From: an uncultured candidatus Porisulfidus sp.
Lineage (GTDB): Bacteria > Pseudomonadota > Gammaproteobacteria > Poriferisulfidales > Poriferisulfidaceae
Reading direction: 5' to 3'
DNA length: 64,000 nt
NCBI GenBank assembly: GCA_965199755.1
Contig: CBDASZ010000002.1
Span: forward strand, 192,001 to 256,000
Each line of letters opens with the position of its first letter. Position 1 is the first letter of the stretch. This document shows, one piece after another, positions 1 to 64,000 of the stretch. Under the pieces are notes generated by a model. It was not told where the DNA came from and made no database searches. It saw only the letters and a list, made by a program, of their open reading frames with translations. The position numbers were made by a program, and so were the translations under genes.

Positions 1-183
1 CGCTTCCACCGCAAGTGGTCCATAAGCACCATGTTCGGCATCAATAAACAGCCAGTCGAAGCCGGCATCCGACAGAATCTCGGCTACCTGGGGACTGTTG
101 AGGCTCACAATCGGACCGACCAGATTCTCTCCGGCACACACGCGCTTGCGAAATTCGTTTCCAAAGACCAGATTTCCGTTCAT
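1..183 (-). CDS. HpcH/HpaI family class II aldolase, N-terminal part (runs off window)
   Basis: Not in the ORF track. Manual translation from the ATG at 183 gives [54 protein letters not shown]; [11 protein letters not shown] is the family signature. ATGA overlap with the rpiA stop. Confidence 0.85.
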
Positions 184-833
184 TCCAGTACCTCCACTTC
201 AGTATCATTGCCAACCAACAATACATCCGCCCCCCGCTGTGCAAATATTCCAACCGTCACGACTCCCGGAATCACATTCAGCGTCCGTTCCATTTCATGC
301 GGCTGCTGGATTTCAAAATTATGTACATCCAATATGACATTGCCATGATCCGTGACAAAGTCCTGACGCCATTCCGGCATTCCGCCCAAGCGCACCAGTT
401 CACGCGCCACCATCGAACGCGCCATCGGAATCACTTCAATCGGCAACGGAAACTGACCCAGATGCGCCACCAGTTTGCTGTCATCCATAATGCACACAAA
501 GGTCTCGCTGCACTGCGCGATGATTTTCTCACCGGTCAGCGCGCCGCCACCGCCCTTAATCAGGCTCTTGTGCCGCGTGGCTTCATCGGCACCATCCACA
601 TACAACCGCAATGGCCCGGCGGTGTTCAGATCAACGACACGAATGCCTAGTTCACGCAGTCGTTGGGTGCTGGCCTCGGAGGAAGAAACAGCCGCGTCGA
701 TCTTGCCGCGCAGCGGTGCCAGTGCGTCAATAAAGAAATTGACGGTGGAGCCAGTCCCCACGCCCAACACCTCGTCAGGCTGGATATAATCCAGCGCCGC
801 TTGCGCGGCGGCTTGTTTTTTAGAATCGCTCAC
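180..833 (-). CDS. rpiA: ribose-5-phosphate isomerase A
   Basis: [26 protein letters not shown] motifs. Confidence 0.97.
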
Positions 834-873
834 TTACAATCTCCCTCTCGACAATAAAGTGTAACCTACACTC

Positions 874-1110
874 ATGCCCTATTATGTGTTTCAGGTCGCA
901 GAAGATGCCGCAGTGCATGACCGCTTCACTGAACTCAATTCCTTCGAGGCTTACCGGGAAGCCCGCGACTTCGCTCGCGCCCAGCGCGAAGAGCAGCCCG
1001 ATCTTGATGCCCGCAGCATTCGGATTGTATTTTCTGAATCTGCGGAACTGGCGGAAAACCTGCTGCGCCAGCCTCGAGAAGCACCCATTCTTCGTGAGTG
1101 GGAGAAGTAG
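874..1110 (+). CDS. small hypothetical protein
   Basis: 78 aa ORF filling the gap between rpiA and the Nif3 gene; protein-like composition. Confidence 0.65.
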   Translation: MPYYVFQVAEDAAVHDRFTELNSFEAYREARDFARAQREEQPDLDARSIRIVFSESAELAENLLRQPREAPILREWEK

Positions 1111-1123
1111 CCCCGCACCTGAC

Positions 1124-1882
1124 CTACGCCGGATTCGGCAGATCCACAAAGGTGTGCGACACCCCCAGATGCTCCTCCAGATGTGCCCCTAAAGCACGCA
1201 CACCGTAACGTTCCGTCGCGTGATGACCGCAGGCGAAATAATGTACGCCGCATTCCCGCGCAATGTGCGCGGTCGGCTCGGAAATCTCACCGCTGACAAA
1301 AGCATCCAACCCTAATCGCGCGGCCTCTTCAATCATCCGCTGCCCGGCTCCGGTACACCAGCCAACCGTCTGCACCGGCACGGACGTCTCCGGTCCCGCC
1401 CATATCACCGGATGCTCAAGAATGTCGCTGAAGCGCGCTCGCAACACTGACGCCTCGGCCGCTTCCCGCACGCGCCCTTGTCGCCCCATGCTGGGATCTT
1501 CCGAAACCAGCAAATCGTCTACCTCAAATCCCAGAACCTGCGCCAGCTGGACATTGTTGCCCCACGTCTCATGCGCATCCAGCGGCAAGTGATAGGCGAA
1601 CACATTGATTTGCGCCTCAAGCAGGCTGCGCAGACGCCGGGCTTTCATGCCGGTCACTCTTTGATCCTCACCGCGCCAGAAATATCCGTGATGCACCAGT
1701 ATCGCGTCCACGCCGGAATCAATCGCATGATCAATCAGTGCCTGACTGGCCGTGACACCGCTCATCAATGACGTGATCTGTTCACGCCCTTCGACCTGCA
1801 GGCCATTCGGACAATAGTCCGAAAACCGCTCCGGCTGCAGTACCTCGGTGAGATACGCCGCAAGCGCGTCACGTGTCGTCAT
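1124..1882 (-). CDS. Nif3-like dinuclear metal centre protein (YbgI family)
   Basis: DYCPNGLQVEG, VHHG, YHLPLDAH, GHHATERYG; start trimmed to MTTRD. Confidence 0.95.
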   Translation of the reverse strand: MTTRDALAAYLTEVLQPERFSDYCPNGLQVEGREQITSLMSGVTASQALIDHAIDSGVDAILVHHGYFWRGEDQRVTGMKARRLRSLLEAQINVFAYHLPLDAHETWGNNVQLAQVLGFEVDDLLVSEDPSMGRQGRVREAAEASVLRARFSDILEHPVIWAGPETSVPVQTVGWCTGAGQRMIEEAARLGLDAFVSGEISEPTAHIARECGVHYFACGHHATERYGVRALGAHLEEHLGVSHTFVDLPNPA

Positions 1883-3191
1883 GATCCTCTGTGCGCCAGC
1901 GCGCTGAGGCCGCGTGCGCGGCCAAGCCTTCTGCTTCCGCCAGACACGCCGCCAGTTCGGCGAGCTGTGAGGCACCGGCTACGGACAATTCAATGACGCT
2001 GCTGCGTTTCTGGAAGTCATAACTTCCCAACGGCGACGCAAAGCGCGCCGCGCGCGCGGTCGGAAGAACATGGTTCGGACCCGCACAGTAATCCCCCATC
2101 ACCTCAGCGCTGCGGGCACCCAAAAAGATCGCCCCGGCATGCTGAATCTGATCAAGCACCGCGCGTGGCTCGCGCAGCGCCAGTTGCACGTGCTCCGGTG
2201 CCATGCGATTCACCAATGCGATCGCCTCGTCAATGGTTTCGGTCTGAATCAACGCGCCGCAGTTCTTCAGCGACTCACGAATGATCTCCTGACGCGGCAT
2301 CGCATCCAACTGCGCCTCTAGTTCTGCTGCGACAACCTCCAGATGCGCCGCATCCGGGCTGACCAAACAGGCTTGCGCCTCCACATCATGCTCCGCCTGC
2401 GCCATCAAATCACTGGCCAGCCAGCGCGGATCCGCGCTCCCGTCACTGACGATCACTATCTCGGATGGACCCGCCGGCATATCAATGCCGACGATCCCAA
2501 ACACCTGTCGTTTCGCTTCCGCCACCCATACATTACCAGGCCCGACAATCTTGTCCACCGCCGGGATGGTTTCAGTACCGTATGCCAACGCGCCGATCGC
2601 CTGCGCGCCACCAAGCGCCCAGCCTCGATCCACTCCGGCCACATGCGCCGCCGCCAGCACTGCGGGATTGCTTTGTCCCTTTGGGGTCGGACTGACCATC
2701 AGTACTTCCTGCACGCCGGCAACGCGCGCCGGAATCGCATTCATCAAGACCGAGGACGGATACGCGGCCGTACCGCCCGGCACATAAATCCCGACCCGTT
2801 TCACCGGTAACACACGCTGGCCCAGCCGTGACCCTTCGGCGTCAGCGTACTCAAAGGAATCCAGCGTCACATGCGCGGCATAGTCGCGTACGCGCTCAGC
2901 TGCCGCCTGCAGAGCCTCTTGCAATGGCGAGCCCAACGACGAGAAGGCCGCCTCAAAATCCGCCGCATTGACAGCCAGTGCTTCCACGCTTTGCGGATCG
3001 TGGCCATCATACGTCCGGGTCGCTTCCAGCACGGCCGCATCGCCACCACACTGCACGGCGGCCAGAATCTCGGCCACCGCCCGGCGGCGGTCCGGATCAC
3101 AAGCTGATGCCCGCGCGGACGTGATGACCGCAAAGGCTTCATTGAAATCCGGCTGGCGGGTCGATAAGTTGCCCGCAAACAGCGTGCTCAT
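1869..3191 (-). CDS. hisD: histidinol dehydrogenase
   Basis: GIYVPGG, YPSSVLMNAIPA, KIVGPGN, AGPSE, QAEHD, APEH, GPNHVLPT. Confidence 0.97.
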   Translation of the reverse strand: MSTLFAGNLSTRQPDFNEAFAVITSARASACDPDRRRAVAEILAAVQCGGDAAVLEATRTYDGHDPQSVEALAVNAADFEAAFSSLGSPLQEALQAAAERVRDYAAHVTLDSFEYADAEGSRLGQRVLPVKRVGIYVPGGTAAYPSSVLMNAIPARVAGVQEVLMVSPTPKGQSNPAVLAAAHVAGVDRGWALGGAQAIGALAYGTETIPAVDKIVGPGNVWVAEAKRQVFGIVGIDMPAGPSEIVIVSDGSADPRWLASDLMAQAEHDVEAQACLVSPDAAHLEVVAAELEAQLDAMPRQEIIRESLKNCGALIQTETIDEAIALVNRMAPEHVQLALREPRAVLDQIQHAGAIFLGARSAEVMGDYCAGPNHVLPTARAARFASPLGSYDFQKRSSVIELSVAGASQLAELAACLAEAEGLAAHAASARWRTEDHDDT

Positions 3192-4258
3192 GCCGCGGCA
3201 GTGGCGGCCGCACGCCTACCGCGTATGGCGTCCGCCAGATCCTCCAGCAAAACTTCCGTGTCTTCGAATCCAAGACAGGCATCCGTAATACTCTGCCCGT
3301 ATTGCAACGACTCTCCGGCGACCAGTTTCTGGTTGCCGCCGATCAGGTGGCTCTCCACCATCACCCCGACGATCCGACGATCGCCTGTGCGCATTTGCGC
3401 ACCAATGGTCGAGGCGACCTGCACCTGCTTCTCCGGGTCCTTGCTGCTGTTGGCGTGGCTGCAGTCAATCATCACCCGAATCGGGAGATCCGCGGCCTCC
3501 AGTCGCGCGCACGCTTCTTCCACAGCATTGGCGTCGTAGTTCGGCTGACGCCCGCCGCGCATGATAATGTGCGTATCAAGGTTGCCTGTGGTGTGAAAAA
3601 TGGCGCTGTGCCCGTCCTTGGTCATGGACAGAAAACGATGCGGCTGCTGCGAGGAGCGAATCGCGTCGACCGCAATCTGAATGTTGCCGCTGGTACCGTT
3701 TTTGAAGCCCACCGGACACGACAGCCCGGAGGCCAGCTCACGATGACACTGGCTTTCGGTCGTCCGCGCGCCGATCGCGCCCCAACTGATCATGTCGGCC
3801 ACGTACTGCGGGCTGATCAGGTCCAGATATTCGGTGCCGGCCGGAAGTCCGATGTCGCACAAGTCGCGCAACAGGCCGCGCGCCGTGCGCAGGCCCTTGT
3901 TGATGTGGAAGCTGTCGTCGAGGTCCGGATCGTTGATCAAACCTTTCCAGCCGACGGTGGTGCGCGGTTTCTCGAAATACACCCGCATCACAATCAGCAA
4001 TTCTTCTTGCAGGCGCTCGCGCACCGCCAAGAGGCGCTCGGCGTACTCGTGCGCCGCGCTCACGTCATGGATCGAGCAAGGCCCGACCACGACCATCAGG
4101 CGATCATCCCGACCGTCCAGCACCTCACGGATTTGCGTGCGGGCATTGAACACCGTCTGCGCGCCACTCTCCAACAGCGGCAGTTCACCCAGCAGGGTTT
4201 GCGGCGCGATGACATCATGCGTGTCCGTAATGCGCAGATCATCTGTTGCGTACTTCAT
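3188..4258 (-). CDS. aroG: class I DAHP synthase (AroF/G/H family)
   Basis: GPCSIHD, RVYFEKPRTTVGWKG, IGARTTESQ, DCSHANS; the isoenzyme cannot be assigned. Confidence 0.93.
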   Translation of the reverse strand: MKYATDDLRITDTHDVIAPQTLLGELPLLESGAQTVFNARTQIREVLDGRDDRLMVVVGPCSIHDVSAAHEYAERLLAVRERLQEELLIVMRVYFEKPRTTVGWKGLINDPDLDDSFHINKGLRTARGLLRDLCDIGLPAGTEYLDLISPQYVADMISWGAIGARTTESQCHRELASGLSCPVGFKNGTSGNIQIAVDAIRSSQQPHRFLSMTKDGHSAIFHTTGNLDTHIIMRGGRQPNYDANAVEEACARLEAADLPIRVMIDCSHANSSKDPEKQVQVASTIGAQMRTGDRRIVGVMVESHLIGGNQKLVAGESLQYGQSITDACLGFEDTEVLLEDLADAIRGRRAAATAAA

Positions 4259-4266
4259 CAGTTGTG

Positions 4267-4896
4267 TTACTCCGTCTCTACGGCTTCTCGAAGGCGCGTC
4301 AACATCGGCACCATCTGATCGTGATGCAACTTCCAGGCACCCTTGTTGACAATCAAGCGGGAACTGACATCGGCGAGCGTCTGATAGGTCTCCAGACCAT
4401 TCGCCTCCAGTGTCTGCCCCGTATCCACTAGGTCTACAATGCAGTCCGACAGCCCCGCCAGCGGTGCCAACTCCATGGAACCATATAATTTTATCGTAAG
4501 GGCCTGTTGCCCTCGCGACGCAAAGTAGGCGCGCGCCAGACGAACATACTTCGTTGCGACCCGAATTCGAGGCTGCTGCAGGCAGGACTCCCCGCCTTTC
4601 GGTCCCGCCACCACCAGCCGACAGCGAGCGATACGAAGATCCAGCGGCTCATACAAGCCGGCGACACGAGACTCGGACAGCACATCGCTGCCGGTCACGC
4701 CCAGTTCAGCCGCGCCGAGCGCGACATAAGTCGGCACGTCCGCAGCGCGCAGGATTACCAATTCCAGATCCGAGTCCCGACACGGCAGAATCAACTGGCG
4801 ACTGCGCTCCGGGTCGCCTTCCGGCGCAATCCCGGCGCGCGCGAACACTTGCAGCGCCTCACGCAGGATGCGTCCTTTGGAGACTGCGATTTTCAT
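4267..4896 (-). CDS. hisG: ATP phosphoribosyltransferase, short form
   Basis: IAVSKGR, RAADVPTYV, VATKY, GSMELAP, DLVDTG; about 209 aa (HisZ-dependent form). Confidence 0.95.
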   Translation of the reverse strand: MKIAVSKGRILREALQVFARAGIAPEGDPERSRQLILPCRDSDLELVILRAADVPTYVALGAAELGVTGSDVLSESRVAGLYEPLDLRIARCRLVVAGPKGGESCLQQPRIRVATKYVRLARAYFASRGQQALTIKLYGSMELAPLAGLSDCIVDLVDTGQTLEANGLETYQTLADVSSRLIVNKGAWKLHHDQMVPMLTRLREAVETE

Positions 4897-6164
4897 GTCT
4901 CTTCCCTCTCGCTGAGCCGCTGAATCTGCGCGCCTAGGCGACGGAATTTCTCTTCCACGCATTCGTAGCCGCGATCAATGTGGTACACGCGATTGATCAC
5001 CGTCTCGCCTTGCGCCGCAAGGCCAGCCAGAATTAGACTCGCGGAAGCCCGCAAGTCAGTGGCCATGACGGGTGCGCCTGACAACTGCTCCACCCCATAA
5101 ACCGTGGCCATGTTGCCGTGCGTCTCGATCTTCGCGCCCATGCGCGCCAACTCGGAAATGTGCATGAAGCGGTTCTCGAAAATCGTCTCCGTAATCGCAC
5201 TCGCGCCTTCCGCAATCGTGCTGACCGCCATCATCTGCGCCTGCATGTCGGTGGGGAAACCGGGGTATGCGGCCGTACTGAAATCGATCGCACGCGGGCG
5301 GGTGTCCGCCATGTCCAACTGCACGAAGTCTTCACCCGTGACGATATTCGCGCCGCACTCTCCAAGCTTGCACAGGACCGATTCCATGGATTGCGGGTCG
5401 ACCTGATTGACCCGCACATTGCCGCCTGTAATGCAGCCCGCAGCCAGATAGGTCGCCGCTTCAATCCGGTCCGCTGGCACCCAGTGCGTAGCACCGCCCA
5501 AGTTGTCGACGCCGTAAATGCAAATGCGTTCGCTTCCAGCTCCTTCGATTTGCGCACCCATTTTGACCAGACAGCGAGCCAGATCCTGTACTTCAGGCTC
5601 CTGCGCGGCATTTTCGATCTCTGTCTCCCCTTGCGCCAGCGAGGCCGCCATCATCAGATTCTCGGTCCCAGTCACCGTGGGTTGTCGCAGGGTAAGCCGA
5701 GCGCCTTGCAAGCGCTTTGCACGGGCCTGGATATAACCGTCACTCACCGTGATCTGCGCGCCCATGTCGGCCAGCCCTCTGAGGTGCGTATCCACTGGTC
5801 TTGTGCCAATCGCGCAGCCTCCGGGCAGCGACACCGTCGCCTCACCGAAACGCGCAAGCAACGGACCGAGCACCAGAATGGATGCCCGCATGGTGCGGAC
5901 CATCTCGTAGGGGGCATGGTAGCGGCACACGCCGCTGGAATCCACGCGCAGGCGCCGTTTCTCTCCTAGAGTCACGCGCGCACCCATGTCGCTCAGCAAC
6001 TTCACGGTGGACGCCACGTCTTGCAAGTGCGGGACGTTGTCGAGAACCAGCGGCTCCTCGCCCATCAGCGAGGCCGCAAGCACCGGCAGAACGGAGTTTT
6101 TCGCGCCCGAAACCAGTACGTCGCCACGCAAAGGCGTGCCGCCTTCAATCAGAAGCCGGTCCAT
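4893..6164 (-). CDS. murA: UDP-N-acetylglucosamine 1-carboxyvinyltransferase
   Basis: SGAKNS, LPGGCAIGTRPVD, YPGFPTDMQAQ, TDLRAS. Confidence 0.98.
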   Translation of the reverse strand: MDRLLIEGGTPLRGDVLVSGAKNSVLPVLAASLMGEEPLVLDNVPHLQDVASTVKLLSDMGARVTLGEKRRLRVDSSGVCRYHAPYEMVRTMRASILVLGPLLARFGEATVSLPGGCAIGTRPVDTHLRGLADMGAQITVSDGYIQARAKRLQGARLTLRQPTVTGTENLMMAASLAQGETEIENAAQEPEVQDLARCLVKMGAQIEGAGSERICIYGVDNLGGATHWVPADRIEAATYLAAGCITGGNVRVNQVDPQSMESVLCKLGECGANIVTGEDFVQLDMADTRPRAIDFSTAAYPGFPTDMQAQMMAVSTIAEGASAITETIFENRFMHISELARMGAKIETHGNMATVYGVEQLSGAPVMATDLRASASLILAGLAAQGETVINRVYHIDRGYECVEEKFRRLGAQIQRLSEREET

Positions 6165-6182
6165 AACAATTCAGGTGCCGAC

Positions 6183-6869
6183 TCAGGAGTTGAGCCAGTG
6201 CGGATAACGCGCCGAGGCATCAGGCGAGGATTCGCGCAAACGCTTGATCACTGCCTCTAAACCGTTCTGGTCTATTTCCGGGCGCAGACTTTTCTGCAAA
6301 CTTTTAAGCAGGAAAATTCCGGCCGCGCGCACCTCAAAGACGCGCCACGACCCGTCCACCTCACGCATCAGGTAGGTCAGATCCACCGGCTCACGCGACG
6401 GCAGCAAAAATTCCGTGCGCACCACCTGATACGACTTGCCAGGTTTGCTCTCAAACGGCAGATAACGAACCTCACCATGCACGTAGGCCAGAATGGTCTT
6501 GGAATACAGGCGGATCAACTGCCGCCGTATGGACTGAAGGAACGCTTCGCGCTGATCCGTTGACGCCTGCATGTAGTGCTGCTTGCCGAGAATGATCCGC
6601 ACGATGCGCTCTTCATCAAGAAACGGGGTCAGCGTCTCATCCACAAAGGCGAACAGCCGTGCGTCATCGCCACGAAATTCAGCCTCGCGAGAGCGCATGT
6701 TGGTCAATAACTGATCAGTGATTTCCTTCAGGCGAACATCCGGCGCGTCGGCCGCCACAGCCGGCAACGCGCACAGGCACGCGGCCAGCGCAAACGCGCC
6801 CGCGCTCAAGCCTTTCAGGCTCAGGGTGCTCGATTTCACAACAAAATGCCCCAATAAACTGCGCGCCAT
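6183..6869 (-). CDS. mlaC: MlaC/Ttg2D periplasmic phospholipid-binding protein
   Basis: Signal peptide, W(R/K)VFEV and GLEAVI C-terminus, position upstream of murA; start uncertain. Confidence 0.8.
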   Translation of the reverse strand: MARSLLGHFVVKSSTLSLKGLSAGAFALAACLCALPAVAADAPDVRLKEITDQLLTNMRSREAEFRGDDARLFAFVDETLTPFLDEERIVRIILGKQHYMQASTDQREAFLQSIRRQLIRLYSKTILAYVHGEVRYLPFESKPGKSYQVVRTEFLLPSREPVDLTYLMREVDGSWRVFEVRAAGIFLLKSLQKSLRPEIDQNGLEAVIKRLRESSPDASARYPHWLNS

Positions 6870-6950
6870 TATAAGCGTTTGCGATTAATCTCTCTTTCGT
6901 ACCACCCGAACAAGTTAAACTACTGTCTCTCTCACGCCCGTGCGCTGCTC

Positions 6951-7376
6951 ATGCTCTGGCTCAAAGCTTTTCACCTCATCTTCATGGTGACCTGGTTCGC
7001 GGCCTTGTTCTATCTGCCGCGTCTGTTCGTTTATCACGCCCAGTGCGAAGACAAGCCGGGCCGTACGCGCTTTCGCGTGATGGAGCGCAAATTGCTGTGG
7101 GGCATCGCCACGCCCGGAGCAGTACTGACGCTGATCTTCGGTTTCGCCACTCTGGCCTATCGTCCGGATCTGCTTGCCGCGAGCTGGATGCAACTCAAAC
7201 TCGCTCTGGTCGGAGCGCTCCTCGCCTATCACGTCTACTGCGTGCATCTGACGCGGCAGTTCGCCCGTGAACAAAACCGCCGCAGCCATGTCTGGTACCG
7301 TTGGTTCAACGAGATTCCGGGGGTGTTTTTAATTGCCATCATCCTGCTGGCCGTGTTGCGCCCAACATGGCTGTGA
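6951..7376 (+). CDS. hemJ: protoporphyrinogen oxidase HemJ (UPF0093)
   Basis: WLKAFHLIFMVTWFAALFYLPRLFVYH, MERKL, RWFNEIP. Confidence 0.93.
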   Translation: MLWLKAFHLIFMVTWFAALFYLPRLFVYHAQCEDKPGRTRFRVMERKLLWGIATPGAVLTLIFGFATLAYRPDLLAASWMQLKLALVGALLAYHVYCVHLTRQFAREQNRRSHVWYRWFNEIPGVFLIAIILLAVLRPTWL

Positions 7377-7386
7377 TGATCCGGCC

Positions 7387-8046
7387 ATGAACGCGACCGT
7401 CTTCTATGACCTCGACCATACACTGATCAGTTGCGACAGCGATTATGAATGGGGACGCTTTCTGTCCGCTTCAGGCGAAGTCGACACCGAGCGCTATGCG
7501 ATCGAAAACCAGAAGTTTTACGACGATTACGTCAACAACACTCTGGATGCGCGCGCCTACCTGCAGTTCGTACTGGAACCGCTGGCTGCGATAGACCCTG
7601 AACGCCTGCAACAGATGCAGGCGCAATTTATGCAGGAACGCATCGAGAGCACCATTCGAGAAAAGGCCCGACAACTGATCGTCCGGCACCGCGAACAGGG
7701 AATGCGGCAAGTCGTGGTCACCTCAACCAATGCGTTCATTGCCGAACCAATCGTGCGCGCTCTGGGCTTGTCGGTGCTGATCGCGCCGCAACCCGAAATA
7801 AAGGATGGCCGCTACACCGGGAAGTTGCTGGACGGTCCGTGCTTCAGAACTGACAAGCCCGAACGGGCCGCCGCGTGGGCTGAAGAGGCGGGTGTGCGGT
7901 TGGGAGAGACCTGGGGGTATTCCGATTCCTACAACGATTGCCCGTTGCTGGAGTTCGTCGATCACGCCGTCGCCGTGGATCCCGACCCGAAACTGCGCGC
8001 ACACGCCGAAAAGCAAGGCTGGGACATCATCAGTCTGGCAGACTGA
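7387..8046 (+). CDS. HAD-IB family hydrolase (possible histidinol-phosphatase)
   Basis: FYDLDHTL, YSDSYND, AVDPD motifs. Confidence 0.88.
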   Translation: MNATVFYDLDHTLISCDSDYEWGRFLSASGEVDTERYAIENQKFYDDYVNNTLDARAYLQFVLEPLAAIDPERLQQMQAQFMQERIESTIREKARQLIVRHREQGMRQVVVTSTNAFIAEPIVRALGLSVLIAPQPEIKDGRYTGKLLDGPCFRTDKPERAAAWAEEAGVRLGETWGYSDSYNDCPLLEFVDHAVAVDPDPKLRAHAEKQGWDIISLAD

Positions 8047-8058
8047 CGCGCGGATGAC

Positions 8059-8991
8059 TCACAGCGAGTAATCGAACGCCTCGCGGAATCTGACTTCCAG
8101 CCACGCCATATCCAGCGTGTGGTTCTGGCCGCCGAGGTGCTGCACCTTCTCGGCTCCAAGCAAAGCGCCAATGCGCCCGCTGGTCTCCCAATCCATGTCG
8201 TGCAACAGGCCATACAGCAAGCCGGCGCGATAAGCATCACCACATCCGGTGGGATCCACATCACGCATTACCTCTAGCGCGGGAATGGACAGCACTTTGC
8301 CGCCGGACAGGTAAATTTCGGAGCCGTCCCCGCCATGCGTGACGATGACCGCCTCCAGGTGTTCTGTCAGTTGTGCCAGCGTCATGCCGCTGCGCACCTG
8401 CATCATGTCCGCTTCATAGGCATTGAACGCGGCCCACGTGGCTTGCTCTACGAAGGTCACAAACTCTTCCTCCTGAAACATGGGCATGCCTTGTCCGGGA
8501 TCAAACAAAAACGGAATGCCGGCTTCCGCCATTTGTTGCGCATGCGCCACCATTCCGGCGCGCCCTTCCGGTGACACCAGACCCAGTTGGATTCCTTCGG
8601 CGAGCACATCCTGTTCGTGGCAGCGCCCCATCGCACCGGGGTGAAAGATGGTGATCTGGTTGTCGTCGAGATCGGTGGTGATAAAGGCTTGCGGCGTGAA
8701 CTCATCATCGAGTATGCGAATGCGCGCTTGCGACATTCCGGTTTGCGTCATCCACTCGCTGTAGTCCCGAAAATCCTGACCGACCGTCGCCATCGGATAG
8801 GCCTCCACGCCCAACAAACCCAGATTGTAGGCAATATTGCCGGCGCAACCGCCAAATTCGCGACGCATGTCGCTCGTCAGAAATGAAACATTCAAATGCT
8901 CCATCTTGTCGCCGAGAATATCCTGATTGAAGTGCCCCTCATAACGCAAGAGCACGTCATAGGCCACTGAGCCGCAGATCAAAACCGACAT
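8059..8991 (-). CDS. PfkB family carbohydrate/adenosine kinase
   Basis: GSVAYD, FGGCAGNIAYNL, FDPGQ, DPTGCGDAYRAG. Confidence 0.92.
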   Translation of the reverse strand: MSVLICGSVAYDVLLRYEGHFNQDILGDKMEHLNVSFLTSDMRREFGGCAGNIAYNLGLLGVEAYPMATVGQDFRDYSEWMTQTGMSQARIRILDDEFTPQAFITTDLDDNQITIFHPGAMGRCHEQDVLAEGIQLGLVSPEGRAGMVAHAQQMAEAGIPFLFDPGQGMPMFQEEEFVTFVEQATWAAFNAYEADMMQVRSGMTLAQLTEHLEAVIVTHGGDGSEIYLSGGKVLSIPALEVMRDVDPTGCGDAYRAGLLYGLLHDMDWETSGRIGALLGAEKVQHLGGQNHTLDMAWLEVRFREAFDYSL

Positions 8992-9024
8992 GGAGATGCC
9001 AAAAAGTTGTGGATGCCCGGATGC

Positions 9025-9604
9025 TTATTGTGGACTGTGTGCGTGCCCTTCAAGAGCCGGCTCCAGAGCCTGATGTACTTTCAGCTGGGGAGTCGGGTTG
9101 CCTAAATAACCCGCCGGCACAAAGCCACCCGTGTGCTGAATGCGCCAACTGTAGTAGCACAATGTGAGGCTGCGCATCAGCATAAAGAGGGTCAGCGCCA
9201 ACCACAGCCCTTGGTTGCCCCACTCCGTCAGCAGAAATTCCCACGCCAGCATATACACCAGAGCCGAGATGGTCATACTGTTGCGCATCTCCCGGGTGTA
9301 GGGTGTAGGTGGTGCCCAGGAACAAACCGGTGAGCAGCAGTGGCAGCATTACGAGCCAGAACAAATGTTCGAGTGCACCCTGCTGCACCGCCACAACCGG
9401 GGTCAGAAATTCAATAATCAGATTCCCGCCCACGGCGACCGCACCGAGATAGTACTCACTCAGCTGGCTCATCACAAAGGAGCCCACGATCCCTGGGATC
9501 GAGGTCGCAAGACCGACCACGATCATGAGCGCGGCCAGCCGCCACACCCGCATGTGGTACTCGCGGGTTAAGTGATCACGGAATAAACGTTCAAATAGTC
9601 CCAT
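9025..9604 (-). pseudogene. dinF: DinF-like MATE exporter, internally deleted and frameshifted
   Basis: N-terminal VWRLA...LGAVAVGG joined directly to C-terminal-type LIIEFLT...FLGTT; frameshift near 9290 into EMRNSM...GNQGLWLALTLFMLMR. About 190 codons versus about 440 for a MATE. Confidence 0.78.
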
Positions 9605-9731
9605 ACACTTCGGCAGTAAAACCCGGTCTGCGCTCTCTTGTTATCAAAAATCCAGCAACCTCAAAACACACAGCGAAAGCAAACCGATCTTTACGGCCAG
9701 AACCAACAGCAGTCTGGAGGGATTCGCCCGA

Positions 9732-9763
9732 TATTATAGAGAAGTCCCCGCAAATCTATAATA
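9732..9763. promoter_or_regulatory. 9-bp perfect inverted repeat containing back-to-back TATAAT boxes
   Basis: TATTATAGA-N14-TCTATAATA between the divergent dinF relic and maf. Confidence 0.5.
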
Positions 9764-9792
9764 GAGGCACGCACGCACTCCCCCCACAATCA

Positions 9793-10386
9793 ATGCGCCC
9801 CCTCATTCTTGGCAGCAGTTCCCCTTATCGCAAAGAACTCCTCAAACGCCTCCGCCTGACCTTCGAAGTCGAAGCGCCTGAAATTGACGAGACGCCGCAT
9901 TCCGGGGAGCCTGTTGAAGACTATGTGTACAGATTGGCCCATGAAAAAGCCGCCGAGGTCGGGCAACACCACGAAGACGCGCTGATTATCAGCAGCGACC
10001 AGTGTGCCACTTTGGGTGGCGCGCTCATGGGCAAACCTGGCACTTATGAGCAGGCGCAGCAGCAATTGACGCAAATGAGCGGTCGGGAAGTTCTCTTTTA
10101 CACCGGCTTGTGTCTGCTGGAGACAGGTTCTGGAACTACGCACTACCGTGAAGCCCGACATGCGGTTGGCTATCGGACGCTGGATGCCGCGACCATTGAT
10201 GCCTATTTGACTCAGGAAGAGCCGTACAACTGCACGGCCGCATTTCGCTCGGAGGGTCTGGGCGTCGCGCTGACCCGCTATATTCGCGGCGATGACCCCA
10301 GTGCGCTAATCGGACTGCCGCTGATTCACCTGATTGAACTGCTGCGCGAAGTCGGCGTAGCGGTGCCGCCCGACGCTACTCTTTAG
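9793..10386 (+). CDS. maf: Maf family nucleotide pyrophosphatase (YceF-like)
   Basis: LILGSSSPYRKELL, IDETP, SDQ, GKP, LIGLPL. Confidence 0.93.
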   Translation: MRPLILGSSSPYRKELLKRLRLTFEVEAPEIDETPHSGEPVEDYVYRLAHEKAAEVGQHHEDALIISSDQCATLGGALMGKPGTYEQAQQQLTQMSGREVLFYTGLCLLETGSGTTHYREARHAVGYRTLDAATIDAYLTQEEPYNCTAAFRSEGLGVALTRYIRGDDPSALIGLPLIHLIELLREVGVAVPPDATL

Positions 10387-11309
10387 TACAGTTCCGGCAT
10401 TCGCAGTCGCATCTGCAACCATTGCGTGATCTGGCTGCCCACCCGGTCACCGAATTGCTCCAGCAAGTCCGGCTGATAGGTGTAGTCCACTACCCGCTCC
10501 GCGCCAATCTGCTCTCGCGCCAGTTCACCCGCGCTCGCGAACCCGTCGACCAGTCCCAACTGATGCGCGCGAGTTCCGGTCCAGATACGCCCGTCATACA
10601 GCGGATCGGCTGTCTCATCCAGACGCTCGCCGCGTGATTCCTGCACGATCGCGACAAAACGCTGATGCAACGTATCGATCATCTCCTGCAAATGCCGCCT
10701 GTGCGCCGGATCCTGTGGCTGAAAGGGGTCCAACATATCCTTGAACTCACCAGACTTTGCAACCCGTCGCTCAATGCCCCAACTCTCGATCAGATCGACC
10801 AGACCGAAACTGGTCGCGATCACCCCGATAGAGCCTACCAGGCTGGATTTATCGACGTGCACTTCCTGCGCCGCCATGGCGATGTAATAAGCGGCTGAAG
10901 CGCACATGTCTTCCGCCACTGCATAAACCGGCTTGTCGGGATGGGCTTCACGCAGGTGATTGATCTCTGTATAGATGCGGTGCGCCTGAACGGGCGAGCC
11001 TCCGGGACTGTTGAGTCGCAACACCACGCCCTTGACCTGCGGCTCCTCAAACGCAGCGCGCAGACCTTTGGTGACATCATCCGAGTTGGCGGGGAATTCC
11101 GGCCCGATCACACCGGAAATATTGATCATGGCGGTATGCGCCTCACCCGGTGACACTATCGAAGACTCGTCGGAACTCACGACGAAGAAAATCAGCACCA
11201 GAAGCAACAGCGGTGCCAATCCCATCAGCAAGCGCCAGCGGCGTGCGCGACGGAACTCCGCGGTCAATTCCCGAACCGCGACAACCAAAGCGGAGTCTTT
11301 TTCGTCCAT
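10383..11309 (-). CDS. sppA: S49 signal peptide peptidase (SppA-like)
   Basis: LNSPGGS, CASAAYYIA, VGSIGV; N-terminal TM helix. Confidence 0.92.
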   Translation of the reverse strand: MDEKDSALVVAVRELTAEFRRARRWRLLMGLAPLLLLVLIFFVVSSDESSIVSPGEAHTAMINISGVIGPEFPANSDDVTKGLRAAFEEPQVKGVVLRLNSPGGSPVQAHRIYTEINHLREAHPDKPVYAVAEDMCASAAYYIAMAAQEVHVDKSSLVGSIGVIATSFGLVDLIESWGIERRVAKSGEFKDMLDPFQPQDPAHRRHLQEMIDTLHQRFVAIVQESRGERLDETADPLYDGRIWTGTRAHQLGLVDGFASAGELAREQIGAERVVDYTYQPDLLEQFGDRVGSQITQWLQMRLRMPELY

Positions 11310-11409
11310 TAGCCTGATCTGCTTGAGAAGGGAACGTTCCCGAACCGTTCAACACGCATCGGCATGATGGCCTCGGCCCAAACGGCTTTCACCGAAGATG
11401 TTTTGAGCC

Positions 11410-12255
11410 TCACCAGCCCCAGATGTATGCGAGTGACAAGCCCCACTCCTCAACATCATAATCGTAATGCAGCAGCGGTGTGGAGGCGGTCAGGCCCGGT
11501 CCGCCCGCATGAAATTCAATATCGTATTCCGTGCGGAAGATCTCTATCGCGAAATGGCGACCCGGATCGCCGAACTCAATGCCGGCACCGATTGTCCATG
11601 CGGTGGATTTGTCACTGTGGAAGTCACTGCCCTGCGCCAGAGTCGCGCTGTTGGTCGATTCGTTGGTGAACGATGACGTGACATCCAGTTTGCGGCGGCT
11701 CACACCGGTCAAGGCATAAACGGAGCGCTCCGCTCCCAGAAACGTCATGCCATCAATACGGCGTCCCAATTTCAAATTCACCCCGTATTCATACTCCCGC
11801 TCCAGCTCCCACCGGCCCGGCCAGACATCCCCAACGGAACGCCCCCCATCCGGCCCGCGATCATGATCAAGTGTCCCTGCCATATAGCCTGATGCGTCAT
11901 CAGAAAACCAGGCGGCGGTCAGTTCCGTCGCAGCATACACAGTGTCGGACAAATCCCAGCGGGTGCCGGCCAAAATACGGAAGGCAAATCCCTCATCAAC
12001 AGAAGAAGCGCTTGCGCTGTTTGAGTAATTGACCAGATTGGGATTGCTGGTCGCCCGAAGCGCACCGGACTCCCGATAGGTGATTCCCTTTGAGAAATCA
12101 ACATCCGTCGAGGTGATCCCGACACCTGTACCCAAATAATAGCGAAGGTCTTTCGCCTGCGCCGATCCGGCCCACACCACAACCAGTGCCGCGGTCAGCC
12201 AAAGCCAGTGTCCGCGATAATGCGAGCGTAGCAGTGATATTCCTTGGGCATCCAT
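11410..12255 (-). CDS. outer-membrane beta-barrel protein (OmpA-like membrane domain)
   Basis: Signal peptide ending SAQA, YLGTGVG first strand, WTIGAGIEF, C-terminal LSLAYIWGW beta-signal. Confidence 0.7.
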   Translation of the reverse strand: MDAQGISLLRSHYRGHWLWLTAALVVVWAGSAQAKDLRYYLGTGVGITSTDVDFSKGITYRESGALRATSNPNLVNYSNSASASSVDEGFAFRILAGTRWDLSDTVYAATELTAAWFSDDASGYMAGTLDHDRGPDGGRSVGDVWPGRWELEREYEYGVNLKLGRRIDGMTFLGAERSVYALTGVSRRKLDVTSSFTNESTNSATLAQGSDFHSDKSTAWTIGAGIEFGDPGRHFAIEIFRTEYDIEFHAGGPGLTASTPLLHYDYDVEEWGLSLAYIWGW

Positions 12256-12429
12256 GATGTTTCCGGGTTTAATTCCGTGCTTGTCGCGGTTCTTATTCTA
12301 GTCAATTAAATGGTACCATCGCAGGTGCCTGCCCTCACCAGCCCCATATATATGAGAGTGGCAACCCTCACTTCGTAATCGTGATACAGCATCGGCGCGT
12401 ATACGCAAGAAAACTCGCCTATGGATGCC

Positions 12430-13605
12430 TTATGTGACTTCATTCAAACGCCGCAGATAATGCAGCGACACCCAGCCCAGCACCATACCGACCAATGCCA
12501 CAGCGGTTGCCGCATAAAACGTCGTGCTCGACCCCATACTTTCCCACGCGACTCCGGCCAGCAAGGAACCCAGCGCCGCACCAGCACCGTAACTCAAGGA
12601 AGAATACAGCGCCTGCCCGCGACTTTGCAGGCGTCCCTTGAACAACTGATGCACAACGCGCACCGCCACCGCATGGTAGACACCGTAGGATGCGGCGTGC
12701 AGTGTCTGGGCGAACAGAATCGCCCCCCAGTACATCGGGAACGCGCCCACCACCAGCCAGCGCACGCCCGCCAGCAAGAACGCCACAGCGAACAGCGCCC
12801 GCGCCGGGTGATGCGCCAGATAGTGCGAGAAGAACAAGAACACCAGAATCTCGCCGAACACGCCCACCGCCCATAGTGATGCGATGCCTTGCAATGGATA
12901 GCCGTGCCCCTGCAGATAGATCGAAAAGAACGCATAGAACGGTCCGTGGCTGACTTGCATCAGCACAAACGCCGACAACAGGCCCAGCATGGCCGGATTG
13001 CGCAACAGGCGCATCAGGGTCAGATGTGGAGGATGCTCCAGAAGCTTCGTACTGGTGCCGAGCAGCAAACTGAGCAGAAAGCCGCCTGCATGACACAGCA
13101 ACATGGCGAACGGCACAATCGTCCAGTCTTCTCCGTGCATCGTCGCAAGCCACGCCACACTTGAGCATGAGGCGACAAAGCCAAAAGATCCCCACAGACG
13201 CACATGCGTGTAGGAGTAGTGACTGCTCGGATGATGATCCAGAAAGGACATCGTGAACCCTTCCACCAGCGGTAGCGTCGCGTACCAGAAGAAACTGAAC
13301 ACCAGCAAAAGCGCCGCCATGCCGGTGAAATCCGTCACCCATTGCAGCGCCAGTATTCCCAAGGTGCTGCCAAGCGCGGCACCGCGCGCCAACAGTAGGC
13401 GGTGTCCCGTGTGATCCGCCAGCCAGGCCCATACGTTCGGTGCGAATATCCCGGCGAACATCACCACCGCGAGCAACTGACCGATTTCCAGCGCGCTGAA
13501 TCCCAGCGATTGCAGATACAGCGGCCAGAACGGCAGAAAGATGCCGAGCGAGGCGAAATAAAAAAAGTAGAACCCGGAAAACCGGGCATACTGCAAGTGA
13601 TTCAC
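12430..13605 (-). CDS. MFS transporter (HcaT/MFS_1_like)
   Basis: FYFFYFA...LPFWPLYL, RLWGSFGF, SHGPFYAFFSIY, GQALY; about 12 TM helices. Confidence 0.9.
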   Translation of the reverse strand: MNHLQYARFSGFYFFYFASLGIFLPFWPLYLQSLGFSALEIGQLLAVVMFAGIFAPNVWAWLADHTGHRLLLARGAALGSTLGILALQWVTDFTGMAALLLVFSFFWYATLPLVEGFTMSFLDHHPSSHYSYTHVRLWGSFGFVASCSSVAWLATMHGEDWTIVPFAMLLCHAGGFLLSLLLGTSTKLLEHPPHLTLMRLLRNPAMLGLLSAFVLMQVSHGPFYAFFSIYLQGHGYPLQGIASLWAVGVFGEILVFLFFSHYLAHHPARALFAVAFLLAGVRWLVVGAFPMYWGAILFAQTLHAASYGVYHAVAVRVVHQLFKGRLQSRGQALYSSLSYGAGAALGSLLAGVAWESMGSSTTFYAATAVALVGMVLGWVSLHYLRRLNEVT

Positions 13606-13618
13606 GACTTGCCGGGAG

Positions 13619-14692
13619 TCAGGAGTCTGCCACGTGTCCGCACTGGGCCTGATGACGCAATGCGTGATCAGCCAATGTCAGCGCCAGCATCGCTTCGACG
13701 ATCGGCACCGCGCGCAGCGCCACGCACGGATCATGGCGGCCTTTCGTCACCACTTCCGCCTCTTCGCCCGAACGATCCAGCGTGCGTCCGGGAATGCGGA
13801 TGCTGGAGGTCGGTTTGAACGCCACCGACACCCGCAGGTCCTGCCCGGAACTCAGCCCGCCCAGCGTGCCGCCGGCATGATTGGACAAAAAGCCCTCCTT
13901 CGTCATCTCATCACGATGCTCGCTGCCGCGCTGCTCCACCACCGCGAAGCCGTCGCCAATTCCGACCGCCTTGACCGCGTTGATGCTCATCATGGCTCGC
14001 GCCACGGTCGCGTCCAGCCGATCGAAGATCGGATCACCCCAGCCGACCGGCATGCCGCAGGCTTCCGCCTCGACACAAGCCCCGACTGAATCGCCGGCTT
14101 GGCGTAGCGCATCAATGAATTCCTCGAGTTCAGAGACGCGCGCGGTATCCGGGAAGAAAAACGGGTTGGCTTCCACCGCCTCCCAGTCCACTTTTTCGGC
14201 GCGGATGTCCCCGACCTGGCGCACGCACGCGCGCAGTTCTACGCCGTAGGTGTCGCGCAGCCATTTGCGTGCGATCGCCCCGGCCGCCACCCGCATGGCG
14301 GTTTCTCGCGCTGAGGCGCGCCCGCCGCCGCGGTAGTCGCGAATGCCGTATTTGCGCTGATAGGTGAAGTCGGCGTGTCCGGGACGAAACAGATCCTTAA
14401 TCTCGCTATAGTCCTTGGAGCGGGCATCCTGATTCTCAATCAGCAGCGCGATAGGCGTGCCGGTAGTCCGACCTTCGAACACGCCAGACAGAATCTGTAC
14501 CTGATCCGGCTCCTTGCGCTGACTGGTGTGACGGGTCTTGCCGCTGCGGCGGCGCTCCAGGTCGCGCTGCAGGTCGGCTTCCGCCAATTCCAGATCGGGC
14601 GGACAGCCATCAACCACGCAGCCGATCGCCGGGCCGTGACTCTCCCCGAAGGAGGTCACAGTAAACAAGGTGCCGAAAATATTGCCTGACAT
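13619..14692 (-). CDS. aroC: chorismate synthase
   Basis: [28 protein letters not shown]. Confidence 0.98.
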
Positions 14693-14716
14693 CGTGGCAC
14701 CGATTTTATCAGGGCG

Positions 14717-15055
14717 TCATTGTGGCGCGTCTTGCTGGTGTCGGCGATCCAGCCCGTCGGCATTGAGCAGCGCATAGTGCGCGTCTGTCCCGAACACGGT
14801 CAGTTGCGCCGGCTGCTCCTCGCTGACTTCCCAGCGGCCATGCACATTCTGCTGCGCATCTTCCAGAATAAACTCGCTGGCATACACTTCAGTCGCGTAC
14901 ACGCGAATCGGGCCCAGCCAGCCCATCTCGGAAGTGGCCTGCCAGAGGATTAATGATGCGACCGCGATCAGACCGATCCGCAGGCGCATCACATAGCGCT
15001 CCAGTTCCACAATGCGTTCCTCGGTGGATTTGGGGGTATCGTCTTTACGGGACAT
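14717..15055 (-). CDS. hypothetical single-TM protein
   Basis: GGAG RBS before MSRKDD; coiled-coil start plus one hydrophobic segment; co-oriented between purC and aroC. Confidence 0.65.
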   Translation of the reverse strand: MSRKDDTPKSTEERIVELERYVMRLRIGLIAVASLILWQATSEMGWLGPIRVYATEVYASEFILEDAQQNVHGRWEVSEEQPAQLTVFGTDAHYALLNADGLDRRHQQDAPQ

Positions 15056-15075
15056 GGTTTTCTCCTGAGGGTAAT

Positions 15076-15990
15076 TCAAAAAGTCGAGTCGCCGCACAGG
15101 CGGCGGCCAATCTGTTCATAGCGTTCGGTCGTGCCACGCACCACGTCGTCGGGCAACTCTGGGCCCGGCGGGCGCTTGTCCCACGCTTGCTGCTGGAGCC
15201 AATCGCGCACGAACTGCTTGTCAAAACTTTCGGGGGCATTCCCTGGATGCCAGTGCGCTGTTTCCCAGAATCGCGAAGAATCCGGGGTCAGCGCCTCATC
15301 AATCAGTACCAGTTTTCCCTGCGCATCCAGTCCGAACTCGAACTTGGTGTCGGCAATGATGATTCCTCGCGCTTGTGCATGCGCGCACGCCGCCTCATAC
15401 AGCCGCAGACTTAAATCACGCACTTCTTGCGCGCGCTGTGCTCCGATCAGATCGGTGGCCGCCTCAAAACTGATGTTCTCGTCATGAGCGCCCACTTCGG
15501 CTTTGGTGGCCGGGGTGAACAACGGCTGCGGAAGACGCTCCGCTATGCGCATACCCGATGGCAGGGGAATGCCGCACACTTCACCATCGCGCTGATAATC
15601 CGTCCAGCCGGATCCCACCAGATAGCCGCGCACCACTGCTTCGATCGGCAGTGGCTGCAGTTTCCGAATGCGCATACTGCGCCCGCGCAACAAGACGCGC
15701 TCCTCATCCGTCAGCGATACGTCGTCCAAGTCTCCCCCCAAACTGTGATGCGACACAAGGTCGCGCAAGTGCTCAAACCAGAATGCGGAAATCGCGGTCA
15801 GCGCGCGCCCCTTACCCGGCACCGGCGTTGGCAGCACCACATCAAAGGCTGACAGACGATCGGTCGCCACCATTAGCCATTCATTGGCGTCAATCTCGTA
15901 CAAATCACGCACTTTGCCACGCTGTACGCACGGCAAATGCGTCAACTGCGTCTCAAACACGACGGGTGCGTCAGTCACCACACGCCTCAA
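15076..15990 (-). CDS. purC: SAICAR synthetase
   Basis: RGKVRDLY, TDRLSAFD, IADTKFEFG, LTPDSSRFW, DKQFVRDW. Confidence 0.97.
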   Translation of the reverse strand: MRRVVTDAPVVFETQLTHLPCVQRGKVRDLYEIDANEWLMVATDRLSAFDVVLPTPVPGKGRALTAISAFWFEHLRDLVSHHSLGGDLDDVSLTDEERVLLRGRSMRIRKLQPLPIEAVVRGYLVGSGWTDYQRDGEVCGIPLPSGMRIAERLPQPLFTPATKAEVGAHDENISFEAATDLIGAQRAQEVRDLSLRLYEAACAHAQARGIIIADTKFEFGLDAQGKLVLIDEALTPDSSRFWETAHWHPGNAPESFDKQFVRDWLQQQAWDKRPPGPELPDDVVRGTTERYEQIGRRLCGDSTF

Positions 15991-16592
15991 CGATAATCCG
16001 TGCGATCCTCGAACGCCGTCATCACCGTATTAGAGTCCAGATATTCCAGTTCACCGCCGACTGGTACGCCGCGCGCGAGGCGCGTCACCCGAATGTCGTA
16101 GCGCCCGGCGATCTCATGCAGCACATGCGCGGTGACGTCGCTCTCAACGCCACTGCCGACCACCAGAATCATTTCCTCCACCTCTTCCACTTCCAGCAAC
16201 CGTTGCAGTTGCGGCAGGCCCAGTTCTTCCGGCCCCACCCCATCAAGCGGTGACAACCGCCCCATCAGCACAAAGTAGCGACCACGAAAATCCGTGTGCG
16301 CTTCCAGCAGGCGCACTTGCGCGGGATTCTCGACCACACACAATTGTTTGGAATCGCGGTTCGGATCCGCGCATATCGAGCACAGTTCATGTTCAGTGAA
16401 GTTGCGGCAGCGGGCGCAGTGGCGGATATTGTCCAGTGCCTCCTTCATCACCCCCGCCAGCTTGCGCCCGCGCGGGCGATCCCGCTCCAGCAGGTGGTAG
16501 GCCATGCGCTGCGCGGTCTTGACCCCGACCCCCGGCAGGCAGGTCAGGCTGTCGACCAGTCGATCCAGCAAGGAATCCTGTGTGTTCGTCAT
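15987..16592 (-). CDS. recR: recombination protein RecR
   Basis: LPGVGVKTAQR, C4 zinc finger, LARGVPVGGELEY. Confidence 0.96.
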   Translation of the reverse strand: MTNTQDSLLDRLVDSLTCLPGVGVKTAQRMAYHLLERDRPRGRKLAGVMKEALDNIRHCARCRNFTEHELCSICADPNRDSKQLCVVENPAQVRLLEAHTDFRGRYFVLMGRLSPLDGVGPEELGLPQLQRLLEVEEVEEMILVVGSGVESDVTAHVLHEIAGRYDIRVTRLARGVPVGGELEYLDSNTVMTAFEDRTDYR

Positions 16593-18181
16593 TCAGAGGT
16601 CGGCGCGTTGCCGGGCGCCACGCCCGTCGGGAGTTCGATCTGCCGCGCCCCCAGTTGCTCGCGCAGCGCCTTCGGCACCGGCGCTTCTTCCAGTTCCTGG
16701 CGCACTTCCTCCTGATGGGTTTCGTGAGCCTGATTCTCCAGTTGCTGCAGGGTTTCCTGCGTCACTTCGCCCAAACGGATCGAAACTTTAAGCGCACAGC
16801 CGAAATGCGTACTCAAAGCGGACTCCAGTGCTGATTTTGCATCCGCCTTCGGCGTCTCCTTTTGTTCACACACCAGAAACAGCGTATCGTCTTCCACACG
16901 CTCCAGCATGCACTGCTTCGCCAGCATACGCGGTATGCCCACCAGTTTTAATTGACCTACCAGATCATTCCAGTCCTCCACTTCCCCTTGCCACTCACTC
17001 GCCGGCGCTTCCGGCTCAGCCGGTGGTTGGGCCTTGAGGGTCGGATCAGGCGCGGGTTCGGCTGCAGGTGCTGGTCGCGCGGGGGCGACCGAAGGTTGTG
17101 TATTCGGGACAAAGCACAGCACGCGCAGCAACAGCATCTCCAGTCCGGTCTGCTCATCAGGAGCAAACTGCAATTCCTGCTTGCCCGTCAGCAGCATTTG
17201 CCAAGCAAGTTGAATATCGGCCGGGGAGAACGCGGCATTGAGAGCGACGACCGCCTCAGCACGTTCTTCAGGGACGGCCGCACCGACTCCCTCGGCGCTC
17301 ATGGCGCAGGCGTGAAACACCGCGGCCAGTTCGTCCAGAATGTCTGGGTAGGATGGTGCCGTCTCGCTCAAGCGGCGCACCGCCTCCATGACTTCCTGCG
17401 CATCGCGCGTCGCCAGTGCGCGCACCAAAGCGTCAAAACTCTCTTGCGGCAGCAAGCCGAGCATGTGACCGAGTTCCGCTTGTGTCAGATCCGCCACGCA
17501 ATAGTTGATGGCCTGATCCAGCAGACTGAGGCCGTCGCGCATACTGCCGTCTGCCGCGCGGCCCAAAGCCGCCACCGCGGCCTCCTCGAAACCTACCGAC
17601 TCCTCCTGAAGAATGTGGCTCAACTGCTCGCTGATCTGGCTCGGCGTCAGACGCTTGAGGTGAAATTGCAGGCAGCGCGACAGTACGGTGGCCGGAAGTT
17701 TCTGTGGGTCGGTCGTCGCCAGCAAGAACTTGACGTGCGATGGCGGCTCCTCCAGAGTCTTCAGCAGCGCATTGAAACTGCTCTGCGAGAGCATGTGCAC
17801 CTCGTCGATCAAATAAACCTTGAAACGACCATGCGTCGGTGCGTAAGAGGTGTCGCTCAACAGCTCACGCATCTCCTCCACACGGGTACGCGACGCGGCG
17901 TCAATCTCAATCAGGTCCGGGAAACTGCCGTCGTCAATGCCGCGACAGTACTCGCACACGCCGCACGGCTCCGCACGTACGCCTTCGGCGCAATTCATGC
18001 ACTTGGCGACAATCCGCGCCAGCGTGGTCTTGCCGACTCCGCGTGTACCGGTGAACAGGTAGGCATGATGCAACCGTTCGTTCTCGAACGCCTTGTCCAG
18101 CACTTGCAACACGTGCTGCTGTCCGACTACTTCGGAGAACACGCGCGGCCGCCACTTGCGAGCCAGCACTTCGTACGTCAT
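16589..18181 (-). CDS. dnaX: DNA polymerase III gamma/tau
   Basis: LARKWRP, GTRGVGKTT, IDEVHML, SRC. Confidence 0.97.
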   Translation of the reverse strand: MTYEVLARKWRPRVFSEVVGQQHVLQVLDKAFENERLHHAYLFTGTRGVGKTTLARIVAKCMNCAEGVRAEPCGVCEYCRGIDDGSFPDLIEIDAASRTRVEEMRELLSDTSYAPTHGRFKVYLIDEVHMLSQSSFNALLKTLEEPPSHVKFLLATTDPQKLPATVLSRCLQFHLKRLTPSQISEQLSHILQEESVGFEEAAVAALGRAADGSMRDGLSLLDQAINYCVADLTQAELGHMLGLLPQESFDALVRALATRDAQEVMEAVRRLSETAPSYPDILDELAAVFHACAMSAEGVGAAVPEERAEAVVALNAAFSPADIQLAWQMLLTGKQELQFAPDEQTGLEMLLLRVLCFVPNTQPSVAPARPAPAAEPAPDPTLKAQPPAEPEAPASEWQGEVEDWNDLVGQLKLVGIPRMLAKQCMLERVEDDTLFLVCEQKETPKADAKSALESALSTHFGCALKVSIRLGEVTQETLQQLENQAHETHQEEVRQELEEAPVPKALREQLGARQIELPTGVAPGNAPTSE

Positions 18182-18408
18182 TTCGCTAGCGCCATTAGGG
18201 CTGAATCCACAAAAATCATCAGTTCTCGCCTCTCCGCCTCATTATAGAGGGGACTTCGGGGGTCTGAAATCTCTGGTGAAGGGTTTCATCCGCTCCCCCT
18301 GCTATTTCCGGTGCTTATAAGTGATCCCCGGAATTAAATTAAAAAAGCGCCGCGACAAAACTGTTGCACGACGCCTTTTATTCTATATCCGTCCCCTACA
18401 ATAACCCC

Positions 18409-19626
18409 ATGCACGGCATTCGGCACAACCTCGGCCAATTCAGCCACCAGCTGGCGCAAGTCTTTCTGGTCGGCATGACGTTAGGCATGGTGCGCACGGT
18501 GGTGCCCGCGCTGGCAGAGACCGAATTCTCCATTGAGCGCCAATCCTACCTGTTGCTAACCACCTTCGTGGTCGCGTTCGGGTTTATCAAGGGGGCAATG
18601 AATTTTGTAGCCGGTCGCGTCGCGGATCGCTTCGGTCGCAAGCCGGTGCTGCTGGCTGGATGGCTGGTCGCCCTGCCGGCTCCCTTTCTGCTGTTATATG
18701 CCACAAGTTGGAATCAGGTTATTCTGGCCACCGCCCTGCTCGGTATCAATCAGGGACTGTGCTGGTCTGTAACCCAAGCCAGCAAACTGGACCTTGCGCA
18801 TCCGCAGCAGCGCGGATTCGCAGTCGGGCTGGATGAGTTCTCCGGCTACCTCGGTGTCGCCGCGGCCGGGGTGATCACCGGCTATCTGGCCAGTCTGTGG
18901 GAAGTCCGCGACGCCTTGTGGGGCTTTGGTCTGTTCTGCATCCTGATGGCGCTACTGCTGCTGCTGGGCTGGGTACGTGAAACCCTGCCGTGGGCGCATC
19001 ACGAAGAAGTCCAAGAGTCTTCTTCTGACCCCGTCCCCGCAACCACTTGGGAGGCTTTCGTGCGGGTTTCGTGGGGTGACCGACGCATGTTCGCGGTCAG
19101 TCAGGCGGGCCTGGTTGAGAAGTTCGTCGATACGCTGGTGTGGATTTTCTACCCGGCCTATCTGTATGCCAACGGCTTCAGCCTGCTGGACATCGGCTGG
19201 ATTGTCGGTGTGTACGGGACGGTCTGGGGTGCCAGTCAGTTCGCGACCGGGCGTTTGTCAGACCGCGTCGGCCGCCTGCTGCCCTGTGTCAGTGGTATGT
19301 GGCTGTGCGCTGTGGGCGTGCTCGGTGCGCTGTGGAGTTCCGCTTTTGAGGCGTGGATTGTCAGCGCCGCCATCACCGGGTTCGGCATGGCCTTGCTGTA
19401 TCCCAATCTGAGCGCCGCCATTAGTGATCTGGCCACGCCCGTCTGGCGCGGCTCCGCCATTGGCATCTACCGCTTCTGGCGGGATCTGGGCTACGGGATT
19501 GGCGCGCTGGCCTTGGGGGTGCTGGCCAGTATGAGTGGTCAGGTAGAAGCCGGCTTCTACGGTGTTGCGGTCAGTATGTTTGTGTCTGGCGTGGTGCTGG
19601 CGTGGCTAGGGCCACGACGCGCATAA
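18409..19626 (+). CDS. MFS transporter
   Basis: GRVADRFGRK and GRLSDRVGR motif A, GIYRFWRDLG. Confidence 0.9.
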   Translation: MHGIRHNLGQFSHQLAQVFLVGMTLGMVRTVVPALAETEFSIERQSYLLLTTFVVAFGFIKGAMNFVAGRVADRFGRKPVLLAGWLVALPAPFLLLYATSWNQVILATALLGINQGLCWSVTQASKLDLAHPQQRGFAVGLDEFSGYLGVAAAGVITGYLASLWEVRDALWGFGLFCILMALLLLLGWVRETLPWAHHEEVQESSSDPVPATTWEAFVRVSWGDRRMFAVSQAGLVEKFVDTLVWIFYPAYLYANGFSLLDIGWIVGVYGTVWGASQFATGRLSDRVGRLLPCVSGMWLCAVGVLGALWSSAFEAWIVSAAITGFGMALLYPNLSAAISDLATPVWRGSAIGIYRFWRDLGYGIGALALGVLASMSGQVEAGFYGVAVSMFVSGVVLAWLGPRRA

Positions 19627-19635
19627 CGACGCGGA

Positions 19636-21012
19636 TCAGGAATCCGCAACCGCCAGCATTTCTTCGCGGCGCGTGAATTTCTCGCGCGGCTTGCCCTTCG
19701 GCTCACCACGGCTTACTTCTTCCGTATCAATTTTCTGCCAATCCGCAAATTCCACCACGCGCGTCCCGCGTTCGGACAGGATCGATAGCAAAGCCTCCGT
19801 TCCTGCCTTCTCCGTTGGCAATGATCCCAGATCCTCCAGCAAGGAGCCGACCGTCTCCACCGCGCAGGCGCGGTTGGTGCCGATGATGCCGGAAGGACCG
19901 CGCTTGATCCAGCCGGTGGTGTACAGACCGGGCACAACCGCCCCCTCCGGGGTATCAAGCATACGCCCGGCTTCATTCGGGAATACTCCCCAGGAATCAT
20001 GGAACGGCACACCTTCGATCGGTACGCCGCGATACCCTATCGAGCGGAATAGCAGTCCGCATTCCAGCTCTTCCGTTTCCCCGGTACCACTTGCGCGCTG
20101 ACTAAACGGCTCGCCGGTCAAGGCATTGCGCTCCAGCACCACACGCTCAAGTTTGCCGTCACCTAGCAACTGCACCGGACTGCGGCAGAATGTCATCTTG
20201 CAGGTACGCGCTTTGTCGTCGCGCGGTGCCATTTTCTCGAAGATGGCCAGATTCTTGGTTGCCACCAGACTGCGCTTGCGGTCTTCCAGTTCCGCCTGAG
20301 TGGCCTCATTGAGTTCCAGTTCCTGCGGATCAATCACCGTCTGGCAATTCTCAAGTTCCAGAAACTCACGCAATTCCTTGGTGGTGAACTTGGCCTGAGC
20401 CGGTCCGCGTCGCCCGACCACCACGATTGTGCGGATGCGGCTTTCGGCCAGCGCATCCAGCGCATGCTGCGCGATGTCGGTATGTTTCAGCTCGTCGATT
20501 GATTTTGACAGGATGCGCGCGACATCCGCCGCCACATTGCCCTGCCCAATGATCACCGCGGTTTCGTGCGAGAAATCAAACTGCCGATCGCGATAGTCCG
20601 GGTGGCCGTTGTACCAGCCGACGAATTCCGTGGCCGTATGACTGCCCGGCAGATCCTCACCGTCAATCCCCAGACGCCGATCGGTTTCGGCACCGCAGGC
20701 GTAGATGACGGCATGGTAATTCTCGTTTAGCTCTTGCGGGGTGACGTCCTCTCCTACCGCCACATTGCCAAAGAAGCGGAACCCCTCCAGCGCGGCGACT
20801 TTCTTGTAGACTTCAATAGACTGCTTCAGTTTCGGGTGATCCGGTGCCACGCCGCTGCGCACCAGCCCATACGGCGACGGCAGACGCTCGATCAGGTCCA
20901 CGCATACGGCATGCTCTGATTTCAGCAGGGCCTCGGTGGCGTAGAAACCGCTCGGCCCGGCACCCACTACGGCAACCCGCAGGGACGAGGCTTCTGTCCC
21001 CAGTTGACTCAC
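19636..21012 (-). CDS. NADP(H):ferredoxin oxidoreductase, adrenodoxin reductase/FprA family
   Basis: VGAGPSG, PYGLVRSGVAPDH, FVGWYNGHP, GQGNVAADVAR, GWIKRGPSGIIG. Confidence 0.93.
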   Translation of the reverse strand: MSQLGTEASSLRVAVVGAGPSGFYATEALLKSEHAVCVDLIERLPSPYGLVRSGVAPDHPKLKQSIEVYKKVAALEGFRFFGNVAVGEDVTPQELNENYHAVIYACGAETDRRLGIDGEDLPGSHTATEFVGWYNGHPDYRDRQFDFSHETAVIIGQGNVAADVARILSKSIDELKHTDIAQHALDALAESRIRTIVVVGRRGPAQAKFTTKELREFLELENCQTVIDPQELELNEATQAELEDRKRSLVATKNLAIFEKMAPRDDKARTCKMTFCRSPVQLLGDGKLERVVLERNALTGEPFSQRASGTGETEELECGLLFRSIGYRGVPIEGVPFHDSWGVFPNEAGRMLDTPEGAVVPGLYTTGWIKRGPSGIIGTNRACAVETVGSLLEDLGSLPTEKAGTEALLSILSERGTRVVEFADWQKIDTEEVSRGEPKGKPREKFTRREEMLAVADS

Positions 21013-21015
21013 AGG

Positions 21016-21321
21016 TCAGAAACCCAGTTCTGTCTTACGTTCTTCGGCTCCGTCCAGCGGATCTATCTTCTCTTCAATCACCGGCAGATCCGGGGCGCGC
21101 TCGGCGTTGATGTCAACCCACTCCATCTTGTCATCCGGCAGGTCATCAATCTCGTAGATAGCCTCTACCGGGCATTCGGGAATACACGCGCTGCAATCAA
21201 TGCAGACATCTGGATCGATGTACAGCATCTCGTCGTCATAATGAAAGCAGGCCACCGGGCAAACCGCCACACAGTCGGTGAAGCGGCAACCCTTGCAGTT
21301 GTCGGTTACGATCGTGGTCAT
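21016..21321 (-). CDS. fdxA: 7Fe (FdxA-type) ferredoxin
   Basis: CKGCRFTDCVAVCP and CIDCSACIPECP. Confidence 0.92.
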   Translation of the reverse strand: MTTIVTDNCKGCRFTDCVAVCPVACFHYDDEMLYIDPDVCIDCSACIPECPVEAIYEIDDLPDDKMEWVDINAERAPDLPVIEEKIDPLDGAEERKTELGF

Positions 21322-21389
21322 GGAATCTCCTGAATTAAGTCACTGAACGCTTGTGCGCCACAGAAAGGTAGACAAATTATAGACGACAG

Positions 21390-22202
21390 CTACCGCGCGT
21401 CGTAAATCAATAGTTCGCCGCGAGTCTCCTCTATCGCGTCACCGCAGTACCGGCGGTAGTTTCCGCTCATCATCTCGTCACCAATCTCAAAGCCGCTTTG
21501 CCCAAGGTGGCACAAATAAAAGCGCAGGAAAATCGGCCGAAAGCGGCACGAATAACTGAAGCTCGGCAGGATGTCCATCGGCGTAAAAGAAACGATGCTG
21601 CCGCGCACCATGCCGGCACCGGCGCGAATACCCATACCGCCCATCACCACGATCGTGCCGGCGCGCATGTTGACGCCAGCAAAATCACCAGCCTGTCCGC
21701 CCACCGCAATCAGACCGCGGCGCATGGCCGAGCCCAATTCGTTTTTGACATTGCCGTGAATCAGGATCTCTCCGCCCTGCAGGCCGACGGTCTGGCCCCG
21801 GTACGCACTGCCGACCATATGTCCGGCGTCTCCCATCACGGTGATGCGCCCACCGGTCATTTCCGGTCCCACCCAGTCCGAAGCATCACCGGAGACCTGA
21901 ATCAGCCCTCCTGACATACCGGCTCCCAAGTGCATTCCCACTGAGCCATTCACACGCACTTCGCCTTCGCTCATGCCCGCGCCGATATATTTGACGCGAG
22001 ATAAATCACCTTCCAGATGCAACTGCAACTGTCCGTTGCCAGACACCTTGAAAAAGTCGCCCACCATCGCCTTCTCGTTGCCGTGCATGACTTCTAGATG
22101 CTCCACACCGGCTTGCGACAGCCCGGCGATACGTGCCGGTGACAAACATTCCGCTTCCAGTGGCACTTCCGGGCGGGTGATCAACTTCAATGCCGTGTGC
22201 AT
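21390..22202 (-). CDS. fwdC: formylmethanofuran dehydrogenase subunit C (FwdC/FhcC)
   Basis: GxxMxxG beta-helix repeats, GSAYRG, MRRG. Confidence 0.93.
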   Translation of the reverse strand: MHTALKLITRPEVPLEAECLSPARIAGLSQAGVEHLEVMHGNEKAMVGDFFKVSGNGQLQLHLEGDLSRVKYIGAGMSEGEVRVNGSVGMHLGAGMSGGLIQVSGDASDWVGPEMTGGRITVMGDAGHMVGSAYRGQTVGLQGGEILIHGNVKNELGSAMRRGLIAVGGQAGDFAGVNMRAGTIVVMGGMGIRAGAGMVRGSIVSFTPMDILPSFSYSCRFRPIFLRFYLCHLGQSGFEIGDEMMSGNYRRYCGDAIEETRGELLIYDAR

Positions 22203-22206
22203 AAGC

Positions 22207-23100
22207 CTACGCCCCTTTCAGCAGTTCGTGGAGCCCGAACTTGTACTGCCCAAGCGTGCCGCCGTAGTTGCCGGCACTGATGTAATCCGCGCCCTTGGTG
22301 GCCGCGGCGTGGATGCCGCGCTGCATCGCGTCCCGCAGCGCTTCTTCGTTCAGACCATTGACCACCACTTCGTAGACGGCGGTGATGCCCTCCGGCAGCG
22401 CGCTATCCTCCACGCGACCGCGCAAGGTTGGACAGTAGGCATGGTTGGTTGATGCAATCAGGCTCTTGTAGCGTGACCCCACCTTGCTGCCTGAACCCAC
22501 TACTCCATGCGGAAATGGCAGAAACACGCCCGCCACCTCACGCATCGCCTCAACCGCGCCGACCGCCGCGCGTAGCGCATTGCGGTGGCTGGTGCTCATC
22601 AGCAACAGGTTGCCGCCGCCAATCGTGGGCTGCACCCCGAACACATCGTCAACCAGAAACTCTCCGCCCATAATCGGAATGCGCCACATTCGCCGATCGC
22701 CAATCACCTTGGAGATCTGATGGCCATCGCCAAAAAATCGTAAGCGTTGTCCGACCGGTACCTGATTGTCACTCGCAAGCCCGTTGTAACAGGCCGTGGT
22801 GGGACAGGTCATCACGCTTTGTCCGATCCGCTCAACCAGACGCGCTGACATATCCTTTTCGCTCATGGTGAACAACAGTACGCTAACACCGGGGCGCAGA
22901 TCCGGCGTGTCCGTATCGGGCAGTTCGCATTCCACCGCCGCCTCGCACTTGCAGCGAATGACGGAGGTGGCAAATCCGGTGATCGATTGCGCCGCCGCCC
23001 GCGCCCAGTTCTTGGTCTCGGCGGTGATGATGACGCGCGAACCCCACATGCCGAAGGCTTCGGCAAAGGTATCGACGACTTCAGTCTTGCCAATATGCAT
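22207..23100 (-). CDS. ftr: formylmethanofuran:H4MPT formyltransferase (Ftr/FhcD)
   Basis: DTFAEAF, GFATSVI, RIGQSVMTCPTTA, FFGDG, SGSKVGS, SAGNYGG. Confidence 0.95.
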   Translation of the reverse strand: MHIGKTEVVDTFAEAFGMWGSRVIITAETKNWARAAAQSITGFATSVIRCKCEAAVECELPDTDTPDLRPGVSVLLFTMSEKDMSARLVERIGQSVMTCPTTACYNGLASDNQVPVGQRLRFFGDGHQISKVIGDRRMWRIPIMGGEFLVDDVFGVQPTIGGGNLLLMSTSHRNALRAAVGAVEAMREVAGVFLPFPHGVVGSGSKVGSRYKSLIASTNHAYCPTLRGRVEDSALPEGITAVYEVVVNGLNEEALRDAMQRGIHAAATKGADYISAGNYGGTLGQYKFGLHELLKGA

Positions 23101-24818
23101 CAGGACTTCTTCTTGGTGGTCTTGCGCGCCGGTTTCTTGCGCGCGGCGGGTTTGCGGGTCGCCTGCTGCGGTTGATGTGGCGGAATGACTTCGTCATGTT
23201 CGTGCAGGTAAGAGTCCTGCACCGCGTAATTGTTGAAACGAATGGAGTAGTAGGAATCGAAGAACGGACGCAACTGCTCCTCAATACTGTCATCGTATTG
23301 CGGCTGCGCGTACAGCAACTTGCCGGTGTGATCCGCCACGAACTCGTGATCCTCAATGATCACGCGGCCGTCCTTGATGACATAGCGCGGCGCGTCGAAC
23401 ATGCGCTCGCGATCCTCATCATCGGTATACAACGTGATGTCGGCATCCGCGCCCACTCCGAGATGCCCTTTGCGCTTAAGGCCCAGCGCGCGGGCCGGTG
23501 CGGCGCGCGTGATGATGGCAATCTCGTACAGGCTGTATTCACGTTCCAGTTGCGGCAGCAGCGTCTGGCTGATCGCTTTCTGGTTGACCGCACCCATCAT
23601 TTCCTTGCGGAAGCCATAATCCATGAGCAGGCGGATCAGACGCGGATAGGTGCGGAATGACGCGCCGTTGGGGTGATCAGTCGAGAACATGACCCGCCAC
23701 GGGTCTTGCGACAGCAGGAACAACTCCAGACCAATCGCCCACTGCATGGTGTGCGTGAAATTATCTTCCTGATAGGAAAACGGCATGATGCCGCAGCCGC
23801 TTTCGCACTCGGTGTCGGCGTTCACCCACTTGGTGTCCTTGTTGCGCAGCATCCACGCAAGCGGCGCATCCGCGGTCATCGCGGTGGCCCTGCCGAACAG
23901 CACACAGCCGATATCGGTGGTGATGTTTTCATGCGTGTTGATGTAGTCGATAATCGCCTCGGAGCCGGTTTTGACGCGCGAACCCGGCTCACCACCGTAA
24001 CTGTGGAACTGGATATGCGCCATGTGCACCCGACGGCCTTCGGCCGATTTCATGGTGTCGATCGTGGTCGCGATATTGCCGCTGTGTCCGAGATTGTTAC
24101 AGTGAATGTGCGTCGGATGCGGCAGATTCAATTCGTCCACTGCCTCAATGAATGCGGAGGTGATTTGCAGAGGCGTGAGTTCAAACGGATCAATGGTCTG
24201 GTTAACATTGGTGACATTTTCGTTGCGCTTGCCTTTCCAGAGTTCATCGCTGCCTGCATTCACCAGTTTGACGGCTGTGGCACGGGTTGCATTGACCCAC
24301 CAGCCGATCGCATCCTTGAAATCCTGCTTGCGGCCTTCCTTTAGCAGGTCGTACAGGAACATGTTGTTACCCAGCAGGATATAGAAGCCCTTGTCAATCA
24401 CGGGCGTGTCGTGAAATTCCTCGATCACGTGCCGCGCCGCCATCGGCGGCACCGCGGCATCAAAGGCAGTGGTGTAACCCAGCATCGCATAGCGGTAGCC
24501 GGTGGCGAAGGTCGAAGGCGTGATGCCGCCGACGCCTGAGCGCGTCACCTCAGTGCCCGGATGCACGTCAAGGCGATGATCTTCAGGCTGCAGTTTGCGC
24601 GACAAATTGACCTTGGGCCCGGCAATATGGCAGTGGATGTCAACCCCGCCGGGCATCACCACCATGCCATGCGCGTTGATCGAGCGCGCCTGCTTCGAGA
24701 CCTTGTCCGTGATACGCCCGTCGCGTACCAGTACTTCGCGTACTTCGCCGTCCACGCCGTTGGCCGGGTCGTACACCCGCCCACCGTGAATGCGCAGTTC
24801 CGTGCCGTTGCCCGCCAC
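23100..24818 (-). CDS. fwdA: formylmethanofuran dehydrogenase subunit A (amidohydrolase fold)
   Basis: PGGVDIHCHIAG, TGYRYA, KLVNAG, HIHCNNLG, HIQFHSY, TDHPNG. Confidence 0.95.
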   Translation of the reverse strand: MAGNGTELRIHGGRVYDPANGVDGEVREVLVRDGRITDKVSKQARSINAHGMVVMPGGVDIHCHIAGPKVNLSRKLQPEDHRLDVHPGTEVTRSGVGGITPSTFATGYRYAMLGYTTAFDAAVPPMAARHVIEEFHDTPVIDKGFYILLGNNMFLYDLLKEGRKQDFKDAIGWWVNATRATAVKLVNAGSDELWKGKRNENVTNVNQTIDPFELTPLQITSAFIEAVDELNLPHPTHIHCNNLGHSGNIATTIDTMKSAEGRRVHMAHIQFHSYGGEPGSRVKTGSEAIIDYINTHENITTDIGCVLFGRATAMTADAPLAWMLRNKDTKWVNADTECESGCGIMPFSYQEDNFTHTMQWAIGLELFLLSQDPWRVMFSTDHPNGASFRTYPRLIRLLMDYGFRKEMMGAVNQKAISQTLLPQLEREYSLYEIAIITRAAPARALGLKRKGHLGVGADADITLYTDDEDRERMFDAPRYVIKDGRVIIEDHEFVADHTGKLLYAQPQYDDSIEEQLRPFFDSYYSIRFNNYAVQDSYLHEHDEVIPPHQPQQATRKPAARKKPARKTTKKKS

Positions 24819-24841
24819 TTGTGATATCCCGGTGTCTGGTT

Positions 24842-26203
24842 TCAGGCGGCGACCGCAAGAGAGCCGTTCGCGCGCAGCGCACGAAGCCGATCGTAAATGC
24901 CTTGCAACACGGTCTCATCGCTCGGAAACGGTGAGTCGAAAGCCGGACGCAGCGTAATCGGCACATCGTCCATGCGATATACCGTGCCACCCGTGTTGAT
25001 CCCGTAAGTCGCCACCATAAACGCCACCTGGGCCTGACGGCTGGTGTAGGTGGGCTTGGCGTCCAGCGTGATCAGCGGTATCTTCTTCAAGTGCTCAATC
25101 GCGCGCTTGGGGAAGTTCGAAGCCGGATCGGTGGCAATCATCATGGCCGCATCCGCATCGCCGCGCGCCAGCAGATCCACCGTGGTAAACTCACCCGGAT
25201 TGAAGCGAGGATAGCCGCGATGGAAGTTGACGCCAAAGGGGTAGCCGGTTTGCCAGGACACCACATTGTCGGCACCGGTCACATTGCCGTGACCGCGCAC
25301 CGGCTTGGCGACAAAATGGGTATGCTCATTGAGATCATTGGCTAATGCCAGCAAGGCACCTGAATTGAAATGCCGCCCGCGCGTCATGGTCAGTCCCATG
25401 CCGAAAAACAACACGCCATAGTTGCAATTCTTCATGCGCTCCACCAGCGCCTCGACGGTCTCGCGCGACACACCGGTTATCTCCTCTATATCTCCTGATA
25501 CGCGCCGCCCGCGCACCAGCGCGCGCAAAATCCACAGTAACTCGAAGTCGCGTCCGGGACGCACCTGGATGAATTCATCGGCGACCGGCGCACTGGGGGT
25601 CTTGCGGACGTCCACCAGCACCACATGGCGGTCTTTCTTGCCGTTCGGGATATAGCGACCTTTCGGTGTCACCGCGTAGCGTGTGAAGTGTCTTGGGTGG
25701 GACTCGGCGGGATTGCCGCCCCAGTAAATCACCAAGTCGGCGCGATTCTTGATCTCGCCGAGGGTCGCGGTGCTCTCGCCGACGCCCTGGAAAGCGATGC
25801 CCGAGGGCCCATGGCAGACCGACGTGGTAGTGTCGATATTGCCGCGTACCAGATCATTGATGGCGACGGCGACGCGCTGCGCCTCGCATGGCGAATCACT
25901 CAGCCCGTAGGTGATCGGAAAGCGCGCCTCATGCAAAATGCGCGCCGCATCGTCCATGGCATCCTCAAGCGGGGCCTCGCGGCCGTTGATCATGGCCATC
26001 GGATGATCTTCGATACCGTGATTCAGAAACCAGGCACGGCCCAGAACGCACGCATTCTTGGCCTTGGTGATGCGCATCTCATCCAGATCCACGGTCAAAT
26101 CCATGTCGTCGCACACGCAACCGCAGAAGGTGCAGGTGGCATCCTCAACAATGCGAATGTTGGGCGGAGTCTCTTTGTCCGGGGCCTCTTTGGTCTCGCT
26201 CAT
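24842..26203 (-). CDS. fwdB: formylmethanofuran dehydrogenase subunit B (molybdo/tungstopterin subunit)
   Basis: CTFCGCVCDD...C 4Fe-4S motif, SVCHGPS, GEIKNRAD, WGGNPAESHPRH, RGHGNV, WQTGYPF, YRMDDVP. Confidence 0.93.
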   Translation of the reverse strand: MSETKEAPDKETPPNIRIVEDATCTFCGCVCDDMDLTVDLDEMRITKAKNACVLGRAWFLNHGIEDHPMAMINGREAPLEDAMDDAARILHEARFPITYGLSDSPCEAQRVAVAINDLVRGNIDTTTSVCHGPSGIAFQGVGESTATLGEIKNRADLVIYWGGNPAESHPRHFTRYAVTPKGRYIPNGKKDRHVVLVDVRKTPSAPVADEFIQVRPGRDFELLWILRALVRGRRVSGDIEEITGVSRETVEALVERMKNCNYGVLFFGMGLTMTRGRHFNSGALLALANDLNEHTHFVAKPVRGHGNVTGADNVVSWQTGYPFGVNFHRGYPRFNPGEFTTVDLLARGDADAAMMIATDPASNFPKRAIEHLKKIPLITLDAKPTYTSRQAQVAFMVATYGINTGGTVYRMDDVPITLRPAFDSPFPSDETVLQGIYDRLRALRANGSLAVAA

Positions 26204-26246
26204 GGTCTTTCCTCTGATAATGCGCGTACGGGATTGGGGAATAGGT

Positions 26247-26603
26247 TCAGGAAGAGGCACCGAGCACTTCAAGTTCGACCACCATATGCTTGGATAAGGG
26301 CATCCCACTACCCGCGGTGTCACTTTCCATTAACTCGCTCGACGATGGGCCGTACGGAATAAACGCCATGCCGTCCGGTAAATCCTCGTCCTTGCGCGGC
26401 TTGCCGCACACCACCTCGACCGTTCCGGTCGGGCAGGACAGGCGCACCTTGTCACCGACGCTCAGATCGAGCCGGGCCATCAGGCTCTCGTTCAACTCCA
26501 GCGTTGAGGTGACGGTCTGATACTCCTCCTTGAGCTTGCCTCCATTGAGGGAGGTGCCCTGCTTGTTCGACCGTCCTGGAATCAGGATCAACTGTTCGGG
26601 CAT
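26247..26603 (-). CDS. fwdD: FwdD-like molybdopterin dinucleotide-binding subunit
   Basis: LIPGRSNKQG, GMAFIPYGP, TAGSGMPLSK; lies directly upstream of fwdB. Confidence 0.88.
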   Translation of the reverse strand: MPEQLILIPGRSNKQGTSLNGGKLKEEYQTVTSTLELNESLMARLDLSVGDKVRLSCPTGTVEVVCGKPRKDEDLPDGMAFIPYGPSSSELMESDTAGSGMPLSKHMVVELEVLGASS

Positions 26604-26721
26604 GGCCACATCGTGCGGCTTCTGTAGGAAGCACGGATTATACAGGATACCCCGCAAGCGCTATAAGGATTGCAGGGTGTGGTGCGGGTGGGGATTTTCG
26701 ACTTGAACGGTGTCGGCAGCA

Positions 26722-26844
26722 CTGAAAGAATTGACCACTCTACCACTGCAGATTCAGATTGATCCGCGCACCACTACCATCGCTGTGGCTGGTAAACGCT
26801 TCCACACCCAGGTAGCGCAGAGGCTAGGCCGCCGGAAAGGCTAG
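26722..26844 (+). mobile_element. possible degenerate IscB (IS200/IS605) fragment
   Basis: LKELTTLPLQIQIDPRTTTIAV...VAQRLGRRKG resembles the IscB RuvC-I region (PLxLxIDPGSxTTGxA) and the start of the Arg-rich bridge helix; short and startless. Confidence 0.3.
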
Positions 26845-26865
26845 AAAGAGTGTCACGGGGGCTTG

Positions 26866-26879
26866 CCCCCCCCCCCCCC
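26866..26879. repeat. C14 homopolymer tract
   Basis: 14 consecutive C, preceded by GGGGG-CTTG. Confidence 0.9.
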
Positions 26880-26981
26880 TAATATGGATTGGCATTGCGC
26901 TCAGGGGGCTCATGCGTTGCAATTCCAACTGAATGATGTTTACGGCAAGTCCAGGTTTTCATATAGCATAAGACAGGCGCT

Positions 26982-27875
26982 TCAGTCCAGAGGCAGCAGA
27001 CGTTTCGGGCGCAAAAGACCTTCGGCATCTGCTTCGCCCAAACCCAGAAAATCCCCCTGCTCCGTATACAACCGAACTGGCCCGGACCGCCCAGAATCCA
27101 CCACCACGCGCCCTTCCTTTAACGCGCACCCCTCCTGCATCGTGCAGTGATATTGCGGCCAGTCGGGCAAGCCGTCTTCATCCGGCAGCAAGCGAGCCAT
27201 CCGCGCAGCCTCAGAAAGTGCCTCCAGATCATCCAGACGCATGGCCTGAGCCACATCGAATGGCCCCACCCGCAGGCGCCGCAAACTTCGAACATAGGCA
27301 CCACAGCCCAACGCCTCACCCAGATCCGCTCCCAGTGTCCGCACATACAATCCCTTGCTGGCGTCGACTTCAAGCTCCCATTCATCGCCGCGCGCCGTAT
27401 ACAATTCCAGACGCCGCACTTCCACTGTGCGCGGCTGACGCGCCACCACTTCGCCGCGCCGCGCCAAACGATACAGCCGCGTGCCGTCAATCTGCACCGC
27501 CGAATACATCGGCGGAATCTGCTGAATGGAGCCACGAAACCGCGCAAGCACAGCCTCAATTTCCGCAGCGCTCAACTCCGGCACCGGATTCGGTGAGGCT
27601 TGCTCCACCTCTCCTTCGCTGTCCTGCGTTGCGGTGCGCACACCCAAACACAACGTAAAACGATATGACTTCTGTGCGTCCAGCAAATAACCGCACCAGC
27701 GCGTGGTCGCCCCCACCGCGATCACCAGCAAACCCTCCGCCAAAGGATCCAGCGTGCCGGTATGCCCTACACGTTGCACTGAAAACAAACGCTTGACGCG
27801 CGCGACCACGCGCGCGGAACTCGGCCCGGATTCCTTGTCGAGCAGCAACCAGCCAGACGGTGTCTTCGCGGTCAC
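26982..27875 (-). CDS. truB: tRNA pseudouridine 55 synthase
   Basis: LLDK, GHTGTLDP, QIPPMYSA, SKGLYVRTL. Confidence 0.96.
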   Translation of the reverse strand: MTAKTPSGWLLLDKESGPSSARVVARVKRLFSVQRVGHTGTLDPLAEGLLVIAVGATTRWCGYLLDAQKSYRFTLCLGVRTATQDSEGEVEQASPNPVPELSAAEIEAVLARFRGSIQQIPPMYSAVQIDGTRLYRLARRGEVVARQPRTVEVRRLELYTARGDEWELEVDASKGLYVRTLGADLGEALGCGAYVRSLRRLRVGPFDVAQAMRLDDLEALSEAARMARLLPDEDGLPDWPQYHCTMQEGCALKEGRVVVDSGRSGPVRLYTEQGDFLGLGEADAEGLLRPKRLLPLD

Positions 27876-28240
27876 GAAGTCGGTGGCAGGGCGTCGCGCA
27901 GCAGACGTTCAATGCGCTGCGCGCGTTCAGCAGTCTCGTCGAGTACGAACTTCAACGTCGGGGTATTCCGCAAGCCACCACGTGCGGCCAGCAGGCTGCG
28001 CAAATACGTGCGACTGCTCTCCAGTCCCTGCTCCACCTCCGCTGCGCGGGTGACCGATGCGCCAAGCACATAAACCGTCGCATGACGCAAATCCGTGCTC
28101 AAAGACACTTCGGAAATACTCAACTGCTGCAGGCGCGGATCCTGAATGTCGCGCCTCAGCGCGGTCGCTAGCACCCGACGCACCACTTCCGCGACCGCGG
28201 CCGGGCGATGGCGTCGATGCTCAGGGACCTTGCCTTTCAT
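27872..28240 (-). CDS. rbfA: ribosome-binding factor A
   Basis: IQDPRL, LSTDLRHATVY, TPTLKFVLD; between infB and truB. Confidence 0.93.
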   Translation of the reverse strand: MKGKVPEHRRHRPAAVAEVVRRVLATALRRDIQDPRLQQLSISEVSLSTDLRHATVYVLGASVTRAAEVEQGLESSRTYLRSLLAARGGLRNTPTLKFVLDETAERAQRIERLLRDALPPTS

Positions 28241-28284
28241 GCTCCGATCCACTACAGGTTTCAGAGGGCGGATGGCGGACTGCG

Positions 28285-30717
28285 CTATAGCGTACGCGCC
28301 GTCTCCACCCGACGATAGACTTCGATCTGGTCGCGCACTTGTACGTCGTTGTACTTGGCGACGGCAATGCCGCATTCGGTGCCAGAAGCCACTTCTGTGA
28401 CATCATCCTTGTGCCGGCGCAGCGATTCCAGTTCGCCTTCATAGATCACCACTTCATCACGTAGCACCCGGATCGGATAGCCGCGCAATACAGACCCTTC
28501 GGTCACCCGACAGCCCGCCACTGTGCCCATCTTGCTGGAGGAATACACTTCCAGCACTTCGGCCAGTCCCACCATCTCCTCGCGTACTTCCGGCTGCAAC
28601 TGCCGCTCCAGCATCTGGCGAACATCATCAATCAACTCATAAATCACGCTGTAGTGCCGAAACTCCAGACCTCGATCGGAGATCATGCGTCGCGCCGCAG
28701 TGTCGGCGCGAACATTGAAGCCCAGCAGTGTGCTGCCTGAAGTCTCCGCCAGCGAGGTGTCCGACTGCGTGATGCCGCCGACCCCCACATGCACCAGATT
28801 CACTTCCGCCTCCTCCGTCGCCAGCGCCGCCAGCGACTCGCGCAAGGCCTCTGCGCTACCGCGCACATCCGCCTTGAGAATAATGTTGAGCGTCACCATA
28901 CCGGCCGCATTCATCTGATCAGGCCAGTCGAAATTAATCCCTGGCTGCTGTATCTCGCGCAGCGCACCGTTGCGCTGTTTGCGTCCTTCGGCAATCTCGC
29001 GGACTTTTGATTCATCCTTCAGCACGTGCATCGGGTCACCGGCCTGCGGTACTTTTGACAAGCCCAGCAACTGTACCGGCACCGAAGGCCCGGCCTGCTT
29101 GAGCGACTTGCCTGCATCATTGAGCATCACCCGCACGCGCCCGGATTCCTCACCGCACAAAATCAGATCGCGCGGCTTGAGACAACCGGCCTGCACCAGC
29201 ACTGTTGTCACCACGCCGCGACCGCGATCCAGACTGGACTCCACCACCACGCCGCGCGCCATACCACCCGCAGGTGCCTTCAATTCCAGCATTTCAGCCT
29301 GCAGCGAAATCGCCTCCAGCAAATCCTCAACGCCCTCGCCGGTCTTCGCCGACATGGGCACAAACACCGTGTCGCCGCCCCAGGTCTCATCCTGTACTTG
29401 CAGCGCCGCCAGTTCCTTGCGCACTCGATCAATATCCGCTTCCGTCTTGTCCATCTTGTTGACCGCCACAATGATCGGCACTTCCGCCGCACGTGCATGC
29501 TGCACCGCCTCTTCGGTTTGCGGCTTGACGCCGTCGTCCGCCGCCACTACCAACACGACAATGTCAGTGCTGTGCGCTCCACGCGAGCGCATCGCGGTAA
29601 ACGCGGCATGGCCCGGAGTGTCCAGAAATGTAATCTCCCCGTACGCCGTCTCAACTTGATAAGCGCCAATATGCTGGGTGATGCCGCCGGCTTCCCCCGC
29701 CACCACGCGGGTGTCACGGATATAGTCCAGCAATGATGTCTTGCCATGATCCACATGACCCATTACGGTCACTACGGGTGGGCGAGTCTGTGCCTCACCT
29801 TCCGGCACCGACAGTCGCTCCAGTTCCCCTTCCTCGTCTTCCGCCTGTACGCGAACCGCCTTGTGACCGAGCATCTCCACCACCAGTTCCGCCTGCTCCG
29901 GTGACACAATATCCTCCAGCGACACTTCCTCTTCCAGACTTTCCAGCGCCGACAGCACCTCGCTGGCCTTGACCGCCATCGCCTGCGCCAGTTTCACCAC
30001 CTGAATATCACCGCTCAGTAACACTTCGCGTGCCACCCGATCCTTCGGCCGCTCAAATTCATTGCGCTTGGCGACTTTTACCGGCGCGGTCTTCTTCACC
30101 CGCCGACGTCTGCGGCTGTCGTGCCCATCTTCGATTTCCAGCCGACCGCGCTGTTTGCGGTCCTGCTTCGCCGAGGCCTTCGCGGCGGGACGTCCCTTGC
30201 GCTGCTGTGCGCCAGAACGTTTGCCTGATGCCGGTTTCGCGTCACGTCGCTGTGTCCCCGCCTCAGATCGGGGCGGTGTCGGCTGTGCTTCGGCTTTGGG
30301 TGCCGAAGTCTCCTCCACCGGAGGAGCAATCTGTTCATCAGTACGCGCGGGAGTCTCCGGCTCCGCCTCTGGCTGCGGTGCCGTCTCCGCGGCCGGCTTA
30401 CGCGCCTCTTTGTCGCTCTGACCAGGGGGAGACAGTGATAACGGTGCCGGTCGCGCCTTGGTCTGACGTCCCTTGCGCCTCACCTTGACTAAATTGCGCC
30501 CACCGCCGGTGCGCGATACTTCAACCGGACCCGAACGTGCCGCAGTCTTGCGCGTCTTTTGCGCCCCTACCACCAGATAACTGCGCAGACGCTTCTTGTC
30601 GTCTTCGCTCAGCGTGTCGTCTTCACCGCTCTTGCTGAGTCCGGCCAAAGCGCACCACTCCAGGACTTCCTGGGGCGGCTTCTTCAGCGTCGCGGCAAAT
30701 TCGGCGATCGTTAGCAT
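28285..30717 (-). CDS. infB: translation initiation factor IF-2
   Basis: RPPVVTVMGHVDHGKT, GGITQHIGAY, DTPGH, NKMD. Confidence 0.98.
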   Translation of the reverse strand: MLTIAEFAATLKKPPQEVLEWCALAGLSKSGEDDTLSEDDKKRLRSYLVVGAQKTRKTAARSGPVEVSRTGGGRNLVKVRRKGRQTKARPAPLSLSPPGQSDKEARKPAAETAPQPEAEPETPARTDEQIAPPVEETSAPKAEAQPTPPRSEAGTQRRDAKPASGKRSGAQQRKGRPAAKASAKQDRKQRGRLEIEDGHDSRRRRRVKKTAPVKVAKRNEFERPKDRVAREVLLSGDIQVVKLAQAMAVKASEVLSALESLEEEVSLEDIVSPEQAELVVEMLGHKAVRVQAEDEEGELERLSVPEGEAQTRPPVVTVMGHVDHGKTSLLDYIRDTRVVAGEAGGITQHIGAYQVETAYGEITFLDTPGHAAFTAMRSRGAHSTDIVVLVVAADDGVKPQTEEAVQHARAAEVPIIVAVNKMDKTEADIDRVRKELAALQVQDETWGGDTVFVPMSAKTGEGVEDLLEAISLQAEMLELKAPAGGMARGVVVESSLDRGRGVVTTVLVQAGCLKPRDLILCGEESGRVRVMLNDAGKSLKQAGPSVPVQLLGLSKVPQAGDPMHVLKDESKVREIAEGRKQRNGALREIQQPGINFDWPDQMNAAGMVTLNIILKADVRGSAEALRESLAALATEEAEVNLVHVGVGGITQSDTSLAETSGSTLLGFNVRADTAARRMISDRGLEFRHYSVIYELIDDVRQMLERQLQPEVREEMVGLAEVLEVYSSSKMGTVAGCRVTEGSVLRGYPIRVLRDEVVIYEGELESLRRHKDDVTEVASGTECGIAVAKYNDVQVRDQIEVYRRVETARTL

Positions 30718-30726
30718 GGGTCGTCC

Positions 30727-32268
30727 TCAACTCTCCGCAGCAGCGGCTGAATCGTCATCTTCCGCCTCCTGAGAGGCTTCCAGCACCAGATTCTCGCGCG
30801 CCTTCATGATCAACTCACCTGCGCGCTCCTCTTCCAGACCATCGATCGGCGGCAACTCATCCAGCGCCAGCTCGGCCAACTGCCGGCGGGTCGTGATGCC
30901 GTGCATGGTGAACTGTAAGGCCAGGTCAATATCCATGCCGTCCACATTCAGAAGGTCTTCATCCTCGGAACTCTCGGTGCGGGATTCGATGCTGTCGCGA
31001 GCACGCTCGCGAAGCTCCAGCGCCACCTGCTCGTTGAACTCATCAATTTCCGCCAGTTCCTGATCCGTAGCGTAGGCCAGTTCGTGCACTTCCCGATAGC
31101 CATTTTCAACCAGAATCGCCGCGATGTATTCGTCCACGTCGAGTTCTTCCTGAAACTGCTCCTCCAGCGCCCGCTGCTCCTGCTCGGTCTTTTCGCGCAA
31201 CTCCTGCACCGTCATTACATTCAGCGTCCAGCCGGTCAACTGACTGGCCAGCCGCACGTTCTGCCCGCTGCGCCCGATCGCCTGCGACAGCCGCTCCTCT
31301 TCCACGGCAATATCCATGACGTTGTTCTCATCGTCCTGCACAATCTCATCGACCGCCGGCAGCGACATCGCGTTGATCACATACTGGGCGGGATTCTCAT
31401 GCCAAGTGATGATGTCGATGCGCTCCCCGGATAACTCGTTGGACACCGCCTGTACGCGCGATCCGCGCATGCCGACGCAAGCGCCGACCGGATCCACACG
31501 GGAATCGTTGGTGCGCACCGCAATCTTGGCGCGAATGCCCGGATCCCGCGCCGCATCCATAATCTCAATGATGCCCTGATCAATCTCCGGCACTTCGAGG
31601 CGAAACAGCATGATCAGAAACTGCGGGTCCGTGCGCGACAACAACAACTGTGGCCCGCGGGTGTCTTTGCGCACCTCGCGCAAATAAGCACGCAGACGGT
31701 CACCGCTTCGAATGATCTCGCGCTGGATGGTCTCGTCGCGCGGAATAAAGCCCTCCACGTTGCCGCCCAAGTCAATGTAGGCACCGGAATACTCCACGCG
31801 CTTGACAATGCCGGTCAGCAAATCGCCCACCTTGTCCTCATAAGCATCCGCAATCTGCGCTCGTTCCGCATCGCGCACGCGCTGCACGATCACCTGCTTG
31901 GCGGTATGCGCGGCGATGCGCGCAATATCCACTGAATCAATCGGCTCCTCGACATAGTCCCCGGCGGCAATGTCGGGATTGTTGTGTCGCTCCTGCGCGA
32001 CACTCAGCAGCACCTGGCCTTCCGGGGATTGAAAGTCGGGGTCGTCGTCCGCCATCACCAGCCAGCGACGCCATGTCTCATAGGTGCCCTTCTTGCGGTC
32101 AATCGCAATGCGCACATCTGTGTCCGGGCCCAGTTTGGCGCGTGTCGCCGTCGCCAGCGCCACTTCCAGCGCGTCAAAAATGATCTCGCGCTCAATGCCC
32201 TTCTCCTTCGAGACGGTCTCCACCACCGCCAGAATATCCAGACCGGACTCATTCCCTGCTTCACTCAT
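30727..32268 (-). CDS. nusA: transcription factor NusA
   Basis: AKQVIVQ, ARDPG, DPVGACVG, QAIGRSGQNVRLA. Confidence 0.97.
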   Translation of the reverse strand: MSEAGNESGLDILAVVETVSKEKGIEREIIFDALEVALATATRAKLGPDTDVRIAIDRKKGTYETWRRWLVMADDDPDFQSPEGQVLLSVAQERHNNPDIAAGDYVEEPIDSVDIARIAAHTAKQVIVQRVRDAERAQIADAYEDKVGDLLTGIVKRVEYSGAYIDLGGNVEGFIPRDETIQREIIRSGDRLRAYLREVRKDTRGPQLLLSRTDPQFLIMLFRLEVPEIDQGIIEIMDAARDPGIRAKIAVRTNDSRVDPVGACVGMRGSRVQAVSNELSGERIDIITWHENPAQYVINAMSLPAVDEIVQDDENNVMDIAVEEERLSQAIGRSGQNVRLASQLTGWTLNVMTVQELREKTEQEQRALEEQFQEELDVDEYIAAILVENGYREVHELAYATDQELAEIDEFNEQVALELRERARDSIESRTESSEDEDLLNVDGMDIDLALQFTMHGITTRRQLAELALDELPPIDGLEEERAGELIMKARENLVLEASQEAEDDDSAAAAES

Positions 32269-32294
32269 TGTTCCAAACCCTTGCCTGTGTTGCC

Positions 32295-32744
32295 TCAATA
32301 ATGCAATCGCGCCTGCGCGATCGCGTGATAGGGGACGACGAAACTCTCCGCGTCCTCCTGAATCTGTACATCAGCGTCAGTTACTTCGCCAATGCGTCCT
32401 TCCAAACTGCGGCGTCCCTGCAACGGCCAGCGCAAACGCACGGACACGGCGGACTCCTGATAGCGGCGGAAATGCTCAGGCCGCAACAGCAATCGATCCA
32501 GACCCGGTGACGAGACCTCCAGTCGATACGTCATCTGAATCGGATCTTCCACATCCAGCAGACCGCTGACCTGCTCGCTGACGGCCGCACAGTCTTCATG
32601 ACTGATGCCACCGGGATGGTCGATATAGACACATACCGTCCCACGCCGCGTCCCCAATCGGCAGACCAACCCCCAATACTCGTAACCCATTTTCTCCACT
32701 AGTGGAGCAATCAGGCCCTCCAGAGTTCGAGTTGTGCCGTCCAT
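32295..32744 (-). CDS. rimP: ribosome maturation factor RimP
   Basis: VYID, EDC, LEVSSPGLDR. Confidence 0.95.
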   Translation of the reverse strand: MDGTTRTLEGLIAPLVEKMGYEYWGLVCRLGTRRGTVCVYIDHPGGISHEDCAAVSEQVSGLLDVEDPIQMTYRLEVSSPGLDRLLLRPEHFRRYQESAVSVRLRWPLQGRRSLEGRIGEVTDADVQIQEDAESFVVPYHAIAQARLHY

Positions 32745-32781
32745 ACGCAGGGCGCGTCCCATGGCCTTCCTCGCCGCACCT

Positions 32782-32810
32782 AACAAAAACCCCCGTAAAC
32801 GGGGGCTTCA
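32782..32810 (-). terminator. rimP leader hairpin with U-tract
   Basis: Minus strand AAGCCCCCG-TTTA-CGGGGGTTTTTGTT just upstream of rimP. Confidence 0.7.
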
Positions 32811-32985
32811 GCCGGGTATCCCAATTTGTTCGGGACTACATTGTAACATTTATCGCCTGTACGATGCCAACATATATTGGATCCGATTCCCGCATGTATC
32901 TGACAGAAGCAGAGCCCTCTTGAGAGGAATGCAACCTCCGCCGTCTCGTGGACAGTCATCTCTGCAACATGCGGCACAGGCAATT

Positions 32986-33156
32986 TCAACCAAGCCAGTC
33001 TATGACCGGGACGCGCACCGCGTCGCTACCCCAGTTATCTCGATAGAGTGCAGCCTTCGTAGCGTTAATATCGTTGGCGAAAACGGTCTCGATGCCCAGC
33101 GGCTCAAGACCGGCGCGCATCAGGCCCATGCCCGCAAAGAATTCGGCAGCACGCAT
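32986..33156 (-). pseudogene. DNA cytosine-5 methyltransferase relic (N- and C-termini fused)
   Basis: Manual translation MRAAEFFAGMGLMRAGLEPLGIETVFANDINATKAALYRDNWG-SDAVRVPVIDWLG*: motif I FAGxG and ANDI joined to a motif X-like DAVxVPVI. Confidence 0.75.
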
Positions 33157-33259
33157 CAGGCTCCCCGATTCCTATATGTATCTGGAATTAGCAACAGGGA
33201 CAAGCACAGGGCCGCTACGGACACAGCCGCAGCGTCAGCGTGTCAGGTGCAGCCCGTTC

Positions 33260-33340
33260 TTACTTAATGCGCATGGCGATCTGCATGATCACCACGGCAA
33301 GGACTGTGGCGCCAATCGCCATCCAAGCCCATCCACTCAT
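33260..33340 (-). CDS. candidate 26-aa single-TM small protein
   Basis: GGAG RBS 7 nt before ATG; MSGWAWMAIGATVLAVVIMQIAMRIK; lies in an otherwise empty gap. Confidence 0.45.
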   Translation of the reverse strand: MSGWAWMAIGATVLAVVIMQIAMRIK

Positions 33341-33431
33341 AAATATGCTCCGGTCATCAAGTGCGGATTGTGTCGGGATTATAGCCGAAGGCGCATTACA
33401 ATGGGAACGCTCCATACCACCGGTACCCGTA

Positions 33432-33848
33432 ATGCCCCCAGTTGACAAAATCCAGCGCAGCGATGCCGAGTGGCGCAGCCAGCTCAGCGCCGAGCAATAT
33501 GCAGTCTGCCGCCGCAAGGGCACCGAACCCGCTTTCGGCGGAGAGTACTACACCCAGCACGATGACGGCCAGTTCCTGTGCGTGTGCTGTGACGCGCTAC
33601 TATTCGACTCGCAACACAAATACGACTCCGGCAGCGGCTGGCCAAGTTTCACCGCCTACGCCAAACCCGAAGCGGTCGATGAACTCTCCGATCACAGCCT
33701 CGGCATGCGCCGCACCGAAGTGCTGTGCGCCCGCTGTGATGCGCATCTCGGACACGTGTTCAACGACGGCCCGCCGCCGAGCGGACTGCGCTACTGCATC
33801 AATTCTGTCGCCCTGCGCTTTCGCCCACGCGACGATACTTCAGTCTGA
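33432..33848 (+). CDS. msrB: peptide methionine sulfoxide reductase B
   Basis: GTEPAF, CVCC, SGSGWPSF, HLGHVFNDGP, RYCINS. Confidence 0.97.
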   Translation: MPPVDKIQRSDAEWRSQLSAEQYAVCRRKGTEPAFGGEYYTQHDDGQFLCVCCDALLFDSQHKYDSGSGWPSFTAYAKPEAVDELSDHSLGMRRTEVLCARCDAHLGHVFNDGPPPSGLRYCINSVALRFRPRDDTSV

Positions 33849-34409
33849 TTCAAGCTGACGGCGCAACGCCGCCCAATCAAAAGCCGGTCCCGGATCGGTC
33901 TTGCGCCCCGGCGCAATATCGCAGTGCCCCACGATCCGCTGCGCATTGAGTTTCGGGTAAACGCACATCAAAGCCTGAATCACGGACACCAGCACCTCCA
34001 TTTGCGCAGCCTCATACGGCTCCTCATCACAGCCTTCCAGCTCAATGCCGATCGAGTAATCATTGCAGCGCGCGCGGCCTTCGAAAGATGACTCCCCGGC
34101 ATGCCAGGCACGGCGATGCAAGGGCACGAACTGGATCAGTTCACCATCCCTGCGGATCAATATGTGCGCAGATACCCGCAAGTCCCGCAGAGGCGCATAG
34201 TCAGGATGCGCAGCGCAGTCGAGCGTATTGGTGAACAGACGCTCCACCGCATCGCCGCCGTATTGTCCGGGCGGCAAACTGATACCGTGAATGACCAGCA
34301 AGTCCACGGTGGTCCCGGACGGGCGATCGTCGCAATTCGGCGACGGTACCTGCCGCGCGCCCGACAGCCAGCCGATCGTGGCATCTGCTGAAATTGAGTC
34401 GCTGTTCAT
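33840..34409 (-). CDS. ampD: anhydro-MurNAc-L-Ala amidase
   Basis: VIHGISLPPG, VSAH, AWHAG, SIGIELEG, RKTDPG. Confidence 0.96.
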   Translation of the reverse strand: MNSDSISADATIGWLSGARQVPSPNCDDRPSGTTVDLLVIHGISLPPGQYGGDAVERLFTNTLDCAAHPDYAPLRDLRVSAHILIRRDGELIQFVPLHRRAWHAGESSFEGRARCNDYSIGIELEGCDEEPYEAAQMEVLVSVIQALMCVYPKLNAQRIVGHCDIAPGRKTDPGPAFDWAALRRQLESD

Positions 34410-34459
34410 GGGACGGCTATACTACAATACTACTGCACAGTGCCTTGTGAGAACCTGCT

Positions 34460-35629
34460 GTGGAACACACAACCAGCGTTGTTTTCGTCATCTTTCTGAT
34501 CTATACCGGGGCGGCCATCCTGGCCACCTTTTCGTTATTTGCACGTCAAACCCTGCTGATCGCCTACATCGCTCTGGGCCTGCTGATCGGCCCGTTCGGC
34601 TTCGGCTTCGTCTCCGATATCGAAACCATTCAGAACATCTCGCATATCGGCATCACCTTCTTGCTGTTTCTGCTCGGCCTCAACCTACGGCCGCAGAAAT
34701 TGCTGGAATTGTTCCGCAAGACCGCCATCATCACGGCCATCACCTCAGGTACCTTCGCCATCGGCGGCGCGGCCATCTGTTACTCGCTCGGCTTCAGCAT
34801 GGTCGATTCGCTGTTTATCGGTGCCGGCATGATGTTCTCCAGCACCATCATCGGCCTAAAATTGCTGCCGACCACCGTGCTGCATCACCAGATTACTGGC
34901 GAGTTGATGATCAGCATTCTGCTGCTGCAGGACGTGATCGCGCTGATTGTGCTGCTGATTATCGATATGCAGACCGGCGTGTTTTTCGGCAACGAAATCT
35001 TCCGCATGATCATCGGCCTGCCGGCGGTGGTCGGACTGTCCTGGCTCATCTATCGCTATGTGCTCGACCCGCTGTTCTCGCGCTTCGACCAGATCCAGGA
35101 ATACGTATTCCTGATGGTGATCGGCTGGTGTCTGGGCATGGCAGAAATCTCCGCCTTTCTCGGCCTGTCGATCGAATCGGGCGCGTTTATCGCCGGCGTC
35201 ACACTGGCGGCCAGCCCGATTTCGCAGTACATCGCGGAAGTGCTCAAACCGTTACGGGATTTCTTTCTGGTTATCTTCTTCTTCTCGGTCGGTGCCGCCT
35301 ACAACTGGCATGTGCTGCTTGAAGTGCTAGTGCCCGCCGCGCTGCTGGTCGCATTCACCATCGCCGTGAAACCGTGGATGTTCCGCACCCTGCTGTTGAA
35401 GATCGGCGAAAAGTCCACGCGCTCGCACGAGGTGGGCGTGCGCCTTGCCAACATCAGCGAGTTTTCGCTGCTGATCGCGGTGCTGGCGCTGACTGGCGGC
35501 GTAATCACCGAACAGGCATCCTTCGTCATCCAGACCGCCACCTTGTTCACGTTCATCATCTCGTCTTACTGGATCGTGCTGTTCTATCCCTCGCCGATGG
35601 CGGTGAAGGACGAATTGCGCCAGTTGTAG
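34460..35629 (+). CDS. CPA2 cation:proton antiporter (Kef-like, no KTN domain)
   Basis: FSSTII, ILLLQD, GAFIAG, RDFF, SEFSL; multiple TM helices. Confidence 0.9.
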   Translation: MEHTTSVVFVIFLIYTGAAILATFSLFARQTLLIAYIALGLLIGPFGFGFVSDIETIQNISHIGITFLLFLLGLNLRPQKLLELFRKTAIITAITSGTFAIGGAAICYSLGFSMVDSLFIGAGMMFSSTIIGLKLLPTTVLHHQITGELMISILLLQDVIALIVLLIIDMQTGVFFGNEIFRMIIGLPAVVGLSWLIYRYVLDPLFSRFDQIQEYVFLMVIGWCLGMAEISAFLGLSIESGAFIAGVTLAASPISQYIAEVLKPLRDFFLVIFFFSVGAAYNWHVLLEVLVPAALLVAFTIAVKPWMFRTLLLKIGEKSTRSHEVGVRLANISEFSLLIAVLALTGGVITEQASFVIQTATLFTFIISSYWIVLFYPSPMAVKDELRQL

Positions 35630-35654
35630 CGCGCGGCTTCGCGCGCGTCGCCCC

Positions 35655-36023
35655 ATGGAAACCGGCATCGCCGATTTCAGCGAGCGCGAACAGTGGGTGG
35701 TGCACACCACGCTGCAAGAGCGCTGGACTGATACCGACATCCCGCTGCATACGGCCGACGTCGAAATCCGGCTGCGCACCGAAGACGCCGAAGGCTCGCC
35801 CTGCCCGGCCCTGTACTGGCAGGTCGATGGGTGCAATTTCGTTGTGGTCAAGACCAGCGAGAGCCGTTATCGCTGCCAGTTTTTCTATAATGACTTGCAG
35901 CAGATGGCCCCGGACGTCACCGAATACACCGAACTCGCCGAATGCGTGGTGCAGTTGCTGCAAACGCAAGCCGACCACGCCCGCATGACCGGCCGCGGCA
36001 TCACCAGCACGGACACACCATGA
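35655..36023 (+). CDS. hypothetical protein
   Basis: Operonic between the antiporter and pfk with ATGA overlap; YRCQFFY, VQLLQTQAD. Confidence 0.8.
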   Translation: METGIADFSEREQWVVHTTLQERWTDTDIPLHTADVEIRLRTEDAEGSPCPALYWQVDGCNFVVVKTSESRYRCQFFYNDLQQMAPDVTEYTELAECVVQLLQTQADHARMTGRGITSTDTP

Positions 36024-37282
36024 GCACGCGCCGCAATCTTTTCTACGCGCAATCCGGCGGCCCCACCGCCGTCATCAATGCCTCCGCCGCAGGGGTCATT
36101 GAAACCGCACGCGCGCACCCTGATCGTATCGGCCGCGTGTACGCCGGGCGCAATGGCATTCTCGGCGCGCTCAACGAAGACATAATCGACGTCAACCGCG
36201 AATCCACCAGAACCATCGCGGCATTGCGGCACACGCCGGGTGCCGCCTTCGGCACCTGTCGCTACAAACTCAAGGGCCTGAAAGAAAACCGCGCCGAATA
36301 CGAACGCCTGCTCGACGTGTTCGAGGCGCACAACATTGGCTATTTCTTCTACAACGGCGGCGGCGACTCACAAGACACCGCGCACAAGGTCGCGCAACTA
36401 GCGCGGCAACGCAACTCACCGATTCGCTGCATTGGCATCCCGAAGACAGTGGACAACGACTTGCCGGTAACCGACAACTGCCCTGGCTTCGGCTCGGTCG
36501 CCAAATACGTCTCCACCTCGATCCGCGAAGCGGGACTAGACGTCGCTTCCATGGCCGCCACCTCGACCAAGGTCTTCATTCTGGAAGTGATGGGCCGGCA
36601 CGCCGGCTGGATCGCGGCGGCGGGCGGACTCGCCTCCACCTGTGGAGGAGAGCCGCCACATATCATTCTGTTCCCGGAGATTCCGCTCTCCCGACAGAAA
36701 TTTCTGGCCCGTGTGCGCGCCTGTGTTAAGGAATACGGCTTCTGCGCCATCGTCGCCTCTGAAGGCGTGCGCGATGCCCGCGGGCGCTTTCTGGCGGAAT
36801 CCGGCTCTCGCGATGCTTTCGGACACGCGCAACTCGGTGGCAACGCGCTGGTACTGGCGAATCTGATCTCCGAGCGCCTCGGCTACAAAAATCACTGGGC
36901 GGTGGCCGATTATCTGCAGCGCTCCGCCAGCCACATCGCCTCTCAAACCGACTGTGATCAGGCTTATGCGGTCGGCCGCGCCGCCGTGCGGCTAGCCCTC
37001 CGCGGACACACCGCCATCATGCCAACTATCGTGCGCACCTCCAATAATCCCTATCGCTGGAAGATCGGCACCACGCCGCTGTCGCGCGTCGCCAACCGCG
37101 AGCGTATGATGCCTAAAAACTTCATCACTGAAGACGGCTTCGGCATCACCCAGCGCTGCCGAAACTATCTGGAGCCGCTGATTCGCGGCGAAGCCACGCC
37201 ACCGTTTCGCAACGGACTACCGCAATATGCGCGCCTCAAGGACGTGCGCGTGGCGCAGAAACTGCCGCCCCACCCCACATGA
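36020..37282 (+). CDS. pfp: PPi-dependent 6-phosphofructokinase
   Basis: AQSGGPTAVIN, GGGDS (Asp typical of PPi use), PKTVDND, EVMGRHAGW. Confidence 0.9.
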   Translation: MSTRRNLFYAQSGGPTAVINASAAGVIETARAHPDRIGRVYAGRNGILGALNEDIIDVNRESTRTIAALRHTPGAAFGTCRYKLKGLKENRAEYERLLDVFEAHNIGYFFYNGGGDSQDTAHKVAQLARQRNSPIRCIGIPKTVDNDLPVTDNCPGFGSVAKYVSTSIREAGLDVASMAATSTKVFILEVMGRHAGWIAAAGGLASTCGGEPPHIILFPEIPLSRQKFLARVRACVKEYGFCAIVASEGVRDARGRFLAESGSRDAFGHAQLGGNALVLANLISERLGYKNHWAVADYLQRSASHIASQTDCDQAYAVGRAAVRLALRGHTAIMPTIVRTSNNPYRWKIGTTPLSRVANRERMMPKNFITEDGFGITQRCRNYLEPLIRGEATPPFRNGLPQYARLKDVRVAQKLPPHPT

Positions 37283-37476
37283 CTCTGGACAAGGCACGCG
37301 AACTGCTGCTAAAGCAAGCGCAAGTCGCTGGCGGCTATACGCGTAATGGCGCACGGCTGATTCTGGCCGAAGTCGGACGCGAACACGGTCAAGATGCCGT
37401 GGATGACCTGATCCGTGAACTGGATCTGGAGGAAATCTTTGGCTTCACCCCAGGCACTCACTTCAAGGGAGCCTGA
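37279..37476 (+). CDS. small hypothetical protein
   Basis: ATGA coupling to pfp; GGYTRNGARLILAEV...HGQDAVDDLIRE. Confidence 0.75.
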   Translation: MTLDKARELLLKQAQVAGGYTRNGARLILAEVGREHGQDAVDDLIRELDLEEIFGFTPGTHFKGA

Positions 37477-38212
37477 ACGCGCTCGCGGCGAGCGCGGCCG
37501 CGACCGCCTCTACGCGCACAAGCGCCCGACAGAAGACTTCCGCTTTGACGCCCAAGTCGCCGATGTGTTCGACGACATGGTGGCCCGCTCAGTGCCGGGC
37601 TACGCCTCATTGATTCATGGCATCGGCGTGCTCGGCGCGCAGCGCATGCGCGAGCATCACGCCTGCTACGACCTCGGCTGCTCACTCGGCGCGGTGGCCC
37701 GCCGCTGGGCGCGGCACAAGACACCGAATAGCCCGATCATCGCCGTGGACGCCTCACGCGCCATGATCGAACGTGCCGCCGCGCGCTCCGATCCGTTCAT
37801 CACCTATCAATGCGCCGACATTCGCACCCTGACATTGCGCCCGGCCAGCGTCGTCGCGCTGAATCTGACCTTGCAGTTTCTGCCTGCCGAAGACCGACTC
37901 GGCGTGCTGGAGAACATCGCCCGCGCCCTGCACCCCGACGGCGCGTTGATCCTGACCGAAAAAATCCGCTTCAACGAACCTGAGGAGAGCCTACGCAATC
38001 AACAGCATGAAGCCTTCAAGCGATTGCAGGGATACAGCGAACTGGAAATCAGTCAGAAACGCACCGCGCTGGAGCGTACGCTGGTGCGGGATTCGCTGGA
38101 AATCCACCGCGCGCGACTGAAACAAGCGGGCTTTCACTCGATTACTGTCTGGTTCCAATGTCTGCACTTCTGCTCGATGCTGGCGCAACGCCGCAGCGAT
38201 TCCGGTTTCTGA
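37415..38212 (+). CDS. cmoA: carboxy-SAM synthase
   Basis: FRFDAQVADVFDDMVARSVPGY, YDLGCSLGA, GYSELEISQKR; start uncertain. Confidence 0.93.
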   Translation: MNWIWRKSLASPQALTSREPERARGERGRDRLYAHKRPTEDFRFDAQVADVFDDMVARSVPGYASLIHGIGVLGAQRMREHHACYDLGCSLGAVARRWARHKTPNSPIIAVDASRAMIERAAARSDPFITYQCADIRTLTLRPASVVALNLTLQFLPAEDRLGVLENIARALHPDGALILTEKIRFNEPEESLRNQQHEAFKRLQGYSELEISQKRTALERTLVRDSLEIHRARLKQAGFHSITVWFQCLHFCSMLAQRRSDSGF

Positions 38213-39147
38213 AGCAGTTCCTGCGCGAGCAGGGGCTCGGATCCTGGTGGAATCTGAGTGCGCAGTGCTGGGAGAATCCACAACACGGAGACACCGCACG
38301 CTGGCATGAAGCCGTGCGCGCCATGCCATCGCAAATCACCCCGCATATCGAACTGGATGCCGGATGCATCACCATCGGCGATGCCGGCGAACTGACACCA
38401 CGCGAACATACCCGACTTCGCCAGAGTCTGGAGACGCTGATGCCGTGGCGCAAAGGACCGTTTTGCCTGTTTGGCACAGAGATTGATGCGGAATGGCGCT
38501 GCGATATGAAATGGCAACGCTTGCACCCGCATATCGCTGATTTGCGCGGGCGGCGCGTCCTCGATATCGGCTGTGGCAACGGCTACTTTCTCCTGCGCAT
38601 GCTGGGCGCCGGCGCAGCACTGGCGCTGGGCGTGGAATCTTCCTGGCTGTCCCACTGGCAGTTCGCAACAGTAATGCGCACGATGGCAACAGAGTATCCC
38701 GGCTGGATGATTCCAGCACGCTTTGAAACCTTGCCGCAAGGCACGTTTGACAGCGTCTTCTCCATGGGCGTACTACATCACCAGCGCACGCCGCAAACAC
38801 ACTTGCAGCAGTTGCGCCAGCGGCTCGAATCTGGCGGAGAACTGGTGTTCGAGACTTTGCTCGTGGACGACGCACCGGGGGGCCAGTTGGATATTCCGGA
38901 TCGCTATGCGGCCATGCGCAACGTGTACCTGCTATGGACTCCGCAGCGCATTGAAGAGGAGTTGCGGGCGGCAGGATTCCGCATGGTACGCCAAGTTGAT
39001 CAGACCCGCACTACGGTGGCGGAACAGCGCCGCACTCGCTGGATGACTAACCACTCACTGGCGGACGCACTGGATGCACGCGATACAAATCGTACGATTG
39101 AAGGCTACCCCGCGCCGGCGCGTGGAATTTTCATCGCGGAAGCCTAA
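38158..39147 (+). CDS. cmoB: tRNA U34 carboxymethyltransferase
   Basis: PWRKGPF, IDAEWR, DIGCGNGY, FSMGVLHH, TIEGYPAP. Confidence 0.95.
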   Translation: MSALLLDAGATPQRFRFLKQFLREQGLGSWWNLSAQCWENPQHGDTARWHEAVRAMPSQITPHIELDAGCITIGDAGELTPREHTRLRQSLETLMPWRKGPFCLFGTEIDAEWRCDMKWQRLHPHIADLRGRRVLDIGCGNGYFLLRMLGAGAALALGVESSWLSHWQFATVMRTMATEYPGWMIPARFETLPQGTFDSVFSMGVLHHQRTPQTHLQQLRQRLESGGELVFETLLVDDAPGGQLDIPDRYAAMRNVYLLWTPQRIEEELRAAGFRMVRQVDQTRTTVAEQRRTRWMTNHSLADALDARDTNRTIEGYPAPARGIFIAEA

Positions 39148-39201
39148 AGCCCTATAATAAATAGTATTCAGGCATCACCATAACAAGTACTTCAAAAACC
39201 T

Positions 39202-39780
39202 ATGCACGCAAAGCCTCTCTACTGTCCGCAATGCGGCTCCAACTCCTTGGAATATCGCATTCCGGACGGCGACAGCAAGCGACGTTATGTGTGCGAGCGC
39301 TGCGGCTACATCATCTATCAGAATCCCTTGACAGTGGCCGGGGCGATTCTGGAATGGGAAGGAAAAATTCTGTTGTGCAAGCGCGCCATCAAACCGCGCT
39401 TCGGCCTGTGGACCTTGCCGGCCGGTTTCATGGAAACGCACGAGACCGTGGAAGAATGCGCGCGCCGCGAAAGTCTGGAGGAAGCCACCGCGGAAATTGA
39501 CAACATGGCGCTGTTTAGCCTCTACAGTTTGCCGCACATCTCCCAGATTTACGTCATCTACTCTGGCACCCTGAGAGAGGGACGCACCGAACCCGGTGAG
39601 GAATCGAGTCAGTGTAAATTATTCGCGCCGGACGAGATCCCGTGGTCGGAAATCGCCTTTGACATCATTGAAGAGAATCTGAAACTGTATTTCGAACACG
39701 GCAGTGGCAATGGCCGGGTCCACACCGGCTCGGTCATGCCGCATCCTGGCTCTGGAGCGCAAGCTGAAATCGGACAGTGA
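39202..39780 (+). CDS. NUDIX hydrolase with N-terminal zinc ribbon
   Basis: YCPQCG...CERCG, YQNP, WTLPAGFME...RESLEE. Confidence 0.92.
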   Translation: MHAKPLYCPQCGSNSLEYRIPDGDSKRRYVCERCGYIIYQNPLTVAGAILEWEGKILLCKRAIKPRFGLWTLPAGFMETHETVEECARRESLEEATAEIDNMALFSLYSLPHISQIYVIYSGTLREGRTEPGEESSQCKLFAPDEIPWSEIAFDIIEENLKLYFEHGSGNGRVHTGSVMPHPGSGAQAEIGQ

Positions 39781-40150
39781 ACCGCGCCGCCTGCTCACTA
39801 TCATCGAACTCGGCGGTTACCCGAATTTCACGGATCTCTACCGGGAACTCGGTTTTGATGCTGAGTTATGTATCTCCATGCGCAAGGCGCTGAGGGCGAT
39901 CCGGCGCCGGCCGCCTGATGTGATCGTCTGCGAGTTCAACTTTCAGTCAGATTTCCGCGATCGCACCAGTTCACTGGAATCCATGATCGCACTGGTACAG
40001 CGTCAACCAGAAACACAGGTGATTGTGCTGATGGAGCCGCAACATCGGATGCAGTTCAGCAAACTCGAAGCGCACTACCCTTTTCACGCCGCACTGGATT
40101 TGCCGGTGGATGAGGCCCATATGCGCCAAGCACTGGAGTGTCTGGCGTAG
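39704..40150 (+). CDS. hypothetical protein (receiver-like fold possible)
   Basis: IIELGGYPNF, PDVIVCEF, FRDRTSSLES; start uncertain. Confidence 0.7.
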   Translation: MAMAGSTPARSCRILALERKLKSDSEPRRLLTIIELGGYPNFTDLYRELGFDAELCISMRKALRAIRRRPPDVIVCEFNFQSDFRDRTSSLESMIALVQRQPETQVIVLMEPQHRMQFSKLEAHYPFHAALDLPVDEAHMRQALECLA

Positions 40151-40227
40151 AAGATAACCAGAAGGTCGGATCTGTTTGTCCGTGATCTTCTGCCTACACG
40201 AAACTCCGAAGAGCCCCTAACAACTCT

Positions 40228-42981
40228 TCAGAAGTTGTAGGTCGCCTGCATGTAGTAGAACCCCCCGTTGTAGTCAAACGGAATGGACTCACCGAATTCC
40301 GAGCCTACCTCTGTCGCATGCGGGTTCTTGTCCGGATCAACATCAAACAGGTTGTCCGCACCGACCGTCATACTGAAGTTGTCGTTCACGTTATAGGTAG
40401 CGGAAAGGTCAAACAGCCAGCGATCATCCGCCCTCAGGAACCAGTCTTTAGTATCAGCGTGGTATTCGATGTGGCCACCGTAATAGCGCAACCGGCTGAT
40501 AATCTTCCACGGACCCATCTCGTAGTCTCCGGTCACGGTGAAGCGCAATTTCGGCAGACTTTCCTCAATCTGACGGCGCTTCTTATCGCCAATGGTTTCA
40601 GTATTATAGTCCGTGACCTCCGTTCGTGTCAGATTTCCAGTCAAGGTCACATCAAGACTTGCACCGCTTTCCAGGTCCATCGGATACGTGGCAACCACAT
40701 CCACGCCCTCGGTCACTGTGTCAAAGTCATTTGCGAACCAACTCACCTGGCCAATCGCATAGATGTTGGTCACACCCTGATCGAACAGTGAATCCTTGAT
40801 TCTCTTGAGTTCTGCCTCTTCGTCGGCGGCGGGATTGAAGTCCGCACGCTCTTTCAGCAATTTGTCCAAATCCTTTGCCTGCGTCTGCGCAATACGATCA
40901 TCCACTTCGATGTGATAGTAGTCAATCGTGACATCCAAATCATCAATGTTAAACACTGCGCCCAAACCAAAACTGGTCGATTCCTCCTGCTCCAGCGGAC
41001 TGGCGATGCCCGCCAGTACCGGGTCGCTGGCCGGCAACGTTAAACGGTCCACCAAGCCCTTGCTGCTAAATGCCGTGGTCACATTGCGAACATTCGCCTG
41101 ACCCACCGTAGGCACCCTGAAACCGGTACCGTAGGAACTGCGCAGCGCCAACGTATCGGTAAGCTGAATCCGGGCTGAGACCTTGCCGTCCAGAGTCGCA
41201 TCAAAATCCTCCGGGTCCTCATGCCGCAGCGCCACGCCCAACAGCAAATCGTCCGTCACGTCGGCTTCAAAGTCGATGTAGGCGGCAATCGAATCGCGGT
41301 CCCATTTGCCTGTCTGATCCGGCCGGAACCCAGTAAACCCGTTGCTACCCACGCCCAGAGAAATGGTGCCGTCTCCCAACCCCCCATAGAAAGGCACAAT
41401 ATCATCAGTAGACAAATCAGTGCTGTCACCGCCGACGGTCTTGACACTATCATCGGCATCCACGTAGTAGATATTCGTATCGCCTGAATCTGCATCGTTG
41501 CGGTAGGCGACCAGCCAGGAGTTTAATTCTCCAGGCTCAATCTCAAACTCCTCATTACGCTTCTCGAAACCGAAGCCGATGTTCAGCGGGGAGGAGAAAG
41601 CCGCAATCTCCACCTCGGTCGTGAAGTCCAGATTGAAGGCGTGATCCTTCTCCCGATACAGGCCCGGATCATAGTAGGTGGGAATGTCATTCCCCAGATG
41701 CGCCAGTTGCGGGTTGATGGTGTTGTAGATGAAGAAATCGGTCTCATGTTCGCCATACACACCTGACAGATCAAAAGTCAACTCGCCGTCCATCAGTTCA
41801 CCGCGAACGCCCAAAGCCGCACTCATATCCTCAATGTCGCCTCCGAACTGTGGCGTGAAGCCACCGGGGAAGCGCTGATTGAAGGCGTAGCACCCGTCTG
41901 GGAGAGTACCGAGCTTTTGCTGAATGTCCTGATGATCAGGCGGGTAGGTGGCGAATTTGAGTGCCGGGCAGTCTGGACCACCGTTCGGAACCTGGTCAAT
42001 CACCAACAGGTAGTGGCCGTCGGCATCATCGCTGTTGCCATCCCCCTCAAAAACGCCGCTGCGCGTATACGGATTACGGTAGTAAAACCCGCCGTCCACC
42101 GTACGCTCAGCGTAGTTGGCGAACGAATACAACTCAGTAGTATCCGACAATTCAATGCCGGCATTGGCAAACAACTTGTAGTTATCATCAATTTCCGGGG
42201 CTCCCCAGACGCCGGTGGCCGGAGTGCGTATCGCGTCGTTGCCGGCATCAATTAGGGCCTGTGCATCCGCGCGCTGTACGCTGCGGCTGGTCGGGTCGGA
42301 CGTGTTGTATTCGCCACTGATGTTTAAAAACCCGCGGTCGGTCAGCGGCAGACCAAAGTTGCCCGCTACCGTAATATTCTCGCCGTCGCCATAGTAGTAC
42401 TGACCATAGCGTGCCATCAACTGGCCGCCTTCATCGTCTTCCTTCAGCACAAAATTGACGATGCCCGCCACCGCATCCGAGCCGTACTGTGCGGCGGCAC
42501 CGTCGCGCAGCACTTCCACGCGACCGAGCGCAATGGCCGGAATGGCAGACATATCCACCGGGTGCGACCCATCACTGAGTCCGGCACCCAAAAAGGTAAT
42601 CACAGAAGAGCGGTGACGCCGTTTGCCATTGACCAGAACCAGCGTGGAATCCGGCGGTAGCCCGCGCATGTTAACCGGACGCACTAGCGTGCCCGCGTCC
42701 GAGATCGGCTGCTGACTGACATTGACACTCGGTGCAACGCGCGACAGCATGGAATCCATGCGAGTATCTCCCTGCTCGATAAACTCGCTGCCTTCCAGCA
42801 CATCCACCGGCACCGCCAAATCGGCAGAAGATCGATCAAGACTCCGCGTACCGACCACAGAAATCTCCTCAGGCTCCTCCTCTTGCGCCCACGCTTGTGA
42901 GCCGAGCGTAAAGGCAACTACCACCAACGCCAGGAACGCATTCCGGCTACTGGCCATGCTATAGGCAAAACGCATTACCAT
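40228..42981 (-). CDS. TonB-dependent receptor
   Basis: Signal peptide, EEISVVGTR TonB box, LVLVNGKRRH, VEVLRDGAAAQYGSDAVAG plug, C-terminal YNF. Confidence 0.95.
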   Translation of the reverse strand: MVMRFAYSMASSRNAFLALVVVAFTLGSQAWAQEEEPEEISVVGTRSLDRSSADLAVPVDVLEGSEFIEQGDTRMDSMLSRVAPSVNVSQQPISDAGTLVRPVNMRGLPPDSTLVLVNGKRRHRSSVITFLGAGLSDGSHPVDMSAIPAIALGRVEVLRDGAAAQYGSDAVAGIVNFVLKEDDEGGQLMARYGQYYYGDGENITVAGNFGLPLTDRGFLNISGEYNTSDPTSRSVQRADAQALIDAGNDAIRTPATGVWGAPEIDDNYKLFANAGIELSDTTELYSFANYAERTVDGGFYYRNPYTRSGVFEGDGNSDDADGHYLLVIDQVPNGGPDCPALKFATYPPDHQDIQQKLGTLPDGCYAFNQRFPGGFTPQFGGDIEDMSAALGVRGELMDGELTFDLSGVYGEHETDFFIYNTINPQLAHLGNDIPTYYDPGLYREKDHAFNLDFTTEVEIAAFSSPLNIGFGFEKRNEEFEIEPGELNSWLVAYRNDADSGDTNIYYVDADDSVKTVGGDSTDLSTDDIVPFYGGLGDGTISLGVGSNGFTGFRPDQTGKWDRDSIAAYIDFEADVTDDLLLGVALRHEDPEDFDATLDGKVSARIQLTDTLALRSSYGTGFRVPTVGQANVRNVTTAFSSKGLVDRLTLPASDPVLAGIASPLEQEESTSFGLGAVFNIDDLDVTIDYYHIEVDDRIAQTQAKDLDKLLKERADFNPAADEEAELKRIKDSLFDQGVTNIYAIGQVSWFANDFDTVTEGVDVVATYPMDLESGASLDVTLTGNLTRTEVTDYNTETIGDKKRRQIEESLPKLRFTVTGDYEMGPWKIISRLRYYGGHIEYHADTKDWFLRADDRWLFDLSATYNVNDNFSMTVGADNLFDVDPDKNPHATEVGSEFGESIPFDYNGGFYYMQATYNF

Positions 42982-43079
42982 GATCTACCCCTTAATTATA
43001 TGAGCGAAAACATTAAAACGCCAGAGCGTTACCCACGTACGTTAGCATAACTTGGCTAAAAAGTCTACATCACGGTTGT

Positions 43080-43468
43080 CGTCTTGCTTCAGCAAAGCCT
43101 TGTCCTCGGTTCGGCTCACTTGATCCACGCCATCGTTGAGCATCCTCACAACATGAAAGCGATCGATGCAAATGTCGGCGACAGTATGCTTCTTAGTCGC
43201 GCAGACGCACGTGACATATCCATATGCCGCAGTCTTGACCTGCGCACAGGCGTCCTCGCCCAGTCCCTCAAAAACGGCTCAATCGCCTCAGTCCCTTTGC
43301 CATCCGCCACATACGGTAACGGCCTCCCGCCCGACCTTGATCGACCACAAGGGTGACGTATTCATGGCGCATCTGGAACGAGGTCTCATCCATGCCAATG
43401 TGCTCCGGATACTGGGCGGGGCGCCAATCCACACCGCGATCTACTGCACACTTCATTGGGACACTCAC
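43080..43468 (-). mobile_element. ISL3-family transposase remnant (frameshifted)
   Basis: HIGMDETSFQMRHEYVTLVVD, then across frames VADGKG, MDMS and DRFHVVRMLNDGVDQV. Confidence 0.85.
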
Positions 43469-43924
43469 TCAGTCCTCGTTCGGGCGCACCAGACGCAGGT
43501 GCGGACGCTCCGCTTTAGCAGACGACTGGGCCTGTTTCTCAGGCATCGGTACCGTATCCTGCGGCATCAGATCGGATACGAACATCATGCCGGCCGGAAG
43601 ATCGCGCGGGTCCCGAAGTTCGTCCGGGCGAGCCACCAGACTGACCCCGGCCTGGGTCTCCTTGCAAAACACACTGATGACCTGCGCTATACCAATTTCC
43701 ACAAACACCGAACGACCACCAAAGCGCGCATGAAAGCGTACGCCATCTTCATCAATCACCAGATCTCGCACCGCCTGCGGCGCGATGTTGTAGAACACAT
43801 AAGGCTCCTGCTGCGCACCGGCAGCAGCCGCGTCCTCGTTGCGTACCCCCAGCATCGGCGTCCACTCATTGTCCACGGCCCATTCGTAAATGGCGCGAAT
43901 CATGTAGGGACGCAATGACACCAT
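43469..43924 (-). CDS. sspB: ClpXP adaptor SspB
   Basis: RPYMIRAIYEW...DNEWTP, FHARFGG, RPHLRLV tail. Confidence 0.93.
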   Translation of the reverse strand: MVSLRPYMIRAIYEWAVDNEWTPMLGVRNEDAAAAGAQQEPYVFYNIAPQAVRDLVIDEDGVRFHARFGGRSVFVEIGIAQVISVFCKETQAGVSLVARPDELRDPRDLPAGMMFVSDLMPQDTVPMPEKQAQSSAKAERPHLRLVRPNED

Positions 43925-43949
43925 TCCTGCGTTCCTGCGGGGTTTCTGC

Positions 43950-44573
43950 TCAGCGGCTTCGACCGCGATACAAGTCCCTCTCGGCCTCGGTCAGACTATA
44001 GGCAAAAGAATCGCGCTCATAAATGTCCTTGGCGTAGCTTCCCAATGCCGAGTGGATGTACTTTTGCGGAATGTCGTAGCAGGCGGTCAGGCGCCACAGG
44101 ATCGGCGCCAGTGAGGCGTCAAGCAGACTAAAACTGTCGCCGACAAAGTATTTGCGCCCGTTGCGCCGCAATTCAACCGCGATCCGCTGCAGGAAGTCCT
44201 GCACAGTCTGTCGCGCCTGCGCCAGCTTGCGAACCCCTGGCGAGTGCAGATCCTTGAGCTGGTCATACAGATTGCGTTCAATGCCGAGTAGCCACACCCG
44301 CGCCCGCGCCTTGCCAATCGGATCGACAGGCATCAGGGGGGGATGCGGAAAACGATCGTCCAGATACTCCATGATTACGCTGGGCTCAAGCAGCGTCATG
44401 CCTCGATCATGGAAGGTCGGGGTGGTGGCTTCCGGATTGAGCATCTTGAGATCTTCGAAGTGCGCCGGGTCATCGATGAAACTGACAAGGTCCTGCTCGG
44501 TAATATCCTTCTCGTACATGACGATGCGGACGCGATGGCACTGCGGACAATCCATATCAGAAAAAAGCTGCAT
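43950..44573 (-). CDS. sspA: stringent starvation protein A
   Basis: HRVRIV, IMEYLDDRFPHPPLMPVDP, LAPILWRL. Confidence 0.93.
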   Translation of the reverse strand: MQLFSDMDCPQCHRVRIVMYEKDITEQDLVSFIDDPAHFEDLKMLNPEATTPTFHDRGMTLLEPSVIMEYLDDRFPHPPLMPVDPIGKARARVWLLGIERNLYDQLKDLHSPGVRKLAQARQTVQDFLQRIAVELRRNGRKYFVGDSFSLLDASLAPILWRLTACYDIPQKYIHSALGSYAKDIYERDSFAYSLTEAERDLYRGRSR

Positions 44574-44591
44574 GACGTGACCTCTTGATAC

Positions 44592-45338
44592 TCAGTGGAC
44601 GTCTTTCCAATATTCACGCTTGAGGAAATAGGTCAGCCCTATCAGCATCAGCAAAAACAGTAGCACCCACCAGCCAGCGGTGGTGCGCACCATGCGCGCC
44701 GGTTCGGACACATACACCAGAAACAGCGTAATGTCCTCAATCATTCTCTGATATTCCTCCGGTGTCTTCTGTCCCGGCTCGGACAGCACCAGTTCTGAAA
44801 TCACCGACCGCATCGTGCCGGCGGCATCCTCTTGCTCAACCCACTGGGCCTGTTGCAAGCCCTGCTCGCGCCACAGCACATGCGGCATGGTGGTGTTCGG
44901 AAAACGCCAGTTGTTAACGCCCCAGGGCCGCGAGTCATCCGCATAGAACGTCATAAGGTACTGATAAATATAGGATGCGCCCTTTTGTCTGGCCATCACG
45001 CTCAGATCTGGTGGTGACGCGCCAAACCAGGTTTCCGCTTTCGCCGGGTCCATCGCTGTCTCCATCGTCTCAGAGACACGACGACCGGTGAACACCAAAT
45101 TCTCCGCGACCATGTCGTGCGGAATGCCAAGATCGTCGGCGACCCGACTGTAACGGCTGTACTTCAACGAATGGCAGCCCAGACAATAGTTGACGAAATG
45201 CCGGGCGCCGCGCTGCAGCGCCGGGCGATTGTTGAGGTCCACATGAATCTGGTAGCCCGGTAACTCCGCGCCGCCCGCCGCGAACGCGCCCGTGCCCGCA
45301 AGCGCCAGACCCAACAGCACGCAGAAACGCTTCATCAT
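44592..45338 (-). CDS. petC: cytochrome c1
   Basis: LQRGA, CLGCH, PPDLS, MPHVL, EYWKDVH. Confidence 0.96.
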   Translation of the reverse strand: MMKRFCVLLGLALAGTGAFAAGGAELPGYQIHVDLNNRPALQRGARHFVNYCLGCHSLKYSRYSRVADDLGIPHDMVAENLVFTGRRVSETMETAMDPAKAETWFGASPPDLSVMARQKGASYIYQYLMTFYADDSRPWGVNNWRFPNTTMPHVLWREQGLQQAQWVEQEDAAGTMRSVISELVLSEPGQKTPEEYQRMIEDITLFLVYVSEPARMVRTTAGWWVLLFLLMLIGLTYFLKREYWKDVH

Positions 45339-46738
45339 GCGCGCACGCGAGTGGGAACCTCGCGATCGTGTCCGAGTTTCGGGAAACTGCTGCCCGGAAT
45401 GGTGACAGCCAAAAACACCGCCGGAATCAGCCAGCTCAGCAGAATCAGCATTTGGCGATCGCCCGCCATACGCATGATGTCATAAAAACTGATCAGCCCC
45501 AGCGCAATGGCGAAAGTGGCCAGACGCACCGTGGCGCTGCGCGGGCGGCTGTAGAACCACAGCACCAGGAAAAACAGGAAGTACAACTCGGAGAATCGCA
45601 AGGCGATTTCGCTGTACAGCGGTGTCGGCGGATTGAAGCCCAGATAGCCCAGCACGGCGAAGGTAACCACGAACACCAGCAAGTTGACGCGGAACAGCGG
45701 ACTGCGGTAGCGTACCGAGCGCACTGGATTGCGGTCAATCCACGGCAGAAAGAACAACACCACGATAGCCAGCAACATGGCCAGTGCGCCGAATTGCGGG
45801 TCCGGGATCGCGCGCAGAATAGAGTAAAACGGTGTGAAATACCACACCGGCACAATGTGCTCCGGCGTCAGTAATGGATCAGCCGGCGCGAAGTTGTCCG
45901 GCTCCAGGAAATAGCCGCCCATCTCCGGAGCGAAGAATACGACCAGCGCGAACAAAAACAAGAACACCGATGCGCCCATCAAGTCCTTGACGGTGTAGTA
46001 AGGATGAAATGGAATGCCATCGATCGGATGACCGTCCTCGCCTTTGTGCTCCTTGATCTCAACGCCGTCAGGGTTGTTCGAGCCAACCTCATGCAGGGCC
46101 AGAATGTGCAGCGCCACCAGTCCCAGAATCGCCAGCGGCACGGCCGCGACATGCAAGGCAAAAAACCGTGTCAGCGTGGCGTCAGAGACGGCAAAATCGC
46201 CGCGCAGCCACACCGCGAAATCCGGTCCGATCCACGGGATCGTGCTAAACAGGTTGACAATCACCTGCGCGCCCCAGTAGGACATGTTGCCCCACGGCAG
46301 CAGATAACCCATGAACGCCTCCGCCATCAGCGCCATATACAGGAACATGCCGAGTAGCCAGATCAATTCGCGCGGCGACTTGAAGGAGCCGTACATGATG
46401 CCGCGGAACATGTGCAGGTACACTACAATGAAGAAGAATGAGGCACCAGTGGAGTGCATGTAGCGCAACAGCCAGCCCAAATCCACATCCCGCATGATGT
46501 ATTCGACCGAACCGAAGGCCAGTTCGGCGTCCGGCTTGTAGTGCATGGTCAGGAAAATGCCGGTGACGATCTGAATCACCAGCACCAAAATGGCGAGAGA
46601 GCCAAAGAAATACCAGAAATTGAAGTTTTTCGGCGCGTAATATTGCGCCAGATGCTCATTCCACAGACTCAACAGCGGAAAGCGCGCATCAATCCAGTCA
46701 AGCAAGCCGCCCAGCAAGCCGCGACGCGCGGTGCTCAT
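45335..46738 (-). CDS. petB: cytochrome b
   Basis: NFWYFFGS, RYMHSTGAS, LPWGNMSYWG, RFFALH, PVWY. Confidence 0.97.
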   Translation of the reverse strand: MSTARRGLLGGLLDWIDARFPLLSLWNEHLAQYYAPKNFNFWYFFGSLAILVLVIQIVTGIFLTMHYKPDAELAFGSVEYIMRDVDLGWLLRYMHSTGASFFFIVVYLHMFRGIMYGSFKSPRELIWLLGMFLYMALMAEAFMGYLLPWGNMSYWGAQVIVNLFSTIPWIGPDFAVWLRGDFAVSDATLTRFFALHVAAVPLAILGLVALHILALHEVGSNNPDGVEIKEHKGEDGHPIDGIPFHPYYTVKDLMGASVFLFLFALVVFFAPEMGGYFLEPDNFAPADPLLTPEHIVPVWYFTPFYSILRAIPDPQFGALAMLLAIVVLFFLPWIDRNPVRSVRYRSPLFRVNLLVFVVTFAVLGYLGFNPPTPLYSEIALRFSELYFLFFLVLWFYSRPRSATVRLATFAIALGLISFYDIMRMAGDRQMLILLSWLIPAVFLAVTIPGSSFPKLGHDREVPTRVRA

Positions 46739-47340
46739 GCCGGTGTCTCCTCAACGACCGGCATCTCCCCGATCAGAATCCGGGTGTCGCTTAAAAAACG
46801 ATACGGCGGCACTTTCAGGTTGGCGTTGGCCGGCACATTGGCATACACCCGACCAGACAAGTCAAACCGCGAACCATGACAGGCGCAGAAGAATCCGCCC
46901 AGCCACTCCGGCCCCAAATCTTCTGGCGCGGTATCCGGGCGATACATCGGGTTGCAGCCCAAGTGCGTACAAATGCCAACCAGCACCAGAAATTCCGGGC
47001 GCAATGAGCGGTGCGGGTTTTGTGCGAACGCCGGCTGTTGCGACTGTTCGGAATGCGGGTCGCGCAAATAATCCGCCTCTTGTGACAAACCGGCGACCGT
47101 CTCTGGCGGTCGGCGAATGATCCAGATCGGCTGTTTGCGCCAGATCAAATCAATCTTCTGCCCCATTTCCATGCGGCTGACATCCACTTCCACCGGCGCG
47201 CCGGCAGTGCGTGCATTGGCACTGGGGGCCATTGAGGCGACAAACGGCCACAGGGCAACGGCTGCGCCCGTTCCGCCCACCAAGGTCGTGCTGGCCGTTA
47301 GAAACCGTCGCCGTCCAGCATCAACTTCGTGCTCGGACAT
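46735..47340 (-). CDS. petA: Rieske iron-sulfur protein
   Basis: Tat RRRFL, CTHLGC, CACHGS. Confidence 0.96.
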   Translation of the reverse strand: MSEHEVDAGRRRFLTASTTLVGGTGAAVALWPFVASMAPSANARTAGAPVEVDVSRMEMGQKIDLIWRKQPIWIIRRPPETVAGLSQEADYLRDPHSEQSQQPAFAQNPHRSLRPEFLVLVGICTHLGCNPMYRPDTAPEDLGPEWLGGFFCACHGSRFDLSGRVYANVPANANLKVPPYRFLSDTRILIGEMPVVEETPA

Positions 47341-47451
47341 GTTGCGCAAACTCTCCTGAAGAAAACAGTGACGCGCCCTCCGGGTCTTGCGAAACTTGCG
47401 AGGCGCATAAAAGTCGCGGCGATTTTAACACAGAGCGCCGCCGCGCCTGAT

Positions 47452-48351
47452 ATGATGCCGCAGCAGAATTTACCACGGCGCATCGCCCCGACACCCGCGT
47501 TGCGCCTCTTCATGCGGAACGTCACCCTCTACACACTGCTGCTGCTGCTTGGGCTTACACTCGGCGCGACCCTCATGGGTGCCGCGCACCTGACGCTGGA
47601 GTTGATTTGGCCGTATGAGAAAGTGGTCAAGTACGGGGCCTTGCTGGTGGCCGCGCTCATCATCGTATTGCAGGCGCGCCGCGACGGCCTCACACGCGGC
47701 GATCTCGGTCTGCAAACCGGACACGCCGGACTGCAGCTGGTGGTTGGATTCGGCACCACGGTGGTCTTGCTGCTGCCGCTGTGGATCTTTCTGCTAGGTA
47801 CCGGCGCGCGAGAGGCGGACTTCCTGCTGCTGAGCAAATCACTGGCCTACCATGCGGGCGGGTACTTGCTGATCGGCGTCGCCGTCGCCACGGTGGAGGA
47901 GTTGTACTTTCGCGGCGTGCTGATGTCCGACGCCCGCCGCGCGAACATCCAGCTCGCGCTCATCGCATCCGCACTGCTGTACACCGTGCTGCACTTCCTG
48001 CGCCCGGAAGCCGGTTTCGGCGAGCCGCCCTGGTATGGCGGCACCCTGATGCTGATGGAGGCCGTGCAACAACTGCCACAAGCGCTGCTCGCGGACCTTC
48101 CGAAGGTTGCCACGCTGCTGGCGATCGGACTCGGACTGGGGCTAGTGCGGTGGCACACCGGCAGTCTCGCCTTGTGTATCGGGGCGCACGCAGCCATGGT
48201 GTTCAGCATGAAAATGTTTCAGGAGTTCACCGATTCCGGCCATGCTATGATGCCGTGGGTTGCCGCCGATTCCCGGGGCGGGTGGAGTAGTACCGTCTGG
48301 TTGGCCATTTTGCTCATTTTCCTGTGGCAAAAACTGCCCAAAAAATCCTGA
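47452..48351 (+). CDS. CPBP (CAAX/Abi) intramembrane metalloprotease
   Basis: EELYFRG, LYTVLH, GSLALCIGAH; start uncertain. Confidence 0.88.
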   Translation: MMPQQNLPRRIAPTPALRLFMRNVTLYTLLLLLGLTLGATLMGAAHLTLELIWPYEKVVKYGALLVAALIIVLQARRDGLTRGDLGLQTGHAGLQLVVGFGTTVVLLLPLWIFLLGTGAREADFLLLSKSLAYHAGGYLLIGVAVATVEELYFRGVLMSDARRANIQLALIASALLYTVLHFLRPEAGFGEPPWYGGTLMLMEAVQQLPQALLADLPKVATLLAIGLGLGLVRWHTGSLALCIGAHAAMVFSMKMFQEFTDSGHAMMPWVAADSRGGWSSTVWLAILLIFLWQKLPKKS

Positions 48352-48559
48352 ATTTTCTTTTATATTTCATATCTTTGCGTCACTGCACGCAAGGCTCTCT
48401 TTGACGCATCCCTCCGCGCCGTCGCGCCACCTTCTCACGGAGGCGCTCTCATAAGCTATTGAAATCTCTAGGGGAAAAAATAGTCTAAAAATTTGAACCA
48501 TTTATTTAACCCTTTTGCGCTATTTTCATTTAGGGTGGCACTCCCAACCGGAGAGACCC

Positions 48560-49399
48560 ATGCGCACCCAGTTTTTGACTGTTTTTTTGAGCCTCGCAAG
48601 CACCGTCGCGGCCGCTGGCGAGCACACTGAGATTTCGCGCTACGCCTATCTGTTGCCCGGTAGCAGCCACGCGCAGCGTCATCCGCTGCAAGTCACCGTG
48701 ACGCAAGTGCGCTTCCCGCAGGAAGTCGCCAACGTCGGTGAGGCCCTGCAGTATCTGCTGACCCGTTCCGGCTATCGGCTGGATGAGCAGCGCAGTCCGT
48801 GGGCGCGCGCCATTTTGATGCCGCAGCCATTACCGGAAGTGCAGCGCGATCTGGGGCCCATCCCGCTGGCCGAGGCGCTCGGCGTGCTGGCCGGCAGTGC
48901 CTGGCGACTGAAAGTCAATCCGCTGTACCGCACAGTGATCATTGAACCGACCGAAGCATGGCTCCAGCAACTGGAATCGGCACCGGCGCGGCTGGAAATC
49001 GAACGCTCCGTGCCGCGCGATACCGCACGTGCCGATCTCTATCTGGACTCTTCCCTCGCCGATGGCTTCAAGTCCGAGACACCACGCGATGAATTCGCGC
49101 CCGCCGCGGAAGACTATACCGTGGCGCTGGAGTTCTCCGCCTCCCTGCATGATCCCGCGGAAATCTTCGTCGACGATCTGAGCCTGCAGCAGGCGCTGGA
49201 TCTGCTGGTGCCGGAAGGTTGGCGTCTGCGCCCTGAGGTGCGCGCGCAAACGTTGCAGTCACGCATCTCGCTGATCTCATCCACCACCTGGTGGGACGCG
49301 CTGACGGAACTTGCGCACAAGCTCGGCATGCAAACGCAAAGTGAATTGCTGCTGCATGTCTTTGAAGAACAGAAACTGGTGGTGCTGGAGCAGATCTAA
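48560..49399 (+). CDS. PilL-like protein (ICE conj_PilL N-domain plus probable TcpQ-like C-domain)
   Basis: Signal peptide; SRY...QRHPL...VGEALQYLL.RSGYRL...PLPEVQRDLGP..LAEAL.VLAG.AW.L.VNP; C-terminal LQQAL..LVPEGW...WWDAL. Confidence 0.75.
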   Translation: MRTQFLTVFLSLASTVAAAGEHTEISRYAYLLPGSSHAQRHPLQVTVTQVRFPQEVANVGEALQYLLTRSGYRLDEQRSPWARAILMPQPLPEVQRDLGPIPLAEALGVLAGSAWRLKVNPLYRTVIIEPTEAWLQQLESAPARLEIERSVPRDTARADLYLDSSLADGFKSETPRDEFAPAAEDYTVALEFSASLHDPAEIFVDDLSLQQALDLLVPEGWRLRPEVRAQTLQSRISLISSTTWWDALTELAHKLGMQTQSELLLHVFEEQKLVVLEQI

Positions 49400-50908
49400 A
49401 TGAATACCCGCGCTCTTGCCGCCCTCCCGCTCGCCCTCCTCACGGCCTGCAGCACCCCGGACATCGCACCAGTCGAGGTGGCGCGCCCGGAACCTCTGGC
49501 GATCCCGGAGCCCACTGCCGCCGTGACCAATGCGCCGCGCCCGTTCGTGCGCGTGCGCCAGACGCCGGACCCGCGTCCCGGCCTCACCATCACCCTCAAT
49601 CTGCAGGAAGCCACGCTGGCGGAGTGTTTAAGTCGCGCCGACCCGCGTCTGAACGTGGTGCCCACCACCGCCGATGTGGACCTGACACGCCGCTACGACG
49701 TGCGCGTCAATGAACTCAGCATGTCTCAGTACCTGAAGTTTCTCGAAGGCATCACCGGCTACGCGCTGGAACTGGATTCCGAGGAGCACATCCTGCACGT
49801 GCTCGCCTATCTGGGTCGCTCCTGGGACGTCAGCACTTTCGCCGGACATGGACAGGCCCGAATGCAGGTCGGCGCATCCGTGTCCCTGAGTTCCGGCTCT
49901 GCTGGCGATGAGGAAGGAGGCGACGAAGGCGATAGCGCCGAGAACTCCGGCTCAGCCATCGTGACTTACGACCATCAGGACCTGCCCTGGGATGATCTGC
50001 TGCACAACGCCCGCGCGATTCTGGGGCTTGACAATGTCGCGCTCGGCCCCGACCACACCGGCCACAGTTGGCTGGTCGCCGATCGACGCCTCGGTCTGCT
50101 ACGCGCCTACGGCCCGGTCGCGCAGATCCAGCAACTTGACACCTGGCTGAACGAACAAATACGCCGCGGCGCGCGACAGGTGTTGCTGGCCGTCGCGATT
50201 CTGGATGTCACCCGCGAGAAAGGCGACAGCAGCGGACTGGATCTGGATCTGCTGTATCAACGCATGGATCGCTACGTGCAATTGCAGCGCACCACGCCCA
50301 ACAACCTGAGCTTCACTACGCCCGGCGGTGCCTGGCAAGTTAACGCGGCGCTGGAGTTCGGACGCTGGAGCCTGAATGCGATCGTGCATCAGTTATCGCA
50401 GCAAGGCACCGTCACGATTCGCAGCGATCCCATCTTCACTGTGATCAACGGCATGACCACCTTTCTCGCCGATGGAGAGGAAGTCAGTTTCATCGCCAAC
50501 ACTGATCTCAGTCTGGGCCAGAACAACAGCCAGCCCCTTTTGTCGACCGAGTTCGAGCACATCCGGGTCGGCTTTCGCATCGCCGTCACTCCGCGCATGC
50601 GCCAGGACGGCACCATTCTGGTCGAGGTGGTGCCGGTACTGTCCTCGATTCGCTCACAGACCAGTTTCGATACCGGCGTCTCCACCGTGGTGCGTCCGAA
50701 CATCGCGATTCAGGAAATGGCCACACTTGCGATCACCCGAAGCGGCAAGCCAATCCTGCTCGGCGGCCTGATCCAAAGCCGCATGCGCGAAGCCTCGCAT
50801 CGCCTGCCCTGCGACCACTTCCTGTGCGATGTGTTCGCTTCCGCTACGGTCGAACAAGGCAACCGAGAATTGATGATCGTTATCACGCCGATTGAGGTGG
50901 CCATCTGA
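49400..50908 (+). CDS. lipoprotein secretin (PilN/BfpB/MshL-like)
   Basis: Lipobox LLTAC; RQVLLAVAILDV, LSQQG, VGFRIAVTP, ILLGGLI, ELMIVITP. Confidence 0.88.
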   Translation: MNTRALAALPLALLTACSTPDIAPVEVARPEPLAIPEPTAAVTNAPRPFVRVRQTPDPRPGLTITLNLQEATLAECLSRADPRLNVVPTTADVDLTRRYDVRVNELSMSQYLKFLEGITGYALELDSEEHILHVLAYLGRSWDVSTFAGHGQARMQVGASVSLSSGSAGDEEGGDEGDSAENSGSAIVTYDHQDLPWDDLLHNARAILGLDNVALGPDHTGHSWLVADRRLGLLRAYGPVAQIQQLDTWLNEQIRRGARQVLLAVAILDVTREKGDSSGLDLDLLYQRMDRYVQLQRTTPNNLSFTTPGGAWQVNAALEFGRWSLNAIVHQLSQQGTVTIRSDPIFTVINGMTTFLADGEEVSFIANTDLSLGQNNSQPLLSTEFEHIRVGFRIAVTPRMRQDGTILVEVVPVLSSIRSQTSFDTGVSTVVRPNIAIQEMATLAITRSGKPILLGGLIQSRMREASHRLPCDHFLCDVFASATVEQGNRELMIVITPIEVAI

Positions 50909-51771
50909 TGATTCCGCTGCACACCCCGACCCGCATCGGCCCGATTGACGTCGTGCTGGTCGACGATCTGGTGCTGAGCCACATCGCGCCCAATCTGGAG
51001 AATCAGCTTATGTCCATCACCTCACCCGACAGCGAGTTGCCGCTTTATGTGGAGCGCAGTCAGGTCGAGACGCTGTCCGAACAACATCCGCACCTGCCTC
51101 TCTACGGCTTGTGGCAGGTCATGCTCGCCTCCCAATGTATCCCGTCAGATACCGGGCTGTACCAGATTCGCACCAATCATCCATCACACCCGAAACGCTA
51201 TTTGATGCGCGAGGAGAACGGGGCCTACAGCGGCTGGGTTACGGAAGACAGCCTGATCGACACCGCCATGGCACAGCAGGATGCGCCTGAACCGGTCACG
51301 CTGGAACTGGAGATGGCCGCCTTGCGGCTGCCGTCCCAGCCGATTCAGACCCTGCGCCAGCAACACGCCCAGCAACGCCGTGCCTGGCGTCAAAGCATGA
51401 TGCTGCTCGGCTTCATCGTGTTGACGGGAACTTTCGCCGGGGTCGCTGCCGACCGGGTGCTGCATCATCGCCACACCGCGCATCTGAATCAGGCCACGGC
51501 ACTGCAGGAACAGGCGGCGGCGCTGCAAGGCACGCTGCAGCAACTGAACCGACAAGGACGCATCGAGGTCTTCGAGCAAAGCCGCCAGCTGGAGCAACTG
51601 ATCCTGCTGGCGCGGCACACACAGTCGGTTGAAGTGCCGCAAACTTCCCTGCTCTCCGCAGAGCGTATGCACGCCATCATTCGTGCGCCGCGAGCCCCGG
51701 AAGCTCCTCCGGGAATTCCGATTCACAGCGCTATTCATCAGCCCGATGCCTCGCTTCATGTCCGCTGGTAA
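50908..51771 (+). CDS. pilus accessory membrane protein (alignment-complex-like)
   Basis: Cytoplasmic domain, one TM helix, coiled coil; translationally coupled to the secretin. Confidence 0.65.
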   Translation: MIPLHTPTRIGPIDVVLVDDLVLSHIAPNLENQLMSITSPDSELPLYVERSQVETLSEQHPHLPLYGLWQVMLASQCIPSDTGLYQIRTNHPSHPKRYLMREENGAYSGWVTEDSLIDTAMAQQDAPEPVTLELEMAALRLPSQPIQTLRQQHAQQRRAWRQSMMLLGFIVLTGTFAGVAADRVLHHRHTAHLNQATALQEQAAALQGTLQQLNRQGRIEVFEQSRQLEQLILLARHTQSVEVPQTSLLSAERMHAIIRAPRAPEAPPGIPIHSAIHQPDASLHVRW

Positions 51772-52255
51772 CGCATGGCCGCGGCGCATGCTGGTGGTAC
51801 TGATTGCTGTCATAAGTTCCGGTAGCATCAGCGCCGGGGTGCTGGTACGTGATGCCGCGCGAGAAAGTGTGAATCTGGACGGGCTTGCGGCGCACGTCTC
51901 ACGGTTGCAGCAACGGCATGAACGGCTGCAGCAAATGCCGCCGAGTCAACCCATCCACTGGCAGATCCACCGCCTGCGGGCGCTGGCCCAGACGCTCCCG
52001 GACATCACCGCGTTTCAGGTCGTGGCCGCGGACCCTGACACCTACTCGCCAGAACTGGCCGAGCATATCGGTCAATTCGGCGGAACCGTCTGGAAGATTG
52101 CCGCGAAAGGCTCCCTGCTGTCGCTGGCGTCACTGTGCCGCACATCACACCATGAAATTCCACTGATTGTGGACTCAGTGCACGCCAACAATGGCACCGC
52201 GCATGTACTCCTTTACGTGCTCGGTGCACCTGCCGATCCGGCGGAGAATATCTGA
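51758..52255 (+). CDS. pilus accessory membrane protein
   Basis: N-terminal TM helix plus coiled coil; overlaps both neighbours. Confidence 0.6.
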   Translation: MSAGNAWPRRMLVVLIAVISSGSISAGVLVRDAARESVNLDGLAAHVSRLQQRHERLQQMPPSQPIHWQIHRLRALAQTLPDITAFQVVAADPDTYSPELAEHIGQFGGTVWKIAAKGSLLSLASLCRTSHHEIPLIVDSVHANNGTAHVLLYVLGAPADPAENI

Positions 52256-52722
52256 TGCGCACGGCCTTGACTCTACTTTTGCTGCTAGCCGGAAGCGCTC
52301 TGGCAAACGGCCTGCCCAAACAGCCGGACGCCGCGCGCATCCTGCACGAGGCGGAAGCCCATCTGCGCAAACTGCAGCGCCTGAACGAGGCCGATACCCT
52401 GCTTGATGTACAGTTGAAGATCGCCAAGAAACTGGCGGAATGCCAGCAAACCGGCTATTCGTGTGCCACACTCGAAGGGCCTCACACCGCGCCGGAGACG
52501 GCACCGAACACCAGCGCGGCCACTTCCCCCTACGCCCTGCCGCAACTACTCGCCACCTATCAGGGCCGCGCGCAAATTCGCACCAGTGACGGCCGCTTGC
52601 TGGAAATACAACCCGGAACGCAACTTGGCCCGTGGACCGTCCGGCAGATCGCCGTGGACTTCATCTCCCTGCGCAACACCGCCGGAGAACAGTTGCGCCT
52701 GCCGCTGGAGCGCCAGCCATGA
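52255..52722 (+). CDS. PilP-like periplasmic pilus protein
   Basis: Signal peptide, coiled coil, C-terminal LPQL...G.A......G..L.I.PG..LG.W.V..I beta domain. Confidence 0.6.
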   Translation: MRTALTLLLLLAGSALANGLPKQPDAARILHEAEAHLRKLQRLNEADTLLDVQLKIAKKLAECQQTGYSCATLEGPHTAPETAPNTSAATSPYALPQLLATYQGRAQIRTSDGRLLEIQPGTQLGPWTVRQIAVDFISLRNTAGEQLRLPLERQP

Positions 52723-54425
52723 GCTCGCTGCCGCAACGCACCCGCACACAGTTCGAGGCGGTCCGTCAAGCCTTGATCGTCGCCGGCGCGCTGCCGTCCA
52801 ATGCCTTGCAACTCAGCTGCCCGGATACCGCTGATGCCATCATTCCGCGCCTGCTGCGCACCGGGGCCGATGCCGAATCGATCAGTCTGGCGCTATCAAC
52901 CGTGTTCGGACTACCGCTGTATGTGGAAGGCGTGCATGGCGCTTTGGAATATGCCGAGCATGAGACGGTGGGCTGGGCCGACGGGCGCATCTTTGTGTCG
53001 GACCCGTTCGCCTGTGAGGTGCTGATTCGCAACCCGCAACTCGCGCTGCCCGAAGAATGGCTGCGCCATTATCAAGGTGATATTGGACTGCTGCCCATCC
53101 CGGCGCACACCCACACTCTGGAGGCGCACGAAGCATCATCCTCACATGAGGCCGAGCGCATCCTGAATGAATGGATCGAACTGGCCATCGAGCATCGCGC
53201 CAGCGACATTCATATCACGCCGCGCGACAACGATTCCGTAGAAATCAAGATTCGGCGCAATGGCATGCTGCAGACCGTGCGCGAAGAGCGCATGACGATG
53301 TCGGAGAAATGCAACTACCGGCTGATTTCCAATACCTTGCTAAGCCTGTCCGGCAACCAGCATGGCGTCTACAATACCCCGCGGGACGGCAATATGGAAT
53401 TGCCGCTGCGCGGCCGCCTGTTTTTCATTCGCGTCAATATGTCGCCGGTCACCATCGGGCGGCGCATCTGGGGATCCTTCACGCTGCGCATCGTCGGCGG
53501 CTACCAGCACACCGTGCAGACGCTGGAGCAACTGGCACTGCCGCCGACCTATGTCCGCAACCTACACCGCGTCGCCGAGCGCAACAGCGGACTGTTTCTG
53601 CTGACCGGCCCCACCGGTTCCGGCAAGACCACCACGTTTTACGCGGTGATCATGGAGATTCTGCGGCGCACCAAAAATCAGGTGTCGGTCAAAACGCTGG
53701 AAGATCCGATCGAAGTGCAGGTGCCGGGGATTGACCAGATCCAGATCAATTCTGACATCGGCATGAGTTACGCCGCCGGACTGCGCGCCTTGCTGCGGGC
53801 CGACCCAGACGTCATCCTGATCGGGGAGATTCGAGACGAGGAAACCGCCGCGCTGGCCGCCCGCGCCAGTCTGACCGGGCATCTGGTGCTGTCGACGCTG
53901 CACACCCAAAACAGCCTCGGTGCCATCGATCGCCTGCGCAATCTTGGCGTCAGCTCGCACCTGATCGCCGACACCCTCACCGCGGTCGGCGCGCAACGCC
54001 TGGCGCGTCAGGTGTGCCCGTCCTGTGTGCGCCATGGTCGCGACACGGCCAGCGAAGACGCCTGTCAGCGGCTGAGCCTGCCGTATCACCAGTCCTGGCC
54101 GCTGGCGAACCCGGACGGTTGCGAGCAGTGCGCTTACAGCGGGTACCGCGGCCGCGCCTGCCTCTCTGAAACCCTGAACATCACACCCACGCTGGCCGAT
54201 GGCATCAACCGCGGCGACAGTCTGCGCGACCTGTATGAGGCCGCAACTGATGAGGGCTTTGAGGATTTCTGGACCCAGGCCGAACAGCAAGTGCGTGACG
54301 GACACACCAGCTGGGCGGAATGTCTGCGTGTGCTGCCCGGTCGCTTTCGCGAAACAGTCACCCCCGCGACATCCAGTCGCACCCTTCCCTTCCCTTTTCA
54401 AATTATGGAGAACCAAGCCGTATGA
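52719..54425 (+). CDS. GspE/PilB family extension ATPase
   Basis: ASDIHI, GPTGSGKT, TLEDPIE, LIGEIRD, TGHLVLSTLH, CPSC...CEQC. Confidence 0.94.
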   Translation: MSSLPQRTRTQFEAVRQALIVAGALPSNALQLSCPDTADAIIPRLLRTGADAESISLALSTVFGLPLYVEGVHGALEYAEHETVGWADGRIFVSDPFACEVLIRNPQLALPEEWLRHYQGDIGLLPIPAHTHTLEAHEASSSHEAERILNEWIELAIEHRASDIHITPRDNDSVEIKIRRNGMLQTVREERMTMSEKCNYRLISNTLLSLSGNQHGVYNTPRDGNMELPLRGRLFFIRVNMSPVTIGRRIWGSFTLRIVGGYQHTVQTLEQLALPPTYVRNLHRVAERNSGLFLLTGPTGSGKTTTFYAVIMEILRRTKNQVSVKTLEDPIEVQVPGIDQIQINSDIGMSYAAGLRALLRADPDVILIGEIRDEETAALAARASLTGHLVLSTLHTQNSLGAIDRLRNLGVSSHLIADTLTAVGAQRLARQVCPSCVRHGRDTASEDACQRLSLPYHQSWPLANPDGCEQCAYSGYRGRACLSETLNITPTLADGINRGDSLRDLYEAATDEGFEDFWTQAEQQVRDGHTSWAECLRVLPGRFRETVTPATSSRTLPFPFQIMENQAV

Positions 54426-54886
54426 CTTATCCCACTTCTCAGCGCCGGCGCTCGCAGACCGGTTTCACCCTGCCGGAAATTCTCGCCGTGATTGCGCTGC
54501 TCAGTGTCCTGATCTCGGTCATCACCACGAATTTTGGCAATGCCTCCCGGGATTTGACGCTCACCAGTAGCAAGGACACGCTGCTGAATGACATTCCCGC
54601 CGCCATGATGTCCTATCGCGCCATCAACGGCAGCCTCACTGGCCTGACCAAGTCCGACATCACCGACACCGGCGTGCCAGCATCCAGCCCTGATGGCGAT
54701 GCCTGGACAGTCGGCACTGTCAACACCCGCAGTGCCGTTATCAACTGGCTGTTGTCCAACGCGGACAATCCTGATGATTTCGCCAATGACCTGACGGCCA
54801 GCCTGACGACAAACGGTTCAACCATTTCCGCCTCCACCTACACCAGCAGCAGTAAAACGCTGGCGGTGACCTACGCGATCCCCTGA
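54422..54886 (+). CDS. type IV prepilin (likely major pilin)
   Basis: RRRSQTG|FTLPE class III signal; Ser/Thr-rich head with no Cys. Confidence 0.85.
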   Translation: MTYPTSQRRRSQTGFTLPEILAVIALLSVLISVITTNFGNASRDLTLTSSKDTLLNDIPAAMMSYRAINGSLTGLTKSDITDTGVPASSPDGDAWTVGTVNTRSAVINWLLSNADNPDDFANDLTASLTTNGSTISASTYTSSSKTLAVTYAIP

Positions 54887-54888
54887 GC

Positions 54889-56034
54889 ATGACGCTGTAT
54901 TCCGTCCGCATTCTGTCGCCCTCCGGCAATACCGCCACACTGGCCATCGACGCGCACAGTGTGGAGGCGGTGCGCCAGCATCCCACGCTGGCGCGCCAAC
55001 AGATCGTATCGGTGCGGCGGCACTGGCAGGAATGGCTCGGACTGCGCCGCACCGACCCGAACGAACAGCGCCTGCTGTTGATGCGCATGGCCAGTCAGTT
55101 GATGCGCGGGCGGCTCAGTGCCACCGACCTTGAACAGATCATTGACCGGCTGCCAAGCCTGAGGCGCAACCGGCGGGCGCGCCCGAAGTACAGCCTAACC
55201 GGACTCGCGCCGCATGAAATCCTGTTGCACCTGAACTGTCACCCGTTCGCTATCGCGCTGTGTCGGGAAGGCGAGCAACTCGGTCAGGTGCCCGAACTGC
55301 TGCTGCAAGGCGCACAATTCCTGGAACAGCAGCGCCACATCAAAAAGCAACTGCACGGCCCACTGTTTAAGTCCTGTCTGTATCTCGGCACCACCCTAGG
55401 ATTGCTGATCGTGACCCCGCTGTTGTTCCAGACGCTGCTCGACAACCTCGCGACACGCGTTGTCATTCAGACCAATCTCGCCACCGAGATTCTGAGCGGA
55501 CTCAACATGGCGCTGACCGACTTCCTGCCATTGACGCTGGCCGCGCTGGTGGCGATGGTGGCGCTGGGCCGGACTGGATGGGTACAACTACGGCGCTGGC
55601 CGGTGGTGCAGGATTTCGACGGTCTGATCCGCGCGCGGCGCGCTTCGGTGTTGTTGTCAGTATTGATCCCGTCCTTTCGCAAGGGCGTGCATCTGGCGGA
55701 CCTAATGCGCTCTTTAAGTCCGCTGTTGGGCCGGCGCGCAAGCCACTATCTGTACACCCAGTTGAATACCGGACATCGCCTGTCGCAAAGTCTCACCGAG
55801 ACCTACTTCAGCGAAACTCTGGTAGTCGGTCTCAGCCAGTTTGAAGACGTCCCGGACACCCGGCTGCCGACCGTGTTCGACACCGTGAAATCCAATCTTG
55901 AGGAAGAAATCAGCTGGCGGCTGGAGCGCATCGTGCGCGTGATGCAATGGCTGTACATGGGCTTGCTGATGGGGCTGTTGCTGCTTTTGATTCAGGGCTT
56001 TTTAGTGCCCCTGTACTCCATTAGCGTGACATGA
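54889..56034 (+). CDS. GspF/PilC-like platform protein (divergent)
   Basis: GEQLG motif, three-TM layout, C-terminal FLVPLYS. Confidence 0.75.
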   Translation: MTLYSVRILSPSGNTATLAIDAHSVEAVRQHPTLARQQIVSVRRHWQEWLGLRRTDPNEQRLLLMRMASQLMRGRLSATDLEQIIDRLPSLRRNRRARPKYSLTGLAPHEILLHLNCHPFAIALCREGEQLGQVPELLLQGAQFLEQQRHIKKQLHGPLFKSCLYLGTTLGLLIVTPLLFQTLLDNLATRVVIQTNLATEILSGLNMALTDFLPLTLAALVAMVALGRTGWVQLRRWPVVQDFDGLIRARRASVLLSVLIPSFRKGVHLADLMRSLSPLLGRRASHYLYTQLNTGHRLSQSLTETYFSETLVVGLSQFEDVPDTRLPTVFDTVKSNLEEEISWRLERIVRVMQWLYMGLLMGLLLLLIQGFLVPLYSISVT

Positions 56035-56270
56035 AGCACCCCTCGCAACGCGGCTTCACGCTGCCGGAGATGATCGGGGTCATCTCGCTGGTCGCGATTA
56101 TGCTAGGCCTGTTCGCCAGCGCCGCCACTTCGCGATGGGTCGCCGTGCAAGCGCGCATCGATCAGCGGGCAGTGGTCGAAAGTACCGCCACAGTGCAGCG
56201 CGGTGATCTGCGCATTCCCCTGTGGCGCGCAATGGAATTGCGCCGGCAACACGAGGCGGAAAACCCATGA
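56031..56270 (+). CDS. minimal prepilin (79 aa)
   Basis: SQRG|FTLPE; ATGA coupled on both sides. Confidence 0.78.
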   Translation: MKHPSQRGFTLPEMIGVISLVAIMLGLFASAATSRWVAVQARIDQRAVVESTATVQRGDLRIPLWRAMELRRQHEAENP

Positions 56271-57139
56271 TGCAACGGAGAATACCCGCCGCGCGCCAGC
56301 GCGGCTTCAGTCTGCTGGAACTGGCCATCAGCATCCTGCTGTTCTCCATGCTCATCGGCAGCGTGCAGTTGAGTTTCACCCGACGCATGTCGCAAGAACT
56401 GCAACTGGATCAGGCGGAACAAGCGGCCGGGCAGATGTATCGGCTGGCGAACGCGGCGCAGCACTATGAGATTCAGAATGGCGAATGGCCGGACGAACTG
56501 ATGCAGTGCGTGGGGGCCTGGACGGTGCTCGAAAGCGACGGGTTGCTGAACACCACGGGGATGACTTCGCCATATCAGGACGCTCAGGGACGGGTTCAGA
56601 AATACACAACAGCCTGTGTGCAACCGACCCATTTCCGCGTCTCGATCACCACCGAAAGTGTGGATCACGCCGCGCGGCTTGCGCAGAAAATTCCCACCGC
56701 CACCACCGTCAACCGCAGAGTGGTGGTGCGTTATCCTCGAGCGGCCGCGGTTGGCAACGACGGCGACTTTCTGCCGCTGGACGGCTCGGCACGCCCCACC
56801 GACACGCTGGACTTCGGCAATCAGTACGTGTTCGGCGTCAAGGACATTCTGGCGACCAGCGGGCAGACCCTGCTCAATTCGGTGCAGCACGTCACCACCG
56901 CGAGGCCCGGCGACAAGATCACCAAGCCGGCCTGTCCGGGCCAGATGCAGCCGCATATTTTCACCGCGCTCAATCGGGTGCAAACCTCCAGCGGGCGGCC
57001 GCTGCACGCCATTCAGTTGCCGGCGGAGGACAACGGCGACAGCTGGACTGTGGACGCGGTAGTCACCGGCTCAGGCGGTGATGAAACGGTTTCTTCTAGT
57101 GATGCAAGCATCACTGTTTTCGTTAAATGCTCTTACTAA
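56267..57139 (+). CDS. PilV-like minor/tip pilin
   Basis: RQRG|FSLLE; LANAAQHY; KPACP motif and terminal Cys (VKCSY). Confidence 0.78.
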   Translation: MMQRRIPAARQRGFSLLELAISILLFSMLIGSVQLSFTRRMSQELQLDQAEQAAGQMYRLANAAQHYEIQNGEWPDELMQCVGAWTVLESDGLLNTTGMTSPYQDAQGRVQKYTTACVQPTHFRVSITTESVDHAARLAQKIPTATTVNRRVVVRYPRAAAVGNDGDFLPLDGSARPTDTLDFGNQYVFGVKDILATSGQTLLNSVQHVTTARPGDKITKPACPGQMQPHIFTALNRVQTSSGRPLHAIQLPAEDNGDSWTVDAVVTGSGGDETVSSSDASITVFVKCSY

Positions 57140-57156
57140 AAGGAGAATGATTCACT

Positions 57157-57558
57157 ATGAAAGAACTGACTATTGCTCTGGTGTTACTCGCCGGCTTCCT
57201 CGGCATCACGCAAACGGCTTTGGCCGCACAGCCGCTGACGTACGCGCAGTGCATCCGCATGGAACTCACCGACAACGCCTGTCATCGGCGCATCGCCTCG
57301 GCCGGCGGCACCTCCCGGTCCGCGCCACGAACCGCTCAGGACGTCATGGTTGTGGAGGAGCCTGACCCAGATTCAAACGAAAACACCGAGCCAGTGATCG
57401 TCATCAAGGACCCGGACGGGAAAACCGCCAAGGATCGGTGGTACGATCAATATGTTCTGTACGCCCGTGACTATGGCGCGAGAGTGGAGCCCAAAAGCGT
57501 CGCGCTTCGGTACTACCCGAACTATCCGCCGATGCGACCCGCTTACGGCTTTCGCTGA
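57157..57558 (+). CDS. secreted hypothetical protein
   Basis: Signal peptide ending TALA; one Cys pair; follows the tip pilin. Confidence 0.7.
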   Translation: MKELTIALVLLAGFLGITQTALAAQPLTYAQCIRMELTDNACHRRIASAGGTSRSAPRTAQDVMVVEEPDPDSNENTEPVIVIKDPDGKTAKDRWYDQYVLYARDYGARVEPKSVALRYYPNYPPMRPAYGFR

Positions 57559-57627
57559 ACAGCGCTTGTGACCCTAGGGACGCCTGGGTCAGCGCCACAC
57601 GGGCTCCGGCACCCCACCATATCTGAA

Positions 57628-58722
57628 CTAGACGTTGAAACGAAAGTGGATGACGTCGGCTTCCTGCACTTCGTACTCGCGCCCCTCCGTGCGGCATTTG
57701 CCAGCACCGCGCGCACCAGCTTCACCGCCGCAGTCCACATAATCTTCATAGCCGATCACTTCCGCGCAAATAAAGCCGCGCCCGAAGTCCGTATGAATCA
57801 GGCCGGCCGCCGCCGGTGCCAGAGTGCCGCGGCGCACCGTCCACGCTCGCGCCTCTTTGGGGCCAACCGTGAAGAACGTCATGCAGTCCAGCAGTTGATA
57901 GCCGGCGCGCACCACCCGATCCAGACCCGGCTCGGACAGTCCCAGTTCCTGCAAGAAACTCTGACGACTCGGCGTGTCGAGTTGCGCGATTTCCGCCTCT
58001 AACGCCGCGCACACCACCAGCACTTCGGCGCGAACGTCGCGCAGATGCGCACACAGGCGCGAGACCATTTCTGATTCTTCGGCAAGCCCCGCCTCATCCA
58101 CGTTGGCCACATACATCATCGGCTTGGCGCTCAGCAAACAGAGTTCTGCGATGTGTTCGGCTTGCGTCTCATCAAGGGACTGCGCACGCACCGCGATGCC
58201 ATCATCCACGCCTTGCGCCACCGCCTCCAGTGTGCGCAGTACGGCCTGCGCTTCCTTCGCATTGATTTTCAGCTGTCGGCGCACCCGTTCCAACGCCCGC
58301 TCCAGCGTGCCGAGATCCGCGAGTAGCAATTCGGTCTGGATGATCTCACAATCGCGCACCGGGTCCACCGTGCCGGCGACATGCGTGACGTCATCCGCCT
58401 CAAAACAGCGCACCACCTGGGCGATCGCATCCGCCTCGCGGATATGCGCCAGAAACTTGTTGCCCAGCCCTTCGCCCTGCGCCGCGCCACTCACCAGACC
58501 GGCAATATCCACAAATTCAACAGTGGCCGGCAGCTGCTGCTCGGAATGCGCCAGCGCCGCCAGTTCCCCAAGGCGCGTATCCGGCACCGGCACCACGCCA
58601 ATATTCGGCTCAATCGTGCAAAACGGATAATTCTGCGCCGCCGCCTCACTGCAGGTCAGCGCATTAAACAACGTGGACTTGCCGACATTGGGCAGTCCCA
58701 CAATGCCGCATTTCAGGCTCAT
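57628..58722 (-). CDS. ychF: redox-regulated ATPase YchF
   Basis: GIVGLPNVGKST, NYPFCTIEPN, DIAGL, HFRFNV. Confidence 0.97.
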   Translation of the reverse strand: MSLKCGIVGLPNVGKSTLFNALTCSEAAAQNYPFCTIEPNIGVVPVPDTRLGELAALAHSEQQLPATVEFVDIAGLVSGAAQGEGLGNKFLAHIREADAIAQVVRCFEADDVTHVAGTVDPVRDCEIIQTELLLADLGTLERALERVRRQLKINAKEAQAVLRTLEAVAQGVDDGIAVRAQSLDETQAEHIAELCLLSAKPMMYVANVDEAGLAEESEMVSRLCAHLRDVRAEVLVVCAALEAEIAQLDTPSRQSFLQELGLSEPGLDRVVRAGYQLLDCMTFFTVGPKEARAWTVRRGTLAPAAAGLIHTDFGRGFICAEVIGYEDYVDCGGEAGARGAGKCRTEGREYEVQEADVIHFRFNV

Positions 58723-59321
58723 TCGGGAGGTTTGCTAGCCGGGTGCAGTACATTCATGACGGCCTGAAAGTCTCCAGCGCGCAGCGCATCGAGATGCCGC
58801 AGCGAATCCGCGATGAGCGTCTGCATCCGCTCATATTCAGCGAGCGGCAGCGGGTGCAGCACGTAATCCGTCACCTGCGAAGCCTCACCGGGATGCCCGA
58901 CACCGACCTTCAGTCGCCAGAACTCGGCTCCGGCATGCTGCTGCAGATCGCGAATGCCGTTATGACCGCCATGGCCGCCGCCGAACTTCAGCCGCATACT
59001 ACCCTCCGGCAGATCAATGTCATCCTGCACCACCAGCAAGGCGGATTCGGGTAATCGGTAATAGCGACAGGCCGCCGCAATGGGCAGGCCGCTGACATTG
59101 ACGTAGGTGTTCGGGCGCAACAGGCGCAAGGTGGAGCCGTCGGCTGCGGTATGCGCCGCCACCTCAGCCTGGAAGGAGGACGCGGTCTTGAAAGAGGCCC
59201 CCAGATGCGCCGCCAGCGCATCCACAAACCAGAAGCCTACGTTGTGTCGGGTGCGGGCGTATTTCTCGCCAGGATTGCCCAGCCCCGCGATCACCCGGAT
59301 CGCCTCAGGAGAATCAGCCAT
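58719..59321 (-). CDS. pth: peptidyl-tRNA hydrolase
   Basis: GLGNPG, TRHNVG, GGHNG. Confidence 0.96.
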   Translation of the reverse strand: MADSPEAIRVIAGLGNPGEKYARTRHNVGFWFVDALAAHLGASFKTASSFQAEVAAHTAADGSTLRLLRPNTYVNVSGLPIAAACRYYRLPESALLVVQDDIDLPEGSMRLKFGGGHGGHNGIRDLQQHAGAEFWRLKVGVGHPGEASQVTDYVLHPLPLAEYERMQTLIADSLRHLDALRAGDFQAVMNVLHPASKPPE

Positions 59322-59336
59322 GGGCAGGGCTTGGAA

Positions 59337-60020
59337 TCAGGATTCCGGCTGCTGCTCAGAATCCTCTGTATCCGCGTCGGCCTCTCCCTCGACTTCCTCG
59401 CCCTCTGGCTCCTCGACTTCCTCTTCCTCGATGATCTGTTCGCGGCGCTCGTTGATGATGACAATCGCGTGATCATGCCCGTGCATCAACTCCGTCAATT
59501 CCACGCCGTCGGGCAACTCCACAGATGACAAGTGCACTGGCTCACCGATGTGCAGGTGTGAGACGTCCACTTCGATGTATTCCGGGAGATCCGCCGGCAA
59601 GCAGTTCACCTCGATTTCAGTCATCAGGTGGCTAAAGATACCGCTTTGCTCCTTGATGCCGGGTGCCTCTTCCTCGCCCATGAAATGGAACGGTACCGTG
59701 ATGTGAATCTTCTCGTCCTGGCGAATGCGCTGCATGTCCAGATGCAACACGATGTCGGAGCGCACCGGATGACGCTGTATGCCGCGCAGAATGACTTTCT
59801 GCTTCTTGCCATCCACGCTCAGGCTCAGAATGTGCGAGTAAAACGCCTCCTGTTCCAGGTGGCGCATCAGTTCTCTGCCATCCAGCGTGATCGATACGGT
59901 CTCACGGCCAGCGCCATAAACCACGCCGGGTATCTGGCCATTGCGGCGCATGCGCCGTACGGCGACGGATCCGGTTTCCGTGCGCGATTGCGCGGACAGG
60001 CTAAAATCAAGGTCGCTCAT
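59337..60020 (-). CDS. rplY: 50S ribosomal protein L25/Ctc (long form)
   Basis: IPGVVYG, QRHP, HLD, LPEYIEVDVS, acidic tail. Confidence 0.96.
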   Translation of the reverse strand: MSDLDFSLSAQSRTETGSVAVRRMRRNGQIPGVVYGAGRETVSITLDGRELMRHLEQEAFYSHILSLSVDGKKQKVILRGIQRHPVRSDIVLHLDMQRIRQDEKIHITVPFHFMGEEEAPGIKEQSGIFSHLMTEIEVNCLPADLPEYIEVDVSHLHIGEPVHLSSVELPDGVELTELMHGHDHAIVIINERREQIIEEEEVEEPEGEEVEGEADADTEDSEQQPES

Positions 60021-60120
60021 GGACGGGTGCAGGGTCTCCCCCGTTGTGTTCGGGCGGGTATTATTCGGAAAAGCGCGCCAAAGGTCAAGTCTGAGGGTCG
60101 CGAGGGTCGGCGCAAACCTG

Positions 60121-60149
60121 TTTAGACAAGGTCTAAATTATGCTATACT
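60121..60149 (+). promoter_or_regulatory. 7-3-7 palindromic operator plus extended -10 upstream of rubrerythrin
   Basis: TTTAGAC-AAG-GTCTAAA (60121-60137) and TGcTATACT (60141-60149). Confidence 0.7.
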
Positions 60150-60209
60150 AACATTCTAGTCGGCGAATACGCCGAACTTTTCTGACTGCATGTTACAAGG
60201 AGAAACACC

Positions 60210-60632
60210 ATGTCGACACTAAAAGGAAGCCGCACCGAACAAAACCTGAAGGATGCGTTCTCCGGCGAATCACAAGCGAACCGGCGTTATCTCTACTTCG
60301 CCTCCAAGGCTGACGTAGAAGGATACAACGATGTCTCCGCCGTGTTCCGTTCCACTGCCGAAGGCGAAACCGGCCACGCGCACGGTCATCTCGAATACCT
60401 TGAAGACTGCGGCGATCCGGCGACCGGCCTGCCGATCGGCAACACCGAAAGCAACCTGAAAGCCGCCATCGCAGGCGAGACCCACGAATACACGGACATG
60501 TATCCGGGTATGGCGAAAGCCGCGCGTGAGGAAGGTTTCGATGAGATTGCGGACTGGTTCGAGACGCTGGCGCGCGCCGAGCGCTCTCATGCCAATCGCT
60601 TTCAGAAATCTCTGGACACACTCGACGGCTGA
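60210..60632 (+). CDS. rubrerythrin (short, no rubredoxin domain)
   Basis: [37 protein letters not shown]. Confidence 0.96.
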
Positions 60633-60698
60633 GCAAGGATTGAATCGGGTCCGGGGCGCACGGGCGGCCTGGGCTCGCGTTCACTATATATTCTGACA

Positions 60699-62054
60699 AT
60701 GGCCCCTGACACTGCTGCTCAAGAACAGGGTCTGGAGGCGCCCACGCGCCATGTTTTAAACTGGAAAGATCCGCAATTCACGGATCCGGACGCGCTCAAT
60801 GCAGAACTGGAGCGCGTGTTTGACATCTGTAGCGGCTGCCGTCGCTGCATCAATCTCTGCAACGCATTCCCCACCCTGTTTGACCTGATCGACAACTCGG
60901 AGACCTTCGAGATTGACGGCGTCGCCAAAGAGGACTACGGCAAGGTCGTAGCAGAATGCTACATATGCGATCTGTGCTTTAGCACCAAATGTCCGTATGT
61001 GCCGCCGCACTCATGGAATCTGGATTTTCCTCATTTGATGCTGCGTGCCAAACACGCCAAATTCAAGAGCGAAAAACCAAGCTGGAACGAGCGCCTGCTG
61101 TCCGCAACCGACGGCATCGGCAAATTTTATGGCATCCCGATCATTGCGCAAACCACCAACTTCGTCTTCGGAAACAAGACCCTGCGCCGCATACTGGAAC
61201 CCGTCACCCAGATTCATCGCGATGCCCCTACTCCGCGCATCGTGCCGAGGCCTAAACACGCCCGCGCCGTCCACAAGGAGCTACGCCCCTCCAAGACCGG
61301 CCCTGTGCTTCTGGAGGATCAAACCAGTGAACACCACGTGCTACTGTTCGCCACTTGCTACATCAATCAAAATGAACCGCAGATACTCGATGACATGATC
61401 GCCATCCTCAGGCACAACAATGTCAGCGTGCACATGGCCGAGCAGGAAGCCTGCTGTGGCATGCCGAGAATGGAATTTGGCAACTTCGAGAAGGTTGAGA
61501 AGCAAAAGAACAAAAACATCCCACACCTGAAAGCCGCAGTGGACCAGGGCTTCGATATCCTCGCCGCAATCCCTTCCTGCGTAATGATGTTCCGCAAGGA
61601 AATGCCACTGCTGTTCCCGGACGACCCCGACATCAAGGCCGTCGCCAAACATGTCATGGGGCCGTTCGAATACTTCAAGCGTCTGCATGACGCCGGACAC
61701 CTCAACACCGAATTTCCGCACTCTCTTGGAAAACTGGTGCTACATTCCTCCTGCCATCAGCGCGTCCAGATGGTGGGACATCCCGTCAGCGACATTTTCG
61801 AGCTGGTCCCGGACACCAATGTCACCACCATTGAGCGCTGTTCAGGGCATGACGGCACGTATGCCGTCAAGCGGGACACCTACCAAAAAGCGTGCAAGAT
61901 CGGCCGCCCGATAGCGCGCCATATCGACACCATCAAACCCGACCATTACGGTAGCGACTGCCCCTTGGCCTCCCAGCATATCGGCCATCTCTCCAACCTC
62001 GAAATCCACTCCGAACACCCTCTCCGGTTGCTGCGCAACGCCTATGGCATCTGA
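60699..62054 (+). CDS. rubrerythrin-associated Fe-S oxidoreductase (GlpC/HdrD-like)
   Basis: CSGCRRCINLC, CYICDLC...KCP, CCG domains. Confidence 0.9.
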   Translation: MAPDTAAQEQGLEAPTRHVLNWKDPQFTDPDALNAELERVFDICSGCRRCINLCNAFPTLFDLIDNSETFEIDGVAKEDYGKVVAECYICDLCFSTKCPYVPPHSWNLDFPHLMLRAKHAKFKSEKPSWNERLLSATDGIGKFYGIPIIAQTTNFVFGNKTLRRILEPVTQIHRDAPTPRIVPRPKHARAVHKELRPSKTGPVLLEDQTSEHHVLLFATCYINQNEPQILDDMIAILRHNNVSVHMAEQEACCGMPRMEFGNFEKVEKQKNKNIPHLKAAVDQGFDILAAIPSCVMMFRKEMPLLFPDDPDIKAVAKHVMGPFEYFKRLHDAGHLNTEFPHSLGKLVLHSSCHQRVQMVGHPVSDIFELVPDTNVTTIERCSGHDGTYAVKRDTYQKACKIGRPIARHIDTIKPDHYGSDCPLASQHIGHLSNLEIHSEHPLRLLRNAYGI

Positions 62055-62637
62055 GCACAAAATCAGCCGTGCCGATCTGCTGACGCTGGAAGCCTACTCC
62101 GAACAGCGCGCCGAATGGCGCTCTAAAGTCATGGCGCACAAGAAACTTCGGGTGATTGCACTGGGCGATGATGCGCGACTGTATTTCGAGGATCGCATCA
62201 CCATGCAGTATCAGATCCAGGAAATGCTCCGGGTGGAGAAAATCTTTGAAGCGGAAGGCATTCAGGACGAACTGGAGGTCTACAACGAACTGATCCCGGA
62301 CGGCACCAACCTGAAGGCGACCTTTATGCTGGAGTATGACGATATCGAACAGCGCCGCCGTGAACTGGCGCGGCTGACTGGCATTGAGGATACCCTGTGG
62401 GCGCAAGTCGGAGAAGAGGCGCGCATTTATGCGATTGCCAATGAAGATCTGGAGCGCTCAACCGATGAGAAAACCTCCTCCGTGCACTTCGTGCGCTTTG
62501 AGTTCCCCGACGAGCAGATTCACGCCTTGAAGGAAGGTGCCGAGTTGCGCTTCGGCATCGAACACGAACACTACCCGCACAGCAGCGAGACGCTGCCTGA
62601 AGCGGTTCGTCAGTCGCTGGTTTCGGATTTCGATTGA
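62044..62637 (+). CDS. DUF3501 family protein
   Basis: YQIQEMLRVE, YNELIP, KTSSVHFVRF; third gene of the rubrerythrin cluster. Confidence 0.88.
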   Translation: MASEHKISRADLLTLEAYSEQRAEWRSKVMAHKKLRVIALGDDARLYFEDRITMQYQIQEMLRVEKIFEAEGIQDELEVYNELIPDGTNLKATFMLEYDDIEQRRRELARLTGIEDTLWAQVGEEARIYAIANEDLERSTDEKTSSVHFVRFEFPDEQIHALKEGAELRFGIEHEHYPHSSETLPEAVRQSLVSDFD

Positions 62638-63467
62638 GGCGGACGGCGCGGCGGCGCGTCGTAGACCACAGCCTCCGTCAGGTTGTAGACCAGAAAAGCG
62701 CGCCCTTTCGCCCGCGCGATCATCACCACGCCCAGATCGGCCGCCAGTTCCACTCCCATACTGGTCACCCCGGAGCGCGACAGCAACACCGGAATGCCCA
62801 TCCCGGCCGCCTTCATCACAATCTCCGAAGTCAGACGTCCAGTGGTGTAAAAAATCTTGTCCGCGCCTTCCACGCCCTGCAACCACATGCGCCCGGCGAT
62901 CGTGTCGGCCGCGTTGTGCCGCCCGACATCCTCCACAAACATCAGAATCTCCTCACCGCGACATAGCGCACAGCCGTGCACCGCGCCGGACTGCTTGTAG
63001 ATCTGATTGGAACTCGCGATCACTTCAAGCAGGCGATAAATCAAGGACTGGCGCACTTCAACCTGCGGCAGCTGCTGGTCATACAGATGATCCAGCGTGC
63101 AACTAAACACCGTGCCCTGCCCGCAGCCGGTAGTGACGGTGCGCCCGGACAGTTTCGCCTCCAGATCCTCAATGCCGCGCCCCGGCTGCATGGTCACATC
63201 CACCGCCTCACGCTCCCAGTCCACCCGAATGGAGGCGACATCCTCCATGCGCGCCACCAGCCGCTGATTGCGCAAATACCCCAGCGCCAGTTCTTCAGGG
63301 AACATGCCCAGCGTCATCAGCGACACAATCTCGCGTTCGTCCACCCGCAGGGTCAAGGGCCGCTCACCGGCCACCCGAACGGTGCGCGCATCGCCGTACT
63401 GATCGCGGACCTCGACTTCCTGAGTCGGCTCCAGACCTTCGGCACTCAGCTGCGGCTCAGTGCTCAT
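62610..63467 (-). CDS. fdhD: formate dehydrogenase accessory sulfurtransferase
   Basis: TTGCGQG, GAVHGCAL, EDVGRHNA.D, TTGRLTSE. Confidence 0.94.
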   Translation of the reverse strand: MSTEPQLSAEGLEPTQEVEVRDQYGDARTVRVAGERPLTLRVDEREIVSLMTLGMFPEELALGYLRNQRLVARMEDVASIRVDWEREAVDVTMQPGRGIEDLEAKLSGRTVTTGCGQGTVFSCTLDHLYDQQLPQVEVRQSLIYRLLEVIASSNQIYKQSGAVHGCALCRGEEILMFVEDVGRHNAADTIAGRMWLQGVEGADKIFYTTGRLTSEIVMKAAGMGIPVLLSRSGVTSMGVELAADLGVVMIARAKGRAFLVYNLTEAVVYDAPPRRPPQSKSETSD

Positions 63468-64000
63468 GCGGCGACTCCTTCTCCTCAGGGGCAGGCTCCC
63501 GCCGCGGGTAGATGCGTACGGTGCGCACCGAGGTGCCGTCCAGTTTCACGACTTCCATGGGATAACGGTTGAGCATCAGGCACATGCCAGCGGCCGGAAT
63601 CTCCTCGAGATGCTCCAGAATCAATCCGTTCAGGGTGCGCGGGCCCTCCAAAGGAAAGCTGCTGTTCAACTGACCGTTCAATTCGCGCACACTGATGCTG
63701 GCGTCCACCATCATACTGCCGTCCTCCAGTACCTTGTACACATCCAGATCATACTGTCCCGGGTCCAGAGCGATGGTGCCGATCACCGACTCCAGAATAT
63801 CCTCCAGCGTCACCAGCCCCAGAACGTCACCGTATTCACTGATCACCAGACCCATGCGGCGCTTGTGCTGCTGAAAATTGTACAACTGCTCATGCAGGCG
63901 AATGCCATCAGGAATGAAGTACGGATCGCGCATGGTCTCGCGGATGAGATCGGCCGTCAGGTCCTCGTCCAGAATGTGCGGCAGCACCTTGCGCCAGTGC
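63457..64000 (-). CDS. HlyC/CorC (CNNM) family transporter, C-terminal part
   Basis: PYFIP, EYGDVLGLVTLEDILE, GPRTLNGLILE; reading frame continues past the window edge. Confidence 0.9.
   Translation of the reverse strand, partial: HWRKVLPHILDEDLTADLIRETMRDPYFIPDGIRLHEQLYNFQQHKRRMGLVISEYGDVLGLVTLEDILESVIGTIALDPGQYDLDVYKVLEDGSMMVDASISVRELNGQLNSSFPLEGPRTLNGLILEHLEEIPAAGMCLMLNRYPMEVVKLDGTSVRTVRIYPRREPAPEEKESPHEH

What the first reader, a model, noticed from the sequence alone, without database searches (positions are those of the whole stretch)
19636..26603. Apparently redox-active formylmethanofuran dehydrogenase wired to a ferredoxin and NADP(H) reductase in a gammaproteobacterium
Seen: co-oriented fwdD-fwdB-fwdA-ftr-fwdC-fdxA-fprA with gaps of 0-70 nt. 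Established: the Methylorubrum Fhc complex has no D subunit, its FhcB has lost the pterin cofactor and Fe-S cluster, and it only hydrolyses formyl units to formate. Archaeal Fwd/Fmd is redox-active and uses FwdF/FwdG (poly)ferredoxins. Inference: this locus is a hybrid with Fhc gene order, an intact dehydrogenase and a different electron module (7Fe ferredoxin plus adrenodoxin-reductase-type enzyme). It could oxidise formyl-H4MPT to CO2 and yield NADPH in one complex, or run in reverse. FwdD-containing clusters are known from some bacteria, so the coupling to FdxA/FprA is the most novel part.
Basis: partly seen in the sequence, partly recalled or inferred. Interest (0 to 1): 0.82.

Follow-up and report, generated by a model that had tools for sequence, protein, structure and literature searches.

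The report
Bacterial formylmethanofuran dehydrogenase wired to NADP
A small sponge-associated gammaproteobacterium carries a seven-gene operon that looks like an intact, redox-active formylmethanofuran dehydrogenase built on the bacterial Fhc plan and joined to its own ferredoxin and NADPH-ferredoxin reductase, a combination that is widespread in uncultured bacteria but that I did not find described in print.

Summary
Window 19636-26603 (minus strand) holds fwdD-fwdB-fwdA-ftr-fwdC-fdxA-fprA, with gaps of -1 to 68 nt. An invariant TATAAT box lies 34 nt upstream of fwdD.

FwdB resembles archaeal redox-active FwdB (E 2e-113), not Methylorubrum FhcB (6e-12). It keeps the 4Fe-4S cysteine motif, the Cys-His of the pterin site and the RGH arginine. 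All 47 full-length orthologs fetched keep the cysteine and RGH motifs; Cys-His matched a regular expression in 46 and was seen by alignment in the 47th.

The gene order is that of Fhc, and the FwdC C-terminus aligns only with FhcC. So this looks like a hybrid: an Fhc-like scaffold with a live dehydrogenase.

fdxA-fprA travels with this cluster:
- Both genes were adjacent in 39 of 48 related loci, downstream or upstream.
- FprA orthologs were found in 20 of 21 class genomes with Fwd-type FwdB, 4 of 32 with Fhc-type only, and 0 of 347 with neither.
- One relative lacks both (a co-loss).

The genome has fae, mtdB, mch, Moco and methanofuran biosynthesis genes, but no Fhc-type complex.

Best reading: formyl-H4MPT is oxidised to CO2, with electrons passing through FdxA and FprA to NADP+. 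Ten full-text searches found no description. I rate it a new variant of a known kind.

The parts
26637..26642 (-). Candidate -10 promoter box (TATAAT) of the operon, 34 nt upstream of the fwdD ATG
   Evidence: GTATAAT is invariant in 8 of 8 aligned upstream regions (window plus 7 same-genus-level loci). The rest of these regions is otherwise unalignable. Position read. The generic promoter scan did not list it. No transcription start was mapped.
26247..26603 (-). fwdD: molybdopterin-dinucleotide-binding cap subunit (118 aa)
   Evidence: Pfam PF01568, 32.8 bits. NCBIfam FwdD model 58.6 bits, below its cut-off of 175. The PDB hits reported (E<=0.001) are all four archaeal FwdD chains: 2ki8 1.5e-11, 5t5i_D 2.4e-10. 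Present in 48 of 48 related loci.
24842..26203 (-). fwdB: pterin and 4Fe-4S subunit (453 aa), dehydrogenase-type
   Evidence: TIGR03129, 498.5 bits. PDB: 8rja_B 2.2e-113, 5t5i_B 1.6e-108, against Fhc 6s6y_B 6e-12. The motifs CTFCGCVC and RGH are in 47 of 47 orthologs. TSVCHGP matched the regular expression in 46 of 47. L038 missed the regular expression but shows Cys-His in the alignment.
23100..24818 (-). fwdA: amidohydrolase subunit (572 aa; formyl-methanofuran hydrolysis or synthesis)
   Evidence: TIGR03121, 684.7 bits. PDB bits: 8rja_A 472, 5t5i_A 445, Fhc 6s6y_A 366. The Lys/Arg-rich C-terminal tail is specific to this genus.
22207..23100 (-). ftr (fhcD): formylmethanofuran:H4MPT formyltransferase (297 aa)
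   Evidence: Pfam FTR and FTR_C. TIGR03119, 395.5 bits. PDB bits: 1ftr 286, Fhc 6s6y_D 276. It sits between fwdA and fwdC, as in fhcBADC.
21390..22202 (-). fwdC: beta-helix scaffold subunit (270 aa) with an FhcC-like C-terminus
   Evidence: TIGR03122, 252.1 bits. Alignments to the archaeal FwdC chains end between query residues 204 and 222 (the two shown residue by residue: 217 and 222). The alignment to FhcC 6s6y_C runs to residue 266 and includes SG..RRY.GD...GEL.
21016..21321 (-). fdxA: 7Fe-type ferredoxin (101 aa)
   Evidence: PDB: Azotobacter vinelandii ferredoxin I chains, about 1e-27. Nine Cys are invariant in 30 of 30 aligned sequences, with 87% mean column identity. There is a GGAG 7 nt before the ATG and a 68-nt gap from fwdC. 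That gap has no significant hairpin, z 0.38.
19636..21012 (-). fprA: FAD-dependent NADPH-ferredoxin reductase of the FprA/adrenodoxin-reductase type (458 aa)
   Evidence: PDB: 1lqt 1e-114, 2c7g 1.3e-113, 1cjc 5.7e-110, aligned over residues 13-455. Its GTG start lies 3 nt after the fdxA stop. It is the only FprA-type gene in the genome found by tblastn; the other hits are 28% identical partial matches.

Best explanation
The operon most likely encodes a bacterial, redox-active formylmethanofuran (methylofuran) dehydrogenase built on the Fhc plan.

Proposed mechanism:
1. Ftr moves the formyl group from formyl-H4MPT to the furan cofactor.
2. FwdA hydrolyses it to formate inside the complex.
3. 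FwdB/FwdD oxidise that formate to CO2 at a Mo- or W-bis-pterin centre.
4. The two electrons leave through the FwdB 4Fe-4S cluster to the dedicated 7Fe ferredoxin FdxA.
5. FprA passes them on to NADP+.

The net reaction is formyl-H4MPT + NADP+ + H2O -> CO2 + H4MPT + NADPH. In this genome it replaces the usual two-step route of Fhc releasing formate followed by a separate formate dehydrogenase.

What is shown: gene content, order, motif conservation, and the linkage and co-occurrence of fdxA-fprA with Fwd-type clusters.

What is inferred: catalytic activity, which metal is used, FdxA as the direct acceptor, the direction of electron flow, NADP+ as the final acceptor, and physical association of Ftr through the FhcC-like tail of FwdC.
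For: 1. FwdB is dehydrogenase-type.
- PDB: 8rja_B 2.2e-113 and 5t5i_B 1.6e-108, against Fhc 6s6y_B 6e-12.
- The 4-Cys motif, Cys-His and RGH are present. PMC6926001 (passages) names Cys118, His119, Arg288, the N-terminal 4Fe-4S domain and FwdD as exactly what Fhc has lost.
- CTFCGCVC and RGH are in 47 of 47 orthologs, and TSVCHGP in 46 of 47 by regular expression.
- All 13 clade rows in the tree read CCCC|CH|R.
- Fhc-type paralogs in the same contigs lack Cys-His.

2. FwdD, FwdA, Ftr and FwdC are all present.

3. Linkage of fdxA-fprA in the 48 loci.
- 33 have fdxA-fprA within 300 nt downstream of fwdC.
- 3 have it downstream after an insertion.
- 3 have it upstream of fwdD.
- 1 shows only fprA upstream.
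- 1 shows fdxA and then the contig ends.
- 1 lacks both.
- 5 are too short to tell.
- 1 holds only a partial FwdB.
- Two of the too-short cases were followed up. One has ftr-fwdC-fdxA-fprA on another contig. The other has fprA beside an Fhc-type B gene; fdxA was not seen in that short locus.

4. Co-occurrence in 400 scored genomes of the class.
- Fwd-type FwdB (>=68% identity) is in 21.
- An FprA ortholog (>=57% identity) is in 20 of those 21. The miss is a 75%-complete genome.
- FprA orthologs are in 4 of 32 genomes with only an Fhc-type B subunit, and in 0 of 347 with neither.
- FprA and FwdB lie within 7 kb on one contig in 15 genomes, or 16 counting a contig-end fragment.
- Four of the 21 genomes (G308, G141, G296, G039) are unpublished. 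Without them the figure is 16 of 17.

5. In 21 relatives, FwdB and FprA are in the same 20 and adjacent. G418 (99% complete) lacks both. The cluster is kept in genomes of 0.9-1.2 Mb.

6. FprA matches NADPH-ferredoxin reductase FprA and adrenodoxin reductase over its full length, and GRRGP is conserved in the alignment. FdxA has the 7Fe cysteine pattern.

7. Pathway context in the window's own genome.
- Present: fae, mch, two Mpt_N dehydrogenases, beta-RFAP synthase, MptN.
- Present: MfnB, MoaA, MoaE and MobA.
- Absent by tblastn: a second FwdA or any Fhc-type complex.

8. Precedent. PDB 8RJA, the best structural relative of FwdA and FwdB, is an oxidative Fwd in which the polyferredoxin is replaced by an F420-reductase module (PMC11493965, passages).

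9. Expression hint. An RNA-library contig covers 20886-21506 (fwdC end, all of fdxA, fprA start). Another covers 24500-25142 (the fwdB-fwdA junction).

10. Thermodynamics (recalled values, no call). Formyl-MFR/CO2 is about -530 mV and NADP+ is -320 mV, so oxidation is strongly downhill.
Against: - No biochemical data exist for any member. Every relative named in the record titles is a metagenome-assembled genome.
- The genomes of L040 and L038 carry the Fwd-type cluster but have no adjacent fdxA-fprA. They have only a 48-50% FprA homolog elsewhere, with no fdxA beside it.
- In G204 and G381, fdxA-fprA (or fprA alone) sits next to an Fhc-type cluster with no Fwd-type cluster found. In many genomes the pair lies at the junction of a Fwd-type and an Fhc-type cluster, so adjacency alone does not say which one it serves.
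- The genome also has an NAD-type formate dehydrogenase, an FdsA-like alpha subunit with a fused FdsG/B-like partner. A route through free formate is therefore not excluded in principle.
- The FdxA and FwdD scores are below the NCBIfam cut-offs.
- Related genomes are not independent, so the co-occurrence counts overstate the number of independent events.
- The RNA evidence is assembled contigs only. No silent-stretch control was laid on purpose, and DNA carry-over is not excluded.
Confidence: 0.6

Rival explanations
1. The Fwd complex is redox-active, but FdxA-FprA is a general NADPH:ferredoxin system. It would supply or drain reduced ferredoxin for other enzymes and be merely co-located or co-regulated with the C1 genes. 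The true acceptor of Fwd would then be something else.
For: FprA and 7Fe ferredoxins are general-purpose redox partners in other bacteria (recalled). FprA is the only FprA-type gene in the genome, so it may have other duties. G204 and G381 keep the pair, or fprA alone, without a Fwd-type cluster. The genomes of L040 and L038 have the cluster without the pair.
Against: FprA orthologs were found in 0 of 347 class genomes lacking any Fwd/Fhc B subunit, but in 20 of 21 with Fwd-type FwdB. A housekeeping system should not track one pathway this closely. Linkage survives rearrangement, both downstream and upstream. One relative has lost both together. A second FdxA-like gene (44% identity) elsewhere could serve general needs.
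Confidence: 0.15
2. The complex works as Fhc does, as a formyltransferase/hydrolase releasing formate. The conserved pterin-site residues and FwdD would be structural leftovers, and the separate NAD-type formate dehydrogenase would finish the oxidation.
For: The gene order and the FwdC C-terminus are Fhc-like. An FdsA-type formate dehydrogenase is encoded. [quoted passage not shown]
Against: The Cys motif and RGH are kept in 47 of 47 orthologs at 72-90% identity, and Cys-His in all 47 (46 by regular expression, L038 by alignment). True Fhc-type paralogs in the same contigs have lost Cys-His. FwdD is retained in 48 of 48 loci. Moco and MGD biosynthesis is kept in a 1.39-Mb genome.
Confidence: 0.08
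3. The system runs in reverse. NADPH reduces FdxA through FprA, and Fwd fixes CO2 to formyl-methanofuran for C1 assimilation.
For: Archaeal Fwd works in this direction in methanogens (PMC6926001). The host lineage is described in record titles as a sulfur oxidiser (TsSOB), so autotrophy is plausible.
Against: Recalled potentials: CO2/formyl-MFR is about -530 mV against NADPH at -320 mV. That leaves roughly +40 kJ/mol uphill with no bifurcating partner or energy-coupling gene in the operon. The genome encodes fae and the oxidative H4MPT route.
Confidence: 0.04

Closest known systems
Archaeal tungsten/molybdenum formylmethanofuran dehydrogenase FwdABCDFG / FmdABCD (e.g. Methanothermobacter wolfeii, PDB 5T5I)
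   Same: A, B, C and D subunits are all present. FwdB has the 4Fe-4S cysteines, Cys-His and RGH. FwdB and FwdA score higher against archaeal chains than against Fhc chains.
   Different: There is no FwdF or FwdG polyferredoxin gene. ftr is embedded in the operon. The FwdC C-terminus does not align with archaeal FwdC. The electron module is a 7Fe ferredoxin plus an FprA-type reductase. The host is a gammaproteobacterium, presumably aerobic or microaerobic.
F420-reducing Fwd of Candidatus Ethanoperedens thermophilum (PDB 8RJA; PMC11493965)
   Same: It is the best PDB match of FwdA and FwdB. It is an oxidative Fwd whose polyferredoxin is replaced by a reductase module, which delivers electrons to a two-electron hydride carrier of about -340 mV.
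   Different: There the module (FwdI) is an FrhB-like F420 reductase, FwdG is kept, and the host is an anaerobic archaeon. Here the module is FdxA plus an FAD-dependent NADP(H) reductase, and F420 is not implied.
Formyltransferase/hydrolase complex FhcABCD of Methylorubrum extorquens (PDB 6S6Y; PMC6926001)
   Same: The gene order B-A-D(ftr)-C matches. The FwdC C-terminus aligns with the FhcC region that differs from archaeal FwdC. Both sit at the end of the bacterial H4MPT formaldehyde-oxidation pathway.
   Different: FhcB lacks the 4Fe-4S domain, Cys118, His119 and Arg288, and Fhc has no D subunit and releases formate. The window's FwdB has all of these motifs plus FwdD and matches FhcB only at 6e-12.
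Mycobacterium tuberculosis FprA with 7Fe ferredoxin FdxA; bovine adrenodoxin reductase
   Same: Full-length homology, E 1e-114 and 6e-110. Pairing with a 7Fe ferredoxin is a known couple in mycobacteria (recalled, not from a call).
   Different: The known systems run from NADPH to ferredoxin to P450s or other consumers. Here the proposed flow is the opposite, from ferredoxin to NADP+, and the pair is genetically tied to a C1 dehydrogenase.

Membership tests
Redox-active formylmethanofuran dehydrogenase (Fwd/Fmd) | B subunit with an N-terminal 4Fe-4S cysteine motif | tested here: met
   CTFCGCVC plus the fourth Cys aligned to archaeal FwdB. Present in 47 of 47 orthologs.
Redox-active formylmethanofuran dehydrogenase (Fwd/Fmd) | Catalytic Cys (or Sec)-His and the active-site Arg (Cys118, His119, Arg288 of M. 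wolfeii FwdB, as listed in PMC6926001) | tested here: met
   SVCHGPS and RGH align with 5t5i_B and 8rja_B. 46 of 47 orthologs match by regular expression and the 47th shows them by alignment.
Redox-active formylmethanofuran dehydrogenase (Fwd/Fmd) | Separate D subunit (the fourth, cap domain of the pterin site) | tested here: met
   Pfam PF01568 above its cut-off. The PDB hits reported (E<=0.001) are all archaeal FwdD chains. The NCBIfam FwdD model gives 58.6 bits, below its cut-off of 175.
Redox-active formylmethanofuran dehydrogenase (Fwd/Fmd) | A (amidohydrolase) and C subunits | tested here: met
   TIGR03121 at 684.7 bits and TIGR03122 at 252.1 bits, both above their cut-offs.
Redox-active formylmethanofuran dehydrogenase (Fwd/Fmd) | Polyferredoxin partners FwdF/FwdG (or FmdF) | tested here: not met
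   No such ORF lies in the operon, and all gaps are 68 nt or less. FdxA matched FwdF and polyferredoxin chains only weakly, at 1e-9 to 1e-11.
Redox-active formylmethanofuran dehydrogenase (Fwd/Fmd) | Mo- or W-bis-pterin guanine dinucleotide bound; formyl-MFR oxidised to CO2 | not testable with these tools
   Only indirect evidence is available. MoaA, MoaE and MobA are present. A TupA/TupB-like transporter scores below its cut-offs, and no ModA was found.
Formyltransferase/hydrolase complex (Fhc) | B subunit without pterin-site residues and without the 4Fe-4S domain; no D subunit | tested here: not met
   The window's FwdB has all the motifs and a D gene precedes it. Its match to FhcB 6s6y_B is only 6e-12.
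Formyltransferase/hydrolase complex (Fhc) | Formyltransferase gene inside the cluster (order B-A-D-C) | tested here: met
   ftr lies between fwdA and fwdC. The fhcBADC order is given in PMC6926001.
Formyltransferase/hydrolase complex (Fhc) | FhcC-type C-terminal segment (helix-loop-helix; the platform for the formyltransferase) | tested here: inconclusive
   Residues 213-266 align with FhcC 210-262, while alignments to the archaeal FwdC chains end between query residues 204 and 222. The fold could not be checked because structure prediction was off.
FprA / adrenodoxin-reductase-type NADPH:ferredoxin reductase | Full-length homology, including the FAD and NADP domains | tested here: met
   1lqt 1e-114 over residues 13-455, and 1cjc 5.7e-110. 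GRRGP is conserved in the alignment. Its role in binding the 2'-phosphate is recalled, not tested.
7Fe (3Fe-4S plus 4Fe-4S) ferredoxin, Azotobacter FdI / FdxA type | Cysteine pattern Cx2Cx4Cx3CP ... Cx2Cx2Cx3CP with a C-terminal extension | tested here: met
   Aligned to Azotobacter vinelandii FdI chains at about 1e-27. Nine Cys are invariant in 30 of 30 sequences. DUF3470 is matched. The NCBIfam FdxA_Protbact model gives 110.8 bits, below its cut-off of 135. Cluster content itself cannot be tested here.

The most novel reading that the evidence does not exclude
This clade could be the living intermediate between archaeal Fwd and bacterial Fhc. It would be an oxygen-tolerant supercomplex of Ftr, FwdABCD, FdxA and FprA, acting as a formyl-H4MPT:NADP+ oxidoreductase. 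It would burn formaldehyde-derived C1 units straight to CO2 without free formate and yield NADPH. It is common in uncultured Gammaproteobacteria, including a USC-gamma MAG, in Gemmatimonadota and in sponge symbionts. On this reading, the textbook end of bacterial H4MPT-linked formaldehyde oxidation (Fhc, then formate, then formate dehydrogenase) would be only one of two routes.
Probability: 0.4. Interest if true: 0.85.

Novelty: new variant of a known kind. Interest (0 to 1): 0.74.

Why it matters
Bacterial methylotrophy textbooks end the H4MPT pathway with Fhc, a dehydrogenase relative that has lost its redox function. [quoted passage not shown] A 2016 survey states that fwdD is not present in Proteobacteria (PMC5020050, passage).

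Here an apparently live dehydrogenase with FwdD is found in Proteobacteria and other phyla, tied to a dedicated ferredoxin/NADP(H) reductase pair.

If the proposed reaction holds, it has four consequences:
- It defines a new physiological enzyme activity, formyl-methanofuran:NADP+ oxidoreductase.
- It explains how very small symbiont genomes (0.9-2 Mb) finish formaldehyde oxidation without Fhc.
More than 5000 proteins matched at E<=1e-30 among the 8000 candidates scored.
- It gives a concrete intermediate for the Fwd-to-Fhc evolutionary path proposed from the Fhc structure.

It also offers a possibly oxygen-tolerant CO2/formyl-level redox catalyst for engineering.

Tried and rejected
Rfam scan of 19000-27400 at E<=1 gave no match, so no Moco or other riboswitch was found.

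The generic promoter/terminator scan gave nothing above shuffles and no terminator on the minus strand in the intergenic gaps. The fwdC-fdxA spacer has no significant fold, z 0.38.

PQQ methanol dehydrogenase model TIGR03075 gave only weak sub-cut-off hits, so the source of formaldehyde stays open.

The ModA model gave no hit. The Tup-like transporter is below its cut-offs, so Mo versus W is undecided.

I checked whether stop codons inside FwdB matches were selenocysteine codons. They were not. The one in L049 is a TAG upstream of the start. The TGA in L069 (G361) is at residue 237, away from the active site, in a cluster that looks degraded.

FwdB tree (FastTree, 142 rows: window, 12 Fwd-type and 8 Fhc-type sequences from loci, and 121 of the 150 representatives that were 400 aa or longer; 29 shorter ones were dropped). 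The window clade is a tight, fully supported group. Deeper branches are weak and the representatives carry no taxonomy. Only 2 of the 10 clusters looked up had names, and only one of those gave an organism (Pirellulales). So I could infer no donor lineage and no Fwd-to-Fhc branching order. The motif read-out for divergent representatives depends on an uncertain alignment, and I do not rely on it.

RNA runs: parts of the stretch without cover in X6 and X7 (for example 26258-27000 and 19400-20415) are not evidence of anything. Only contigs were available.

Literature: all ten searches available were used. None returned a paper that describes a bacterial Fwd joined to FdxA/FprA or to NADP. The 'FprA' hits are methanogen papers judged from titles and abstracts only; I recall that FprA there names an F420H2 oxidase. 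Supplements were closed, and subscription papers (for example Chistoserdova 2013, cited in PMC5020050) were not seen and may bear on the claim.

I tried it once more after twenty other calls, as its message allowed, and it was then switched off. I did not try it again.

Full report
**Observation.** The gaps are 43, 23, -1, 4, 68 and 3 nt. Pfam and NCBIfam confirm every assignment. FwdB, FwdA, Ftr and FwdC score above their curated cut-offs. FwdD and FdxA are recognised but score below the NCBIfam cut-offs. FprA matches M. tuberculosis NADPH-ferredoxin reductase FprA (1lqt, 1e-114) and adrenodoxin reductase (1cjc, 6e-110) over its whole length. FdxA matches Azotobacter vinelandii 7Fe ferredoxin I at about 1e-27.

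The operon sits between nusA-infB-rbfA-truB and a convergent MFS transporter gene followed by dnaX-recR-purC. Its G+C content is ordinary for the window. In an alignment of eight upstream regions that are otherwise unalignable, a GTATAAT box 34 nt before the fwdD start is invariant. I take it as the operon's -10 element (window 26637-26642). No Rfam family, no terminator in the internal gaps, and no significant hairpin between fwdC and fdxA was found.

**Host.** The window is part of a 1.39-Mb genome of 4 contigs, 98.9% complete, with 58% G+C. The nearest FwdB relatives, at 86-90% identity, carry record titles of Candidatus Porisulfidus or Gammaproteobacteria MAGs, several from sponge metagenomes. 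That name is not in the taxonomy copy.

**Is the dehydrogenase intact?** By sequence, yes. FwdB matches archaeal redox-active FwdB chains at 2e-113 (8rja_B) and 1.6e-108 (5t5i_B), but Methylorubrum FhcB (6s6y_B) only at 6e-12. The printed alignments show three features conserved: the N-terminal CxxCxxxC...C motif, SVCHGPS (Cys-His) and RGH.

The Fhc structure paper lists what FhcB has lost (PMC6926001, passages read). It names Cys118 (replaced by Ser62), His119, Arg288, the N-terminal 4Fe-4S domain and the FwdD cap. The window has all of them.

I examined 47 full-length orthologs from related loci:
- CTFCGCVC and RGH were present in 47 of 47.
- TSVCHGP matched by regular expression in 46.
- The remaining one (L038) shows Cys-His in the tree alignment.

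The Fhc-type paralogs that lie beside several of these clusters have lost Cys-His. This is the contrast expected if selection keeps the pterin site working in one paralog only.

**A hybrid of Fwd and Fhc.** The order D-B-A-ftr-C is fhcBADC plus D. FwdA and FwdB score higher against archaeal chains than against Fhc chains: FwdA gives 472 and 445 bits against 366. Ftr scores about equally against both, 286 against 276 bits. FwdD has only archaeal structural relatives.

FwdC is the telling case. Its alignments to archaeal FwdC chains end between query residues 204 and 222; the two shown residue by residue end at 217 and 222. Its alignment to FhcC runs to residue 266 and includes a shared SG..RRY.GD...GEL segment. 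The Fhc paper says the C-terminal part of FhcC differs from FwdC, forming a helix-loop-helix instead of a beta-hairpin, and that FhcC is a binding platform in the complex. I infer that Ftr is held on this complex as in Fhc. The fold could not be checked because the structure tools were off.

**Is fdxA-fprA really part of it?** Four lines of evidence say yes.

1. Synteny. I searched the 48 loci found with FwdB using the window's proteins.
   - 33 have fdxA-fprA within 300 nt downstream of fwdC.
   - 3 have it downstream after an insertion of 0.9-2.3 kb. The ORFs there looked to me like small toxin-antitoxin or mobile genes, but I did not family-test them.
   - 3 have it upstream of fwdD (MAGs labelled Gemmatimonadales and Betaproteobacteria).
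   - 1 shows only fprA upstream.
   - 1 shows fdxA before the contig ends.
   - 1 (L040) lacks both despite long flanks.
   - 5 are too short to tell.
   - 1 has only a partial FwdB.
   
   For two of the too-short cases I looked elsewhere in the genome. One has ftr-fwdC-fdxA-fprA on another contig. The other has fprA beside an Fhc-type B gene; fdxA was not seen in that short locus. Some MAG labels (Mycobacterium, Enterobacteriaceae, Anaerolineae) sit oddly with 74-77% identical clusters and may reflect binning.

2. Co-occurrence across 400 scored genomes drawn evenly from the class.
   - 21 have a Fwd-type FwdB (>=68% identity).
   - 20 of those 21 have an FprA ortholog (>=57% identity). The exception is 75% complete.
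   - 32 further genomes have only an Fhc-type B subunit (25-34% identity), and 4 of them have the FprA ortholog.
   - None of the 347 genomes with neither has it. Five genomes had more distant FprA homologs (44-48% identity): three among those 347, and two (G118, G295) among the 32 with only weak B-subunit matches.
   - FprA and FwdB lie within 7 kb on one contig in 15 genomes, or 16 with a contig-end fragment. In four fragmented assemblies they are on different contigs.
   - Four of the 21 are flagged unpublished (G308, G141, G296, G039). Without them the figure is 16 of 17.

3. Relatives. In 21 relatives, FwdB and FprA are found in the same 20 and are adjacent. The one 99%-complete genome without FwdB (G418) also lacks FprA. 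The cluster is kept even in genomes of 0.9-1.2 Mb, although FprA is split in G419 and carries an insertion in G414.

4. Conservation of FdxA. FdxA is the most conserved protein of the set, with 87% mean column identity, a constant length of 101 aa in all 30 aligned sequences, and nine invariant cysteines. fprA starts 3 nt after the fdxA stop.

Related genomes are not independent, so these counts overstate the number of events. Even so, three different arrangements plus one co-loss argue for a functional tie.

**Evidence against, in full.**
- L040 and L038, which are close to each other in the tree, have the cluster embedded in H4MPT genes with no linked module. Their genomes hold only a 48-50% FprA homolog, with no fdxA beside it.
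- In G204, fdxA-fprA lies next to an Fhc-type cluster with no Fwd-type cluster found. In G381 only fprA does.
- In many genomes with both clusters, the pair lies between them.
- Those Fhc-type B subunits still carry the N-terminal cysteine motif. A link to Fhc-type complexes therefore cannot be fully excluded.

**Pathway context in the window's own genome.**
- Present: fae, mch, two Mpt_N-type methylene-H4MPT dehydrogenases, beta-RFAP synthase, MptN-like and ATP-grasp genes, and a CitG-like gene.
- Present: MfnB for the furan cofactor, and MoaA, MoaE and MobA for the pterin cofactor.
- No second FwdA and no Fhc-type complex were found by tblastn. The Fwd complex is therefore the only encoded outlet of formyl-H4MPT.
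- A separate NAD-type formate dehydrogenase exists, an FdsA-like alpha subunit with a fused FdsG/B-like partner.
- No PQQ methanol dehydrogenase reached its cut-off.
- A TupA/TupB-like transporter scores below its cut-offs and ModA was not found. The metal is therefore open.

**Expression.** Two metatranscriptomic runs hold parts of the stretch as assembled contigs. One contig covers 20886-21506, which is the end of fwdC, all of fdxA and the start of fprA. Another covers 24500-25142, across the fwdB-fwdA junction. Contigs show neither strand nor a single transcript, and DNA carry-over is not excluded. This is a hint only.

**Mechanism.** The steps I propose are these:
1. Ftr transfers the formyl group from H4MPT to the furan cofactor.
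2. FwdA hydrolyses it.
3. The formate is oxidised at the FwdB/FwdD pterin centre.
4. Electrons pass through the FwdB cluster to FdxA.
5. FprA passes them from FdxA to NADP+.

With recalled potentials (formyl-MFR/CO2 about -530 mV, NADP+ -320 mV), this is downhill by roughly 40 kJ/mol. The reverse reaction with NADPH alone is therefore not credible.

A direct precedent exists. The best PDB relative of FwdA and FwdB, 8RJA, is the Fwd of an ethane-oxidising archaeon. In it the polyferredoxin is replaced by an F420-reductase subunit, so that CO2 formation reduces F420 (PMC11493965, passages).

**Known or new?**
- PMC5020050 states that fwdD is kept in Archaea, Synergistetes, Firmicutes and NC10 but is not present in Planctomycetes or Proteobacteria (passage).
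- PMC10100899 counts 149 bacterial FwdB hits and ascribes them to transfer from Archaea. The passages I read say nothing about partners.
- Public annotation simply calls these proteins 'formylmethanofuran dehydrogenase subunit B' or, once, 'Fhc subunit B' of a USC-gamma MAG.
- More than 5000 proteins reach E<=1e-30 among the 8000 candidates scored, so the family is abundant.
- Ten full-text searches found no description of the FdxA/FprA coupling. Supplements and subscription papers were not visible.

**Verdict.** All the parts belong to known families. The new elements are the combination (live dehydrogenase, Fhc scaffold and an NADP-linked ferredoxin module) and its breadth. I rate it a new variant of a known kind with interest 0.74. 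My confidence in the full mechanism is 0.6. It is about 0.85 for a redox-competent Fwd and about 0.7 for FdxA-FprA as its electron chain.

**Limits.** The tree lacks taxon labels and a root. No activity, metal content or physical complex is shown.

Noticed in passing
G000:C1:142514-144930 (L062:6515-8931, minus strand); outside the window: A second formyltransferase paralog, Ftr2 (40% identical to the operon's Ftr; 305 bits to NF002554), lies between a 5-formyl-tetrahydrofolate cyclo-ligase gene and folD. The trio is conserved in 11 of 11 same-genus loci, and Ftr2 is in 21 of 21 relatives, including genomes of 0.9-1.2 Mb. It might bridge folate-bound and methanofuran/H4MPT-bound C1 units. This is untested.
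   Followed up: partly
L039:10921-12159, L043:520-1758, L049:16806-18101, L066:12374-13651, L067:7562-8812: Fhc-type B subunits that lie beside Fwd-type clusters keep an N-terminal CPFCxLxCDD...C motif but have lost the Cys-His of the pterin site. This differs from Methylorubrum FhcB, which lacks the whole 4Fe-4S domain (PMC6926001). Some Fhc complexes may therefore still bind an Fe-S cluster.
   Followed up: partly
window 26866-26879 (minus strand): A run of 14 G lies in the truB-fwdD intergenic region, about 260 nt upstream of fwdD. A DNA contig of another run covers it without differences. Its meaning is unknown.
   Followed up: no
window 23100-23190 (FwdA residues ~545-572): FwdA ends in a Lys/Arg-rich tail. 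The tail is shorter in same-genus relatives and absent from the other orthologs. It could contact a polyglutamate cofactor tail, but this is speculation.
   Followed up: partly
G000:C2:354292-356418 (L077:112-2238): A TupB-like permease, an ABC ATPase and a TupA-like binding protein are encoded here. TupA scores 222 bits (cut-off 400) and TupB 150 bits (cut-off 320). No ModA was found in the genome. This may hint at tungstate uptake but is undecided.
   Followed up: partly
L011:6014-6940, L016:14714-16136, L017:14722-17060: Insertions of 0.9-2.3 kb lie between fwdC and fdxA in three Porisulfidus-level loci. By eye the ORFs resemble small toxin-antitoxin or mobile genes. They were not family-tested.
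   Followed up: no
G419:C13:1951-3382 and G414:C1:171865-173589: In two of the smallest related genomes, FprA matches in two pieces. In G419 the pieces are adjacent and overlap by a few bases. In G414 they lie within one 577-aa open frame about 340 nt apart, which suggests an insertion. This could be decay, a variant form or an assembly error.
   Followed up: no
L037, L046, L038, L040 (record titles): Clusters 74-77% identical to the window's carry MAG labels as distant as Mycobacterium, Enterobacteriaceae and Anaerolineae. The likely causes are binning or labelling problems, or lateral transfer.
   Followed up: no
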